In this document: in pieces, positions 1-32,000 of the stretch
Layout of the letters: every line of letters begins with the position of its first letter
How positions within the stretch are numbered: the first letter of the stretch is position 1
NCBI GenBank assembly: GCA_963931495.1
Contig: OZ007020.1
Location: forward strand, 720,001-752,000
Direction of reading: 5' to 3'
Length of the DNA: 32,000 nucleotides
Origin: an uncultured Alphaproteobacteria bacterium
GTDB lineage: Bacteria; Pseudomonadota; Alphaproteobacteria; Rs-D84
The notes under the pieces: model-generated
What the model was told of the DNA's origin: nothing
Seen by the model: the letters and a program-made list of their open reading frames with translations, nothing else
Database searches by the model: none
Position numbers and translations under genes: made by a program

Positions 1-145
1 CCGCCAACGAAATGTCGGAACCATTAAAGTTTTCATAAAATTTGATAAAATCATTAATGTCTGAATCGTACGCCGCCGCCGTATGCCCAGAATAATTTTT
101 GGTTTTGGTTAAATATTCTGAAAATTCGGCGACGACGTCATTCAT
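1..145 (-). CDS. Tyrosine recombinase XerC/XerD-like, N-terminal fragment (runs off the window)
   Basis: Not in the ORF track because it is open at the window edge. A reverse-strand ATG at 143-145 gives MNDVVAEFSEYLTKTKNYSGHTAAAYDSDINDFIKFYENF. This resembles the N-terminal core-binding (SAM-like) domain of XerC/XerD recombinases. Confidence 0.5.
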   Translation of the reverse strand, partial: MNDVVAEFSEYLTKTKNYSGHTAAAYDSDINDFIKFYENFNGSDISLA

Positions 146-150
146 CAAGA

Positions 151-894
151 CTACTTTATTTCAAATGTTGCATTTACCGTCACGGAAACTTCTGTATCCT
201 TGGCAACAATACTGCCAGCGGCACTGAACGCTTCGGCATCCGCCACCGCCATTTTTGCGCCCGTGGTTAAAAAGTTTGACGCGCGTGGTTGGATTGTTCC
301 TGTGCCACCAACGTTGTATGTCACGCGCAGTAATTTACCAGCGACATCACCGTCGCCCGCAACCAATGCATTCGCACGTTCACGCGCATTTTCAACCGCC
401 GCCCCCAGGCAATCTTCCAGTATTGGTTTCATTGCTTCGGCACTGGTATACATACGCAGATTTTCAGAATAAACGTCATCTTGGCCGGCAAATTGAGTTA
501 ATATTTTTTCAATTGTTTCAATATTATCAGCCGAAACTTCTATGGCAATGGTTGTTTCTGTGCCCAGAACAACAGACTTTTCCAATTCACGATTCCATTC
601 ACTGCGTTCATATGAATTAAATTCAGTTGTCTGCATCTGGACATTTTGTGTTTTCAAGAAATTTGTAATTTCTGCAATCTTGGCGGTGGCCATTTTCATG
701 GATGTGGCCGCTGATTTATCCAGTGTTGTTACGCGTAAAGTAATTGCTGTTCTGTCTTTGGGTGCGGATGTTAAACATTCACCGACAACCGCAACTTCGC
801 GGATTTGCGATGGTTTATCCAATACACCAAACAACAGCGCCAACACGGCACCAACGCCAATTACACTGCCCGTCCAAATTAACGCATTTTTCAT
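151..894 (-). CDS. SIMPL (DUF541) domain periplasmic/membrane-anchored protein
   Basis: 247-aa ORF with an N-terminal TM/signal segment. The overall pattern is that of SIMPL / 26-kDa periplasmic immunogenic proteins. A GGAGAA Shine-Dalgarno lies upstream. It sits directly downstream of trpS. Confidence 0.65.
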   Translation of the reverse strand: MKNALIWTGSVIGVGAVLALLFGVLDKPSQIREVAVVGECLTSAPKDRTAITLRVTTLDKSAATSMKMATAKIAEITNFLKTQNVQMQTTEFNSYERSEWNRELEKSVVLGTETTIAIEVSADNIETIEKILTQFAGQDDVYSENLRMYTSAEAMKPILEDCLGAAVENARERANALVAGDGDVAGKLLRVTYNVGGTGTIQPRASNFLTTGAKMAVADAEAFSAAGSIVAKDTEVSVTVNATFEIK

Positions 895-925
895 TTTTGT
901 TCTCCTTTCCCATTGGTTTTATATT

Positions 926-1918
926 TTATCCCAACATAGCGCGACGTACGCGTTCGTATGTTTTTTCAGCCACCGCACGCGCACGTGGCGCGCCATTGGC
1001 CAAAACCGCATCCAATTCATCTGTATTCGCCATCAAGCGTTCGTATTCCATCCGCGGCGCGGCCAATACTGAATTTATTTTTTCAAATAATATCTTTTTC
1101 GCATCACCGTATCCCATGCCGCCGTTTTCAAAGCGCGCACGCAAATCCGCGATTTCTTTTTCATCTGCAAAATGTTTATACAATTGGAATATCGTGGATT
1201 CATCCGGATTTTTCGGTTCTGCGGGCAATTTGCTGTCGGTGATTATGCGCATAATTTTCTTTTTCAATTCTGATTCAGGCGCAAATAATGGAATAACATT
1301 ATCATAAGATTTACTCATCTTTCGTCCATCTAATCCCGGGATAATGCCTGTATCCGCGCCAATCATTGGTTCTGGCAATTTGAACGTTTCGCCATATATA
1401 TGATTGAAATATCCCGCAATATCGCGCGCAAATTCAACATGCTGCTTTTGATCTGCGCCAACCGGCACAACATCAGAATTATACAGCAATATATCCGCCG
1501 CCATTAATATCGGATATGTGTACAAGCCCATATTAACGCCCGCATCAATATCAACACCCGCGGCAGTATTCTTGTCAACCGCCGCCTTGTACGAATGGGC
1601 GCGATTCATCAGCCCCTTTGGCGTGACATTCATCAACATGGTGGTTAATTGTGAAACTTGCACCACGTCAGATTGCCGGAACAGCACCGCGTTTTCCAGA
1701 TTTAACCCCAACGCCACCAAAATAGCGGCAATTTCATACGTGTGTTGCCGAATCAGTTTCGGGTCATGAATTATATTTAATGCGTGCAAATCGGCAATAA
1801 ACACAAATGTTTTGTTTGTTTTTGCCATTTCAATCAACGGTTTCAACGCGGCAACATAGTTCCCCAAATGCGGGGTGCCGGTTGGCTTTATGCCCGTTAA
1901 CACAATTTGTTCCGACAT
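926..1918 (-). CDS. trpS: Tryptophan--tRNA ligase
   Basis: Start re-picked at MSEQIVLTGIKPTGTPHLGNY (HIGH-type motif TGxxHLGN), with a KMSKS motif present. The track ORF 926..2206 has a 96-aa artificial extension that overlaps rpsD. Confidence 0.95.
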   Translation of the reverse strand: MSEQIVLTGIKPTGTPHLGNYVAALKPLIEMAKTNKTFVFIADLHALNIIHDPKLIRQHTYEIAAILVALGLNLENAVLFRQSDVVQVSQLTTMLMNVTPKGLMNRAHSYKAAVDKNTAAGVDIDAGVNMGLYTYPILMAADILLYNSDVVPVGADQKQHVEFARDIAGYFNHIYGETFKLPEPMIGADTGIIPGLDGRKMSKSYDNVIPLFAPESELKKKIMRIITDSKLPAEPKNPDESTIFQLYKHFADEKEIADLRARFENGGMGYGDAKKILFEKINSVLAAPRMEYERLMANTDELDAVLANGAPRARAVAEKTYERVRRAMLG

Positions 1919-1970
1919 TTTCAATCCTTTTGTGTGTAATAATATATTGTTTAATTTTCTTTTGCCAGTA

Positions 1971-2000
1971 AAAAGAAATCCCACCAGAACTGGTGGGATT
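1971..2000 (-). terminator. Rho-independent terminator after rpsD
   Basis: Stem ATCCCACCA (1978-1986) / TGGTGGGAT (1991-1999), followed on the minus strand by a T-rich run. Confidence 0.6.
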
Positions 2001-2018
2001 AATCTGTTCGCATTATTT

Positions 2019-2651
2019 TTAACGTGAATAGAATTCAACAACCAATTCTGGGAACATTTGAACAGGATATGGAACATCTGCGAATAACGGTACACGCGTA
2101 AATGTTGCGGTAAAGTTCGCACTGTCCACATTGATATAGTCCGGCCATTGACGTTCAGCAGATTCCAATGCCAACACAACCAACGGCATTTGTTTGGCCT
2201 TTTCACTGACGGTGATTACATCGCCTGGTTTTACCTGGTACGACGCAATTTTAACGCGTTTATCATTGACATAGATGTGACCGTGGCTGACCAACTGGCG
2301 TGCCGAAAAGACAGTCGGCGCCAATTTTGCACGATAAACAACCGCATCCAAACGACGTTCCAGTAATCCGATTAAGTTATCTGGGGTGTCGCCACGCATA
2401 TTGGACGCTTCCAAATAATAGGCACGGAATTTCTTTTCGCCGATGTTGCCATAGTAACCCTTTAATGTCTGTTTTGCGCGCATCTGTTTTGCGTAATCAG
2501 ACGAATTTCCGCCACGCGATGTTGGGCCGTGTTGCCCCGGTTTGTACTTGCGTTTATTAAACGGTGATTTTGCCTGGCCCCACAGGTTTACCCCCAAACT
2601 GCGGCCGATTTTTAATTTACGTGTACTGCGCTTTGCGCCTGCTCTTGCCAT
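2019..2651 (-). CDS. rpsD: 30S ribosomal protein S4
   Basis: 210 aa. Typical S4 N-terminus ([15 protein letters not shown]), an S4 RNA-binding domain, and the C-terminus LVVEFYSR. Confidence 0.95.
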
Positions 2652-2807
2652 AATAGTATCCTTTTATTTTTGGTTTTTTATGGTGCCGGACGTTTCACAG
2701 AATCCTTATCGTCAATATGACCAAAATACATATTGCTTATTCAGTTCTGGTTATCCAGCGGGGCTAATTCTATATTGTTTTTTGCGAAAAATCAAGCATT
2801 TTATAGA

Positions 2808-3347
2808 TTAAAATTTAACCCGCGGGGCTTTCTTTTCCGTTTCATCCATTTCAAACATGTCTTCTTCGGTAATATTAAACATGCGGGCCACGATATTTGA
2901 TGGAAATTGTTGAATTTGGGTATTCAGCCCCATTACAACATTGTTATAGAATTGACGTGATGCCTGGATCTTTGTTTCAGTATCTGTCAATTCGCGCTGT
3001 AATTCCAAAAAGTTTTCATTTGCACGCAATGTCGGGTAATTTTCAGATATCGCAAACAAGTTCTTTAATGTTTCGGTCAGTTTATTTTCAGCGTCTGCGC
3101 GGTCGGCGCCATTTGCCGCCATGGCCGCATCACGCGCACGTGTTACAGATTCCAATGTTTCACGTTCATGCTTTGCCGCGCCACGCACAGTTTCAATCAA
3201 ATTTGGGATTAAATCATAACGACGCTTTAATTGCGTATCAATTGTGGACCATGCCTCACGAACCTGGTTCTTACGGGCAACCAACCCATTGTACACAGCA
3301 ATAAAGTACAACAAAATAACAGCAATAACAGCAATGGCAATCCACAT
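2808..3347 (-). CDS. lemA: LemA family membrane protein
   Basis: 179 aa. N-terminal TM followed by YNGLVARKNQVREAWSTIDTQLKRRYDLIPNL, the hallmark LemA sequence. Confidence 0.85.
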   Translation of the reverse strand: MWIAIAVIAVILLYFIAVYNGLVARKNQVREAWSTIDTQLKRRYDLIPNLIETVRGAAKHERETLESVTRARDAAMAANGADRADAENKLTETLKNLFAISENYPTLRANENFLELQRELTDTETKIQASRQFYNNVVMGLNTQIQQFPSNIVARMFNITEEDMFEMDETEKKAPRVKF

Positions 3348-3430
3348 ATTTAACCCCTTTTTAGATTTTTATTTCTGGTGCATTTTATAACAATGTTTTT
3401 ATAAAAGCAAATGATTGTGATTGTTTATAA

Positions 3431-3453
3431 CAAAAACGGGGCAAATGCCCCGT
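3431..3453 (-). terminator. Rho-independent terminator after csp
   Basis: Stem ACGGGGC (3436-3442) / GCCCCGT (3447-3453), with a T5 run on the minus strand (A-run 3432-3436 on plus). Confidence 0.6.
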
Positions 3454-3458
3454 AAACT

Positions 3459-3803
3459 TTATTTTTTCCAAAATGCGAATCCACTGCGACGTTCTGATTT
3501 TTCTTCGCGTTGTTTGCGATCTTCGGCGGCACGCCGACGTTCAGCACGACGTTCTTGGAATCTGCGCGCAGATTCTTCATCACGCTGGATTAATCTTAAT
3601 TCGGTGACAGACAGTTTATCATTACGTACTTCTTCATCAAATTCAACAATATCGTTTTCGTTCAAAAATCTGATGCCCGCAGCCTTTAATGCACTGGAAT
3701 GAACAAAAACATCATCTGTGTTACCGTCTGCATTTGGTGTATCAGGTGTGATAAAACCAAAACATTTTTTACCATTGTACCATTTTACTTTACCTTGACG
3801 CAT
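3459..3803 (-). CDS. Cold-shock domain protein with an Arg/Glu-rich C-terminal tail
   Basis: Start re-picked at MRQGKVKWYNGKKCFGFI (RNP1-like KGFGFI variant), preceded by a GGAAGG Shine-Dalgarno. VFVHSSAL is RNP2-like. The tail is RRFQERRAERRRAAEDRKQREEKSERR. Confidence 0.85.
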   Translation of the reverse strand: MRQGKVKWYNGKKCFGFITPDTPNADGNTDDVFVHSSALKAAGIRFLNENDIVEFDEEVRNDKLSVTELRLIQRDEESARRFQERRAERRRAAEDRKQREEKSERRSGFAFWKK

Positions 3804-3940
3804 AATGTACCTTCCTTTCTTATGCTTGTTATGGTTCCCAAAAAACAGTGAACCTGTATTCATTGTTGCTGATAAGCAAACGTAAAGCAAGTAAAAACGC
3901 CTGCATACAATCGGATTGAAATCACATGATTGTATTTATG

Positions 3941-5353
3941 TTATTTTTTATAATACCGCTGGACTTCATTCATTACAAAATTAAATAATTTTCCCGCCAT
4001 GGTGTCAGACGGCACCGCCCAATCACGCTGGACATACGGCATCGCAGCAACCAAAATAAATCGCGCCATAAAATGGAAAATTTCATTTTGTTGTGCCTGG
4101 GTCAGTTCAGCGGGCGCATCTGTGATACGAAAGACTTCATTTTCAATCGCATCATCCAGTTTAGATGATATGGTATCTAAGATTTTTTGTGGGTAATATA
4201 ATTTACACGGCTTTGGGAACCCATCAAACATTGATACACCGTTGCCCTGGCTGTACAAAATATTCCACCCAACACGGTCAAATAAATCTTCCAGACACTG
4301 GCATATCATCAGGTTATATTCTTTTACACCCTGTTCATGTTCTTTGGCGCCCAATTCTACGTTTTTTGCCGCGTCTTTGACACTGCGTCTTGTTTCGGTG
4401 CGCCGCGAAACTTCATAATTACCATGTGTTTGGCGTTCAAATTCAAAAAATGTTCGCACCTGGCATATAATTTCCATCGGAACAACATGGCCATTTTTAC
4501 CGATATCTATTATCAATTTAGCGTCACGATAATTACGCGGATTTTTCATATCGTAAAAATTATCACGCACAGACAAAATACGATCTGGCATCATATCACG
4601 AACACGTTCAATAAACGTTCGGGCCTGGGGGATTAAATCAAACAGGCATTTTACACGCCAAACATCTTGCAGACGCATACGTGGACGCGGAATTTTATCC
4701 AGTTCACGAACCAATTCCACCGCAATATTTTCATGCCCAGAACCAATTATCGCCAGCGCTGTTTCAGACGGTGTTGATATGTATTTTTCATTTAATTTGG
4801 CACGTATTTTATCAGAAATCGCACGTGCAGACGCTTCACGATCATGTGACGCAATTACACGATAAACAGTTTCTGCGACGTCGTTAACATATGTCTGATA
4901 ATACTTACCGGTAACCTTGTCCAATGCACGATTAATACTTTTTTGGGAACCAACAATAACCGTGACGATTGACGACACCGCCAAATCAATTTTATGCCCG
5001 GCGCCACTGGTAAAAAATTGATTACGCATCGGATCTGCATCCAAACGATGATGTACAATATATGGCGTTAATGGATTTATATCAGACAGTTTTATTGGTT
5101 CATCAATTGCACTGTCGGTGGCATAATCGTATCGCATAACCGGCGCCTTGGGCGCACCAAAGCATTTACCCAAAAAATAAAATACTTCGCGGAACCACAA
5201 AATACTGTCCGAATATAATTCTGACAGATATGCGGCCGCTTCGGCATTAATACGCCCCGCAACACGGGCGTTTTCTATGATACCCAGGTTTTTTCTGTCA
5301 TTATCCGCGGATAGATTTGCCGCGTCACTTTCTGAATACGAAGATGTCATCAC
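3941..5353 (-). CDS. Hypothetical 470-aa cytoplasmic protein with a RelA/SpoT-like nucleotidyltransferase signature
   Basis: Long uninterrupted ORF in the same orientation as its neighbours. Residues ~226-318 (DVWRVK ... RDNFYDMKNPRNYRDAKLIIDI ... MEIICQVRTFFEFERQTHGNYEV) parallel the RSH synthetase core (DxxGxR ... DYIxxPKxNGYRSLH ... EIQIRTxxMHxWAExxHxxxYK). Confidence 0.6.
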   Translation of the reverse strand: MMTSSYSESDAANLSADNDRKNLGIIENARVAGRINAEAAAYLSELYSDSILWFREVFYFLGKCFGAPKAPVMRYDYATDSAIDEPIKLSDINPLTPYIVHHRLDADPMRNQFFTSGAGHKIDLAVSSIVTVIVGSQKSINRALDKVTGKYYQTYVNDVAETVYRVIASHDREASARAISDKIRAKLNEKYISTPSETALAIIGSGHENIAVELVRELDKIPRPRMRLQDVWRVKCLFDLIPQARTFIERVRDMMPDRILSVRDNFYDMKNPRNYRDAKLIIDIGKNGHVVPMEIICQVRTFFEFERQTHGNYEVSRRTETRRSVKDAAKNVELGAKEHEQGVKEYNLMICQCLEDLFDRVGWNILYSQGNGVSMFDGFPKPCKLYYPQKILDTISSKLDDAIENEVFRITDAPAELTQAQQNEIFHFMARFILVAAMPYVQRDWAVPSDTMAGKLFNFVMNEVQRYYKK

Positions 5354-5375
5354 GCCACCCCCATTTTTCCATTTG

Positions 5376-6854
5376 TTATTTCATTATCGGGAACAGAACC
5401 ACATCACGCAACGTTGGTTGGTCAAAGATTATGCTGGCCAACCGGTCAACCCCCATGCCGACACCTGAAATTGGCGGAAATCCATGTTCCATCGCACGCA
5501 CGAAATCGTTATCAGGATTAAATGCTTCTTCATCACCATCAGCAATATTTTTTGCCTGTTCTTCAAATGCAGCCAACTGTTGGATTGGGTTAACCAGTTC
5601 TGAATATCCCTTGCATAATTCGGCGCCACATACCAATAATTGATACATATCAATGCGACGTTCGTCGTCATCATTACGACGCGCCAGTGGCACCATATAC
5701 GCCGGATAATTATACAAGAATGTCGGATTTACGATACTGTCACGTATTTTACGCTTGTACACATAATCAACCAATGCCGGCAAAGATTTCAAATCTTCTA
5801 ATTCAGATTCTGGGAACATTCCTGCTGACACCAATTTATTACGCAATTCGTCCACATTTTCAAAATCTAATATATTACAGCCAAAAAATTCATTCATCTT
5901 GGCGGTATAGTCAATCATTTCATATTTTGAAAAGTCCAGTTTTGTTCCCTGGTATTCAATTTGTAAAGTTCCACGGCATTTTTGTAACAAATATTGGATT
6001 AAATCCCATGTAAATTGAATATTCTTGTGGAAATCCCAATATGCCGCATACCATTCAACCATTGTGAATTCTTGCAAATGCATTGCATCCATGCCTTCGT
6101 TTCGGAAATCCTTGGCCACTTCGTATACGCGGTCAAATCCGGCACCAATTGCTTCCTTTAAGAATAATTCCGGTGAAATACGCAATTGGAAATCTGTGTT
6201 CAGTGCATTATGATGCGTTGTAAAAGGACGCGCCGCCGCACCACTGGCGATATTTTGCATAATTGGCGTTTCTATTTCCAGAAAACCGTGTTCATTCATA
6301 AAATCACGCCAATATTGTGTCATCTGGAACCGCCCCAGCAACGCCCGACGCGTTTCAGGATTAGATATAATATCCAGATAACGTTGGCGATATTTTGTTT
6401 CCATATCGGTTAAACCATGGAACTTTTCTGGCAACGGGCGCAATGCCTTGGCCAAAATATCATAATGCTTTACCCGCACTGTCAATTCACCCGCTGTTGT
6501 ATGATATAATTCGCCATCAACACCGATAAAATCACCCATATCAACATTGGATTTCATAAACTTATAGTCTTCTTCGCCAATTTCTTCGCGCGACATAGAA
6601 AACTGGATTTCACCATTAATGTCGTATATGCGGCCAAACATTAATTTGCCCAACCAACGCAATGCTGTGACGCGCCCGGCCAGGCGCACATGTGTACCAT
6701 CTGGTAATTCGCGTGCCGCGGCAATTGTATGTGTGCGTTCATATTTGTCTTTCCAAACAACACCGTCGCGTACACGAATATTTTCTGCTTTTTGCAGACG
6801 TGCCTGTAATTCGTTTGTTGATAACGTTGTTGTGTTGTTTGCGTTGTCAGACAT
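5376..6854 (-). CDS. lysS: Lysine--tRNA ligase, class II
   Basis: 492 aa. N-terminal OB-fold anticodon-binding region plus class II motifs (FLEIETP, FRNEG, GxGxGxDR-type GVGMGVDRL). Confidence 0.95.
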   Translation of the reverse strand: MSDNANNTTTLSTNELQARLQKAENIRVRDGVVWKDKYERTHTIAAARELPDGTHVRLAGRVTALRWLGKLMFGRIYDINGEIQFSMSREEIGEEDYKFMKSNVDMGDFIGVDGELYHTTAGELTVRVKHYDILAKALRPLPEKFHGLTDMETKYRQRYLDIISNPETRRALLGRFQMTQYWRDFMNEHGFLEIETPIMQNIASGAAARPFTTHHNALNTDFQLRISPELFLKEAIGAGFDRVYEVAKDFRNEGMDAMHLQEFTMVEWYAAYWDFHKNIQFTWDLIQYLLQKCRGTLQIEYQGTKLDFSKYEMIDYTAKMNEFFGCNILDFENVDELRNKLVSAGMFPESELEDLKSLPALVDYVYKRKIRDSIVNPTFLYNYPAYMVPLARRNDDDERRIDMYQLLVCGAELCKGYSELVNPIQQLAAFEEQAKNIADGDEEAFNPDNDFVRAMEHGFPPISGVGMGVDRLASIIFDQPTLRDVVLFPIMK

Positions 6855-6882
6855 GTTTTTTCCTTTTATCGTTTTTTGTTAT

Positions 6883-6912
6883 AAAAAACGGACGCAGTAA
6901 AAGTGCGTCCGT
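6883..6912 (-). terminator. Hairpin plus T6 between tRNA-Gly and lysS
   Basis: Stem CGGACGCA (6889-6896) / TGCGTCCG (6904-6911), with T6 on the minus strand (A-run 6883-6888). It lies only ~28 nt upstream of the lysS start codon. Confidence 0.55.
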
Positions 6913-7002
6913 CAATTCTTTGATGGTCGCACTGCGTCAACAAAAAAATTTCAATACAATTTTCATAAACAATGTGCCTTCAAAACTTCCTTTATAAAAC
7001 TT

Positions 7003-7079
7003 TGGTGCGAGCAAAGGGGCTCGAACCCTCGACCTCAACCTTGGCAAGGTTGCGCTCTAGCCAACTGAGCTACGCTCGC
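7003..7079 (-). tRNA. tRNA-Gly (anticodon GCC), CCA encoded
   Basis: Hand-folded cloverleaf: acceptor GCGAGCG/TGCTCGC, D arm GCTC/GAGC, anticodon arm CAACC-TTGCCAA-GGTTG, T arm GAGGG-TTCGAGC-CCCTT, then A-CCA. 77 nt. Confidence 0.9.
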
Positions 7080-7127
7080 ACTGTGGGGGTATTTTGACAT
7101 ATCTTTTTATACATTGCAAGTAATTTT

Positions 7128-7388
7128 TTATCGCTGTTTTTGGGACGCAATATATTGTAATGAATCCAGCGTATATTGACGTCGTGCCAAATCCAAACGC
7201 TGTTTTTGTATTTCCAGTTCTTGACGCTTTAATTCATTTGCTGTTTTCATTGCACCGGCAATTTCACATGTCGCCCATGACAATGTAATCGCCCCCAGCG
7301 CAATCACAGCGTATCGCAATCCGGTCATTTTTACTTTGACCGGATTGCCAACAGCATCACCAGAAACCTTGCACGATTCCCACACCAT
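7128..7388 (-). CDS. Small hypothetical membrane/coiled-coil protein
   Basis: 86-aa ORF that abuts the stop of the upstream gene, with a GGAAG Shine-Dalgarno before the 7388 start. An alternative start at 7328 gives MTGLRYAVIALGAITLSW. One TM segment followed by a charged helix. Confidence 0.4.
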   Translation of the reverse strand: MVWESCKVSGDAVGNPVKVKMTGLRYAVIALGAITLSWATCEIAGAMKTANELKRQELEIQKQRLDLARRQYTLDSLQYIASQKQR

Positions 7389-8420
7389 TTACAGCCACTT
7401 CCATGGTTGTAATATCTGCAAGAATCCGTACGCTGTGCGCTTGTCCGCGAATGTATGGCCACAACGTGGGCATACGACAAACGGCGCAATCACAGACTTT
7501 GTCTTCTTGAACATCGCATGCCATATCCACAGCCCCAGTACCCATACGGCAATCACCAATCCCCATGCAACATAATCAAAGTAATCGTCAACTGTATCCG
7601 TGATGACCGTAATAACATCAACATCAGATTGCGCCAAATCATCATAAATCTGGGTCGCAACCGGCCACGATGATGGACGCCATGGGTACACATGTTCAAT
7701 ACCATAATTTGTTAACAGCGTTGTGCCCAAACCACCAGTATTTTTATCCAGCTGAGATTTTATGACCCCATCAATCATTTCATCTATCTGAATTTGCAGA
7801 ACACTGGTCAATTGCGTTTCTATTTCGTCCAGTTTTTCGTTCACCATTTCTGCGGTATTATCAACACGCGCGATTGTTTCGTTTGCTTTATCAATGCCGG
7901 TATTTACTTGGTCAACGCCTTTGTTTACTTCATCCAATGCATTATCAATACCACTGGTATTAATTCCGAACATATTTGCCAAACCAGTTAATTTTCCAAC
8001 CTTGGCCGTTGTTTCAGAAACTTTATCTGTGGCCTGTTGCGCATCAGCAGTAACATCCTTGGCCTTGGCCGTGGTGTCGGTTACAACATCAACCGCATCG
8101 CCCACCATACGAACCTTGTCCACAGCAAACGCGACCGGTTCTTCCAGATCTATGGCGTCTTTGATACCATCCAGCAGACGTTCATACTGTTCAACAATAT
8201 TACGTTGCAGGTCAAAGAACATTGATACAACAATTGATTTCTTTATCGGCTGGGAATATGTATTTTTTACCCACAATGGCACCGATATCACCGCCGCAAC
8301 CCATATGACCGATATAACAGCAAAGATAATCTTTACACGGGTTACGAATGATTTTTTCTTTTTGACGGTCTTGGCACCATTTTGTTCAATGACCGCGATT
8401 TCCTTTTTCTTTCTGGGCAT
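7389..8420 (-). CDS. Hypothetical bitopic membrane protein with a long helical-repeat ectodomain
   Basis: 343 aa. N-terminal Lys-rich stretch plus TM, then a ~150-aa low-complexity helical region rich in D/V/T/N/K (VDxV, TAKxKD, VNxGxD), a C-terminal TM, and CPRCGH. Confidence 0.6.
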   Translation of the reverse strand: MPRKKKEIAVIEQNGAKTVKKKKSFVTRVKIIFAVISVIWVAAVISVPLWVKNTYSQPIKKSIVVSMFFDLQRNIVEQYERLLDGIKDAIDLEEPVAFAVDKVRMVGDAVDVVTDTTAKAKDVTADAQQATDKVSETTAKVGKLTGLANMFGINTSGIDNALDEVNKGVDQVNTGIDKANETIARVDNTAEMVNEKLDEIETQLTSVLQIQIDEMIDGVIKSQLDKNTGGLGTTLLTNYGIEHVYPWRPSSWPVATQIYDDLAQSDVDVITVITDTVDDYFDYVAWGLVIAVWVLGLWIWHAMFKKTKSVIAPFVVCPRCGHTFADKRTAYGFLQILQPWKWL

Positions 8421-8482
8421 GATTACCTCCTTTTGATGACAAATTCAGTTTAGTAAATCAATCGGATTTATTTCAACCATTT

Positions 8483-8811
8483 TTATCGCACGTTTTGATT
8501 GAACGCTGCAATATCATCGGCCAAGATTTCTTTGATTTTTTGGGGACCAACCATTTTTTGCTGGAAATCCATAACCTGGCGTACTGTTTTATGATAAATC
8601 ATCGCATCATGCGCATTATCAAATGCTGCAATTTCTGTTGTCGGGTTCAATTCATACTGATTGCCACGACGCAGACATGCCAATGTATAAATAAATGTCA
8701 ACTTGTCCACAGACTTTACCGCCGTGGCCAGGTACAATTTATCATTTGCACTTAATATCACACGTGGCATTTTTGGAGTTGTGTTTATTGTTTTTGTCTT
8801 GATATCGTCCA

Positions 8812-8812
<1 letters not shown>
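8483..8812 (-). CDS. Hypothetical protein (109 aa), translationally coupled to tgt
   Basis: Its ATG overlaps the tgt stop codon (TAATG). No TM segment, so it is not the YajC often found after tgt. Confidence 0.5.
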
Positions 8813-11239
<2,427 letters not shown>

Positions 11240-11243
<4 letters not shown>

Positions 11244-12292
11244 TCTGCGTTACCCTTTTTGAATAATAAACAGCAATCCCCGTACGAGAAAAAGCGATAT
11301 TTTTCCGCCACAGCGTGCGCGTATGCAGTCTTCATTTCATCCAGTCCAGAAAACGCCGACACCAACATAAACAGTGTTGATTTTGGCAAATGAAAATTCG
11401 TCAGCAACACGTCAACTGCGCGAAATTTATATCCCGGCGTAATAAAGATACTGGTGCTGCGACAAATTGGGGCAACGCGCGCATAACGTTTGCCATCTGG
11501 CAATTTACTGTTGTCTGTTGCCGCACTTTCCAGTGTGCGCATTGATGTTGTTCCAACCGCGATTACGCGTTTTGCCGCGTTTATTATATCGGCCTGGCTG
11601 GGCGTTATACAACACCATTCACTGTGCATTTTATGTTCGTCCAGATTTTCTGTCTTTACCGGCATCCACGTACCCGCACCAACATGCAATGTTATCTTTA
11701 CCACCCGGGCACCACGGCGTTCAATTTCATCCATCAGTTCTGGTGTAAAGTGCAACCCCGCAGTCGGGGCCGCCATTGACCCCAGTGGTTCGGCATATAC
11801 CGTTTGGTACCGTTCACGATCCGCAGTTTCGGCGTCGCGCTTCATATACGGTGGCAATGGCATTTTTCCCACGCGGTCCAGAACAGCAAACAAATCATCA
11901 CATAAAAATTCCATTTTCAAACCGCTGTCCACGCGCCGCGATACAATTTTGATTTGGGTGCCATCTTCCATGGTAATGATATCCCCAACATGCAGACGAT
12001 TAAATTTCTTGCACAGCCCCCACCATAAATTATTCTTTAACGCCGTATGCAATGTTATTTCATACACCCGACCATTTGCATCAGTCGCATTAAAACGCGC
12101 CGGAATTACACGCGAGTTATTAAACACCACGACGTCACCCGGTTGCAGATAATCCACAAAATCCCGAATGTGTTTATCGGCCAAAGTATTCCCATTTACC
12201 ACCAACATGCGTGATGCGTCGCGTTGTTGCAGTGGGTGCGACGCAATCAATTCAGGCGGCAATTCAAAATCAAAATCGGATGTGTGCAACAT
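11240..12292 (-). CDS. queA: S-adenosylmethionine:tRNA ribosyltransferase-isomerase
   Basis: 350 aa. N-terminus FDFELPPELIASHP, then RMLVV, PLPPYMKR, YQTVYA, AAPTAGLHFT and VGTTSMRTLES. Confidence 0.95.
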
Positions 12293-12294
12293 TG

Positions 12295-12705
12295 TTATTT
12301 TGTCTTTTGCATTTTTTGCATAATACTGTCGCGAACGGCCATCTGTTTTATGTACGACAACTGTTTGCCATTTATGTAATAAATCCGGGAACGTGCGCCA
12401 TATTTATCCAGTATGTGAGCATTCCATATAAGTTTGCGCGAATCCAGGGCGGAATTAAAATTCAGCGTGTCGCCAACCTTGATAACATTATAATATTCCA
12501 TAACATCTGGATATTTTTCATCAAATTGCATGATACGTACTTGGTTGTCGTGCGTCGCCGACGGTTTCAAATAACGAAATGCGATGTTGTTATCACCCTT
12601 GGCCACAACGACATATTCGGTTAAATCCACATAGGGCGCATTACATCCCATCAAAAATGGCACACCAGATGCAACCGTCATAAGTATTTTGTTTTTTACT
12701 TTCAT
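12295..12705 (-). CDS. Hypothetical lipoprotein
   Basis: 136 aa with a signal peptide and lipobox (VPFLMGC). Its start overlaps the era stop (ATGA). Confidence 0.55.
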   Translation of the reverse strand: MKVKNKILMTVASGVPFLMGCNAPYVDLTEYVVVAKGDNNIAFRYLKPSATHDNQVRIMQFDEKYPDVMEYYNVIKVGDTLNFNSALDSRKLIWNAHILDKYGARSRIYYINGKQLSYIKQMAVRDSIMQKMQKTK

Positions 12706-13595
12706 TTTTTGAATTCTAATCCTTGGTCTTCGTAATTTTCAGATACATCTTCCCAATTTGGTTCAACACGTACAAACAGATGCAGACGCGCATTTACACC
12801 CCATTGGTCTTGAATATCATGGCGGGCGGCGGTGCCGATTTTCTTTAACTGTGCGCCCGCGCGCCCGATTACTATCTTTTTGTGCGCATCACTGCGCACA
12901 GCGATTTTTTGATATATATCCAGAACACCGTCGTCGTCAACATCCACTTGTTCTGTTACGACGTTGATGTGATACGGCAATTCTTGGTGAATATATTTAT
13001 AAATCTTTTCACGCGTTAATTCCGCCAGATATAATTTATCCGGCACGTCTGTTGCGTCGTGCGCATCAAACAAGTATGGCCCCACCGGCATAACGTCCGC
13101 CAACGCGCGTAACATTTCATCCACACCGTCGTTTTTCAGCGCGGAAATCATAAATATATCGCGCGGGTGCGCCAATTCATTTATTTCGGCGGTTAATGGC
13201 AATAATTCGGGCTTGGGTACGGAATCAACCTTGTTCAATGCAACAAACAGATTTTTATGGTCGCGTATTTTTTCAACCAATCCGCGCACCGTATCGGTAA
13301 TACCCTTTTGTGCATCAATCACCAACAATATGGCATCTGCATCAGATGTCGCATCCATTGCCGCGCCAACCATTGCCCGATCCAATCGGCGCGACGGACG
13401 AAAAATTCCGGGCGTATCAACAAATATCAATTGCCGATTACCCACCATTTTAACCGCGCGCAGGTTTGTTCGTGTCGTTTGCACTTTGTGCGAAACGATG
13501 GATACTTTGCGTCCCATAATTTGATTAATCAGGGTGCTTTTCCCCGCGTTTGTTGGCCCAACAATGGCCACAAATCCAGAATATGTCTTTTCCAT
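12702..13595 (-). CDS. era: GTPase Era
   Basis: Start re-picked at MEKTYSGFVAIVGPTNAGKSTL (G1). DTPG (G3), NKVD (G4) and a C-terminal KH domain are present. The track ORF's extra 70 N-terminal residues are rejected. Confidence 0.93.
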   Translation of the reverse strand: MEKTYSGFVAIVGPTNAGKSTLINQIMGRKVSIVSHKVQTTRTNLRAVKMVGNRQLIFVDTPGIFRPSRRLDRAMVGAAMDATSDADAILLVIDAQKGITDTVRGLVEKIRDHKNLFVALNKVDSVPKPELLPLTAEINELAHPRDIFMISALKNDGVDEMLRALADVMPVGPYLFDAHDATDVPDKLYLAELTREKIYKYIHQELPYHINVVTEQVDVDDDGVLDIYQKIAVRSDAHKKIVIGRAGAQLKKIGTAARHDIQDQWGVNARLHLFVRVEPNWEDVSENYEDQGLEFKK

Positions 13596-13698
13596 ACACG
13601 ATACAATAGCACACCAAATGTAAAAGTGAATAAAAATCTTGCAAACGTGTGATTGTATTGTAGAATCCACGACGGAGAGGCACCATAAAGGATTCATT

Positions 13699-14421
13699 AT
13701 GCAACTGACCGGGCCCGAAATTATGCGACGCATGCAAATGCCGAACCCCAGCAATCCACAAAACAAGCCTGATATAATTATTACACCATTTGATAAAAAA
13801 TGCATGGGCAGTAACAGTTATGACCTGCATCTGGGGGATGTGTTGAAAGTGTATAAATCAACACTGCCGCATGGAATGCGACCGGCAATTGAATATCGCG
13901 GCGCCCCAGAATTACACAATATCCAAGACTGGTTTGAACACGTGGCGTATTACATAGATTATATAAACAGTCCGTTAAAATACAACCCAATGAATCCACA
14001 GTATTTGTTGGATCCGTGCAGTGAAAAATCACATGAAACAATTGATATTAAAATCCCAGAATCTGGGTTAATACTGTCACCAAATGTCGGATATTTGGGG
14101 CACACGGTTGAATATACTGAAACATATAATTTATTTCCGTACATTGATGGGAAATCGTCTGTGGGGCGAAATTTTATACTGAATCACCACACGGCTGGAC
14201 GTGGTGACGACGGATTTTGTGGTCAATGGACACTGGAAATCAAAACGCTGTATCCAACAGTCGTATATCCCAACATGCGCATTGGCCAAATTTATTACGA
14301 AGAATTTACCGGTGCACGCAAACCATACAATGAAAATCGTACCAGTCACTATAACGGCCAAATGGGTCCGACGGCCGCAGCGATAATTCCAATTGAACGT
14401 ATACTGGAAAAACAAAAATAA
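13699..14421 (+). CDS. dcd: dCTP deaminase / dUTPase-superfamily protein (long form, 240 aa)
   Basis: Start at MQLTGPEI, with an AAAGGA Shine-Dalgarno 6 nt upstream. Motifs SYDLHLG, GKSSVGRNF, TAGRGDDGFCGQWTLEI and PNMRIGQI match the dCTP deaminase fold. Confidence 0.75.
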   Translation: MQLTGPEIMRRMQMPNPSNPQNKPDIIITPFDKKCMGSNSYDLHLGDVLKVYKSTLPHGMRPAIEYRGAPELHNIQDWFEHVAYYIDYINSPLKYNPMNPQYLLDPCSEKSHETIDIKIPESGLILSPNVGYLGHTVEYTETYNLFPYIDGKSSVGRNFILNHHTAGRGDDGFCGQWTLEIKTLYPTVVYPNMRIGQIYYEEFTGARKPYNENRTSHYNGQMGPTAAAIIPIERILEKQK

Positions 14422-14449
14422 AAAACGGCATTTCGCCGTTTTTTATTTT
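14422..14449. terminator. Bidirectional terminator between dcd and bamD
   Basis: Hairpin AAACGGC (14423-14429) / GCCGTTT (14435-14441), flanked by an A-run and a T-run. Sits between convergent genes. Confidence 0.5.
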
Positions 14450-15207
14450 TCGGAACCAGATTCAAAGTCTGATGGACGCGAATCCAGTTTTTTTGTCCAT
14501 TCGTTATCTGGGAAATTCAACCGCAGCATTTCCGCATATCCATACGCCTGTTCTGGCAATCCGATTGCCGTATAGCATTCTGTCAGGCGATACAACGCTT
14601 CGGGTGTCATGACGGTTTCTTGGGCATCGGTCACAACCGATTGCAAGCGCGCAATCGCACTGGGCCAATTTTGTTTCGCCATATCAGAACGTGCAGAATA
14701 CATGATTTTGCCCGCGATATAATTTTTCAAAATCATGATTTTATTTTCGGCGTTCTTTGCATATTCAGATCGCGGAAAACGTTCCACCAGTTGTTGAAAT
14801 TGTTGCAATGCGTATGCCGACATCCCCGGTTCGCGACGTACATCACTGACCTGGCGATAATAGCACATTCCACGCAGGTACAACATATATGGCACATCAC
14901 GATGACCCGGATGAAAACGCATAAATCGGTCAGCGGTTAAAATTGCCCCAGCAAAGTCACCATCCATATATTGTGAATATGCCGCCATAACCAACGCGTC
15001 TGCGGCCCATTGACTGGCCGGATATTGGGATTCCGCCTGTAAAAATTCTGTGGCGGCCGTTTCATAGTTTTCGTCATTAAATTCTGCATATGCAGATTCA
15101 TAAATGTCCGCCAACGGACGATCGGCGACAATTTCGTTATCTGTGCCGGCGCACCCAGACAACAGCCCGATTATCGCCAGCGCAAAAAATATTTTTTTTG
15201 TGTGCAT
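14443..15207 (-). CDS. bamD: Outer membrane protein assembly factor BamD (TPR lipoprotein)
   Basis: Start re-picked at MHTKKIFFALAIIGLLSGC (lipobox). TPR-like repeats typical of YfiO/BamD. The track ORF's extra 172 N-terminal residues overlap murJ antisense and are rejected. Confidence 0.85.
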   Translation of the reverse strand: MHTKKIFFALAIIGLLSGCAGTDNEIVADRPLADIYESAYAEFNDENYETAATEFLQAESQYPASQWAADALVMAAYSQYMDGDFAGAILTADRFMRFHPGHRDVPYMLYLRGMCYYRQVSDVRREPGMSAYALQQFQQLVERFPRSEYAKNAENKIMILKNYIAGKIMYSARSDMAKQNWPSAIARLQSVVTDAQETVMTPEALYRLTECYTAIGLPEQAYGYAEMLRLNFPDNEWTKKLDSRPSDFESGSEK

Positions 15208-15235
15208 ATTCCTGCCTTGATTTTGTTTTATATTC

Positions 15236-16714
15236 GTGAGTATAATCCAAACCATGAAACTAGGCAAACATATTTTCGGGGTCGGATTAATGACGGGCAT
15301 CAGTCGCCTGTTTGGATTTATACGCGACCTGTTGGTGGCGCATGTTTTTGGCGCGGGGCGTCTGTCTGACGTATTTTTGGCGGCGTTCAAGTTACCTAAT
15401 CTGTTCCGCGATTTATTGGGCGAAGGTGCACTGTCTTCTATATTCATCCCGATGTATACCAGCAAAAACAAAGACGAAAATTTTGCAAAGAATGTTTTTT
15501 CGTGGCTGATGGTCGTATTGCTGTTCATCACGATTCTGTTTGAAATATTTATGCCACTGGTCGTATGGATTCTGGCGCCGGGCTTTGCCGATGACCCGGG
15601 TAAAATGGACCTGACGGTCATAATTTCGCGAATTATGTTCTGGTACGTTGTGTTTATATGTGGTTCTGCGTTTTTATCGGCAATATTAAATGCGTTTTCA
15701 CGATTCTTGCTGGTTGCGTTCATGCCGGTGTTATTGAACGTTATGCTGATATGTGTGCTGTTGGTGGCATCACTGTTTGCACCAGAAACAGTATTGTATA
15801 TAATGGCGTTTACCGTCGTATTGGCCGGTGTTGTGCAATTTGCGATTCTGTGGCACAGAATACGTCGGAATCACTTTGGATTACGCTTGATTGTACCACG
15901 GTGGACCCCGGCAATTAAAAGCATGTTCAAACGGCTGGGTATCAGTATTATTGGCAATGGATTTTATCAAATAACAATCATTATCGGGACATTGGTTGCC
16001 AGTTTCCAAAGTGGTGCCGTATCATGGTTGTATTATTCTGACCGTATGATTCAATTTCCATTTGCACTGATTGGGTTGTCTGTTGGAACAGTGCTGATGT
16101 CATCCATTTCCAACGCAATGGCCGAAAAAAATATGCGCAGTGTGTATATCCAACAAAACGCATCTATGCGTCAATCAATGATGCTGATTATACCGTGTGT
16201 TGTTGGGTTGTTTGTGATGGCTGAACCAATAATCCAGTACTTGTTTGAATACGGCGCATGGACACACGAATCAACACATGCCGTTGCGTTGGCCATGATG
16301 ATACAAGTATTCGCATTGCCCGCGATGATGATAAGTCAGATATACAGCAAAACGCTGTACGCCAGCCAAGATGTTCGTACCCCTGTAAAAACCAGCATAA
16401 TTTCACTGGCGGTGGCAATGGCAATATATCTGGGGGCATTCCATTTTGTTGGATACTTGGCCATACCAATTGGCGTCGTGGTCAGTGGTTATTTGAAAAA
16501 TTATCTGTTGATGCGTGCATGTCGCCGACGGAACTTGATACACACAGAACGCCGCACGATACTGGCCATTGCCGCATTCAGTGGGCTGGCCGTCATAATG
16601 GGCGTTGGATTGCGGATGGTGCCGGTCACAGGATTGCTGTCAATGCTGTTTACAATCGGCGGATTCGCAGTGATATATTTGCCGTTGGCGTATCTGATAA
16701 ATAAAAAAATATAG
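15236..16714 (+). CDS. murJ: Lipid II flippase MurJ
   Basis: 492 aa and polytopic. N-terminal signature GISRLFGFIRDLLVAHVFGAG. The GTG start at 15236 and an ATG at 15254 are both possible. Confidence 0.9.
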   Translation: MSIIQTMKLGKHIFGVGLMTGISRLFGFIRDLLVAHVFGAGRLSDVFLAAFKLPNLFRDLLGEGALSSIFIPMYTSKNKDENFAKNVFSWLMVVLLFITILFEIFMPLVVWILAPGFADDPGKMDLTVIISRIMFWYVVFICGSAFLSAILNAFSRFLLVAFMPVLLNVMLICVLLVASLFAPETVLYIMAFTVVLAGVVQFAILWHRIRRNHFGLRLIVPRWTPAIKSMFKRLGISIIGNGFYQITIIIGTLVASFQSGAVSWLYYSDRMIQFPFALIGLSVGTVLMSSISNAMAEKNMRSVYIQQNASMRQSMMLIIPCVVGLFVMAEPIIQYLFEYGAWTHESTHAVALAMMIQVFALPAMMISQIYSKTLYASQDVRTPVKTSIISLAVAMAIYLGAFHFVGYLAIPIGVVVSGYLKNYLLMRACRRRNLIHTERRTILAIAAFSGLAVIMGVGLRMVPVTGLLSMLFTIGGFAVIYLPLAYLINKKI

Positions 16715-16782
16715 TCAAAATAAAGTTGAAAGTGGCCTTTTTATATGATAAAATGTACATCAAGAATGTAAGGAGTCCCACA

Positions 16783-17703
16783 ATGAAGAAAGTTTTATCT
16801 TTGGCCGTTCTGGCGGCGGTTATGGCCGGCTGTACGGATTTAAGCACAACAGATACCAGTTCTGTTAACGGATATGCTGCCGATGGATTTGGCGAAGAAA
16901 CATTGGTAACATCTGATGAATCACTGAATAACACATACTTGTTGGCGCCAGCCCCAAAATATTATGTGGGCAGTGCGTACAAGGTTGAAGATGTCCAATA
17001 CATCCCCGTAGAAGATTTAACATACAACCAGACTGGTATTGCCGGAATTATCCCCGCCGAACTGGACGGAACAAAAACCAGCAATGGCGAAGTGTTCAGT
17101 ATGGACCAAATGGTCGCAACCAGCAAGACGTTGCCATTACCAACAATCGCACGCGTTACGAATTTGGACAATGGGCAATCTGTGGTTGTACGTGTAAATA
17201 ACCGTGGACCATTTGTTAATACCCGCATAATGGATCTGTCCCCGGCGGCGGCCCAGCGTATTGGTATGACGGGCCAAACCAAGGTCCAAGTCCAAGTAAT
17301 GGCCGACGAATCAATTGCTGTTAAGAATGCAACAATTGGCACAACGCCGGTCGCAACACAACCAACCCAGAATGTTGCACAACCGGTACAAACTGTTGAA
17401 ACAACGGTTGTCACGACAACAACCGCACCCGGCGTTACAACAACTGCGCCGGCGGCCACCAGTGGCGAATACAGCGTTCAATTGGCGGCATTTTATGCCC
17501 AAGACAGCGCGGATGCATTGGCCAACAGAATGAGCAAGTATGGTAACGCCACCGTTGTTTACGAAGGTGATATGTATAAAGTACGAATTGTAAATCTGGA
17601 CGCATCCCAGGCACGCAGTGTTATTGATGCCCTGCGCACGAACGAAGGGATGGCCCCGGGATTGCTGCGTAATGGCAAATGGATAAATCCAGACAGCATT
17701 TAA
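16783..17703 (+). CDS. rlpA: Septal-ring lytic transglycosylase RlpA family lipoprotein with a C-terminal SPOR domain
   Basis: Start at MKKVLSLAVLAAVMAGC (lipobox), with an AAGGAG Shine-Dalgarno. DPBB core (TSNGEVF..TIARVTNLDNGQSVVVRVNNRGPF), a Thr/Pro-rich linker, and a SPOR-like YSVQLAAF...YKVRI. Confidence 0.85.
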   Translation: MKKVLSLAVLAAVMAGCTDLSTTDTSSVNGYAADGFGEETLVTSDESLNNTYLLAPAPKYYVGSAYKVEDVQYIPVEDLTYNQTGIAGIIPAELDGTKTSNGEVFSMDQMVATSKTLPLPTIARVTNLDNGQSVVVRVNNRGPFVNTRIMDLSPAAAQRIGMTGQTKVQVQVMADESIAVKNATIGTTPVATQPTQNVAQPVQTVETTVVTTTTAPGVTTTAPAATSGEYSVQLAAFYAQDSADALANRMSKYGNATVVYEGDMYKVRIVNLDASQARSVIDALRTNEGMAPGLLRNGKWINPDSI

Positions 17704-17705
17704 TA

Positions 17706-17738
17706 AGAAAAACGCCCCATTTGGGGCGTTTGTTTTTT
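17706..17738. terminator. Bidirectional rho-independent terminator
   Basis: 8-bp stem AACGCCCC (17711-17718) / GGGGCGTT (17723-17730), with an A-run before and a T-run after. Sits between convergent rlpA and the Cys-rich operon. Confidence 0.7.
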
Positions 17739-17750
17739 AGTATATGCCCC

Positions 17751-18038
17751 CTATTCTGTTAATGGACATACAGATTCATACACGTATGTGCCAAATTCAT
17801 CTGTATATTCGGTGTTTAATGGTACAAACATCATACAATTCCCGGCGGGGCTTTCATCCAAACAACTGGTGACCGTACCGGCCGTGACATATCCTGTCGG
17901 ACATTCGGATGCAGAATCTGCCAATACGAAAGCATTATCAACCAATCGCATATATCCCGTCGGGCATGATGTTGATGGTTCGTTTGCATTAACTGTAAAC
18001 GGAAATATAAACAGTAATGATAAAAATATTCGTTTCAT
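17751..18038 (-). CDS. Small secreted cysteine-rich protein (CPTGY / GTYV module)
   Basis: Start re-picked at MKRIFLSLLFIFPFTVNA (signal peptide), with a GGGGGA Shine-Dalgarno. Two CPTGY motifs and the C-terminal block CMMFVP...DEFGTYVYESVC are shared with ORF 27570..28103. Confidence 0.65.
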   Translation of the reverse strand: MKRIFLSLLFIFPFTVNANEPSTSCPTGYMRLVDNAFVLADSASECPTGYVTAGTVTSCLDESPAGNCMMFVPLNTEYTDEFGTYVYESVCPLTE

Positions 18039-18055
18039 CTGTTCATCCCCCACAA

Positions 18056-18469
18056 TTACCCGATAATATTATTAAAGAACTTTTCCCAATATACCGAATA
18101 TCCGCACCTTTTCTCGCATTCTTCTGCGCATTCGTCACCAGAGTATGAACCGTTCCAAACCCATTTACTTTCAAAAGGACTTAATACTTTACAGTAGCAG
18201 CTGTTGTTCATATCGCCATTCGTATCAACATTCAAACTTTCTGTTACATCAAACATATACCTTGCGCACGCAGAAATCCCGGTTATAACCAACGAATTGC
18301 CCCCAGATGAACACCGACGCGACCACATATTGTCGCCATCATCAGTATTCAGGATGAATAGGCAGTTATTGGGCCGAAGCACACATTTTACAACGGCGTT
18401 GGCCGGCGCGATGTGGACAATGGCGCATAACGCCCCAATCATTCCAAATCGGATTAAATTATTTTTCAT
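18056..18469 (-). CDS. Secreted cysteine-rich protein (137 aa)
   Basis: Signal peptide MKNNLIRFGMIGALCAIVHIAPANA, with a GGGAG Shine-Dalgarno and many Cys residues. First gene after leader copy L1. Confidence 0.65.
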   Translation of the reverse strand: MKNNLIRFGMIGALCAIVHIAPANAVVKCVLRPNNCLFILNTDDGDNMWSRRCSSGGNSLVITGISACARYMFDVTESLNVDTNGDMNNSCYCKVLSPFESKWVWNGSYSGDECAEECEKRCGYSVYWEKFFNNIIG

Positions 18470-18499
18470 TTTTCTTACTCCCTGTGTTTTTGGTTAAAC

Positions 18500-18720
18500 A
18501 AAAAACCACCAATCTGTTGGTGGTCGGGATGTTAGAAAAATCATATACCTTGATGATCCTGTGGCTTTTAAGGACGCATGCCCTTTGTTGCATGAACCAC
18601 AGCATCCCGACCAGACGTCGGGACACGACACAATATGTGTCATAACGTTAACGATGTGTTTCACACACCGAAGGTATAAGGGATTTTCTAAGTCCCGAAC
18701 CCACAAACCATGCGGATTCA
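18500..18720 (-). promoter_or_regulatory. Structured 5' leader RNA copy L1 ending in an intrinsic terminator (candidate riboswitch/attenuator)
   Basis: Paralogous to 23395-23618 and 26990-27205. GAAA-loop hairpin at 18680-18696 and CATCGTTA at 18649-18656. The proximal arm (18617-18622) and the distal arm (18523-18531) both pair with the middle segment (18603-18611). Terminator CCACC/GGTGG plus T6 (A-run 18500-18505 on plus). Confidence 0.6.
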
Positions 18721-18725
18721 TTTTG

Positions 18726-18755
18726 AATATCACAGTCTTTTTATATTGGTATCAA
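18726..18755 (-). promoter_or_regulatory. Putative sigma70 promoter for leader L1
   Basis: On the minus strand, TTGATA-N17/18-TGATAT/GATATT, preceded by TG (extended -10). Confidence 0.35.
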
Positions 18756-18774
18756 TCAATTTTTTTACTATAAT
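18746..18774 (+). promoter_or_regulatory. Putative sigma70 promoter for smr (near-leaderless mRNA)
   Basis: TTGGTA (18746-18751) -N17- TATAAT (18769-18774). The ATG is at 18784 with no Shine-Dalgarno. Confidence 0.4.
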
Positions 18775-18783
18775 CATTACGTA

Positions 18784-19161
18784 ATGAAACATTTAACCGA
18801 TACAGATATTAAAAATATGCTTGGGGATGAATTCATTCCTGATAATAACGATGTGCGGCGCACTGTGCGTGGCGAATTGCACTTGGCGCGTCGTATACCC
18901 AAAACAACACATGTGCCCCAGCATCTGGTATTGGATCTGCATCACAATACCGAAGACCAGGCATGGGATAAAATTATGCGCGTTGCCACATCCGGCGCAC
19001 GCACCGCAACAATCATCACGGGGGCCAGTGGAATATTAAAAATAAAATTTCAACAATGGGCGCATGACAGTATCTTGGCGCCATATATCGTGTCTGTCAC
19101 ACCAATTAATAACGGCAGTTTCGCAGTAAAATTCAAAAAGAAATTAAAATCCGATTTTTAA
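18784..19161 (+). CDS. Smr (small MutS-related) domain protein
   Basis: 125 aa. LVLDLHHNTEDQAW ... TATIITGASGILK ... matches the Smr pattern LDLHG..x..A...G.....IIHGKG.G.L. Confidence 0.75.
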   Translation: MKHLTDTDIKNMLGDEFIPDNNDVRRTVRGELHLARRIPKTTHVPQHLVLDLHHNTEDQAWDKIMRVATSGARTATIITGASGILKIKFQQWAHDSILAPYIVSVTPINNGSFAVKFKKKLKSDF

Positions 19162-20304
19162 TAATATACTGACCGTGTGCGCCATATATTCACTGCGTGC
19201 ATCAATACGGTAATTTATGCCTGCATTAAAATATGGACTGAAAAATGTTACACCAACCGCCCCGTCCAGCATTGTACGATGCGGGGCATCAATCGGGATG
19301 GTATACGAATTTCCACCATTTAAGTTAACATGTACCCCCGGTGTGCCATTGCTGATGACATCATATCCGCCACCAATGTTAATCGCCGGGCGTATAACAA
19401 AATCAGAACCAATAAAATCGTATCCAATGTCTATACCGGCGCCGGCCGTCAGCATGTTGTACCACCATTTATCAAATGACTGTAATACTGAATCAGTATA
19501 TGCATCTGTCATTATCCGCGAATATCGTATACTAATTTGTGGCACAATTGATATGTTGTTGCGCGCCAAGCGAATACCTGTATTAAATTGACCGGCGAAA
19601 AAATTCGTATCGTATGTGCCATTGTCGTTAACTAATGAAATTATTTTTTCAATTGCCCAACTGGTATGCCCAGCATTCAACCCAAAATTTATAAACAGCC
19701 CATTTTGCCCCAGGTATTCCCCAAATAACGTCAAACTGTTACCGATGGCATCAGAATAAACACGTGTATCATGCGTATCTGTCATTGTGCGTGTGTATGC
19801 TGCACCGAACAGTAATCCATCTGTGACAAACATCTTGGCATTAATTGTAACCCCAGTATTACGTGTTTTGAACGCAGAATTCATCCCAGAATCATATGTG
19901 GCAAACGAACCGAACACATGGCCGTCCAGCACCAGACGACGCGTATCATCACAACTGATATGGCCGGCAACACACTCATCACGTCGTGCCAGCAACGGCA
20001 TGCCAATGACAGAAAAAGATTGATCCAAATGATTATTTATTTCAAACAGCGCAACTGATGTACTGTTGAACCCCAGCGTTGATATGGCATCTGAAAATTC
20101 TGCGACATCCGTTGTTCGTGTTCCATGTACGTATGACGCGACATCTGAACTGGGGCTGATATAGCCTGAATTGCCCAACCATGCATTGGCAACATCGTCC
20201 AGATACTTGGCATCGCCAAATAATCCGCCAAACGAATAATTTGCCGGCGCGCCCCATGCGGCACCACAAAATATCAACATGCAAAATCGTAAAATATTTT
20301 TCAT
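19144..20304 (-). CDS. Outer-membrane beta-barrel protein (autotransporter-type translocator-like)
   Basis: Start re-picked at MKNILRFCMLIFCGAAWGA (signal peptide). Alternating beta-strand pattern and a C-terminal aromatic residue (..LLKIGF). Overlaps the smr 3' end by 18 nt (convergent). Confidence 0.6.
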   Translation of the reverse strand: MKNILRFCMLIFCGAAWGAPANYSFGGLFGDAKYLDDVANAWLGNSGYISPSSDVASYVHGTRTTDVAEFSDAISTLGFNSTSVALFEINNHLDQSFSVIGMPLLARRDECVAGHISCDDTRRLVLDGHVFGSFATYDSGMNSAFKTRNTGVTINAKMFVTDGLLFGAAYTRTMTDTHDTRVYSDAIGNSLTLFGEYLGQNGLFINFGLNAGHTSWAIEKIISLVNDNGTYDTNFFAGQFNTGIRLARNNISIVPQISIRYSRIMTDAYTDSVLQSFDKWWYNMLTAGAGIDIGYDFIGSDFVIRPAINIGGGYDVISNGTPGVHVNLNGGNSYTIPIDAPHRTMLDGAVGVTFFSPYFNAGINYRIDARSEYMAHTVSILLKIGF

Positions 20305-20369
20305 GACTCGCCCTGTTTTTTGTTTATAATATGTGCCACAAGGATAAATTTTAACAGGAACCATTTACT

Positions 20370-21308
20370 ATGAAGAAAGTCAAAACTGTATATGACCATA
20401 TTCGCAGCAATAATATAAAAACAATTTTATTAGTTGTGCTGTTTCCGGTGCTGTTCATCGCACTGGTGTTCTTGTTCACGTGGATTGTTGCACCCGCAGA
20501 AACAGCGATAAATACCGCGATAAACGTCGCCATTCCAACGTTCATTGCGTGTGCAGTGTGGTTGTTAATATCATGGGCGTTTGGGGATTCTATGATGTTG
20601 CATTCGGCGCATGCACACGAAATTTTTGATACAGATGATGAAAATCGTGAAATATTTCGTGCCGTTGAAAATGTCGCGATTGCGGCTGGGTTGCCGTGCC
20701 CACGTGTATATATCATTGACGACGATTCAATGAACGCATTTGCCACCGGACGCAGCCCACGCGATGCGTCTGTCGCACTGACACGTGGCATTATTAAAAA
20801 ATTAAACAACCTGGAATTACAGGGCGTCATTGCGCATGAAATGGCCCACATCGGTAACCGCGATATTCGGCTGGATATGATGCTGATAACTGGGGTCGGT
20901 GTAACCGTATTTGCCGCAGACATGATATTGCGAATGGCAATGTTTGGCGGCGGTGGCGGCAATAATGAAAATAACAAAAATAATACTGGGGCGATTTTAC
21001 TGATGGTGTGGTTGGCGTTCACAGTATTTAACATGATTATAACACCGATATTACGTATGGCAATATCACGCAATCGCGAATACGCCGCCGACGCAACCGG
21101 CGCACAAATTACACGAAATCCGCGCGCACTGGCATCGGCATTACGCAAAATAACCACTGATTCGCGCGTGGAATGTTTGGATAAAGTAAAATCTATGGCC
21201 GCGGTATGCATCGCGTATCCGGGTGGTCCGCGCGAATTTACCAGTTCACTGATGGCAACACATCCACCTGTGGAAAAACGTATAGAACGCCTGGAATCAA
21301 TGGCGTAA
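20370..21308 (+). CDS. htpX: M48 family protease HtpX homolog
   Basis: 312 aa with multiple TM segments. HEMAHIGNRD (HExxH), plus a downstream REYAAD glutamate and a THPP..RI tail. Confidence 0.9.
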   Translation: MKKVKTVYDHIRSNNIKTILLVVLFPVLFIALVFLFTWIVAPAETAINTAINVAIPTFIACAVWLLISWAFGDSMMLHSAHAHEIFDTDDENREIFRAVENVAIAAGLPCPRVYIIDDDSMNAFATGRSPRDASVALTRGIIKKLNNLELQGVIAHEMAHIGNRDIRLDMMLITGVGVTVFAADMILRMAMFGGGGGNNENNKNNTGAILLMVWLAFTVFNMIITPILRMAISRNREYAADATGAQITRNPRALASALRKITTDSRVECLDKVKSMAAVCIAYPGGPREFTSSLMATHPPVEKRIERLESMA

Positions 21309-21326
21309 GTAATCGAGGGTACGCAA

Positions 21327-21908
21327 ATGGCAAATCTGCATTTTCATTATGGTACAATGGGATGTTCCAAAACGGCACAATTGGTTATCAACGCGTATAA
21401 CCAAAATAAAAATGGCAATAAAACAGAAATTATAAAACCAAAACTGGATAACCGTTTCAGTGAAAATATGGTTAATTCACGTATCGGGATATCGGCACCG
21501 GCAACCGTGCTGTCGTCGCTGGACCGTTGGTCGCCGGCGCCCGATACAAAAATGGTACTGATTGATGAAATCCAATTTTTCCGTCCATCTGATATAGACA
21601 GACTGGTACACATTGCCGACAATTCATCCGTGATAATTATGTGCTATGGATTAATGACGGACAGTAACGAACATATTTTTCCTGCATCACGCCGGTTAAT
21701 AGAAGTTGGGGCCAAACTGCATCGTATGGAATCAACATGCCAAATCTCGGGATGCATGCGGTTGGCAACGCACCACTTGCGATTTGATGCAACGGGGCGC
21801 GTGGTGCGTGATGGCGACCAAATCGCCGTTGGCGACAGCAATTATAAATCTGTGTGTCGGCAACATTTTAACATGATGTACCGCGGACATGGCGAAAAAA
21901 CACGATAA
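21327..21908 (+). CDS. tdk: Thymidine kinase
   Basis: 193 aa. P-loop GTMGCSKT, VLIDEIQFF, and C-terminal Cys pairs (Zn lasso). Confidence 0.9.
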   Translation: MANLHFHYGTMGCSKTAQLVINAYNQNKNGNKTEIIKPKLDNRFSENMVNSRIGISAPATVLSSLDRWSPAPDTKMVLIDEIQFFRPSDIDRLVHIADNSSVIIMCYGLMTDSNEHIFPASRRLIEVGAKLHRMESTCQISGCMRLATHHLRFDATGRVVRDGDQIAVGDSNYKSVCRQHFNMMYRGHGEKTR

Positions 21909-21921
21909 CATATAATTTTTC

Positions 21922-21949
21922 TTGCAATCGTGATAAAAACGTATAAAAT
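21922..21949 (+). promoter_or_regulatory. Putative promoter of tRNA-Arg
   Basis: TTGCAA (21922-21927) -N16- TAAAAT (21944-21949), about 11 nt before the tRNA 5' end. Confidence 0.35.
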
Positions 21950-21960
21950 ATACGAACGTT

Positions 21961-22037
21961 GCGCCCATGGCTCAATTGGATAGAGCATCTGACTACGGAT
22001 CAGAAGGTTGAGGGTTCGAATCCTTCTGGGCGCGCCA
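21961..22037 (+). tRNA. tRNA-Arg (anticodon ACG), CCA encoded
   Basis: Hand-folded: acceptor GCGCCCA/TGGGCGC, D arm GCTC/GAGC, anticodon arm TCTGA-CTACGGA-TCAGA, T arm GAGGG-TTCGAAT-CCTTC, then G-CCA. Confidence 0.92.
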
Positions 22038-22062
22038 GGAATTTAACCGCCAGAAACGGCGG
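22028..22062 (+). repeat. attL-like direct repeat (3' end of tRNA-Arg plus its terminator stem)
   Basis: The 35-nt GGGCGCGCCAGGAATTTAACCGCCAGAAACGGCGG is identical to 23279-23313. Confidence 0.7.
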
Positions 22063-22072
22063 TTTAATTTTT
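22045..22072 (+). terminator. Terminator after tRNA-Arg (duplicated at 23296-23325)
   Basis: Stem AACCGCC / GGCGGTT with a 6-nt loop, followed by a T-rich run. Confidence 0.6.
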
Positions 22073-22268
22073 GTGCAAGCCCCAGGATTTGAACCCGAAC
22101 AGAGGGGGCGACAACAAGTAGATTTACCAAACGACAGTGCCGGCAAATCGTCACGATTGCCACGCCACCGACAAAGGCAAAATTGACGAATATATGATGA
22201 ACTGGGCGCGGTATGCAAAATAGATTGCTATTTGGTCTTGTTTGTTGTTAGATTTTATACAGGTGTCC

Positions 22269-22295
22269 GCCCCCGATAAACTGGGGGGCTTTTTT
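22269..22295 (+). terminator. Rho-independent terminator inside the islet
   Basis: Stem GCCCCC (22269-22274) / GGGGGC (22284-22289) plus T6 (22290-22295). The transcript it ends is unidentified. Confidence 0.5.
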
Positions 22296-22297
22296 AT

Positions 22298-22347
22298 TGT
22301 GCAAATTTTGTGCAAAAAATGTGCAAAATTGTGTCAAATTGTGCAAA
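22298..22347 (+). repeat. Five helically phased TGTGCAAA (iteron-like) repeats
   Basis: Copies start at 22298, 22309, 22320, 22330 (variant TGTGTCAAA) and 22340, a spacing of 10-11 bp. A very A-rich stretch follows. Confidence 0.75.
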
Positions 22348-22503
22348 AATATGACATAAAACGCAAAAAAATATCAAAAAAGACAAAAAACTTGACTTAT
22401 AAGTATATAATATGATATACTCTTTTTCAGAGAAAGAGGATATATCCTGCGTTAAGCGTTTTTGCGCAGCCTTTAAGGTGTTCGTATGGTGATTGCCTCT
22501 TTT

Positions 22504-23133
22504 TTATATTTTACAAGTAATAAATCCTAGATTTCTGCCGTCTGTAAAAACTTCGTTGAAACGATCTATTTTCTTGATTTGGTTTAATACTGGGTTAGCC
22601 CCAAGTTCGCGTATCATGCGAAATATCATATTATGTATTTTATGGCATGGCATTTGATGTCTTGAGCATATCAGCAATGACCCGTTATGCGAAAAACGAT
22701 TACGATATTTACGAATTGTATCTATTTCGCGTGAAATTTTTAATAAAGAAACATGGGCTTTCCGATGACTAAATATCTCTTGCAGAGCAGTTGGATATTT
22801 GTCCCAAATAGTTTCGCAATTTTGTGACATAAACAATTTGCTCCAAAAACCGAATGTTAAGCTATCTATTAATTTATTTCTGTCTGTAATATCTTTTTCG
22901 TCATTTAATTTGTCATCTGCACGAACAAAGTCAAAAATCCAATTTTCACCAATATGACGCGATAAAACAGCGTCTATTTTATTGCGTAGAACTATTTCAA
23001 ACTGACTTAAACTTGGATACATGCTTTCGCATAAGCGCACATTAAAAAAATATAACTGATGTGTGTGTGGTTTGTCAGGCGCACCATATTTAGACAAACG
23101 TTGTTCAGACATAAATGGTATTATTGTATCCAT
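22504..23133 (-). CDS. Abi_2 (AbiD/AbiF-like) abortive-infection family protein, HEPN-type
   Basis: 209 aa. YFFNVRLCESMYPSLSQFEIVLRNKI, LTFGFWSKLF and IRKYRNRFSHNGSL (Rx4H HEPN motif) match my recollection of the Abi_2 family. Confidence 0.7.
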   Translation of the reverse strand: MDTIIPFMSEQRLSKYGAPDKPHTHQLYFFNVRLCESMYPSLSQFEIVLRNKIDAVLSRHIGENWIFDFVRADDKLNDEKDITDRNKLIDSLTFGFWSKLFMSQNCETIWDKYPTALQEIFSHRKAHVSLLKISREIDTIRKYRNRFSHNGSLLICSRHQMPCHKIHNMIFRMIRELGANPVLNQIKKIDRFNEVFTDGRNLGFITCKI

Positions 23134-23278
23134 TGTAAAAACCCCATGTATTTTTTATTATACGGTTTTAATCCTGAAATGCAAATAAGTTTTAAGCCGC
23201 TTTTTGCAAACCAAAATTCCAATTTGCCGCCAATTTCTGCACTTCTGACCGGTATTTAGTTCGGAAATCGTCTACTGG

Positions 23279-23313
23279 GGGCGCGCCAGGAATTTAACCG
23301 CCAGAAACGGCGG
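23279..23313 (+). repeat. attR-like direct repeat
   Basis: Identical 35-nt copy of 22028-22062. Confidence 0.7.
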
Positions 23314-23394
23314 GTTATTTTTTGTTCGTGCACATCATTTCAACATCTTTAATCAAATAAAGTTCTTTTTTTTCAATAAGATTATATACGAACC

Positions 23395-23618
23395 ATCCGG
23401 GATGCTGGTTCGGGGCCGTAGAAAGCCCAGTTTATCCGGTGCAAAAGCATCGTTATACATTTGTGGATATTTCGGTGTCTTTTGCACCGTGTTGTCCCCG
23501 ACCTGGGTCGGGGGGCCGTTCGCAATACAACAGGACCATCGGTCCAAAGGCAACGGGAATCAATGATAAACTGATTTTTCTAACCCCCCGACCACCATGC
23601 GCTGACATGGTGTTTTTT
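23395..23618 (+). promoter_or_regulatory. Structured 5' leader RNA copy L2 ending in an intrinsic terminator (candidate riboswitch/attenuator)
   Basis: 5' hairpin GAACCA/TGGTTC. GAAA-loop hairpin at 23413-23428. CATCGTTA at 23448-23455. 10-bp hairpin 23438-23447/23479-23488. Proximal arm CCCCGAC (23496-23502), middle GTCGGGGGG (23507-23515), distal CCCCCCGAC (23584-23592). Terminator CACCATG/CATGGTG plus T6 (23593-23618). Confidence 0.6.
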
Positions 23619-23643
23619 ACATAAATCTGTACGGGGGGCAAAT

Positions 23644-24423
23644 ATGAAAATAATTACTGTTGCGATTATACTTGCTGTGGTTGCGATTGACGCAAATGCA
23701 GCATGGGGACCCAAATATGGTTCCGAAGACAGCTGTATCGTGGAACGCAAAAATGGGCGAAAATTCTATTTCTGTGGTCAATCACAAAGTGAATGCGCGG
23801 GATACAAAGTACTAAAATGGTCAACACAAAAAGCATTTCAAAATGAAAAAAGTTTTACATCAGAATTTGATTCATCACGAACATTTTACTGCTGTAACCC
23901 AGACGGTGGGGCACGTGGCGTTTGGAAAGAAGGAAAATCGTGGTATGTAACAAACGAAGTTGCAACCAAACAACTGGAAAATGGAACATGCAATTATCAC
24001 CGACGCATCAACATATGTGGGGGTGACGAAAGTACAGACTGTACCGTCCCAGATACATGCACAAATGGAACATTTATGCGCAATGACGAATGTGTTACAA
24101 ACTGTCCCGACGGCAGTGTTTTTGAAAGTGAAACATCAAATGTTTGTATAACATGCGAAACCACCGAATTCCAGGGCATTAATAAAGATCAAGAATGTGT
24201 GCAATGCGATCCGGACACAGAATTTTTTGATTTGGAAACCAAAACCTGTGTCGCCAAAGCAGAACTGACACATATTACCAAAGAAATGATGATGCAATGT
24301 CACAAATGCCCAAACAGCGTTTTATTTTATGACTGTTGCAAAATGTTAAGCATGTCTGAATCAGAACGCACCAACATGGAAAATTACGAACAAATAGTAA
24401 ATGATTGCCAGATACGGCAATAA
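23644..24423 (+). CDS. Secreted cysteine-rich protein with furin/EGF-like CxxC repeats (259 aa)
   Basis: Signal peptide MKIITVAIILAVVAIDANA and a GGGGGG Shine-Dalgarno. Repeated Cys spacing: CTVPDTCTNGTF..ECVTNCPDGS..CITCETTEF..ECVQCDPDTEF..TCV. Confidence 0.7.
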   Translation: MKIITVAIILAVVAIDANAAWGPKYGSEDSCIVERKNGRKFYFCGQSQSECAGYKVLKWSTQKAFQNEKSFTSEFDSSRTFYCCNPDGGARGVWKEGKSWYVTNEVATKQLENGTCNYHRRINICGGDESTDCTVPDTCTNGTFMRNDECVTNCPDGSVFESETSNVCITCETTEFQGINKDQECVQCDPDTEFFDLETKTCVAKAELTHITKEMMMQCHKCPNSVLFYDCCKMLSMSESERTNMENYEQIVNDCQIRQ

Positions 24424-24450
24424 AGAATCGCCCGTTTGGGCGATTTTTTA
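24424..24450. terminator. Bidirectional terminator
   Basis: Stem AATCGCCC (24426-24433) / GGGCGATT (24438-24445) plus a T-run. Sits between convergent genes. Confidence 0.65.
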
Positions 24451-24828
24451 TTCTGAAAATCCCATTGCTTTTAGATATGCTTTTTCTTTTTCATAAACAA
24501 TATCACATGTTGTTAATTCGCTGGCTGGGATATATCTGGAATCAGAAACGTTCAACAGACCCAATGAATCAACAACAGAAACACGGCATGCGGTCACGAC
24601 GGGTTCCATGGCATTTTCATCCCAAACTTCGGTCACAGTTAACAGTGCGCGATCAAAGTTTTTAACGTGGCATCCCGGGCATACCTTTTCATTGTCCATG
24701 CATCCACCGGTTGTTTCGTATCCATCCAATGTTCCATTGGCGTACATGTTCGCAATGTATTGTTTCGGTCCGACCATTTGGCACGCCGTTAACAATAACA
24801 CGCCACATAATATTGCAATTTTTTTCAT
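24448..24828 (-). CDS. Hypothetical lipoprotein (126 aa)
   Basis: Signal peptide with lipobox (LLLTAC) and several Cys residues, including CPGC. Confidence 0.55.
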   Translation of the reverse strand: MKKIAILCGVLLLTACQMVGPKQYIANMYANGTLDGYETTGGCMDNEKVCPGCHVKNFDRALLTVTEVWDENAMEPVVTACRVSVVDSLGLLNVSDSRYIPASELTTCDIVYEKEKAYLKAMGFSE

Positions 24829-24899
24829 ATTTTCCCCTTTTTATAACTGTATGCGATGGGAATTATTACATAACGAAAAATACAGTGCAATACAAATAA

Positions 24900-26150
24900 C
24901 TACATCTGGATAAACCAATCGGGGTGTTTGGCCAATTGTTCTATGCCGGCATCCAGAACACGTTTATATTCCAAGAATTTTTCTTTATCCGCACGGCCCA
25001 AATTACTGATTGCCGGTAATTTCACCGTCATTGGATTAACATGCTTGCCATCCTTGATGATTTCATAATGTAAATGCGGGCCGGTTGACAGTCCCGTAGA
25101 ACCAACGTACCCAATTGTTTGGCCCTGTTTCACATTCGTGCCGACAACGACACCCTTGGCAAAGCGCGACATATGTGCGTACAGCGTTTCAAATGATGAA
25201 TTGTGACGGATTTTTACATAGTTGCCGTGCCCACTGTTATATCCACGGGCCACGACGCGCCCCGCCCCGGCGGCGGGTATCGGTGTTCCCGTAGATGCAC
25301 GGAAATCAACCCCTTTGTGTGCGCGCGTATATCCCAATACAGGGTGTTTACGACTGCGCGAAAAACTACTGGTGATTTTGGCGTTATTAATTGGTGTGCG
25401 TTTTAATGACTTAATCGCGCCATTACCATTTTCATCATAATACCCGGTTTTACCGTCTGATTTCCGAAAACGGTACATTTGAACATTACCACGCAATGCC
25501 GCAAACTGGACGGCCAAAACGCGACCATTATCAACCTTTTTGCCATTGGAAAAGTTTTCTTCGTATAACACAGAAAAATGTTGACCGGCACGAACATCGC
25601 GTTCAAAGTCCATTTCAAACGCCAATAAATCATACACTTCGGCCAAAATACCATCCGGGATTCCGGCACGCGCACCCGCCAAATAAAAACTGTCCCCGTC
25701 CAAGATTTCGCCTGTGCGGTATACCGCACGGGTATCGCGTTCTATTTCAATATTTTCACAATTCCATTGTCCAGAATCACCACACGTTAATTCAATCCGA
25801 CGCCATGGTGATGGAATGATTACAATCTTGGACACAGGCGAATCAGAATCTGGGCGAACAAATTCAATTTTGTCATTGTCGGCACGCAAACTGGTTATAT
25901 CTGCATCAGACTTTAATACGCCGGCAATTTTTAATACATCAGCGTTGGTAAATCCCTGGTTCAACAATAAACTGGACAATGTATCGCCCGATGCAACCGT
26001 CACCACAGATTTGTGTTCGTCCACTGTTTCTGTACCATCATTATTTCCGCGCAATAACACAACACCGGCAATAATCACCAACACAAATGCCAAGAACAAC
26101 ACAAAACGCGAAACATTACGCATATTCAGAATATTTTTTGATTTTTTCAT
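24900..26150 (-). CDS. M23 family metallopeptidase (murein DD-endopeptidase-like)
   Basis: Start re-picked at MKKSKNILNMRNVSRFVLFLAFVLVII (TM anchor). HKGVDF, GNYVKIRH and GPHLHYEI are the M23/LytM motifs. Confidence 0.88.
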   Translation of the reverse strand: MKKSKNILNMRNVSRFVLFLAFVLVIIAGVVLLRGNNDGTETVDEHKSVVTVASGDTLSSLLLNQGFTNADVLKIAGVLKSDADITSLRADNDKIEFVRPDSDSPVSKIVIIPSPWRRIELTCGDSGQWNCENIEIERDTRAVYRTGEILDGDSFYLAGARAGIPDGILAEVYDLLAFEMDFERDVRAGQHFSVLYEENFSNGKKVDNGRVLAVQFAALRGNVQMYRFRKSDGKTGYYDENGNGAIKSLKRTPINNAKITSSFSRSRKHPVLGYTRAHKGVDFRASTGTPIPAAGAGRVVARGYNSGHGNYVKIRHNSSFETLYAHMSRFAKGVVVGTNVKQGQTIGYVGSTGLSTGPHLHYEIIKDGKHVNPMTVKLPAISNLGRADKEKFLEYKRVLDAGIEQLAKHPDWFIQM

Positions 26151-26171
26151 GTGGTGGATTATAATTGCTTT

Positions 26172-26939
26172 ATGAATGTAAATCAAGCATTTGAAATCTT
26201 GCAACGTGCCGGCGGATTACGCGCGGCACGCATAATCACTGAAAATACACAAAAATTTTCAAAAATAAAAATTTGGTGCATGGCGCGTGCGCTGCGTCGC
26301 GGTGTCCCAGTTGCCAAAATTATTCACCAAAAATGGTTTTATGGCATGCAATTTTACACCAATCGCCATACGCTGGACCCACGACCAGATACAGAAACAT
26401 TGGTTGCGGCGGTAATTTCAGATTATAAAAACAGCCATCCATATGTGCTGGATTTAGGTACCGGAACTGGGTGCATCATCGCGGCAATTGTGGCAAACAT
26501 TGTCGGTGCAAATGGCGTCGGAATTGAACAATCGTATTGTGCGCAACGCGTGGCACGTAAAAATATAAAAAAATTGGGACTGGATACCCGCGTATGTATA
26601 CGACACGGCAATTTTAATTCACCACATATGACGCATGAACGATTTGATGTAATTGTATCTAATCCGCCGTATATTGCATATGGCGATACACGTGTTAATG
26701 ATGGCGCGCGACATGACCCACAACGTGCACTGTATGCCCAGCACGATGGATTGGCGGCATATGAACGAATTGCCCGCAATGCCAAGAACTGGATTTGCCC
26801 AGGTGGAAAAATATATCTGGAAATCGGCGATGGTATGATGCGCAGTGTACGTAAAATATTTACAAACGAATCATGGAAATTTATTCGCAGCGAACGTGAT
26901 TTATCTGGCAAAATTCGCGTATTAGTATTCCAAGTGTAA
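26172..26939 (+). CDS. prmC: Peptide chain release factor N5-glutamine methyltransferase
   Basis: The ATG at 26172 is preferred over the GTG at 26151. LDLGTGTGCI (SAM-binding motif) and VSNPPY (catalytic NPPY). Confidence 0.88.
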   Translation: MNVNQAFEILQRAGGLRAARIITENTQKFSKIKIWCMARALRRGVPVAKIIHQKWFYGMQFYTNRHTLDPRPDTETLVAAVISDYKNSHPYVLDLGTGTGCIIAAIVANIVGANGVGIEQSYCAQRVARKNIKKLGLDTRVCIRHGNFNSPHMTHERFDVIVSNPPYIAYGDTRVNDGARHDPQRALYAQHDGLAAYERIARNAKNWICPGGKIYLEIGDGMMRSVRKIFTNESWKFIRSERDLSGKIRVLVFQV

Positions 26940-26953
26940 TATAATATTTCGTC

Positions 26954-26982
26954 TTGTTTTTAATATTCACGCGGTATGTAAT
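26954..26982 (+). promoter_or_regulatory. Putative sigma70 promoter for leader L3
   Basis: TTGTTT (26954-26959) -N17- TGTAAT (26977-26982). Confidence 0.3.
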
Positions 26983-26989
26983 CCAATTG

Positions 26990-27205
26990 TTAATGGGTGT
27001 TCCATTAATGGGGCGTGGAAACCTCTGCACATGCGTCGGGATACATACCTGTGGCGCGCAACATGCGCCCATTTTAGCGTTGTGTTACGACGATAAAAAA
27101 CTCCTGGCCTTATTTGGTCAGGAGGGTTGTAGAATATCAAATACACAACGCAATTCATGTGATTGTTTCCAACCTCCTGACCACCATAAAAACTGGTGGT
27201 TTTTT
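26990..27205 (+). promoter_or_regulatory. Structured 5' leader RNA copy L3 ending in an intrinsic terminator (candidate riboswitch/attenuator)
   Basis: 5' hairpin ATGG/CCAT. GAAA-loop hairpin at 27010-27025. Proximal arm CTCCTGGCC (27101-27109), middle GGTCAGGAGG (27116-27125), distal CCTCCTGACC (27173-27182). Terminator ACCACC/GGTGGT plus a T-run (27180-27205). Confidence 0.55.
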
Positions 27206-27232
27206 CGTTGTAAAAAAAGTGGGAGTTGGACT

Positions 27233-27619
27233 ATGAAACATAGTATATTTTCTGTTATTGGCGTGGTATCAGTAATTATGTTGCCGTACACGGCATTTGC
27301 CGTCAGTGGTAGCGGTGGCAATATTGATTGGGACGGGGTTGACCATTGCATATCTGGGTGCATAAATTGTTCAGTATACGAAACGGCGTCGTGTTGCATT
27401 GTGTGCAACGATAGCAGTGCGGGCGGCGGTGGTGGAAGCGGATATGCATGCACGTCATATGCCCAATGCCCCAGTATATCCGAACGAATCCTGTATACAG
27501 ACATTGGTTCGGCGGCATCAGTTGGTGATGCAGGGATGGCATCATCAAACAATATATGCTTTGACATAAATGGCATTCAATACTATAAAAAATCGGCTGT
27601 GTCATGCCGTACGGCATGA
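27233..27619 (+). CDS. Secreted cysteine-rich protein (128 aa as written; probably the N-terminal part of a frameshifted longer gene)
   Basis: Start re-picked at MKHSIFSVIGVVSVIMLPYTAFA (signal peptide), with a GGGAG Shine-Dalgarno. CISGCINC..CCIVCND CxxC motifs. The in-frame upstream part of track ORF 26954..27619 covers the leader and terminator and is rejected. Confidence 0.6.
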   Translation: MKHSIFSVIGVVSVIMLPYTAFAVSGSGGNIDWDGVDHCISGCINCSVYETASCCIVCNDSSAGGGGGSGYACTSYAQCPSISERILYTDIGSAASVGDAGMASSNNICFDINGIQYYKKSAVSCRTA

Positions 27620-28103
27620 CACAAAGGTAAAATATACAATACATGGGTGCAGTGACATCGTATTTTACGAATGCCTGTATAACCGAACCACACCATCCAC
27701 CGGTAATTGCGATGAATCAACATGCGTGCCCGATGCATGGGAATTGATAACAAACGGTTCAACCAAGGCTGTCCAGGCCAGAACCCATCGTGGTTGCAAT
27801 AATGCGGGTCAATGTGTGGAAACACTAAACCGCCAGGTACGCTGTCCCACAGGATATTGGGGATTACCAAATATAAACTTTTCCGACGCAATTACCGCAT
27901 GGTGCGAAAAATGCCCATCCCATGCATCGGGCACGCAAACAACATCCGGTCCGGGCGATATTGCCTCAGGCGGACAGGTTGTTGGCGGCGGAACAGCGGT
28001 GGGTACCGTTCCAATCACAGAATGTTTTGTGCCCGCCGGCAATGGTGATTCTGACGAGTCTGGCACATACGTATGGACACAAAATTGTTACTATGCAAAT
28101 TAA
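27570..28103 (+). CDS. Cysteine-rich protein lacking its own signal peptide (CPTGY / GTYV module); likely the +1-frame continuation of 27233..27619
   Basis: RCPTGYWG, CEKCP and ECFVPAG..DESGTYVWTQNCYY are homologous to the C-terminus of ORF 17751..18038. It overlaps the upstream ORF in the region of an A6 run (27587-27592). Confidence 0.5.
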   Translation: MAFNTIKNRLCHAVRHDTKVKYTIHGCSDIVFYECLYNRTTPSTGNCDESTCVPDAWELITNGSTKAVQARTHRGCNNAGQCVETLNRQVRCPTGYWGLPNINFSDAITAWCEKCPSHASGTQTTSGPGDIASGGQVVGGGTAVGTVPITECFVPAGNGDSDESGTYVWTQNCYYAN

Positions 28104-28130
28104 AAAACGGGGCAATGCCCCGTTTTTTTT
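28102..28130. terminator. Bidirectional terminator shared by the Cys-rich locus and groEL
   Basis: Stem ACGGGGC (28107-28113) / GCCCCGT (28117-28123), with A6 before and T8 after. The T-run overlaps the groEL stop codon. Confidence 0.7.
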
Positions 28131-29745
28131 ACATCATGCCCGGCATTCCGCCACCCATTTGCTGGGCCGGCTTTTCTTCGGGAATTTCAGACATCACGGC
28201 CCCAGTTGTTAACAAAACGCCCGCTGTGCTGGATGCCGCCAAAATCGCTGTTTTAACAACCTTGGCCGGATCAATAATACCCGATTTCATCATATCAACA
28301 TATTCGCCGGTCTGTGCGTTGTATCCAAAGTTATAGTCCTTGGATTCCATAACTTTGCCGACAACAATTTCGCCCGACGTACCCGCGTTTTCGGCAATTT
28401 GGGCACATGGCGCAACCAGCGCACGACGAACGATATCAATACCGACATTCTGGTCAGTGTTTTCGCCACTTAATTTTGCCAATGCCGCCGTTGCGCGTGC
28501 CAATGCAATTCCACCACCCGCGACGATGCCATCAGAAACCGCCGCGCGTGTTGCCGCCAATGCGTCATCAACACGATCTTTCTTTTCTTTGACCTCTACT
28601 TCGGTCATACCACCAACCTTGATAACTGCGACACCGCCGACCAATTTTGCCAAACGTTCGGCCAATTTTTCACGGTCATATTCACTGGTGCTGGTGGACA
28701 TCAGTTTGCGAATTTCATCCGCACGTGCGTTTATCGCGGACTTGTCGCCACCGCCGTGCGCCAACAGTGTTGAATCTTTGGATACGACAACTTTTTTCGC
28801 ACTGCCCAACACATCTGTGGTAATGTTTTCAAATGTCATACCCATATCATCTGACACAACCGTTGCACCGGTAACCGCGGCAATATCTTTTAACATTTCT
28901 TTGCGTCTGTCGCCAAATCCAGGCGCCTTGACCGCGCATACTTTTAACCCACCGCGCAATTTATTCAGAACCAATGTTGCCAACGCTTCGGATTCAACAT
29001 CTTCGGCAATTATCAACAACGGACGACCAGATTGTGCCACAGGTTCCAAAATTGGCAACAATGCCTGTAATCCGGTGATTTTCTTTTCAGAAACCAATAT
29101 CTGGGCATTGTCCAATTCTGCCAACATTTTTTCGCTGTTTGTGACAAAATATGGTGACATGAATCCTTGGTCAAATTGCATACCTTCTACGACATCAATT
29201 TCTGTTTCCAGACCCTTGGCTTCTTCAACAGTTATAACCCCTTCTTTACCAACTTTTTCCATTGCGTCGGCAATCTTTTGACCGATATCTGCATCACTGT
29301 TTGCAGAAATTGTTGCGACCTGGGCAATTTCGGCACTGTCTTTGACCGGGCGGGCGTGCTTTTCAATATCTGCAACAACCGCCGCCGTTGCCATGTCAAT
29401 ACCGCGTTTTATATCCATCGGATTCATGCCTGCGGCGATGACACGACGACCTTCGCGGATAATCTTTTGCGCCAATACGGTTGCCGTGGTTGTACCATCA
29501 CCAGCATCATCGCCAGCTTTTTTTGCAACTTCTTGGACCATGCGTGCACCGATATTTTCTTGGGGATCTTGCAATGACACAGCCTTGGCCACAGTAACAC
29601 CATCTTTGGTTGCGACCGGGGCACCATATGATTTATCAATTACAACTGTACGTCCCTTGGGGCCCATAGTAATCTTGACCGCGTTGGCCAACTTGTCAAC
29701 GCCCGCCGCCAATTTATCCGTATCAAAAACGATTTCTTTTGCCAT
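28129..29745 (-). CDS. groL: Chaperonin GroEL (60 kDa)
   Basis: 538 aa. [25 protein letters not shown], and the C-terminal GGM-type tail (MGGGMPGMM). Confidence 0.97.
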
Positions 29746-29772
29746 GATTTATCCTTTTTATTATTCTTAAAT

Positions 29773-30060
29773 TTATTTCAAAATTCCCAATATGTCTGTT
29801 TCTTTGATCAAGACATAATCTGTGCCATCAATTTTAACTTCGTTTGCAGATGACGCCCACTTGGCAAACAACACAACGTCATTAACCGCCACAGACATTG
29901 GCACACGTTCATCACCATCGTACACCCCGTCGCCAACCGCAATCACACGACCACGCGATGGTTTTTCTTTGGCATTATCAGGAATTATGATTCCACCTGC
30001 TGTTTTATTTTCTTCTTCTATCCGTTCCAACAGAACATAATTATGCAAAGGCTTGAACAT
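29773..30060 (-). CDS. groS: Co-chaperonin GroES
   Basis: Start re-picked at MFKPLHNYVLLERIEEE, with an AGGAG Shine-Dalgarno 8 nt upstream. Mobile loop KTAGGIIIPD. 95 aa. Confidence 0.93.
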   Translation of the reverse strand: MFKPLHNYVLLERIEEENKTAGGIIIPDNAKEKPSRGRVIAVGDGVYDGDERVPMSVAVNDVVLFAKWASSANEVKIDGTDYVLIKETDILGILK

Positions 30061-30109
30061 ATTCATATCTCCTTTTAAGTTTTGTTCCAGTACACTTGTT
30101 TCTGGGTAT

Positions 30110-30139
30110 GGATATAGTGCGTTAAAACACGATTTCAAG
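30110..30139 (-). promoter_or_regulatory. Possible RpoH (sigma32)-type heat-shock promoter of groESL
   Basis: On the minus strand, CTTGAA (30134-30139) -N16- CTATATCC (30110-30117). This resembles the alphaproteobacterial sigma32 consensus CTTG-N17-CYTATNT. No CIRCE inverted repeat was seen. Confidence 0.35.
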
Positions 30140-30198
30140 GCTTGATTTTAATCCATTGTTATAATACGCTGGGACTTGTTCAGATAAAAGAGGAAACA

Positions 30199-30546
30199 AT
30201 GTACGATAATAATAATATTTTCGCAAAAATCATTCGTGGCGACGCCCCATCACGCAAGATTTATGAAGACGATTTTGCACTGGCATTTGATAACATTGCA
30301 CCACGCGCAAAGACACACGTATTGGTCGTGCCCAAGGGTGAATACACCGATATATACGATTTTACCGCAAATGCACCCGCGGATTTACAGATTGGATTCT
30401 GGGGCGCGGTTCGGAAAACAGTTGATACACTGGGACTGGGGAATAATTTCCGGATTGTTGCCAACACGGGCCCAGGCGCCGGCCAAAGTGTATTTCATTT
30501 CCATGTGCATGTTATGAGTGATGAAAAATTCAAATCAGACTTTTAA
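30199..30546 (+). CDS. HIT family (histidine triad) nucleotide hydrolase
   Basis: Start at MYDNNNIFAKIIRGD, with an AAGAGGA Shine-Dalgarno. Histidine triad HFHVHVM. 115 aa. Confidence 0.85.
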   Translation: MYDNNNIFAKIIRGDAPSRKIYEDDFALAFDNIAPRAKTHVLVVPKGEYTDIYDFTANAPADLQIGFWGAVRKTVDTLGLGNNFRIVANTGPGAGQSVFHFHVHVMSDEKFKSDF

Positions 30547-30751
30547 TGTTCGCGTTATCCCACGCGCACGAAAAGATGACATTACTGTTGACCCAGATGG
30601 TACGTTGCGCGTGCATACAACCGCCGCCCCCACAGATGGGGCGGCGAATGATGCAGTTGTAAAAATAATTGCCAAACACTTTGATGTCGCAAAATCCCAG
30701 GTTAAAATCATACGTGGCGCAACATCACGTAATAAAATAATTCAACTGTGA
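30518..30751 (+). CDS. DUF167 (YggU) family protein
   Basis: 77 aa. V.V.PRARKD......G.L.V...A.P.DG.AN......IAK.F.V.KS.V.I..G..SR.K matches the YggU pattern. Overlaps the HIT gene's 3' end. Confidence 0.7.
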   Translation: MMKNSNQTFNVRVIPRARKDDITVDPDGTLRVHTTAAPTDGAANDAVVKIIAKHFDVAKSQVKIIRGATSRNKIIQL

Positions 30752-31299
30752 TAATTTAATATTAAATCAAATAATTCTGAAACATCCGCAGAACCATGAA
30801 TGTTATAATCATGGATGCTTTCAATAAAACCACAGCGCTGCATATGAATAAACAGCCGCACAAACGGAATCCAGAACCCCGCCGTGTTCAAAAAGAACAG
30901 TGGCTTTTGCGATTCACCAATTTGCTGCATTGTCATGATATCTGTTAATTCATTTAATGTACCAATCCCACCAGGCAAAATGATAAACGCATCAGACAAT
31001 TCAAACATACGTTGTTTACGTTCATTAACACCATCCACAATTTGAATTTCTATGCCATCATGTACTGGTTCTTGTTTTTCTATGACATTATTTGTGGACA
31101 CACCGATTACACGACCGCCATTTTCAATTACCGCTGATGCCACTGTACCCATTAATCCAACATCACCACCCCCAAACACCATACGCATATGATTGTCGGC
31201 CAGAAACTTGCCAATTTTTTTTGCGTCACGCGCATAGTCTGGATTTGTGCCAAATTGATGCCCACAATATACCGCGACCGATTTTAATATTCCTGCCAT
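30742..31299 (-). CDS. LOG family protein (TIGR00730; cytokinin riboside 5'-monophosphate phosphoribohydrolase-like)
   Basis: 185 aa. VFGGGDVGLMG and the PGGIGTLNEL (PGGxGTxxE) motifs. Confidence 0.85.
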   Translation of the reverse strand: MAGILKSVAVYCGHQFGTNPDYARDAKKIGKFLADNHMRMVFGGGDVGLMGTVASAVIENGGRVIGVSTNNVIEKQEPVHDGIEIQIVDGVNERKQRMFELSDAFIILPGGIGTLNELTDIMTMQQIGESQKPLFFLNTAGFWIPFVRLFIHMQRCGFIESIHDYNIHGSADVSELFDLILNYHS

Positions 31300-31349
31300 T
31301 TTTTATTTTTCCTTTATTTTTGCGAATTATATCATAAAATGGCATTACT

Positions 31350-32000
31350 ATGAATCAAAAGTTTGTGGATTTTATGCATAAATACGCCGGAATGCGGTTG
31401 GCCGTCGCGGTCAGTGGTGGCGTGGATTCTGTGTGTTTACTGTGCTGGATGGCCCAGATTGGTGCAAATGTGATATGCCTGCATGTAAATCACGGTTTGC
31501 GTGCCAATGCAGAAATTGAAACAGAATATGTACGCCATTTGTGCCATAAACTGGGCGTGGAATGCAAAATTTTTTATTGGACGGGGGATAAACCGTCAAC
31601 TGGACTGGAAGCGGCCGCCCGCGATGCACGATATAAATTCATGACTGATTTTTGCCATGAAAATAATATTGATGCACTGGTTACCGCACACCAGGCAGAC
31701 GATCAAATTGAAACATTTTTTATGAATCTGGGGCGCGGCAGTGGATTGTACGGCTTGGCGGCAATGCGCCCGGTTACATATCGCGATGGGGTAAAAATTC
31801 TGCGTCCGTTATTAAATGTACCGCGCACAGAACTGAAAAAATTCTGCGATGATAATGGTATTAAATATTTTACGGACGAAATGAACAGCGATCCGCATTA
31901 TACACGTGTTCGTATTCGCCAAAATCGTCATTTGGTTGGCGAAAAACTGGGAATCAGCGATGCGCGTATATTGTTGGCGATACAAAATCTGGGGCGGGTA
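31350..32000 (+). CDS. tilS: tRNA(Ile)-lysidine synthase, N-terminal part (runs off the window)
   Basis: Not in the track because there is no stop in the window. MNQKFVDFMHKYAGMRLAVAVSGGVDSVCLL carries the PP-loop SGGxDS. HQADDQIETFFMNLGRGSG is typical of TilS. Confidence 0.85.
   Translation, partial: MNQKFVDFMHKYAGMRLAVAVSGGVDSVCLLCWMAQIGANVICLHVNHGLRANAEIETEYVRHLCHKLGVECKIFYWTGDKPSTGLEAAARDARYKFMTDFCHENNIDALVTAHQADDQIETFFMNLGRGSGLYGLAAMRPVTYRDGVKILRPLLNVPRTELKKFCDDNGIKYFTDEMNSDPHYTRVRIRQNRHLVGEKLGISDARILLAIQNLGRV

Follow-up and report, generated by a model that had tools for sequence, protein, structure and literature searches.

The minus strand of the window, a stretch of 32,000 nucleotides from the genome assembly of an uncultured alphaproteobacterium, carries a genuine structured RNA leader, L1, upstream of a two-gene operon for secreted cysteine-rich proteins, and this leader is a recurrent element. 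Based on sequence comparison and energy models, L1 probably acts in cis as an RNA switch in the 5′ leader of the operon. As modelled, it can shut off both transcription and translation of the operon. The features of this region are listed in Table 1.

Table 1. Predicted features of the L1 locus (coordinates refer to the window).
Feature	Coordinates	Strand	Description or basis
L1 leader	18719-18499	minus	structured RNA of ~220 bases; one of three copies in the window
Putative sigma-70-type promoter	18726..18755	minus	consensus scan and register across copies
P1 hairpin	18697..18719	minus	GAAUCCGCA (18719-18711) : UGUGGGUUC (18705-18697)
P2 hairpin GGGACUUAGAAAAUCCC	18680..18696	minus	GGGA (18696-18693) : UCCC (18683-18680)
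P3 hairpin	18652..18670	minus	CGGUGUGU : ACACAUCG
P4 hairpin GACACA-UAU-UGUGUC	18627..18641	minus	RNAfold; within the variable central region
A:B hairpin (anti-antiterminator)	18603..18623	minus	A, UCCCGAC (18623-18617) : B, GGUCGGGAUG (18612-18603)
Three-way-junction core, sRNA-Xcc1-like domain	18522..18612	minus	closed by 10-bp helix B:C
Linker/pseudoknot strand UUUUCUAA	18532..18539	minus	alternative partners: P2 loop (site 1) and site 2
ACCA tail	18518..18521	minus	immediately 3′ of helix B:C
Intrinsic terminator	18499..18525	minus	GACCACCAA (18525-18517) : UUGGUGGUU (18512-18504), then U6; terminator scan
Translation-initiation region, site 2 CAGGGAGUAAGAAAAAUG	18467..18484	minus	Shine-Dalgarno sequence (SD) 18482-18478, AUG 18469-18467
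Regulated operon	17751..18469	minus	ORFs, public gene calls, terminator scan
Gene 1	18469-18056	minus	137 aa, signal peptide, 10 Cys
Gene 2	18038-17751	minus	95 aa, Cys-rich
Strong terminator after gene 2	17731-17710	minus	terminator scan

Layout of the leader and its operon

Every motif named in the original prediction lies where it had been placed, on the minus strand. The proposed order of a leader preceding a two-gene Cys-rich operon was borne out by a promoter whose register is conserved and by public gene calls for both the 137-aa and the 95-aa gene. Within this promoter, the TTGATA box was located at 18755-18750 as predicted, while the second box had to be revised: instead of TGATAT after 17 nt, the best reading is TGnGATATT, with its hexamer at 18731-18726 and an 18-nt spacer. 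Transcription is predicted to start at ~18720-18719, i.e. at the first hairpin, P1. Of 51 homologous copies, 33 have a TATAAT/TATACT box that ends 6–7 nt upstream of P1, in the same register as in L1. The overlap that had been noted between the -35 box of the leader and that of a putative plus-strand smr promoter amounts to 2 bp (18750-18751). This smr promoter is a consensus match only, in a region where the scan returned 6 promoter-like sites compared to 6.2 in shuffled sequences. The divergent smr-like gene itself is, as claimed, conserved in a syntenic MAG and in related strains, and its protein gave a sub-threshold Smr match (18.1 bits; cutoff 25.7).

L1 is located among housekeeping genes (murJ, an rlpA-like gene, htpX, tdk, and groEL). 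The Cys-rich proteins encoded by gene 1 and gene 2 belong to no Pfam or NCBIfam family and have only five close unnamed homolog clusters. Between strains, divergence is confined to the mature part of gene 1, and the fast-evolving secreted cysteine-rich proteins that the leader would gate are likely host- or competitor-facing factors. That the leader stays identical while the protein diverges was rejected as a sign of special constraint, because the whole locus is 97–100% identical between strains.

The leader lies within an open reading frame, ORF 18494..18733, which would encode a 79-aa protein. The frame is open in L1, and some frame is open over at least 90% of the element in 25 of 61 copies, compared to ~7 in shuffled sequences. 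However, the open frames differ among copies, stops are scarce on the reverse strand as well (16 of 61), and the spacing of the conserved 5′ and 3′ motifs falls into each of the three residue classes modulo 3 (21/25/15). Substitutions relative to the ortholog showed no third-position bias (13/7/13), and the ORF is not called in public assemblies. Because frame linkage is absent and stops are depleted on both strands, we agree with the original prediction in rejecting this ORF, and a coding function has next to no probability. A conserved short leader ORF, as in a leader-peptide attenuator, was looked for across the copies and none was found; here, too, the public assemblies call no gene.

Conserved helices and the pairing of the 3′ strand

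A 20-nt motif at the 3′ end of the element occurs three times in the window (0.1 expected), and folding with RNAfold, as the original prediction had proposed, gave a z-score of -8.0 for the L1 RNA. Besides the window copies L1, L2, and L3, about 90 distinct homologous copies were obtained from public data. Roughly half of the copies were gathered with a pattern that fixes the 3′ strand and are thus subject to an ascertainment bias, which is lessened, though not removed, by the copies found with 5′ anchors or profiles. At the level of sequence, comparison across copies showed where the promoter lies and that A:B and B:C exclude each other, and it also showed every helix, the pseudoknot, and the pairing of the ribosome-binding region.

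Among the 5′ hairpins, P1 displayed both-sided changes in 8 of 9 pairs across copies, and likewise in type II copies, and P3 in 5 of 6 pairs; in P4, the ortholog L091 has a compensatory change from A-U to G-C. The motif CATCGTTA was found at 18656-18649, where it represents merely the 3′ strand of P3 plus linker. A hairpin described earlier as having a GAAA loop does occur at 18696-18680, but it is not a GAAA tetraloop: P2 has a 4-bp stem and a 9-nt loop, and the loop bears site 1, UUAGAAAA (18691-18684). Covariation was seen in the P2 stem, where one pair is AU in 26 cases and GC in 5. A nested 5′ GGGA : UCCC(C) pairing fits the covariation equally well as local P2, and the exact OFF fold is ambiguous for that reason.

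Further downstream, strand B can pair either with A, in the OFF-type fold, or with C, in the ON-type fold. The predicted sequestor hairpin UGUCCCGAC-GUCUG-GUCGGGAUG was recovered at 18625-18603. A:B is paired in 88.5% of cells, with CG 16 versus UA 14 at column pair 150:177, and belongs to the minimum-energy fold. The long-range partner CAUCCCGAC is present at 18531-18523; the helix it forms, however, has 10 bp rather than 9 (18612-18603 with 18531-18522). This helix, B:C, is paired in 95% of cells and has compensatory changes at 3 positions. Strand C (CAUCCCGACC) directly follows the linker in the 3′ strand. The junction closed by B:C contains the hairpins Hx (18602-18559) and Hy (18557-18540) and the single-stranded linker. 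All 7 pairs of Hx covary, and Hx has a conserved unpaired internal loop, UAUACAAC / AAAG. The terminator, predicted as ACCACC...GGUGGU plus U6, is present at 18524-18500; it is paired in 94.5% of cells and includes ACCGCC/GGCGGU compensatory variants. Its claimed overlap with the long-range helix comprises 4 nt, GACC (18525-18522). The original scheme of terminator, antiterminator (B:C), and anti-antiterminator (A:B) stands, as both helices covary and linked changes occur at A150-B177-C268.

Across the ON-type fold, 89.3% of cells are paired, compared to 79.9% in shuffled alignments, and 36 of 52 pairs have both-sided changes. The real score was matched by none of 500 shuffles, and sliding the partners by one column collapsed the signal. 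Covariation supports the OFF-type fold to an equal degree, and the positions of both P2 strands and of strands A, B, and C co-vary as a single block. The OFF fold is the minimum-energy fold of L1 and L3. Their B:C-forced folds were 12–14 kcal/mol higher with the pseudoknot uncounted, and as the energy model excludes the pseudoknot, this gap is only approximate. In L2, forcing either fold gave about equal energies, and the unconstrained fold has no separate terminator hairpin.

The linker (18539-18532) is complementary to the P2 loop over 7–8 bp, with ~100% standard pairs and at least eight covarying variants across lineages: UUAGAAAA/UUUUCUAA, UGGAAAC/GUUUCCA, UAAGAAAA/UUUUCUUA, UGAGAAC/GUUCUCA, UGAUGAC/GUCAUCA, UUCAAAG/CUUUGAA, UUCAAAAC/GUUUUGAA, and CUCGAAAAC/GUUUCGAG. 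In terms of sequence covariation, this putative pseudoknot is the long-range contact with the best support. The original model contained neither the pseudoknot nor P1 (18719-18697), the three-way junction, or the pairing with the ribosome-binding site.

A complex, conserved, and pseudoknotted fold would also suit a metabolite, ion, or second-messenger riboswitch; junction and pseudoknot would then form an aptamer whose ligand stabilises B:C and turns the operon on. The unpaired internal loop of Hx would suit a ligand or protein sensor, and the expression platform joined to the core is not constant: most copies use a terminator, whereas L116 has no terminator hairpin but SD pairing, with its SD placed directly opposite C. 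Multiple leaders preceding secreted or surface genes and glycosyltransferases recall the regulons of c-di-GMP riboswitches. However, the genes that follow the element differ in function from lineage to lineage and are unrelated (Cys-rich secreted proteins, SymE toxin, Ant/Rha/BRO-N, an XRE regulator, and a thymidylate-kinase-like protein), and no shared metabolite logic is apparent. The central region of the element is, moreover, highly variable across copies, and the two specificity types differ mainly in their base-pairing 'addresses', with the ribosome-binding region co-varying, which is the prediction of RNA-RNA recognition. None of the Rfam riboswitch classes matched at gathering or permissive thresholds. 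The scan of the whole window against Rfam at gathering score returned two tRNAs only, and permissive scans of L1 gave noise only. We consider a riboswitch unlikely. Readings of the ACCA/GGUGG motifs as tmRNA, tRNA-like element, or T-box had no model support, and the resemblance of UUCUAAC to an attC site does not fit the RYYYAAC core.

Besides its partners within the leader, the 3′ strand has a further potential partner. Site 2 is complementary to positions 18540-18526 (duplex energy -13.6 kcal/mol), the linker pairing with the stretch just upstream of and including the start codon, and this pairing belongs to the minimum-energy fold of the read-through RNA. Family-wide, the energy between 3′ strand and ribosome-binding region is -10.2 kcal/mol compared to -6.6 kcal/mol in control genes (p ~1e-18). 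The controls were 272 unrelated genes from the same loci, since the ribosome-binding regions of other copies share the feature and are therefore unsuited. The match follows the type of the element (I or II). Base pairing that covers SD and AUG in this way is predicted to be a second lock, which was missing from the original model.

This pairing also bears on whether the element might be a free-standing gene for a trans-acting sRNA, with the Cys-rich operon expressed independently. L1 has its own putative promoter and terminator, and sRNA-Xcc1 is annotated as trans-acting. However, the start codon follows the U-tract after only ~30 nt, which leaves no room for a promoter, at least 50 copies keep a spacing of 20–45 nt to the start codon, and the ribosome-binding region co-varies with the 3′ strand of the leader. 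A separate sRNA gene is therefore very unlikely.

A predicted switch with two locks

According to the cis-acting switch that we favour, transcription would start at ~18720, and the nascent RNA would fold P1, P2, P3/P4, and the local A:B hairpin. The 3′ strand, consisting of linker and C, would then choose among alternative partners. In the OFF state, the presumed default with the lowest energy, A:B would persist and GACC-ACC... would fold as terminator, so that transcription would mostly stop at U6 (18505-18500). RNAs that do read through would have SD and AUG (18484-18467) covered by the 3′ strand, which would block ribosomes. In the ON state, the pre-formed P2 loop would capture the linker as a pseudoknot, C would displace A from B to form the 10-bp helix closing the three-way junction, and this helix would take 4 nt from the terminator stem and free the ribosome-binding site. 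We infer the direction of switching and what sets it. By analogy to the P4 seqA-CI-seqC, P1 a1b1-C4-a2b2, and Gifsy-1 IsrK leaders, we tentatively propose RNA-RNA competition as the trigger, with terminated or processed leader RNAs of the same type occupying site 1 or site 2 in trans, though the odds are somewhat against it.

Alternatively, the outcome might depend on RNase P action at U18613/G18612 or on an RNA-binding protein, and the leader would mainly be a processing or stability element. R-C-C follows helix B:C in all 87 distinct copies (fourth base A in 76%), and U occupies position -1 in 58% of them. In L1, U18613 is at -1 and G18612 at +1, and the helix end thus resembles a tRNA acceptor end or RNase P site; the R-C-C-A tail, G(+1), and frequent U(-1) match recognition features of bacterial RNase P (PMC4919922). 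RNase P also accepts the precursor of C4 as a substrate (Hartmann 1995, as cited in PMC4919922). Furthermore, the 88-nt sRNA-Xcc1 accumulates, and its mapped 5′ end is the first nucleotide of the Rfam model (PMC2996969), which aligns with the start of B. On the other hand, ACCA is usually buried within the terminator stem in gut copies, no candidate regulator gene linked to the copies was found, and processing alone leaves the covarying competition of A:B, B:C, and the ribosome-binding site unexplained. We regard this explanation as improbable, even more so than a riboswitch.

Relation to sRNA-Xcc1 and phage immunity leaders

By sequence and profile comparison, the 3′ domain of L1 appears to be a distant homolog of Rfam sRNA-Xcc1 (RF02221), which makes L1 a longer, unrecognised relative. 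sRNA-Xcc1, an RNA of 88 nt known from Xanthomonas integron cassettes and from phages, has been treated as a trans-acting sRNA (PMC2996969, PMC12189769). L1 does not reach the Rfam gathering threshold of 53 bits and gave no match to the Rfam model at E ≤ 10; L3 scored 31.8 bits and other gut and alphaproteobacterial copies 24.7–39.2 bits, compared to 59–79 bits for true members (L014, viral contigs). The gut copies and L3 align over the full length of the Rfam model (1-87), including the three-way junction, the 6–8 nt linker, and ACC. An independent model, R1, was built without L1-L3 and without any Xcc1 member. It detected L1 at 18613-18516 (79.5 bits, E = 8e-20) and all six Xcc1 members (39–47 bits, E 1e-9 to 1e-11). 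Common to L1-L3 and sRNA-Xcc1 are the closing helix, the hairpin with the AUACAA/GAA-type internal loop, the short hairpin, linker, closing strand, and ACC. In contrast to sRNA-Xcc1, L1 is extended by 110 nt at its 5′ end (P1-P4, A), its ACC tail is fused to a U-tract terminator, and it precedes chromosomal genes for secreted Cys-rich proteins. The site 1 hairpin, A:B hairpin, and site 2 lie outside the Rfam family, yet they are present in true sRNA-Xcc1 members. Such members are located upstream of Ant, Rha, BRO-N, and SymE genes, those in phages upstream of antirepressor genes, and have the layout site 1, linker, site 2, as in the Stx2-phage ant leader (NC_049924.1, ~3650-3900; CUCGAAAAC / GUUUCGAG / CUCGAAAAAA), which represents a tractable E. 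coli system for this RNA.

The overall architecture resembles the immunity leaders of P4, P1, and P7 (RF01394, RF01695, RF03163), in which C4/CI also forms an 87-nt three-way junction with linker and aCC tail. The CI linker of P4 (UUCUCAC) and the loop of the hairpin upstream of it (GUGAGAA) are complementary to each other, a topology equal to that of P2 loop and linker in L1, and the sequences are nearly those of the gut variant L077b. C4/CI is cut from the leader of the operon it controls and acts by premature termination or translation block (PMC4825925, PMC3632133, PMC8198154). As in L1, the P4 and P1 leaders have a second complementary site downstream at the regulated gene. An antisense segment with upstream and downstream sites in the same transcript was found in L1 (linker with P2 loop; linker and C with the ribosome-binding region), and the two-site layout also occurs in phage sRNA-Xcc1 members and P4. 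L1 is not part of a prophage immunity region preceding antirepressor or replication genes, whereas its phage relatives are. The C4, isrK, and c4-a1b1 covariance models gave no match in L1, L3, and eight loci at E ≤ 10, and R1 did not match P4 C4. Homology to C4 was thus detected in neither direction, by sequence or structure, and the analogy is architectural. Unlike P4 and P1, the element has one loop/linker pair (b-type), and an a-type pair was not found. To our knowledge, neither the A:B competitor hairpin nor the overlap of closing helix and terminator is a feature of C4/CI.

It is conceivable, albeit doubtful, that a phage-immunity-type circuit, with a CI/C4-like core, an upstream decoy, and a downstream target, was domesticated on the chromosomes of gut Alphaproteobacteria, where it would serve as a regulon of several loci with two or more orthogonal addresses (types I and II). 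If so, RNAs derived from the leaders would be active in trans at every locus that shares their address, and the hypervariable secreted cysteine-rich proteins would be under feedback control or be expressed in a mutually exclusive manner. The annotated sRNA-Xcc1 would then be merely the processed core of a cis-regulatory leader guarding toxin and antirepressor genes. For sRNA-Xcc1, which is widely annotated in Xanthomonas, Xylella, Stx phages, and integron cassettes but mechanistically unexplained, the switch proposed for L1 offers a concrete and testable mechanism consisting of three sites, decoy loop, antisense linker, and ribosome-binding-site target. In its architecture, this mechanism links sRNA-Xcc1 with the RNA immunity systems of P4 and P1. 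The device has spread to dozens of chromosomal loci in uncultured gut Alphaproteobacteria, which represent a new host setting.

Like L1, the Gifsy-1 IsrK leader has its own intrinsic terminator. The IsrK read-through RNA is kept translationally silent by long-range pairing, which alternative structures unlock (PMC4825925). A weak isrK-like match (21.9 bits) was located just upstream of the phage sRNA-Xcc1 copy L132. L1 differs from IsrK in that its terminator follows the C4-like domain rather than the site 1 hairpin and in that it has no small upstream ORF for translational coupling. With classical attenuators and ON-riboswitch platforms, L1 shares three mutually exclusive helices and a U-tract terminator, while it has no leader peptide and no known aptamer. 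In the switch proposed for L1, by contrast, a pseudoknot would nucleate the antiterminator, and a second lock would act on the ribosome-binding site.

Competing folds and a pseudoknot in the leader

All motifs that the original prediction had listed for L1, the minus-strand leader copy (18719-18499) preceding a two-gene operon for Cys-rich proteins, were found in the sequence at the coordinates compiled in the table. The 231-nt L1 RNA had a folding z of -8.0 relative to shuffled sequences. The common 3' motif TTTCYAACNNCCYGACCACC occurs three times in the window compared to 0.1 expected occurrences, and a profile search of the window yielded no fourth copy of the element in addition to L1, L2, and L3.

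Features of leader L1 and positions of the further leader copies
Feature	Position	Strand	Basis or remark
Promoter -35, TTGATA	18755-18750	minus	consensus scan
Promoter -10, TGnGATATT (hexamer)	18731-18726	minus	consensus scan
Hairpin GGGACUUAGAAAAUCCC	18696-18680	minus	
CATCGTTA	18656-18649	minus	3' strand of hairpin P3
Hairpin CCCGAC-GUCUG-GUCGGG	inside 18625-18603	minus	
Long-range helix B:C	18612-18603 with 18531-18522	minus	10 bp
CAUCCCGAC	18531-18523	minus	
Pseudoknot, P2 loop with linker	18691-18684 with 18539-18532	minus	
ACCACC/GGUGGU, then U6	18524-18500	minus	terminator-like, consensus scan
L2	about 23385-23620	plus	folding z = -4.4
L3	about 26975-27205	plus	folding z = -4.9

Two folds were tested on alignment A2, comprising 44 sequences from type I (one of two specificity types of the element), Rickettsia, Microvirga, and other copies. 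The ON-type fold consists of hairpins P1, P2, P3, Hx, and Hy, the long-range helix B:C, and a pseudoknot; the OFF-type fold has the hairpin A:B and the terminator in place of B:C and the pseudoknot. For the ON-type fold, 89.3% of the cells were paired compared to 79.9% in shuffles, with changes on both sides in 36 of 52 pairs; the corresponding values for the OFF-type fold were 88.4%, 79.5%, and 32 of 50. None of 500 shuffles performed as well in either case, and the ON-type signal dropped to 35–55% paired once partners were slid by 1–3 columns. The proposed long-range helix is real, with compensatory changes at three positions, and its competitor A:B covaries in the same alignment. Columns 150 (A), 177 (B), and 268 (C) change jointly from U-A-U to C-G-C, and the P2 stem changes along with them. 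That both of two mutually exclusive helices are maintained is the signature of a switch.

The 9-nt P2 loop pairs with the linker located just 5' of C. Essentially 100% of the pairs in this pseudoknot are standard. At least eight covarying versions were found in different lineages, with type II and pattern-independent copies among the carriers. The attenuator model, in which B:C acts as antiterminator and A:B as anti-antiterminator, was right as far as it goes, since the competing helices covary; what it lacks are the pseudoknot, the core with a three-way junction closed by B:C, the lock on the ribosome-binding site, and the relationship to a known RNA family. In one strain assembly, a 6-nt deletion (UGAUUU) at about 1420-1430 of locus L122, orthologous to 18545-18535, eliminates the Hy 3' arm together with some of the pseudoknot strand, the remaining leader being identical; it may represent a natural loss-of-switch variant or an assembly error. 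P1 loop and Hx differ jointly between types, for example between L1/L2 and L3: in type I and Rickettsia copies, P1 is capped by a GNRA-type loop (GGGA or GCAA) and Hx contains the internal loop UAUACAAC/AAAG, and in type II copies, the P1 loop is GUGUU and Hx is shorter, with AAUAUCAAAUA as its end loop. This joint difference may reflect a tetraloop-receptor-like tertiary contact.

Energetics, a proposed ribosome-binding-site lock, and gene context

In a nested energy model, the OFF fold was the energy minimum for L1 and L3, and folds with B:C forced were 12–14 kcal/mol higher, the pseudoknot not being counted. For L2, both forced folds were about equal in energy. B:C and the terminator are not fully compatible because both use GACC (18525-18522), the first four bases of the terminator 5' arm. 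With the transcript lengthened to reach into gene 1, the most stable fold (-99.0 kcal/mol) paired the 3' strand (linker plus C; 18540-18526) with the SD and AUG (18484-18467) around the terminator. Across 57 copies, pairing of the 3' strand with its own ribosome-binding region amounted to -10.2 kcal/mol compared to -6.6 kcal/mol for 272 other genes of the same loci, and was better in 50 of the 57 (p about 1e-18). Type I strands favour type I regions (p = 0.004) and type II strands favour type II regions (p = 0.0004), and CAGGAG is contained in 11 of the 18 ribosome-binding regions of type II and in none of the 27 of type I. This type-specific complementarity indicates that the ribosome-binding region mimics the P2 and B sequences. 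Three alternative partners are available to the 3' strand.

By default, the leader would be OFF, with A:B and the terminator formed and the SD locked. Switching ON would start with capture of the linker by the P2 loop, followed by displacement of A from B by C, and would disrupt the terminator and free the ribosome-binding site.

Of 51 full-length copies, 33 have a TATAAT/TATACT box (at least 5/6 matches) ending 6–7 nt before the first base of P1 and, about 17 nt further upstream, a -35 of the TTG type; the L1 boxes are in the same register. Because of this fixed register, the start of the element (P1) is probably the transcription start. Public assemblies call the 137-aa and 95-aa genes of the operon and a divergent 125-aa gene, and no gene within the 315-nt interval holding the leader; a terminator scan identified a strong terminator 3' of the second gene. 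The ORF at 18494..18733 had been dismissed as non-coding, and this held: there is no frame linkage, open frames vary, and the reverse strand is stop-depleted as well. The distance from the conserved 5' motif to the 3' one was 0, 1, and 2 modulo 3 in 21, 25, and 15 copies, respectively, which together with the differing open frames rules out a coding leader ORF. Stop codons are rarer on both strands of the element, with long open frames in 25 of 61 (forward) and 16 of 61 copies (reverse) compared to about 7 in shuffles. Such depletion can mislead ORF callers, and at L3 it has produced a spurious 221-aa ORF (26954-27619) joined to the real gene.

The divergent smr-like gene matches Smr weakly (18.1 bits, cutoff 25.7), and its placement is conserved among relatives. 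Its promoter is a consensus match only, and such matches are no commoner in the region than in shuffles. Adjoining the smr-like gene is a gene for an autotransporter beta-domain protein (19144-20364, minus; Pfam E = 5e-21), another secreted or surface gene near L1, which lacks a leader copy. The locus is 97–100% identical between strains of the same species; a 350-nt stretch in the mature part of gene 1 (18050-18400, minus) is just 79–89% identical (protein 72%). Variation is concentrated locally in the first Cys-rich protein, a hypervariable spot that suggests diversifying selection or recombination. Upstream of L2, a 47-nt direct repeat (22028-22074 and 23279-23325; 96% identical), beginning in the last bases of a tRNA (21961-22034) and running through a terminator-like hairpin, flanks a 1.25-kb insert. 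An ORF within the insert (22504-23133, minus) matches Abi_2 below threshold (23.7 bits, cutoff 25.6). The arrangement resembles that of a small island that has integrated at the tRNA.

Relatives in other genomes and kinship with sRNA-Xcc1

The 3' motif recovered 119 loci from species-representative genomes, about 70 of which are expected chance matches by our own estimate; genuine loci are concentrated in gut 'uncultured Alphaproteobacteria' and Candidatus Enterousia MAGs. Searching with a profile of these copies revealed about 10 further copies not fitting the pattern, and a 5'-anchored metagenome scan added 26 loci. As the 5'-anchored copies still carry UUUUUCUAAC-UUCCCGACC-(A/G)CC, conservation of the 3' strand is not a pattern artefact. 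Several MAGs contain at least 3–4 copies per genome, and two loci (L091 and L101) share a contig syntenic with the window. In nearly all gut copies, SD and ATG follow at 20–45 nt. The downstream genes mostly encode signal-peptide proteins of very diverse sequence with 9–28 cysteines, apart from GT2/GT8 glycosyltransferases and a few others. The L1 operon proteins matched no Pfam or NCBIfam family, and their only homologs are close and unnamed.

No Rfam family matched the element at threshold. One presumed chance locus, L014, lies inside a true copy of sRNA-Xcc1, and the Rfam model of this family gave sub-threshold alignments over its full length to 3' domains of diverse copies (25–39 bits; L3, 31.8 bits, E = 6e-4). 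Conversely, covariance model R1, trained on 29 gut and alphaproteobacterial 3' domains excluding L1–L3, type II, and all Xcc1 members, scored L1, L2, and L3 at 79.5, 66, and 40 bits, six true sRNA-Xcc1 members at 39–47 bits (E about 1e-9 to 1e-11), repeats of Xylella phage Xfas53 at 26–29 bits, and two sites upstream of antirepressor genes in an Stx2 phage at 21 bits. Experiments have mapped sRNA-Xcc1 as an RNA of 88 nt (PMC2996969), which is located upstream of symE in Xanthomonas cassettes (bioRxiv 10.1101/2025.06.18.660453). It precedes the SymE toxin gene in our loci and Rha, BRO-N, and Ant antirepressor genes on viral contigs and annotated phages. Like the gut copies, the true members examined (L014 132-297 and 1278-1451; L126, L129, L132, L135; L162 1380-1650) have an upstream P2-like hairpin with a loop matching the linker and the A:B hairpin; the loop sequence is repeated beside the SD of the downstream SymE, Ant, Rha, or BRO-N gene, and a terminator often follows the first hairpin. 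Because true members carry the same flanking parts, Rfam sRNA-Xcc1 represents only the 3' core of a longer leader. In the Xfas53 locus L163 (locus coordinates 1456-2489), a core resembling sRNA-Xcc1 is repeated along tandem 380-nt units that carry the annotation 'repeat-encoded' anti-repressor ORFs. A published annotation of Xylella has five such copies, spaced about 385 nt apart, as well as a tandem sRNA-Xcc1 - isrK - C4 run (PMC12189769).

Likeness to phage immunity leaders and the possible trigger

We tentatively put forward RNA-RNA competition by leader-derived RNAs as the trigger: covariation at three sites, the presence of two orthogonal specificity types in one genome, the multiple copies, and the phage relatives all point to it. 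A small-molecule ligand ranks below it and appears unlikely. R-C-C directly follows helix B:C in 87 of 87 copies, and then A in 76%; position +1 is G, and position -1 is often U. The R-C-C-A tail, G(+1), and U(-1) are features recognised by bacterial RNase P (PMC4919922), an enzyme for which the C4 precursor serves as a substrate (Hartmann 1995, as cited in PMC4919922). A decision by a protein or RNase P also ranks below RNA-RNA competition and is rather improbable as the trigger.

Neither the Rfam C4, isrK, and c4-a1b1 models nor R1 provided a bridge between the element and the C4/isrK group; we regard the likeness to P4/IsrK immunity leaders as an analogy and do not claim membership. IsrK has been described as structurally homologous to P4 seqA; once processed, CI RNA pairs upstream with seqA and downstream with seqC, resulting in premature termination, and translation of the IsrK read-through RNA is locked through long-range pairing (PMC4825925). 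In P4, the Rfam C4 model corresponds to a three-way junction of 87 nt that includes a linker and has an aCC tail. The hairpin upstream of it, CGGG-CGUGAGAA-CCCG, has a loop complementary to the CI linker UUCUCAC. The loop-to-linker topology of seqA-CI is the same as that of the gut element, and loop and linker are almost identical in sequence to those of the gut variant GGGG-CGUGAGAA-CCUC / GUUCUCAAC.

Follow-up and report, generated by a model that had tools for sequence, protein, structure and literature searches.

What do three folded leader RNAs do in front of genes for secreted-type Cys-rich proteins in an uncultured Rs-D84 alphaproteobacterium? The leaders, L1, L2 and L3, are each ~220 nt long and lie within the 32,000-nucleotide stretch of DNA analyzed here (the window). 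The original prediction proposed them as a candidate undescribed class of riboswitches or attenuators. We moderately favor the view that they are enlarged, lineage-specific mRNA leaders of the sRNA-Xcc1 type, in which an RNA-RNA switch and terminator read-through would set expression. sRNA-Xcc1 (Rfam RF02221) is known from Xanthomonas integron cassettes, prophages and genomic islands.

Three leader copies in the window

All three copies were recovered where they had been placed. A 20-nt pattern of the leader 3' end matches the window exactly three times, against 0.01 matches expected by chance, and the copies fold much more stably than shuffled sequence (z values of -8.0, -4.6 and -5.8). Each copy also carries the predicted built-in terminator, detected in 3/3 by a terminator scan as a hairpin and T-run (Table 1). 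A Shine-Dalgarno (SD) sequence follows each leader and then the ATG of an open reading frame (ORF) whose product has an N-terminus resembling a signal peptide and contains 10-21 Cys residues. The distance from T-run to ATG is only 25-33 nt. This spacing excludes a promoter between the two, and expression of the ORF must therefore rest on terminator read-through, as originally argued. The L1 and L2 ORFs have no Pfam match, and none of the three ORFs has a metabolic theme. Leader-peptide attenuation was considered, since the reading frame of the L3 gene stays open through its leader; it was dropped, given that substitutions follow a paired-RNA pattern.

Table 1. Positions of leader features in the window
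Feature	Position	Strand	Evidence or remark
Leader L1, type A	18500-18722	-	inferred transcription start to end of terminator T-run
L1 promoter-like TTGATA-N18-GATATT	18755-18726	-	promoter/terminator scan
L1 5' RBS look-alike: G1 (GGGA) + P1b 5' strand (CUUAGAAAA)	18684-18696	-	pairs with 18522-18540
L1 P2 5' strand (UAUACCUU)	18671-18678	-	pairs with 18544-18551 (AAGGUAUA)
L1 P4 hairpin: proximal arm C2 (UCCCGAC) : middle strand G2 (GGUCGGGAUG)	18603-18623	-	fold
L1 sRNA-Xcc1-like 3' domain (G2, P5, P2 3' strand, L', C3, ACCA)	18518-18613	-	R1 72.7 bits
L1 predicted anti-RBS strand: L' UUUUUCUAA + C3 CAUCCCGACC	18522-18540	-	complementary to 5' look-alike, G2 and RBS; paired with RBS 18467-18484 in read-through RNA MFE
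L1 intrinsic terminator (GACCACCAA/UUGGUGGUU + U6)	18500-18525	-	fold; terminator scan (hairpin + T-run 18525-18504)
L1 ribosome-binding region (CAGGGAGUAAGAAAAAUG)	18467-18484	-	RBS of ORF 18056-18469
L1 downstream ORF	18056-18469	-	137 aa, signal-peptide-like N-terminus, 10 Cys, no Pfam match
Leader L2, type A' with G6/C6 tracts	23390-23618	+	copy at the coordinates of the original prediction
L2 5' module: G1 + P1b 5' strand (GGGGCCGUAGAAA), C1 (GCCC), P2 5' strand (CAGUUUAUC)	23412-23436	+	
L2 P4 hairpin: C2 CCCCGACC : G2 GGUCGGGGGG	23496-23515	+	fold
L2 sRNA-Xcc1-like 3' domain	23505-23601	+	R1 66.8 bits at 23505-23597; RF02221 35.6 bits over full model length at 23506-23601 (cut-off 53)
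L2 P2 3' strand (GAUAAACUG) + predicted anti-RBS (UUUUUCUAACCCCCCGACC)	23565-23593	+	
L2 intrinsic terminator	23593-23618	+	terminator scan (hairpin + T-run 23593-23612)
L2 RBS (ACGGGGGGCAAAUAUG)	23631-23646	+	duplex with anti-RBS -17.0 kcal/mol; paired with C3 in read-through MFE
L2 downstream ORF	23644-24423	+	259 aa, signal-peptide-like N-terminus, 21 Cys, no Pfam match
Leader L3, type B	26987-27205	+	
L3 5' module: G1 + P1b 5' strand (GGGGCGUGGAAAC), C1 (CCUC), P2 5' strand (CACAUG)	27010-27033	+	
L3 P4 hairpin: C2 CUCCUGGCC : G2 GGUCAGGAGG	27101-27125	+	fold
L3 sRNA-Xcc1-like 3' domain	27115-27190	+	R1 60.6 bits; RF02221 31.8 bits at 27116-27190
L3 P2 3' strand (CAUGUG) + predicted anti-RBS (GUUUCCAACCUCCUGACC)	27156-27182	+	
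L3 intrinsic terminator	27179-27205	+	terminator scan (hairpin + T-run 27179-27201)
L3 RBS (GUGGGAGUUGGACUAUG)	27219-27235	+	
L3 downstream ORF	27233-27619	+	128 aa, signal-peptide-like N-terminus, 10 Cys

A leader family in gut Alphaproteobacteria

The window repeats are copies of a large, uncatalogued family of folded leader RNAs in small-genome gut Alphaproteobacteria. Approximately 70 further copies (59 genome loci and 11 diverged copies) were found, nearly all of them in gut metagenome-assembled genomes (MAGs) of Alphaproteobacteria, which number ~38 and are Ca. Enterousia-like. A genome typically holds several copies, and one MAG holds at least 7. At ~50 of the 59 loci, a signal-peptide ORF with 9-28 Cys residues starts 25-33 nt after the leader. 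A few family members precede glycosyltransferase-like ORFs, and two orthologous copies, L051 and L055, have no ORF behind the leader. Rs-D84 and Ca. Enterousia genomes measure ~0.75-1.0 Mb. An interpretation of the repeat as a mobile element or attC-like sequence was dropped because the copies hold a constant position and orientation between promoter and ORF and evolve through compensatory changes.

Secondary structure and covariation

In 56 sequences, 78.5% of cells are paired, compared with 68.0% after shuffling (0/500). The covariation score reaches 0.266, compared with 0.133 for the shuffles (0/500). Two-sided changes occur at 9/9 P2 pairs and 6/6 P5 pairs, and counts made type by type agree with those of the whole set. 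Sequence comparison thus supports the view that the leader is a structured noncoding RNA under strong selection for RNA structure. The core is shaped by two long-range helices, strands of which the original description had placed in local hairpins. Its conserved loop CTTAGAAAA pairs with the distant TTTYYAAC element to form helix P1b (UAGAAA : UUUCUA), which exists in six complementary covarying versions across the family. Its last covarying hairpin before that element is the 3' strand of helix P2, whose 5' strand lies just 3' of the hairpin that bears the conserved loop. P2 is present in 56/56 copies with 6-10 bp and differs in sequence in nearly every copy. The supposedly conserved single strand CATCGTTA is retained in a subset of relatives and is not conserved elsewhere in the family.

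The proposed switch module fared better. Complementarity among the proximal (C2), middle (G2) and distal (C3) arms is present in all three copies and in relatives, with individual compensatory cases in L061, L045/L065 and L1 of the window. The alternative pairings of the distal C-rich arm, which exclude each other, have also been conserved. G2:C3 is pairable in 94.9-98.1% of cases, compensatory ones among them. The MFE folds instead pair G2 with C2, and forcing G2:C3 incurs a penalty of 9-14 kcal/mol relative to the nested fold. The overlap between G2:C3 and the base of the terminator stem is so short (L1, 4 nt; L2, 1 nt; L3, 3-4 nt) that an antiterminator role of G2:C3 would be weak, especially in L2.

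Which strand does G1 prefer? P1a (G1:C3) was rejected as its preferred pairing for want of double-sided changes; the local G1:C1 hairpin does show them (GAGG:CCUC, GAGA:UCUC). A pseudoknot, with a G1:C1 stem whose loop pairs in P1b, is therefore as likely as a fully nested fold. A local hairpin 2 in the style of Xcc1 was likewise set aside, as it is invariant and thus uninformative in type B and broken in the L007 lineage. A swap control based on the longest helix in a wide window was too permissive to be informative. As for the remaining bases, G2 begins with GGUC, the bases after the stem read ACCA, ACCU or ACCC, the ACC of the 3' tail is invariant, and the GACCACC and AUA(C)AA motifs are invariant or highly conserved. 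Pairing does not account for the AUA(C)AA loop and the junction bases, to which a ligand or protein could bind.

A predicted anti-RBS strand

The distal arm C3 and the preceding TTTCYAAC segment (L') together form a predicted anti-RBS that matches both the 5' RBS look-alike and the real RBS. In type B, L'+C3 pairs with its own RBS at a mean of -13.5 kcal/mol, compared with -6.5 for shuffled RBSs and -8.1 for the SD-bearing RBSs of 251 other genes from the same loci; only 1.8% of these control duplexes are as good as the own pair. Anti-RBS:RBS pairing appears in the MFE structure of 41/45 copies when the 3' part is folded and of 13/45, including L1, at full length. In the copy L014:6378, L' has changed in concert with both the 5' look-alike and the spacer of the RBS, and between two strains the 265-nt L2 leader differs only in C3 and the SD. 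When the RBS was swapped for that of another subtype, at least 6 anti-RBS:RBS pairs still formed in 76%, so that generic SD/anti-SD chemistry contributes part of the complementarity. In type A, the match of C3 by itself to the SD is about as good as that of the 16S anti-SD. Furthermore, co-inheritance of leader and RBS as a unit may inflate their apparent covariation. Taken with these qualifications, the comparisons support the view that RNA-RNA complementarity, including that to the RBS, explains most of the conserved segments.

Relation to sRNA-Xcc1

Rfam models yielded no family at threshold and no riboswitch match on L1-L3; RF02221 scored 35.6 bits on L2, against a gathering cut-off of 53. 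Full-length RF02221 matches of 31.8-37.9 bits were nonetheless obtained on five copies, including the relatives L016 (37.9 bits) and L015 (36.6 bits); L1 gave no match at E<=10. Positive controls from IMG/VR scored 58.7-85 bits. In the reciprocal direction, a covariance model (R1) built from 39 3' domains of the leader family only was searched against 194 kb. It recovered 10 full-length Xcc1 elements, 8 of them Rfam-confirmed, with E values from 7e-8 to 0.012, and its matches fall at the exact positions of the Rfam-confirmed elements. Only the covariance model finds these viral elements; nhmmer with a full-leader profile does not, and BLAST of the Rfam Xcc1 consensus against phages and plasmids gave no match. 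The EHEC EDL933 coordinates from PMC5331693 led to the hok/sok locus in the assembly examined and were discarded as an Xcc1 source.

By these reciprocal model matches, the 3' half of the leader is a diverged relative of sRNA-Xcc1. The leaders fall below every Rfam threshold, but with such a 3' domain they are not a wholly undescribed class. Both RNAs have G-rich and C-rich strands that could form an outer stem (G2:C3), followed by ACC(A/C), a first hairpin with an AAUACAA-type loop (L2, AAUACAACA; type A, UAUACAACA; type B, AAUAUCAAAUA), a U-rich L' before C3, a 5' hairpin loop complementary to L', and a hairpin after ACC that precedes the SD and ATG. At real Xcc1 loci, the complementarity between the 5' hairpin loop and L' includes a 9-nt covariation, and the hairpin-2 sequence X' is complementary to one upstream segment and to another at the SD.

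The two also differ. In the leaders, the 3' strand of long-range P2 takes the place of hairpin 2, and a 5' hairpin (H0), a variable P3 and the proximal arm C2, which captures G2, have been added. The leaders carry a strong intrinsic terminator where sRNA-Xcc1 has a weak hairpin, and their SD pairs with C3 rather than with X'. The leaders are chromosomal and multi-copy and precede secreted Cys-rich genes in Rs-D84-like Alphaproteobacteria, whereas sRNA-Xcc1 precedes toxin or antirepressor genes of mobile elements. The Xcc1 elements seen here sit before phage antirepressor-type genes, and others have been reported in front of symE and ORF6N genes (bioRxiv 10.1101/2025.06.18.660453; 10.1101/2020.03.17.996009).

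Proposed mechanism

How would such a leader work? A sigma-70-like promoter lying a few bases 5' of the leader would start transcription, and the RNA would fold into a 5' hairpin and a multi-branch core closed by P1b and P2, with the variable P3, the C2:G2 hairpin P4 and P5 with its AUA(C)AA loop as further modules. The terminator directly 3' of the core would end most transcripts as a ~220-nt short RNA, and only read-through RNA would carry the gene. The key strand would be L'+C3 (for example, UUUUCUAAC-UUCCCGACC), which lies just 5' of the terminator and has three possible partners. Pairing with the 5' RBS look-alike would leave the real RBS free. Pairing with G2 would re-form the Xcc1 outer stem and invade the base of the terminator, making it a candidate antiterminator. 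Pairing with the real SD and its spacer would block translation and enclose the terminator hairpin in a three-way junction. Expression would thus depend both on terminator read-through and on which RNA strand pairs at the RBS. If IsrK, P1/P7 C4 and P4 CI are a guide, the switch could be triggered in trans by the short isoform, or else by a processed one. RNase P might cleave at the acceptor-like G2:C3-ACCA, to judge from its sequence features.

These precedents (PMC4825925 for P4 CI and IsrK; PMC5320573 for C4) resemble the leaders to different degrees. P4 CI (seqA-seqB-seqC) and P1/P7 C4 are likewise small structured RNAs within a leader, with strands complementary to an upstream site and to a downstream RBS site of the same transcript (PMC4825925; PMC5320573). 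In the leader family, P1b and P2 covariation bears on the upstream site, and the duplex energies (-13.5 versus -8.1 kcal/mol) and 41/45 folds bear on the downstream site. Both also share an acceptor-like stem that starts with GG(U/C) and precedes ACCA-like bases, as in RNase P substrates. P4 CI and C4 act in phage immunity through Rho-dependent or premature termination, whereas in the leaders an intrinsic terminator separates the antisense strand from the RBS, and the genes are cellular. Rfam C4 (RF01695) and isrK (RF01394) gave no match on L1-L3 even at E<=10. IsrK of Salmonella Gifsy-1, which has no sequence or Rfam similarity to the leaders, is also a promoter-proximal small RNA with its own terminator whose read-through mRNA can fold into a translationally inactive form and an alternative active one (PMC4825925); for the leaders, the two forms are in silico folds. 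Unlike the leaders, IsrK uses an upstream small ORF and translational coupling.

Alternative explanations

Could a ligand or a protein operate the switch? In a metabolite or second-messenger riboswitch, P1b, P2, P3 and P5 would form the aptamer, and the ligand would select either C2:G2 with the terminator (off) or G2:C3 (on). The leaders do share with terminating riboswitches a large covarying 5' structure with conserved unpaired bases, an abutting intrinsic terminator and mutually exclusive pairings, here retained in every subtype. Moreover, c-di-GMP riboswitches occur in many copies per genome before surface or secreted genes, as the leaders do. We nevertheless consider a riboswitch improbable, since no known class was matched in Rfam, the controlled genes have no metabolic or transport theme, and the homologous Xcc1 elements precede phage antirepressor-type genes and, according to the literature, toxin genes. 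The on state would be the energetically costly G2:C3, which barely overlaps the L2 terminator. The conserved strands resemble the RBS or are complementary to it, and such complementarity accounts for most conserved segments. The small-molecule reading of the original prediction finds no pointer to a ligand in these secreted Cys-rich genes. A second alternative is a protein- or ribosome-dependent attenuator or antiterminator: an RNA-binding protein that reads the loop and junction bases or the C-/G-rich repeats would control a secreted-protein regulon. Pairing alone leaves GACCACC and AUA(C)AA unexplained, GGA-containing G-rich segments (G1, G2, SD) and C-rich segments recur, and the default fold favors termination so strongly that an outside factor would aid switching. 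However, no candidate protein was identified, and the same architecture at Xcc1 loci of unrelated hosts and phages argues against a lineage-specific protein, which leaves this alternative also unlikely.

The leaders might instead be a stand-alone family of trans-acting small RNAs, in which the ~220-nt RNA or an RNase P-processed core regulates other mRNAs and the ORF is expressed by leaky read-through with no dedicated cis control. sRNA-Xcc1 is described as trans-acting in a listing (PMC2996969) and is abundant in cells, with 40,293 reads in EHEC (PMC5331693). A strong promoter paired with a strong terminator would fit, as would the orthologous copies that lack an ORF. Against this, ~50/59 copies keep the constant 25-33-nt distance from SD/ATG with no separate promoter, L'+C3 of the same leader can base-pair with the RBS, and a tight three-way junction results from the hairpins in between. 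We therefore give a chiefly trans-acting role very little credence.

Implications

sRNA-Xcc1, present in integrons, prophages and genomic islands, has been annotated merely as a trans-acting sRNA without an accepted mechanism, and the comparison provides it with a testable architecture. What Rfam models as Xcc1 seems to be only the 3' core of a longer leader acting in cis and built like P4 seqA-CI-seqC. In uncultured Rs-D84 and Ca. Enterousia, the leader family appears to act as a gate for a family of secreted Cys-rich proteins. A bolder and rather doubtful extension is that a phage-immunity-type RNA circuit (Xcc1, P4 CI, C4) was domesticated by reduced-genome gut Alphaproteobacteria as a chromosome-wide, protein-free network whose short RNAs act in trans on the read-through mRNAs of paralogues. 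The short RNA, possibly processed by RNase P, would act through the common anti-RBS and RBS look-alike strands, and the copy-unique P2 sequence would confer specificity. If true, such a network would allow coordinated or mutually exclusive expression of variable secreted Cys-rich surface proteins.

The family also matters for annotation, as it falls below the Rfam threshold and gene callers mistake the leader for coding sequence. The L3 ORF, for instance, is wrongly extended in the 5' direction through its leader.

Leader family and window copies

The existence of a structured leader family that is a new variant of the sRNA-Xcc1 (RF02221) type is strongly supported. The three repeats of about 220 nt lie where the original prediction placed them, as a 20-nt pattern at the 3' end has exactly three matches in the window against 0.01 expected. 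All three fold far more stably than shuffled sequence (z = -8.0, -4.6 and -5.8), a terminator scan finds a hairpin and T-run at the end of all three, and a Shine-Dalgarno sequence (SD) and ATG directly follow each terminator, leaving too little space for a promoter. The ORFs behind L1-L3 have signal-peptide-like N-termini and 10-21 Cys, and none of the three has a Pfam match. A sigma-70-like promoter lies immediately upstream of L1, and L2 needs a transcription start of its own because the upstream gene ends in a terminator at 23298-23313. The L3 leader has no in-frame stop codon (window 26954-27619; 27008-27619 in the relative L001), so the ORF listing and metagenome gene callers stretch the L3 gene (203-221 aa) across the non-coding leader; its SD, ATG and signal peptide indicate 27233 as the true start.

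Features of the window, with the middle (G2) and distal (C3) strands of each leader subtype
Feature	Position	Strand	Remark
Leader L1	18500-18722	minus	subtype A; G2 GGUCGGGAAG; C3 CUUCCCGACC
Leader L2	23390-23618	plus	subtype A' (G6/C6); G2 GGUCGGGGGG; C3 CCCCCCGACC
Leader L3	26987-27205	plus	subtype B; G2 GGUCAGGAGG; C3 CCUCCUGACC
L2 strain difference, C3 poly-C tract	23582-23583		A-to-C change and an additional C; C6 to C8
L2 strain difference, SD	23633		G to A
tRNA gene	7006-7079	minus	genuine
tRNA gene	21961-22034	plus	genuine

An Abi-like gene (22504-23133, minus) separates the second tRNA gene from L2; in another strain its place is taken by Gp49/HTH_3 genes, a HigB/HigA-like pair (L004:182-774). 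L2 is thus bordered by a small islet of variable defence or toxin-antitoxin content. The Rfam Plastid-ycf2 match at 21961-22035 (minus; also L016:81-155) is sub-threshold (36 bits), antisense to the tRNA gene and a false positive.

One scan of species-representative genomes with a pattern from the leader 3' end yielded 59 loci from ~38 assemblies, nearly all of them gut Alphaproteobacteria MAGs (Ca. Enterousia, 'uncultured Rickettsiales') and all but a few full homologues. Profile searching of those loci added 11 diverged copies, and in the window it returned the three copies and no others; copy numbers in individual MAGs reach at least 4-7. A circular metagenome contig of ~0.96 Mb is the source of the window, and genomes of the Rs-D84 order, Enterousia included, span ~0.75-1.0 Mb (PMC12306168). 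About 50 of the 59 downstream ORFs encode signal-peptide proteins with 9-28 Cys that start 25-33 nt past the T-run, and the ORFs form a few distant paralogue clusters within which leader subtypes are mixed.

Individual loci depart from this arrangement. At L057:2369-2508 (minus), only the leader 3' half is kept, yet a secreted ORF follows; L051 and L055 have a second terminator and no ORF behind the leader. Leaders lie ~125-130 nt ahead of non-secreted ORFs, glycosyltransferase-like by reading of the sequence, in L009, L044, L053 and possibly L024, and before other non-secreted proteins in L046 and L060. The secreted protein of L047 (type A leader, match start ~7818, minus) matches eukaryote-type Colipase N and C domains (E 1e-7), and that of L021 (leader at 151) carries two ribosomal L7/L12 C-terminal domains (E 6.5e-27) after its signal peptide and Cys-rich region. 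Typical copies on contigs of Bacteroidota-named assemblies (L028 and L038, CAVGNU01, Bacteroides fragilis; L015, CAZJGX01, Muribaculaceae) probably reflect binning contamination or mislabelling; L028 is almost identical to L007.

Fold and subtypes

UAGAAA, originally taken for a conserved loop, pairs with a distant UUUCUA to form the long-range helix P1b. This helix occurs in six complementary versions (UAGAAA:UUUCUA, UGGAAA:UUUCCA, UGAUGA:UCAUCA, UGAGAA:UUCUCA, UAACGA:UCGUUA and UAAGAAAA:UUUUCUUA, 5' strand first). Directly inside it, P2 forms 6-10 bp in 56/56 copies with a sequence that differs in almost every copy. Covarying structure is supported by a 56-sequence alignment, in which the revised structure is paired in 78.5% of cells versus 68.0% when shuffled (0/500) and 40-52% with the partner slid, and the covariation score is 0.266 versus 0.133 (0/500). 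P1b is 100% paired, both sides change in 9/9 pairs of P2 and 6/6 pairs of P5 (the hairpin with the AUA(C)AA loop), and type-specific pairing counts agree. The leaders fall into two subtypes, A and B, with a G6/C6 variant, A'.

Relation to sRNA-Xcc1

The original prediction matched the conserved blocks to none of a list of known riboswitch and related classes. This holds in that an Rfam search of the leaders returns no family at its cut-off, but the 3' half is related to Xcc1. RF02221, whose cut-off is 53 bits, gives full-length sub-threshold matches to the 3' half of L2 (35.6 bits), L3 (31.8) and two relatives (37.9 and 36.6), with no match to L1; true Xcc1 elements from IMG/VR score 58.7-85 bits at 11/12 loci. 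Reciprocally, a model built from 39 3' domains of the leader family alone finds true Xcc1 elements full-length at their annotated positions (E 7e-8 to 0.012). The matches in both directions thus relate the two, although by Rfam's own criterion the leader family is not an Xcc1 member.

True Xcc1 elements themselves appear, from 18 distinct loci, to be cores of longer leaders. In these loci, a variable 9-nt L' precedes C3 and is matched by a perfectly complementary 9-mer in a 5' hairpin loop, and a second copy of this loop sequence follows ACCC. X', inside Xcc1 'hairpin 2', is complementary to one upstream segment and to one abutting or overlapping the SD of the next gene, which in L157 encodes an antirepressor-like protein. 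The loci share this logic with seqA-seqB-seqC of P4 CI RNA and a'/b' of P1/P7 C4 RNA (PMC4825925; PMC5320573). Published work locates Xcc1 ahead of symE and also ahead of ORF6N genes (bioRxiv 10.1101/2025.06.18.660453; 10.1101/2020.03.17.996009).

Eleven true Xcc1 leaders (L195, L191, L192, L196, L198, L199, L202, L205-L208) carry, ~40-110 nt upstream of the core, a conserved module, GCGG-loop-CCGC-(A/G)CCCGA(C/U/A)AG-...-GCGG-U7, with the look of a small terminator/antiterminator pair; within this module, CCCGAC is similar to the C2/C3 arms. Two tandem bona fide copies ~215 nt apart on one viral contig (L206:2085-2172 and 2299-2382) recall the five tandem copies reported for a Xylella genomic island (PMC12189769).

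Anti-RBS complementarity and the proposed switch

The original prediction had G2 pair alternately with the proximal strand C2 and with C3. Individual compensatory changes back both C2:G2 (L045/L065) and G2:C3 (L061, L1), but G2:C3 would be a possible but weak antiterminator, because the leader by itself is 9-14 kcal/mol more stable in the nested fold (P1, P2, C2:G2, terminator) than with G2:C3 forced, and the overlap of G2:C3 with the terminator base is just 4 nt (L1), 1 nt (L2) or 3-4 nt (L3).

In the leader family, L'+C3 (the anti-RBS) is complementary to the SD and spacer ahead of the downstream ORF, whose RBS is resembled by the leader's 5' strand, G1+P1b-5' (GGGACUUAGAAAA versus AGGGAUUAGAAAAUG); in type B, the complement of L'+C3 is UCAGGAGGUUGGAAAC and the RBS UCAGGAGAUUGAAAUAUG. 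In one diverged copy, the look-alike, L' and RBS spacer are altered together. These complementarities suggest that the Xcc1/P4 CI/C4 pairing logic also operates in the leader family. The type B anti-RBS pairs with its own RBS at a mean of -13.5 kcal/mol, versus -6.5 for shuffled RBS and -8.1 for 251 SD-bearing RBS of other genes at the same loci (1.8% of control duplexes are as good). The anti-RBS:RBS duplex forms in 41/45 copies when the 3' part is folded alone versus 13/45 in the full read-through RNA, and the L1 read-through MFE consists of the G1:C1 hairpin and P2 together with a three-way junction enclosing the terminator; from these folds, the two states of the read-through RNA are predicted to be near-isoenergetic. 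One caveat is that pairing persists in 76% of cases when the RBS is taken from the other subtype. We moderately favour an RNA-RNA (anti-RBS) switch coupled to terminator read-through. A metabolite riboswitch and a protein-dependent attenuator are each improbable, and a purely trans-acting sRNA is a still more doubtful reading.

Behind the U-run of the terminator lies an A-run complementary to it, as in TTTTTTGTTTAAACAAAAAA (window 27200-27218, 18486-18506 and most relatives), and GTTTAAC recurs in these spacers in both subtypes. The runs pair in 28/45 spacers (mean MFE -2.3 versus -0.7 shuffled), and such a hairpin would place the SD beside C3 in the read-through RNA.

The 265-nt L2 leader of the window is identical to that of another strain (L004:1024-1330) except in C3 and the SD, which are the elements thought likely to pair with each other; homopolymer slippage or phase variation is possible. 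The 780-nt ORF next to L2 has 7 substitutions between the same two strains.

Follow-up and report, generated by a model that had tools for sequence, protein, structure and literature searches.

The gene at 23644..24423 (+) probably encodes an exported, disulfide-locked protein that is gated by a structured leader RNA and would have a binding role outside the cytoplasm. It lies in a stretch of 32 000 nucleotides (the window) from an uncultured alphaproteobacterium of the lineage Rs-D84 (contig OZ007020.1, positions 720,001 to 752,000). Cysteine makes up 8.1% of the product (21 residues); for housekeeping proteins encoded in the window the share is 0-2.6%. The leader occurs three times in the window, ahead of its three most cysteine-rich proteins, and the comparison of sequences strongly supports co-regulation of cysteine-rich exported proteins by this common element.

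Coding sequence, export signal and predicted fold

The gene and its product are divided as follows:
23633..23638 (+): ribosome-binding site GGGGGG, 5 nt upstream of the ATG, read directly from the sequence
23644..23700 (+): predicted signal peptide, residues 1-19 (MKIITVAIILAVVAIDANA), from n-, h- and c-region features, with SPase I cleavage predicted after Ala19
23701..24015 (+): N-terminal β-rich domain, residues 20-124, eight β-strands at pLDDT >90 (AlphaFold2)
24016..24255 (+): central cysteine-repeat region, residues 125-204, four β-hairpin modules (cysteine spacing, AlphaFold2, conservation)
24256..24423 (+): C-terminal helical domain, residues 205-259 and the stop codon, four helices at pLDDT of about 95 (AlphaFold2)
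24426..24445 (either strand): bidirectional terminator hairpin, common to this gene and the convergent lipoprotein-like gene 24448..24828 (-) (terminator scan and sequence)

The open reading frame starts with ATG and encodes 259 amino acids, 21 of them cysteines, in agreement with the translation quoted in the original prediction. Nearly all copies of the leader are followed by a purine-rich site equally far from the start codon.

The protein is predicted to be Sec-exported, with its signal peptide cleaved after Ala19. The N-terminus reads MKIITVAIILAVVAIDANA, followed after the predicted cut by AWGPK; its n-region contains a single Lys, its hydrophobic 10-mer averages 3.5 on the Kyte-Doolittle scale, and A-N-A stands at positions -3 to -1. 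A heuristic scan thus finds the features of a Sec/SPase I substrate (basic n-region, hydrophobic h-region, small residues at -3/-1, no lipobox), and AlphaFold2 places the signal peptide in a separate helix (residues 2-13). The same scan recovers signal-peptide features in 72 of 76 family members; the A-x-A motif is conserved across the family, Ala19 (position -1) is 84% conserved among the 76, and a lipobox is present in only one. These sequence features agree with the cleavable signal peptide that had been proposed for this product. We identified no sorting signal, secretion system, surface anchor or autotransporter domain for the protein, and an SPase I signal peptide by itself indicates export to the periplasm only.

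The regularly spaced cysteine pairs that drew attention to the gene (DCTVPDTCTNGTF..ECVTNCPDGSVF..CITCETTEF..ECVQCDPDTEF..TCV) are indeed present and form a periodic C-x2-3-C-x13 repeat, with the spacing C150-x3-C154-x13-C168-x2-C171-x13-C185-x2-C188-x13-C202. In 76 homologues of 24-59% identity to the protein, 20 cysteine positions are at least 93% conserved, and that their number is even speaks for disulfides rather than metal sites. Cys232 is not conserved. C171 and C185 are absent jointly in five members and never singly, and the adjoining C168 and C188 are kept; this pattern fits a C171-C185 disulfide and not a four-cysteine metal site. C222 and C255 are absent jointly in one member. Independent support for pairing is therefore confined to C171-C185 and, probably, C222-C255. 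We infer the remaining pairs, with C154-C168 and C188-C202 predicted among them, such that the conserved cysteines would form about ten disulfides.

AlphaFold2 with 76 sequences gave a model with a pLDDT of 94.5 and a pTM of 0.69, in which the β-hairpins are in register with the cysteine repeat; it replaced an earlier model from only 4 sequences (pLDDT 66.6). The resulting three-part fold, though confidently predicted, has the standing of a model. Cysteines 31, 44, 51, 83, 84 and 116 of the N-terminal domain are invariant or almost so, and Pfam, PDB and Foldseek gave no match for this domain. The central region holds cysteines 125, 133, 139, 150, 154, 168, 171, 185, 188 and 202, with predicted β-hairpins at 143-152, 177-187 and 193-204. 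No part of the protein is better conserved, and information content at non-cysteine positions is highest here, with a peak at residues 160-174 (FESxxSNxCIxCxTT). The C-terminal domain, in which cysteines 219, 222, 231 and 255 are conserved, is predicted to be soluble and helical, and the C-terminus has no hydrophobic anchor. Foldseek searches of the whole model against PDB (run twice) and BFVD returned no match at E<=1e-3.

Likeness to known cysteine-rich domains

The repeat had been likened to furin, EGF and VSP modules. A weak likeness to furin-like and Ephrin_rec_like repeats, below threshold, is what stands; EGF and VSP gave no match. For the protein from the window, neither Pfam (at E<=1) nor NCBIfam gives a match, and the family profile finds nothing among PDB sequences at E<=10. 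Sub-threshold Pfam matches appear among the 76 members, to Ephrin_rec_like in four (best E 1.1e-3) and to Furin-like_2, GF_recep_IV and NCD3G in one each (E about 6-8e-3 for Furin-like_2 and GF_recep_IV). The best single match of any member, to Furin-like_2, scores 21.3 bits against a cut-off of 28. All of these weak matches belong to one clan (growth-factor-receptor Cys-rich) and map to the central repeat region.

The structural comparison points in the same direction at similarly low values. With the whole chain as query against PDB, the best meaningful Foldseek neighbours are the cysteine-rich regions of the insulin and IGF1 receptors (IGF1R, 1igr, E 0.16, prob 0.30; IR, 3w11, E 0.53, prob 0.35, 90 columns), followed at lower values by R-spondin (RSPO2) Fu1-Fu2, EGFR and TNFR1; overall the probabilities are <=0.35, with E>=0.16 and TM<=0.15. 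Since neither sequence nor structure gives a significant match to a characterised domain, the functional assignment is drawn from architecture only.

At the level of architecture, the predicted tandem hairpin modules, the C-x2-3-C spacing and the paired loss of C171 and C185 all correspond to furin-like repeats. Furin-like and growth-factor-receptor repeats are extracellular and consist of short tandem modules in which C-x2-3-C alternates with disulfide-tied β-hairpin loops of ~13 residues, and they share with our protein the local motif C-x3-C-P-x-G-x-x-F...C-x2-C. Unlike furin-like proteins, it contains just about four modules, set between an N- and a C-terminal domain that lack a known counterpart, and it belongs to a bacterial, lineage-restricted family. 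Neither the protein nor any of the 76 members reaches the gathering score of a furin-like profile. Ephrin_rec_like repeats (formerly GCC2_GCC3, PF07699), known from surface proteins of protists and metazoa, likewise have a cysteine-rich extracellular repeat with C-x2-C and P-x-G; the gathering score of 23.1 bits is not reached by the family, and the window protein has no match. The resemblance to all three types of repeat is thus consistent but below threshold, and is best put as 'works like' and not as 'member of'.

A protein family at locus L010, which stands under the same leader, does reach the Ephrin_rec_like cut-off (24.3 versus 23.1 bits). Homology between this L010a family and the family studied here was considered and rejected (hhalign probability 1.4%). 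Pfam scans of the protein and the 76 members detected no EGF family, and the Foldseek probability for the EGF domain of factor IX was 0.12. The Giardia VSP profile matched neither the protein nor any of the 76, and the C-terminal transmembrane anchor is absent. A kringle-like N-terminal domain, suggested by phmmer (prothrombin, E=0.11; FYCCNPDG resembling NYCRNPD), was dropped: at E<=10 the family profile retrieves nothing from the PDB sequences, and none of the Foldseek matches is a kringle. Nothing in the sequences indicates a recent eukaryotic origin, and no eukaryotic relatives are found among the profile-search matches listed.

The leader RNA and the genes behind it

The region upstream of the gene and the two further copies of the leader comprise:
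23370..23389 (+): AT-rich promoter-like stretch just 5' of the leader, with a TATAcT-like -10 box in most copies
23390..23505 (+): leader 5' domain with P1, P2 and two further hairpins (conservation, P1/P2 covariation)
23506..23601 (+): leader 3' domain, related to sRNA-Xcc1 (sub-threshold cmscan match to RF02221, covariation)
23593..23618 (+): intrinsic terminator CACCAUG-CGCUGA-CAUGGUG with U6, 25 nt before the start codon (terminator scan)
18493..18705 (-): second leader copy (nhmmer E=5.6e-44), upstream of 18056..18469 (-)
27011..27214 (+): third, divergent leader copy (nhmmer E=2.1e-9), upstream of a cysteine-rich signal-peptide gene starting at 27233

Of the leader (~230 nt), the 5' domain is conserved in all three copies of the window and in some 17 distinct ones from metagenomes (nhmmer E 1e-37 to 1e-53); the full-length leader folds with z = -4.2 relative to shuffles. 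An alignment of 20 copies places a TTATACT/TATATA box 7-10 nt before the first conserved bases. A consensus promoter scan of 23370..23389 finds no -35/-10 pair, so that the promoter at this position is a putative one.

The 5' domain (about 115 nt) has no Rfam match. It consists of P1 (23391-23411), P2 (GGGC 23413-23416 paired with GCCC 23425-23428, with UAGAAA in the loop) and the two further hairpins; the arms of P1 and P2 covary between copies. The 3' domain is closed by a stem of GGUCGGGGGG (23506-23515) and CCCCCCGACC (23584-23593), which encloses two or three hairpins and the invariant core GAUUUUUCUAAC (23573-23584). Across 17 copies, 94.8% of the cells of this domain are paired and 14 of the 26 pairs show compensatory changes; none of 500 shuffles reaches the value of the leader, and slid controls are at most 52% paired. 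The closing stem of the third window copy covaries as well (GGUCAGGAGG / CCUCCUGACC). UAGAAA (23419-23424) in the P2 loop may pair with UUUCUA (23577-23582), and the bases involved are invariant.

The terminator stem CCACCA/UGGUGG and the U-run are present in all copies, with variable loops. A covariation-supported structure, a position in the 5' untranslated region and a terminator before the open reading frame are the structural marks of a riboswitch or attenuator leader. A terminator/antiterminator alternative is not evident, the closing stem and the terminator overlapping by only 1-3 nt, and attenuation is accordingly read from the layout of the elements. The idea of a leader peptide (a cysteine-codon attenuator) was dropped, as no open reading frame is conserved across the copies. 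A scan of the window at the Rfam gathering thresholds finds two tRNAs only, and no riboswitch family matches the leader.

The closest known RNA is sRNA-Xcc1 (RF02221), an 88-nt sRNA borne by integrons, transposons and plasmids of Xanthomonas and other Proteobacteria. In the window copy, the 3' domain matches RF02221 over the whole length of the model with 35.6 bits (E=1.4e-4) versus a gathering score of 53; copies at loci L018 (37.3 bits) and L013 (49 bits) also match over the full length below 53. As in sRNA-Xcc1, a closing stem GGUCGGG.../...CCCGACC surrounds hairpins and runs into a Rho-independent terminator, and the RNA lies directly upstream of a protein gene. In Xanthomonas integron cassettes this gene is symE (bioRxiv 10.1101/2025.06.18.660453); in APSE phages, sRNA-Xcc1 precedes a gene with an ORF6N domain. 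Unlike sRNA-Xcc1, the leader has the additional conserved 5' domain, is chromosomal in Rs-D84-like Alphaproteobacteria, and is linked to cysteine-rich signal-peptide genes and not to symE or ORF6N genes. In layout it also resembles the riboswitches and attenuators that control surface genes, in which the structured 5' leader carries an intrinsic terminator just ahead of the ribosome-binding site of an exported-protein gene and a single RNA class stands before several unrelated exported proteins. In Clostridia, for example, c-di-GMP riboswitches precede adhesin and pilus genes.

The window and the metagenomes together give 17 distinct copies that can be evaluated, and 14 of these precede the gene of a signal-peptide protein with at least 10 cysteines. 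The products belong to at least four unrelated families, and the leader therefore defines a regulon, not a protein family. Co-regulated disulfide-rich exoproteins had been anticipated from the window; the co-regulation is strongly supported by the shared leader, the single family is not. The 18056..18469 (-) product (137 residues, signal peptide, 10 cysteines) illustrates this. The similarity that had been noted between FYCCNPDGGARGVWKEGKSWY of our protein and SCYCKVLSPFESKWVWNGSYS of that product did not reappear in either comparison: BLASTP aligned another segment (E=0.36), and hhalign, at a probability of 3.4%, aligned the signal peptides only. Paralogy of the two proteins was rejected. The gene at 27233 is split by a 1-nt frameshift in an A6 run (27587-27592).

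Part of the family also carries the leader. A full-length leader stands upstream of distant members at L034 (E=8.7e-28), L018, L006 and L001, and a partial match, to the 3' domain, upstream of the member at L031 (E=5.3e-07). It is absent at the orthologues of L029, L030, L032, L007 and L008, some of which are in identical synteny; leader control is thus not obligatory.

Family, gene order and proposed role

A profile search retrieves 162 clusters of an unnamed family at E<=1e-3 and 138 at E<=1e-10; among the matches listed, most cover almost the full 250-300 residues. The single member with a name, a hypothetical protein, comes from Candidatus Enterousia excrementavium (order Rs-D84), and the two species-representative genomes with a family gene are Alphaproteobacteria MAGs. 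As far as sampled, the family is restricted to Rs-D84/Candidatus Enterousia-like gut Alphaproteobacteria with reduced genomes (<1 Mb in Rs-D84/Candidatus Enterousia), and these relatives match the reduced, host-associated bacterium that had been surmised. According to PMC12306168, the lineage lives strictly by fermentation and has no respiratory chains. Pfam gave no informative additional domain in 20 longer members and no match for the open reading frames adjoining the family gene at L033 and L032.

By its sequence and surroundings the gene is the local syntenic orthologue of this family. The order autotransporter - HtpX - thymidine kinase - tRNA-Arg - family gene - M23 peptidase - PrmC is conserved, and the chromosomal position is fixed in several genera (window, L029, L032, L034); BamD, MurJ and RlpA are neighbours at other family loci. 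That several genera with genomes of <1 Mb keep the gene in one place beside envelope genes suggests a core function, and at L007 the family gene follows an M23 peptidase gene on the same strand at a distance of 80 nt. Together with an SPase I-type signal peptide that lacks a sorting signal, lipobox or autotransporter domain, this would suit a resident of the periplasm or cell envelope, be it a structural protein, a chaperone or a scaffold for the wall or outer membrane, whose cysteine repeats merely stabilise it and which is neither exoprotein nor adhesin. We regard such a resident as unlikely, because small cysteine-rich proteins of at least three further fast-evolving families share the leader, more in the manner of a variable exported repertoire than of housekeeping. 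The neighbours moreover lie on other strands or in separate transcription units, and the protein has no similarity to any known envelope factor.

The genes found behind sRNA-Xcc1 raise another possibility, that the leader-linked proteins are antagonistic effectors, bacteriocin- or toxin-like and secreted on a signal, with the leader acting as it possibly does at symE-type toxin genes. Several unrelated small disulfide-rich secreted proteins behind one inducible leader would be in keeping with this, as would the one paralogous gene broken by a homopolymer frameshift. We consider it very improbable: toxin, bacteriocin and immunity domains were not found, there is no conserved adjacent immunity-like gene, tblastn found no phage or plasmid homologues, and the gene studied here is a syntenic orthologue across genera, not a mobile cassette. 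Least probable of all is a string of zinc-ribbon knuckles (zinc or iron) formed by the CxxC...CxxC pairs of the central region, as in a strict anaerobe, which the formally zinc-ribbon spacing C168-x2-C171-x13-C185-x2-C188 and the reported want of the respiratory chains that usually re-oxidise DsbB would allow, but which the export signal, the joint loss of C171 and C185 beside retained C168 and C188, and weak Pfam and Foldseek neighbours that are all disulfide domains (furin-like, GF_recep_IV, Ephrin_rec_like, TNFR; no zinc ribbons) speak against.

We therefore favour a leader-gated protein with a binding role. Transcription would enter the open reading frame solely by read-through of the intrinsic terminator of the leader, and the families behind the same leader, this one and no fewer than three unrelated ones of cysteine-rich proteins with signal peptides, would make up an RNA-defined regulon switched by a signal. 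The product would be exported by Sec as a mature protein of ~240 residues, locked by about ten disulfides from the 20 conserved cysteines. Its β-rich N-terminal domain would be followed by a rod of four β-hairpin 'finger' modules and a small, disulfide-stapled helical C-terminal domain; each finger loop (C-x2-3-C-x13) would be closed by a disulfide, such as C171-C185, in a build resembling eukaryotic furin-like/growth-factor-receptor repeats. The final location and the binding function are suggested by this architecture: most likely the protein is a rigid binding protein outside the cytoplasm, whether it stays in the envelope, sits on the cell surface or is released. Its putative contact site is the conserved face of hairpin modules 2-3 (RNGxCV..FESxxSNxCIxCxTTxxQGI), which would bind a partner cell, a host surface or a polymer.

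One may go further and speculate that the leader is a new riboswitch-like sensor, with an Xcc1 core and a 5' aptamer-like domain, that switches an exported repertoire of eukaryote-type disulfide-repeat proteins used for attachment to, or mimicry of, a partner, modules 2-3 being the ligand face of a new combination of folds; this extension is tentative and rather doubtful. Such a repertoire would hold the present family and the genuine Ephrin_rec_like family, in ultra-small, metabolically dependent gut Alphaproteobacteria whose partner is eukaryotic or bacterial.

The leader itself is a well-supported candidate for an orphan riboswitch or attenuator with a clear regulon, and it offers a testable cis-regulatory role for the sRNA-Xcc1 fold, hitherto treated as a trans-acting sRNA. 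The protein raises the question of the means by which an obligate fermenter oxidises about ten disulfides per molecule. Rs-D84/Candidatus Enterousia are widespread in animal and human guts and presumably rely on partner cells. A disulfide-rich exported protein that is conserved, has a confidently predicted fold and is kept in so small a genome is a concrete candidate for the interface with such a partner, and the at least four unrelated cysteine-rich exported families under one structured leader are likewise candidates for this interface.

The target protein and its centre resembling furin-like repeats

The ORF 23644..24423 (+) starts with ATG and encodes 259 amino acids, as in the original prediction. 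These elements accompany it or recur in the window:

23390-23618, conserved leader of ~230 nt upstream of the target gene
23593-23618, intrinsic terminator at the end of the leader, 25 nt before the ATG (terminator scan)
5′ of the target ORF, ribosome-binding site GGGGGG (read from the sequence)
24426-24445, bidirectional terminator 3′ of the target ORF (terminator scan)
Upstream of 18056..18469, (-), second leader copy
27011-27214 (+), divergent leader copy

In a heuristic check the N-terminus, MKIITVAIILAVVAIDANA|AWGPK, shows the tripartite make-up of an SPase I signal peptide, and a heuristic scan found such features in 72 of 76 homologues. In the family alignment 84% of members keep Ala at -1, and a lipobox occurs in just one. 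The features of an export signal, strengthened by their conservation, are supported directly. Cys makes up 8.1% of the protein (21 residues), compared with 0–2.6% in the window's housekeeping proteins. The Cys repeat described earlier is real and periodic (C150-x3-C154-x13-C168-x2-C171-x13-C185-x2-C188-x13-C202), and at twenty positions Cys is kept in 93% or more of the 76 aligned sequences (24–59% identity to the query), which supports Cys conservation directly. Cys232 (24334-24339 encode aa 231-232) adjoins the conserved Cys231 and among the 76 aligned members occurs in the window sequence only; the Cys count of the target protein is therefore odd.

A word-indexed search gave just six close clusters; searching 1.84 billion representatives with a profile gave 162 at E ≤ 1e-3, 138 of them at E ≤ 1e-10. 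The majority of the matches listed are 250–300 aa long and align over almost their entire length. None of the sources searched holds a functional name for the family. Only one member is named, as a 'hypothetical protein' in Candidatus Enterousia excrementavium (Candidatus Enterousia belongs to the order Rs-D84). The two species-representative genomes that carry the family are both 'uncultured Alphaproteobacteria' MAGs. These bacteria are described in the literature as having genomes of < 1 Mb, as purely fermentative and as possibly dependent on partner cells, and respiratory chains are reported absent from the lineage (PMC12306168). That absence bears on the oxidant for so many disulfides.

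AlphaFold2 gave a poor model with four sequences (pLDDT 66.6) and a confident one with 76 (pLDDT 94.5, pTM 0.69); the fold is a confident prediction. The model comprises a signal helix, a β-rich N-domain (aa ~28-124), a series of β-hairpins in register with the Cys repeat (aa ~125-204) and a four-helix C-domain (aa ~210-254). No structural neighbour is significant (best E 0.14 in the PDB, 0.03 in BFVD). Weak PDB matches recur to the Cys-rich regions in insulin receptor and IGF1R ectodomain structures (prob 0.30–0.35), with further ones to R-spondin Fu1-Fu2, EGFR, TNFR1 and the mGlu Cys-rich domain. The window protein has zero Pfam matches at E ≤ 1. Those of other members are all sub-threshold and all within the growth-factor-receptor Cys-rich clan (Ephrin_rec_like in four; Furin-like_2, GF_recep_IV and NCD3G in one apiece), the best being Furin-like_2 with 21.3 versus 28 bits required. 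The family profile has no match whatever among PDB sequences. The weak matches agree in structure and Pfam: the central region appears to be built like furin-like repeats, but none of its matches in Pfam or the PDB reaches a membership threshold. We treat the region as an analogue or very distant relative of furin-like repeats, as sequence and model suggest.

The leader RNA and the genes behind it

The leader 3′ domain matches Rfam sRNA-Xcc1 along the full model but below the gathering score of 53 (35.6 bits in the window copy, up to 49 in another); the 5′ half matches nothing in Rfam. Among the titles and abstracts listed by a full-text search for sRNA-Xcc1, and the sRNA-Xcc1 passages of a few of these papers, none describes such a leader. 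A metagenome scan with the invariant leader core yielded 20 loci. Across 17 distinct copies the four-helix structure of the 3′ domain is paired in 94.8% of cells, and 14 of 26 pairs show compensatory changes; 500 shuffles never did as well, and slid controls reached at most 52% paired. The 5′-domain hairpins likewise covary. Leader structure and terminator are supported directly, and since the terminator that closes the leader lies only 25 nt before the ATG, transcription of the ORF must pass through it. A leader peptide was rejected, as no ORF is kept across copies. A UAGAAA loop (23419-23424) is complementary to a UUUCUA strand (23577-23582) adjoining the closing stem; the loop reads UUAGAAAA in most copies, and its partner is the invariant UUUUCUAA strand of the core. 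Both are invariant at equivalent positions in all copies, so covariation is no test of their contact, which could form a pseudoknot or act as a switch through alternative pairing.

The window's three most Cys-rich proteins are exactly those encoded behind its three leader copies. Of the evaluable distinct copies, 14 of 17 are followed within ~25 nt by a ribosome-binding site and a gene for a signal-peptide protein with at least 10 Cys, direct support for the gene association. BLASTP separates the products into at least four families:

Family 1, the target family
Family 2, the family of 18056..18469
Family 3, includes the third gene of the window; one of its members exceeds the Pfam Ephrin_rec_like cut-off (24.3 vs 23.1 bits)
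Family 4, proteins of 120–148 aa

Profile comparison of the target family with families 2 and 3 found no homology, and the proposed sequence relationship to the 18056..18469 product is not borne out. The idea of co-regulated, disulfide-rich exoproteins is well supported as a regulon by the leader–gene association; shared protein ancestry is not. Homologues checked for the leader gave a mixed result. It is full-length even before distant members (L034, E = 8.7e-28), partial and spanning the 3′ domain at L031 (E = 5.3e-07), and missing before some orthologues in identical synteny (L029, L030, L032) and at L007 and L008.

One exception, L024 3-214, is a full-length leader before a gene whose 113-aa product has a single Cys and lacks a signal peptide. 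Another, L012 2659-2876, is widespread (same sequence in L017, L019, L021 and L027); it has no adjacent ORF, and a proline-rich repeat follows in all frames. Leader-linked proteins at L010 (leader 4949-5179, -), L020, L026 and L015 form a family of 190–240 aa with 17–20 Cys and the ending ..CYY. The L010 member exceeds the Pfam gathering score for Ephrin_rec_like (GCC2_GCC3), which is more familiar from surface proteins of protists and metazoans. The gene behind the third window copy starts at 27233 (a longer ORF call, from 26954, spuriously extends 5′ through the leader), encodes a signal peptide and is Cys-rich. It is split into two overlapping ORFs (27233..27619 and 27570..28103), and deleting one A of the A6 run 27587-27592 rejoins them into one protein of 289 aa and 21 Cys. 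Possible causes of the split are misassembly, pseudogene formation and slipped-strand phase variation.

Genomic neighbourhood

The genes of the window include housekeeping and envelope genes of an ordinary Gram-negative kind. L029 and L032, whose family proteins are at most 39% identical to the window protein, share with it the arrangement autotransporter(-) / HtpX(+) / thymidine kinase(+) / tRNA-Arg(ACG) / family gene(+) / ... / M23 peptidase(-) / PrmC(+), part of which is kept at L034; family and synteny are supported directly. No phage or plasmid relatives of the target gene were found. The conserved order marks the gene as an orthologue that is inherited vertically and keeps its place in very small genomes; it is no mobile cassette.

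Family genes repeatedly lie just 3′ of a tRNA-Arg gene, with anticodon TCT or ACG depending on lineage:

Window 21961-22037
L001 9327-9403
L005 5322-5398
L006 672-748
L018 1356-1431
L029 4770-4846
L032 4503-4579

At L008 a remnant resembling the tRNA-end repeat sits upstream of the family gene. In the window, the tRNA-Arg(ACG) 3′ end and next hairpin (22028-22074) are duplicated at 23279-23325 (96% identity). The repeats flank a 1.25-kb islet whose sole ORF, 22504..23133 (-), resembles Abi_2/HEPN proteins (Pfam Abi_2, E = 6.6e-5, below cut-off). Between 21961 and 23325 there is no integrase. L029 and L032 have the tRNA and lack the islet. The target gene's bidirectional terminator also serves the convergent ORF 24448..24828 (-), which encodes a lipoprotein-like product (126 aa, lipobox LLTAC, 7 Cys, 5.6%), has no match in Pfam or NCBIfam and lacks the leader. 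In one distant relative, L033 (1-2995), the family gene begins 14 nt past a same-strand ORF, no shorter than 727 aa, that encodes 28 Cys and lacks a Pfam match; the two may be a Cys-rich pair in one operon.

Predicted disulfides and probable role

In the reading we favour, the target is an exported, disulfide-locked binding protein of three modules, its expression gated by read-through of the leader terminator; attenuation, final location, binding role and the disulfide pairs beyond those discussed below are what we infer. Residence in the periplasm or envelope is an unlikely alternative destination. An antagonistic secreted effector, for which the analogy with sRNA-Xcc1 upstream of symE could speak, seems highly improbable. 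Zinc knuckles, compatible with the CxxC...CxxC pattern, are very doubtful because paired Cys loss misfits four-Cys metal sites. This loss is observed directly: C171 and C185 are jointly replaced in five members (S/N, I/V, F/L, I/V, I/I), neither ever alone and with C168 and C188 staying, and C222 and C255 are jointly lost in one member. Judged from the alignment, the paired losses argue for loop-closing disulfides (C-x13-C).

A disulfide-locked binding protein would probably act through the repeat region, the likeliest functional surface. Its conservation is the highest even leaving out Cys (peak at aa 160-174, motif FESxxSNxCIxCxTT), so it is more than a spacer. The family remains uncharacterised, without a significant match to any known domain or solved structure; extracellular disulfide-stapled hairpin repeats are a known general kind. 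Judged by the libraries searched, what is new is the combination of such repeats with new flanking domains, confinement to ultra-small gut Alphaproteobacteria and control by an extended sRNA-Xcc1-like leader, which is common to other Cys-rich exported families.

Follow-up and report, generated by a model that had tools for sequence, protein, structure and literature searches.

A predicted family of C4-like RNA leaders ahead of genes for secreted cysteine-rich proteins in uncultured Alphaproteobacteria: a candidate transcription attenuator

C4-type antisense RNAs are regulators of phage immunity, and a few Gammaproteobacteria are known to have them as small RNAs of the orphan kind. In phage P1, annotation and sequence together give the order a1, b1, c4 (starting with GGU, with a' CUGUCAAC further on and CCACC at the end), a2, b2 and icd. 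The Rfam model c4-a1b1, when aligned to P1, covers two successive hairpins, the second of which has 4 bp and carries a1 in the loop. RNase P processing of C4 at the GGW motif has been reported, as have multi-copy chromosomal C4-like RNAs in Acinetobacter baumannii (PMC5320573). A further small RNA, sRNA-Xcc1 (RF02221), is known from Xanthomonas/Xylella, where it is associated with integrons and prophages.

The window analysed here, a stretch of 32,000 nucleotides from the genome of an uncultured alphaproteobacterium, contains three predicted structured RNA leaders of about 230 bases (L1-L3), each lying upstream of a gene for a small secreted Cys-rich protein (Table 1). The three copies sit between housekeeping genes. 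Read 5' to 3', L3 begins with a hairpin, next to which a second one of 4 bp presents a1 in its loop; b1 and a spacer of variable sequence come after it, and the proximal arm leads to a three-way junction resembling that of C4. The closing helix of this junction starts with GGW and is followed by RCC, with b' lying in the loop of the second hairpin and a' in the last junction strand. In a departure from P1, an intrinsic terminator takes its 5' half from the final four bases of the closing helix together with the RCC tail, about 25-45 nt ahead of the ribosome binding site (RBS) of the gene for the small secreted Cys-rich protein. The promoter-like hexamers of L3 were not called by the consensus promoter scan; when the family is aligned, a CTTG...TAtAAT pair stands at the matching place. 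The gene for the 128-aa protein is overlapped by a further ORF (27570-28103) in another frame.

Table 1. Predicted elements of leader L3 and its gene, and of leaders L2 and L1, in window coordinates.
Feature	Position	Strand	Description	Basis or pairing
L3 promoter-like hexamers	26954-26982	+	-35 TTGTTT 26954-26959, 17-nt spacer, -10 TGTAAT 26977-26982	inferred from sequence
P0 hairpin	26990-27008	+	TTAATGG / GTGT / TCCATTAA; first hairpin of the a1b1-like 5' element	
a1 hairpin	27010-27025	+	small 4-bp hairpin GGGG...CCTC; loop holds a1 = TGGAAAC (27016-27022)	
b1	27028-27033	+	CACATG	complement of b' CATGTG in the P3 loop
Variable spacer	27033-27093	+	long hairpin GCGTCG...CGACGA, apical GGCGCGC/GCGCC 27053-27069	computed folds
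Proximal arm	27101-27109	+	CTCCTGGCC, alternative partner of the switch	9 bp with 27116-27124
Switch	27116-27125	+	GGTCAGGAGG, 5' strand of closing helix P1 (C4-like three-way junction), GGW at start	
P2 hairpin	27126-27149	+	GTTGT...ACAAC, conserved AUA/AAAUA loop	sRNA-Xcc1 model alignment, family alignment
P3 hairpin	27150-27166	+	GCAATT...GATTGT, b' = CATGTG at 27156-27161	
a'	27165-27172	+	GTTTCCA + A, junction strand between P3 and P1, core of TTTCCAAC (27166-27173)	pairs with a1
Distal arm	27173-27182	+	CCTCCTGACC, 3' strand of P1	10 bp with 27116-27125
ACCA	27183-27186	+	R-C-C tail right after P1, cf. tRNA acceptor stem	
Intrinsic terminator	27179-27205	+	GACCACCA / TGGTGGTT, 8 bp (stem 27179-27201), 7-nt loop, then T-run; TTTTCGTTGT follows the stem	terminator scan
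L3 gene start	27221-27235	+	Shine-Dalgarno GGGAG 27221-27225, ATG 27233	
L3 gene	27233-27619	+	128-aa protein, signal-peptide-like N-terminus, 10 Cys	
L2	23388-23621	+	a1 23419-23425, b1 23428-23436, proximal 23495-23503, switch 23506-23515	
L2, 3' part and gene		+	a' 23576-23582, distal 23584-23593, terminator 23590-23614, gene 23644-24423	
L1	18498-18721	-	a1 18684-18690, b1 18671-18678, proximal 18617-18624, switch 18603-18612	
L1, 3' part and gene		-	a' 18533-18539, distal 18522-18531, terminator 18504-18525, gene 18469-18056	

According to the original prediction, one switch segment of L3 can pair with either of two arms, and both partners have changed in step. The strings it named and the two helices it drew from them were recovered as described: the proximal:switch helix has 9 bp, including one G-U pair, and the switch:distal helix has 10 Watson-Crick bp. 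The coordinated change is borne out as well, since all variable positions of both helices in L1, L2 and L3 are compensatory or lead to G-U, and covariation is seen in 102 homologous 3' domains. In these domains pairing amounts to 96.4% for the switch:distal helix, where 5 of 10 pairs have changed on both strands, and to 92.4% for the proximal:switch helix, where 5 of 8 pairs have done so. These counts take no account of phylogeny and were drawn from ascertained sequences (63 collected via a pattern fixing 17 of 21 bases across a', the distal arm and ACCA, and 42 via one placed in P0 and the stem of the a1 hairpin). None of 500 shuffles attained the paired percentage or the covariation score of either helix, and shifting the partner by 1-3 columns reduced the pairing to 25%-60%. 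The switch motif together with its inverted partner occurs four times versus 0.47 expected. The two alternative helices are maintained by compensatory change across the family.

Could such complementarity nevertheless be non-functional, arising from repeats, remnants of mobile elements or chance matches between low-complexity G/C runs? Purines or pyrimidines predominate in the arms (GGGGGG/CCCCCC in L2), the copies adjoin fast-evolving genes, and L2 adjoins an integrated island. Against this stand the conservation over many genera, the compensatory changes that affect six helices or pairings, the position and orientation relative to the genes, which are fixed across the family, and the lack of flanking terminal repeats. 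The fold z-scores, -5.3 for L3 (200 shuffles) and from -4.7 to -8.0 among the leaders folded, point the same way, and we find this explanation hardly credible. Repeats or low complexity had been named in advance as a possible refutation of the proposed pairs; the family-wide compensatory changes contradict such an origin.

The genome scan and nhmmer searches yielded 110 distinct leaders, most of them from metagenome-assembled genomes labelled uncultured Alphaproteobacteria, Ca. Enterousia or Rickettsiales and mostly of gut origin, with further ones in Microvirga and a Rickettsia endosymbiont. Literature searches found no described motif in these bacteria. A relative was also found in a viral element (L319), which matches the leader HMM with E = 1e-11, carries GGTTTCTAACCTCCCGACCACCA and has identical a1 and a2 (UAGAAAC), the a2 copy adjoining the Shine-Dalgarno sequence of a Phage_pRha gene. 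The length and sequence of the spacer differ between the leader subtypes. The subtype of L3, with the loop UGGAAAC, the junction GUUUCCAAC and the switch GGUCAGGAGG, is present in many genomes and metagenomes. Thus L3, introduced as the most diverged copy, is a true member of the leader family, not merely a diverged copy but a representative of a widespread, distinct subtype. Likewise, the view that L3 supplies most of the covariation evidence holds inside the window and not for the family at large.

In the 5' part of the leaders, P0, the a1 hairpin and a1:a' find support in alignment A2. There, all nine pairs of P0 change on both sides somewhere, and P0 of L3 corresponds to the first hairpin of Rfam c4-a1b1 when that model is aligned to phage P1. 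The stem of the following a1 hairpin is 91% paired, with covariation at its fourth pair (A-U 31, G-C 20). This GAAA-loop hairpin, the two small hairpins and TTTCCAAC were rightly noted at the outset as kept in L3, but they were listed only as retained motifs; the hairpin and TTTCCAAC in fact pair with each other over a long range, with strong covariation. The a1:a' duplex is a perfect 7 bp in 93 of 101 leaders, spread over at least 12 allele pairs, and own pairs average 6.91 compared to 5.97 for mismatched controls. A second, hypervariable pairing, b1:b', joins the segment 3' of the a1 hairpin with the loop of the second small hairpin. Its longest Watson-Crick stretch averages 7.7 nt within a leader versus 4.2 nt in mismatched copies, and 68 alleles were distinguished. 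Within a genome the a/b combination is unique to each paralogue, and b alleles are common to orthologues in related assemblies. The sensing step of these leaders appears to be RNA-RNA pairing via a and b.

The downstream genes fall into 23 unrelated clusters of secreted Cys-rich proteins without a metabolic theme, and the proteins gave no Pfam, NCBIfam or meaningful PHROG match. A signal-peptide-like N-terminus was recognised in 70 of 97 downstream ORFs, and 79 of the 91 complete ones encode at least six Cys. This diversity bears on whether the leaders might be orphan riboswitches, in which the junction and the loop-junction pseudoknot would form an aptamer for a small molecule or an ion and this ligand would stabilise the closing helix and so block termination. 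The structure is large, conserved and covarying, its closing helix overlaps the 5' strand of the terminator, conserved unpaired bases (AUA, AAAG, UUUCYAAC) occupy the junction and internal loops, and the thermodynamics, default-off, would suit an ON switch. However, a' and b', whose bases would have to line the pocket, vary greatly and yet always find their match in a1 and b1, which fits RNA-RNA specificity better, the genes downstream belong to the unrelated clusters just mentioned, and the architecture is that of a known antisense RNA module. A riboswitch is accordingly an improbable reading of this family.

The hallmarks of that module can be followed part by part. The covarying closing helix encloses two hairpins, giving a three-way junction. 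For GGW, alignment A3 has G in 83 of 102 domains at column 54, G in all 102 at column 55 and U in 97 of 102 at column 56. For RCC, ACC or GCC follows the closing helix in copies ascertained by the 5' pattern, CC-R-CC is conserved in copies ascertained independently of the ACCA region, and the R-C-C tail also belongs to the Rfam consensus sequences of C4 and sRNA-Xcc1. Both a' and b' are complementary to upstream a1 and b1 segments of the same transcript, and the layout of c4-a1b1 (RF03163) is reproduced by P0, the adjoining 4-bp hairpin with a1 in its loop and b1 just 3' of it. This P1 layout of a1/b1 followed by the C4 antisense RNA had gone unrecognised in the original prediction. Other C4 traits are weak or absent: downstream a2/b2 sites are not enriched (own a1b1 and the downstream 65 nt share stretches of 5.4 nt on average, controls 5.2), the RBS region scores 5.2 of 7 for complementarity to a', only weakly above the control value of 4.8, and a prophage immunity context (icd/ant or antirepressor) is missing around the window copies and is found only for the viral relative. 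Rfam C4 and c4-a1b1 both failed to match L1-L3 (E <= 10) and a set of eight loci (E <= 1), and their gathering scores (45 and 46.7 bits, respectively) were not reached by L1-L3 or further loci; the C4 model does detect P1 c4 (68.8 bits) and locus L270 (46.2 bits). Homology to C4 rests on the architecture and on one bridging phage element.

The presence of a terminator inside the leader sets the family apart from C4. The distal arm was proposed to compete with the terminator through 3 shared nucleotides; the sharing was found, and according to the terminator scan it extends over 4 nt. Throughout the family the terminator stem is 98.7% paired, with exchanges of A-U for G-C (ACCGCC/GGCGGT), and none of 500 shuffles equals it. 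There is no clear T-run in the Microvirga, Rickettsia-endosymbiont and phage members, so control of termination is not universal. Both the minimum-free-energy and the RNAalifold structures correspond to fold II, in which the long-range helix, the proximal hairpin and the terminator are combined; the switch therefore involves more than two competing helices. For L1 and L3 the terminator state is favoured by 13-14 kcal/mol, in energies that count nested pairs only, and a read-through state is what we infer as its counterpart in the model.

Leaders of the L3 type probably decide whether transcription ends at the built-in terminator, as far as their sequences and computed folds allow us to judge. 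Folds I and II would be mutually exclusive. In fold II, a1b1 would pair with b'a', the switch would be held in the proximal hairpin, and the terminator would form, ending transcription. In fold I, the small hairpins would stay local and the switch:distal closing helix would form, taking GACC out of the terminator stem so that the polymerase may read on into the gene. The closing helix would act here as an antiterminator, the default state would be off, and RNase P would be expected to cut at GGW. As the trigger, a cognate processed C4-like RNA, or another factor, acting on a1b1 of the nascent transcript seems the most economical candidate. Taken together, we hold it reasonably likely that this is a C4-type leader acting as a transcription attenuator and built on the plan of P1/P7 immI. 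One elaboration of this idea, which we put forward as a doubtful and quite speculative one, is that the processed C4-like RNA may bind in trans to a1/b1 of nascent transcripts of the same locus and block the terminator fold, producing positive feedback gene by gene.

The same parts could alternatively make up free-standing genes for trans-acting small RNAs of the C4/sRNA-Xcc1 type, about 90-230 nt long, which end at the terminator, are processed by RNase P and silence their targets through base pairs, in the way known for C4 at a2/b2; read-through would then be unregulated, and the downstream gene would be either a target or a mere neighbour. The architecture and the GGW/RCC hallmarks match C4, a strong terminator lies directly 3' of the RNA, and in the phage relative L319 the RBS of rha coincides with an a2 site. 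In a few chromosomal copies (L021, L038, L042, L061), UUAGAAAAU is found at the RBS, and pairing of the RBS with the own a' and distal arm reaches -12.1 kcal/mol, somewhat stronger than with other alleles (-10.1) or shuffled tails (-8.1); covariation of the RBS with the distal arm holds up as a weak effect only. Nevertheless, sites resembling a2/b2 are not enriched overall, and the conserved proximal arm and the terminator overlap would be superfluous for a purely trans-acting RNA. Moreover, an ORF begins a median of 25 nt past the leader in 97 of 110 cases, which leaves no space for a promoter of its own, and the downstream gene therefore needs read-through for its expression. On balance, purely trans-acting RNAs are a rather unlikely explanation, and attenuation within the transcript is the one we prefer.

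Other identities were considered. ARAGORN finds only two ordinary tRNAs, so that the GACC-ACCA end does not denote a tRNA- or tmRNA-like gene. ANTAR-type regulation and a T-box were rejected in view of the lack of twin hexaloops in the former case and of a specifier or T-box sequence in the latter. Attenuation by a leader peptide was set aside as there is no conserved small ORF, and an origin from integron cassettes as the copies are devoid of attC-like repeats and lie between housekeeping genes. At gathering thresholds, Rfam recognised only tRNA and 5S in the window and at 18 leader loci. No match was obtained by BLAST when plasmids were searched with the sRNA-Xcc1 consensus and phages with the C4 region of L270. 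The GC-rich pattern GGCCGGGG...CCCCGGCCACC on viral contigs represents mostly chance matches within coding sequence; of ten viral-contig loci checked, none reached the sRNA-Xcc1 threshold and one is a C4 RNA.

If the speculative feedback in trans is true, each gene for a secreted Cys-rich protein has a private RNA switch whose specificity is the genome-unique a/b combination, and surface proteins could be turned on or off bistably, as in phase variation, with the DNA unchanged. On the preferred reading, uncultured Alphaproteobacteria that live with hosts would have put the C4 module, including the a1/b1 element, to use over and over within one genome, providing a testable model of an antisense-RNA module turned into a cis-acting attenuator. 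It would also define a regulon of uncharacterised surface or secreted proteins in gut bacteria without cultured representatives. The collection offers about 110 sequences for a family missed by current Rfam models, and the hypervariable, always matched a/b pairs constitute a natural set of orthogonal RNA-RNA specificities. The resemblance to sRNA-Xcc1 suggests that such 'small RNAs' upstream of small genes may merit re-examination as leaders.

Among the described systems, sRNA-Xcc1 is the sole one whose Rfam model can be aligned over its full length to the leaders' 3' domain, at scores (31.8 bits for L3, 35.6 bits for L2, 30.3-38 bits for other leaders, no hit for L1) below its gathering score of 53. 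The common features are a closing helix of 9 bp (GGYCGGGGG), two hairpins, the first of them with the internal loop AUACAA, a junction rich in U, and CCACC. The RNA is likewise reported just 5' of small genes such as symE or one for an ORF6N protein (in integron cassettes and an APSE phage) and occurs in multiple copies in Xylella. It is, however, described as an 88-nt trans-acting RNA, and its model lacks the 5' a1b1 element; the model gave no match to P1 c4 at E <= 10. The Group 1 C4-like RNAs of A. baumannii resemble the leaders as a chromosomal multi-copy family of C4 fold, cut from longer transcripts at GGW and varying in the a' region (PMC5320573). In contrast to the leaders, they are recognised by the Rfam C4 motif and described as small RNAs, not as terminator-bearing leaders of secreted-protein genes, and they belong to another host phylum and other genes. 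With classical terminator/antiterminator/anti-antiterminator leaders the family shares a segment alternating between an upstream partner and a downstream one that overlaps the terminator, whereas neither a leader peptide nor a T-box specifier was found, and likewise no twin hexaloops of ANTAR type and no known aptamer.

The closest counterpart is the C4 module of P1/P7 immI (RF01695, RF03163, clan CL00128). It differs in that its closing helix has 16-17 bp (10 bp in the leaders), while the leaders have an intrinsic terminator fused to the RCC tail, mostly miss the a2/b2 sites, and are multi-copy, chromosomal elements of Alphaproteobacteria which precede genes for secreted Cys-rich proteins instead of icd/ant. 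Nevertheless, the order of parts in one transcript is equal. In both, the 5' strand of the closing helix has a possible partner further upstream, which in the leaders is the proximal arm; the three-way junction starts with GGU, carries b' in the loop of the second hairpin and has ACC after its 3' strand; and a' lies in the last junction strand, which ends in AAC, the leader a' being placed as a' CUGUCAA(C) of P1 C4. The a and b segments are the variable determinants of specificity in both systems, and the viral relative L319 is located upstream of a gene for a Rha regulator, which has an a2 site at its RBS.

L3, one of three copies of a structured RNA leader in the window, keeps both of its alternative helices through compensatory change, as the original prediction had proposed, with the sampling caveats that attach to pair counts on 102 3' domains. 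All L3 strings quoted there were found at the coordinates assigned to them, and the switch segment pairs with either the upstream proximal arm or the downstream distal arm as described. The overlap of the distal arm with the intrinsic terminator is also present, although it measures 4 nt and not the 3 nt claimed, because the stem called by the terminator scan spans 27179-27201. The leaders L1-L3 fold far more stably than shuffled sequence (z -4.7 to -8.0).

Coordinates of the leaders, their pairing elements and neighbouring features in the window
Feature	Position	Strand	Remarks
L1 leader	about 18498-18721	-	precedes ORF 18469-18056
L2 leader	23388-23621	+	precedes ORF 23644-24423
L3 leader	26954-27232	+	intergenic; PrmC/HemK-like methyltransferase gene (26151-26939) on one side, small ORF with ATG at 27233 on the other
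L3 proximal arm CTCCTGGCC	27101-27109		9 bp with 27116-27124, one G-U
L3 switch GGTCAGGAGG	27116-27125		
L3 distal arm CCTCCTGACC	27173-27182		10 bp with switch
L3 intrinsic terminator	27179-27201		terminator scan; 8-bp stem GACCACCA/TGGTGGTT, then T-run
L3 a pair	27016-27022 x 27165-27171		TGGAAAC x GTTTCCA
L3 b pair	27028-27033 x 27156-27161		CACATG x CATGTG
L3 gene; second Cys-rich ORF	27233-27619; 27570-28103		50-nt overlap, different frame
L1 gene; second Cys-rich ORF	18469-18056; 18053-17751		directly consecutive
Autotransporter beta-domain protein	19144-20364	-	406 aa; Pfam E = 5e-21
tRNA-Arg(ACG)	21961-22037		
47-nt direct repeat	22028-22074; 23279-23325		96% identical
ORF between the repeats	22504-23133	-	sub-threshold Abi_2 match
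Hairpins AAAAACGGGGCAAATGCCCCGT and AAAAAACGGGGCAATGCCCCGT	3414-3453; 28084-28123		70% identity over 40 nt

At gathering thresholds, Rfam recognized two tRNAs and nothing else in the whole window. Scanning the pattern TTTCYAACNNCCNGACCACCA over one genome per species gave 113 loci, 64 of which carry GGTGG within 25 nt after the pattern (66 sites including L1 and L3 of the window), as expected of a terminator stem. The carriers are mostly MAGs labelled uncultured Alphaproteobacteria, Candidatus Enterousia or Rickettsiales, with others among Microvirga and in a Rickettsia endosymbiont. When 63 full-length leaders (alignment A2) were made into an HMM and the same loci were searched with it, further copies not matching the pattern were recovered, while a second, independent scan of metagenome contigs, with a pattern in the 5' hairpins only and the 3' domain unconstrained, added 42 more, bringing the total to 110 distinct full-length leaders. 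The leaders form two main subtypes. L1 and L2 represent the one with the loop UAGAAA, the junction UUUCUAAC and the switch GGUCGGGNNG; the subtype of L3 (loop UGGAAAC, junction GUUUCCAAC, switch GGUCAGGAGG) is widespread. Thus L3, originally regarded as the most diverged copy, does differ from L1 and L2, yet it is a regular representative of the second subtype rather than an eroded copy.

Pairs were counted on alignment A3, which holds 102 distinct 3' domains. The switch:distal helix is paired in 96.4% of cells, with five of ten pairs changed on both sides, although much of the distal arm was fixed by the pattern used to select the first 63 sequences. The corresponding values are 92.4% and five of eight pairs for the proximal:switch helix, and the terminator stem, paired in 98.7% of cells, shows A-U to G-C exchanges (ACCGCC/GGCGGT). 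Shifting the partner by 1-3 columns reduced pairing to 25-60%. None of 500 shuffles matched the observed pairing or covariation score, either for the switch:distal helix alone or for the proximal helix and terminator counted together; the sequences are mutually related, and this control is not a probability. In the informative variant GGUUGGAGG/CCUCCAACC, the proximal arm is altered too (CCCCCAACC). A repeat or low-complexity artefact is ruled out by the covariation.

The original prediction listed the 'GAAA-loop' hairpin and TTTCYAAC as separate elements and missed their pairing with each other, which appears in RNAalifold and in all three minimum-free-energy folds. We compared the 7 nt immediately 5' of the 'AC' preceding the distal arm (a') with the loop of the small 5' hairpin (a1). 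All 7 positions are complementary in 93 of 101 leaders, and the pairing is realized by at least 12 different sequence pairs, such as UAGAAAA/UUUUCUA, UGGAAAC/GUUUCCA, UGAGAAC/GUUCUCA, UCGAAAC/GUUUCGA, UAACGAC/GUCGUUA, UGAUGAC/GUCAUCA and UGACUAC/GUAGUCA; complementarity averages 6.91/7 for own pairs versus 5.97/7 with other alleles. In a second pairing, the segment directly after the small 5' hairpin (b1) is matched by the second small hairpin, in its loop and on its 3' side (b'). Here the longest run of uninterrupted Watson-Crick pairs has a mean of 7.7 nt and reaches 6 nt or more in 95 of 101 leaders, compared with a mean of 4.2 nt in mismatched copies, and the pairing occurs in 68 different sequences. 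The combination of a and b is private to every copy within one genome or assembly and common to orthologous copies in related assemblies.

In 97 of 110 cases the leader is followed by an ORF, at a median distance of 25 nt, and there is no room for a separate promoter. These ORFs have a median of 183 aa and 14 Cys; at least 6 Cys are present in 79 of 91 complete ORFs, and 70 of 97 start with a signal-peptide-like N-terminus. The proteins form 23 unrelated BLAST clusters, for which Pfam and NCBIfam gave no match and PHROG none that was useful. The regulon is not exclusively cysteine-rich, since a few leaders precede Cys-free secreted proteins with a common ...TTAYVKG / SKAYVDTK motif (L043, L025, L160), others precede glycosyltransferase-like proteins (L022, L037), and the Microvirga leaders lie upstream of a small membrane protein or an XRE-like regulator. 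An orphan riboswitch is a possible identity for the leader but a disfavoured one, because the would-be pocket is made of hypervariable strands that a1/b1 match in every case, and the regulon is without a metabolic theme.

In the window, the ORFs following L1, L2 and L3 are all Cys-rich with a signal-peptide-like start. The second ORFs after the L1 and L3 genes have similar C-termini (DEFGTYVYESVC and DESGTYVWTQNC), and these gene pairs may be two-gene operons or one frameshifted gene. The autotransporter gene adjoins the L1 unit, which, together with the Cys-rich secreted proteins, suggests a region rich in surface proteins. The direct repeats following the tRNA flank about 1.25 kb with one ORF. 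This arrangement (21961-23325) resembles a small island inserted at the 3' end of the tRNA, with a right boundary about 60 nt upstream of L2. The two similar hairpins adjoin convergent gene ends, one of them beside groEL, and are probably ordinary bidirectional terminators.

The only Rfam model aligning with the 3' domain in permissive mode was sRNA-Xcc1 (30-38 bits, gathering score 53), and L1 gave no match to it even in this mode. The search for genuine sRNA-Xcc1 elements led to a viral contig (L270) carrying a C4 antisense RNA (RF01695), whose consensus has the same plan as the leaders: the closing helix encloses two hairpins and a junction strand ...UUUGCCAAC, and its 3' strand is followed by CCACC. 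In the annotated record of phage P1, the order is promoter, a1 (TTGACAG), b1 (GTTAGTGC), c4, a2, b2 at the Shine-Dalgarno sequence, and icd. The 77-nt c4 RNA starts with GGU and ends with CCACC, with b' in the second hairpin loop and a' (CUGUCAA-C) in the last junction strand. On P1, the Rfam c4-a1b1 model forms one hairpin and, immediately downstream, another of 4 bp whose loop holds a1; this is exactly the arrangement of the first 5' hairpin (P0) and the small hairpin of the leaders, the stems of which covary. Inspection of the P1 sequence also suggests a counterpart of the leaders' proximal arm, an upstream segment (UUACGCCC) complementary to the 5' strand of the closing helix of c4. RNase P releases C4 from its precursor by cleavage at a GGW motif, located where the closing helix has its 5' end, and target specificity is set by a' and b' (PMC5320573). 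In the leaders, nearly every switch segment begins with GGU, and the helix is followed by RCC. An element on an IMG/VR viral contig (L319), which contains GGTTTCTAACCTCCCGACCACCA and is matched by the leader HMM at E = 1e-11, is a bridge between the leaders and phage C4-type elements: it is without a T-run, repeats a1 (UAGAAAC) as an a2 site beside the Shine-Dalgarno sequence, and lies upstream of a Phage_pRha regulator gene.

Some other elements were also noted. L022 carries at 6332-6402 (minus strand) a lone three-way junction, GGCCGGGGUG...CACCCCGGCC followed by GCU, which matches the leader HMM in its 3' half only, with no 5' a1b1 element within the match, and, compared with the leaders, has U-A to C-G exchanges in the closing helix; it may represent a stand-alone relative of sRNA-Xcc1 type. 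The viral contigs L243 and L246 have GGCCGGGG...CCCCGGCCACC elements with two internal hairpins about 10 nt upstream of AAGGAG and ATG, which match no Rfam family at gathering score and look like C4/sRNA-Xcc1-like folds serving as translational leaders. Six further viral contigs (L245, L248, L252, L253, L257, L291) share a conserved GGCCGGGGGAGCC...CGCCCCGGCCACCCCCG element between two opposite-strand genes. It lies antisense to one of these genes, in the gene's 5' region, has no Rfam identification at gathering level, and resembles a cis-antisense arrangement.

The pairings with their covariation, the 4-nt overlap of closing helix and terminator, the lack of space for a second promoter and the gene association are shown directly, whereas two mutually exclusive folds are inferred. 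In fold II, the terminator would form together with the a1b1:b'a' helix and the proximal hairpin and transcription would end, while in fold I the local hairpins and the C4-like junction would take GACC from the terminator and allow read-through. Among nested structures, fold II has the minimum free energy (-83.7 kcal/mol in L3, -92.1 in L1); with the closing helix forced, the values are -70.2 and -78.4 kcal/mol, pseudoknot energy not included. The a and b pairings fit both folds, since fold II contains them as nested helices and fold I as pseudoknots, and therefore covariation cannot assign them to one fold. Neither the conserved proximal arm nor the terminator overlap would be needed by a small RNA that acts purely in trans, and the genes appear dependent on read-through. 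The logic of P1, in which the downstream RBS is repressed via a2/b2, is not general: a2/b2-like sites are not enriched in the RBS regions downstream of the leaders, and pairing of the RBS region with a' plus the distal strand shows only a modest excess (-12.1 versus -10.1 and -8.1 kcal/mol in controls). The T-run is absent in the Microvirga, Rickettsia endosymbiont and phage members, and the terminator fusion may therefore be specific to the gut lineages.

C4-type antisense RNA with a1/b1 sites is already known, as are multi-copy chromosomal derivatives in Acinetobacter, where A. baumannii has a C4-like family whose members differ in a' (PMC5320573). What is new is a lineage missed by the Rfam C4, c4-a1b1 and sRNA-Xcc1 models, in which the C4-type module is fused to an intrinsic terminator and thus works as a leader, is multi-copy in uncultured gut Alphaproteobacteria (three in the window, up to five recovered per assembly), is linked to secreted cysteine-rich proteins, and has a b pairing of extreme yet matched diversity.
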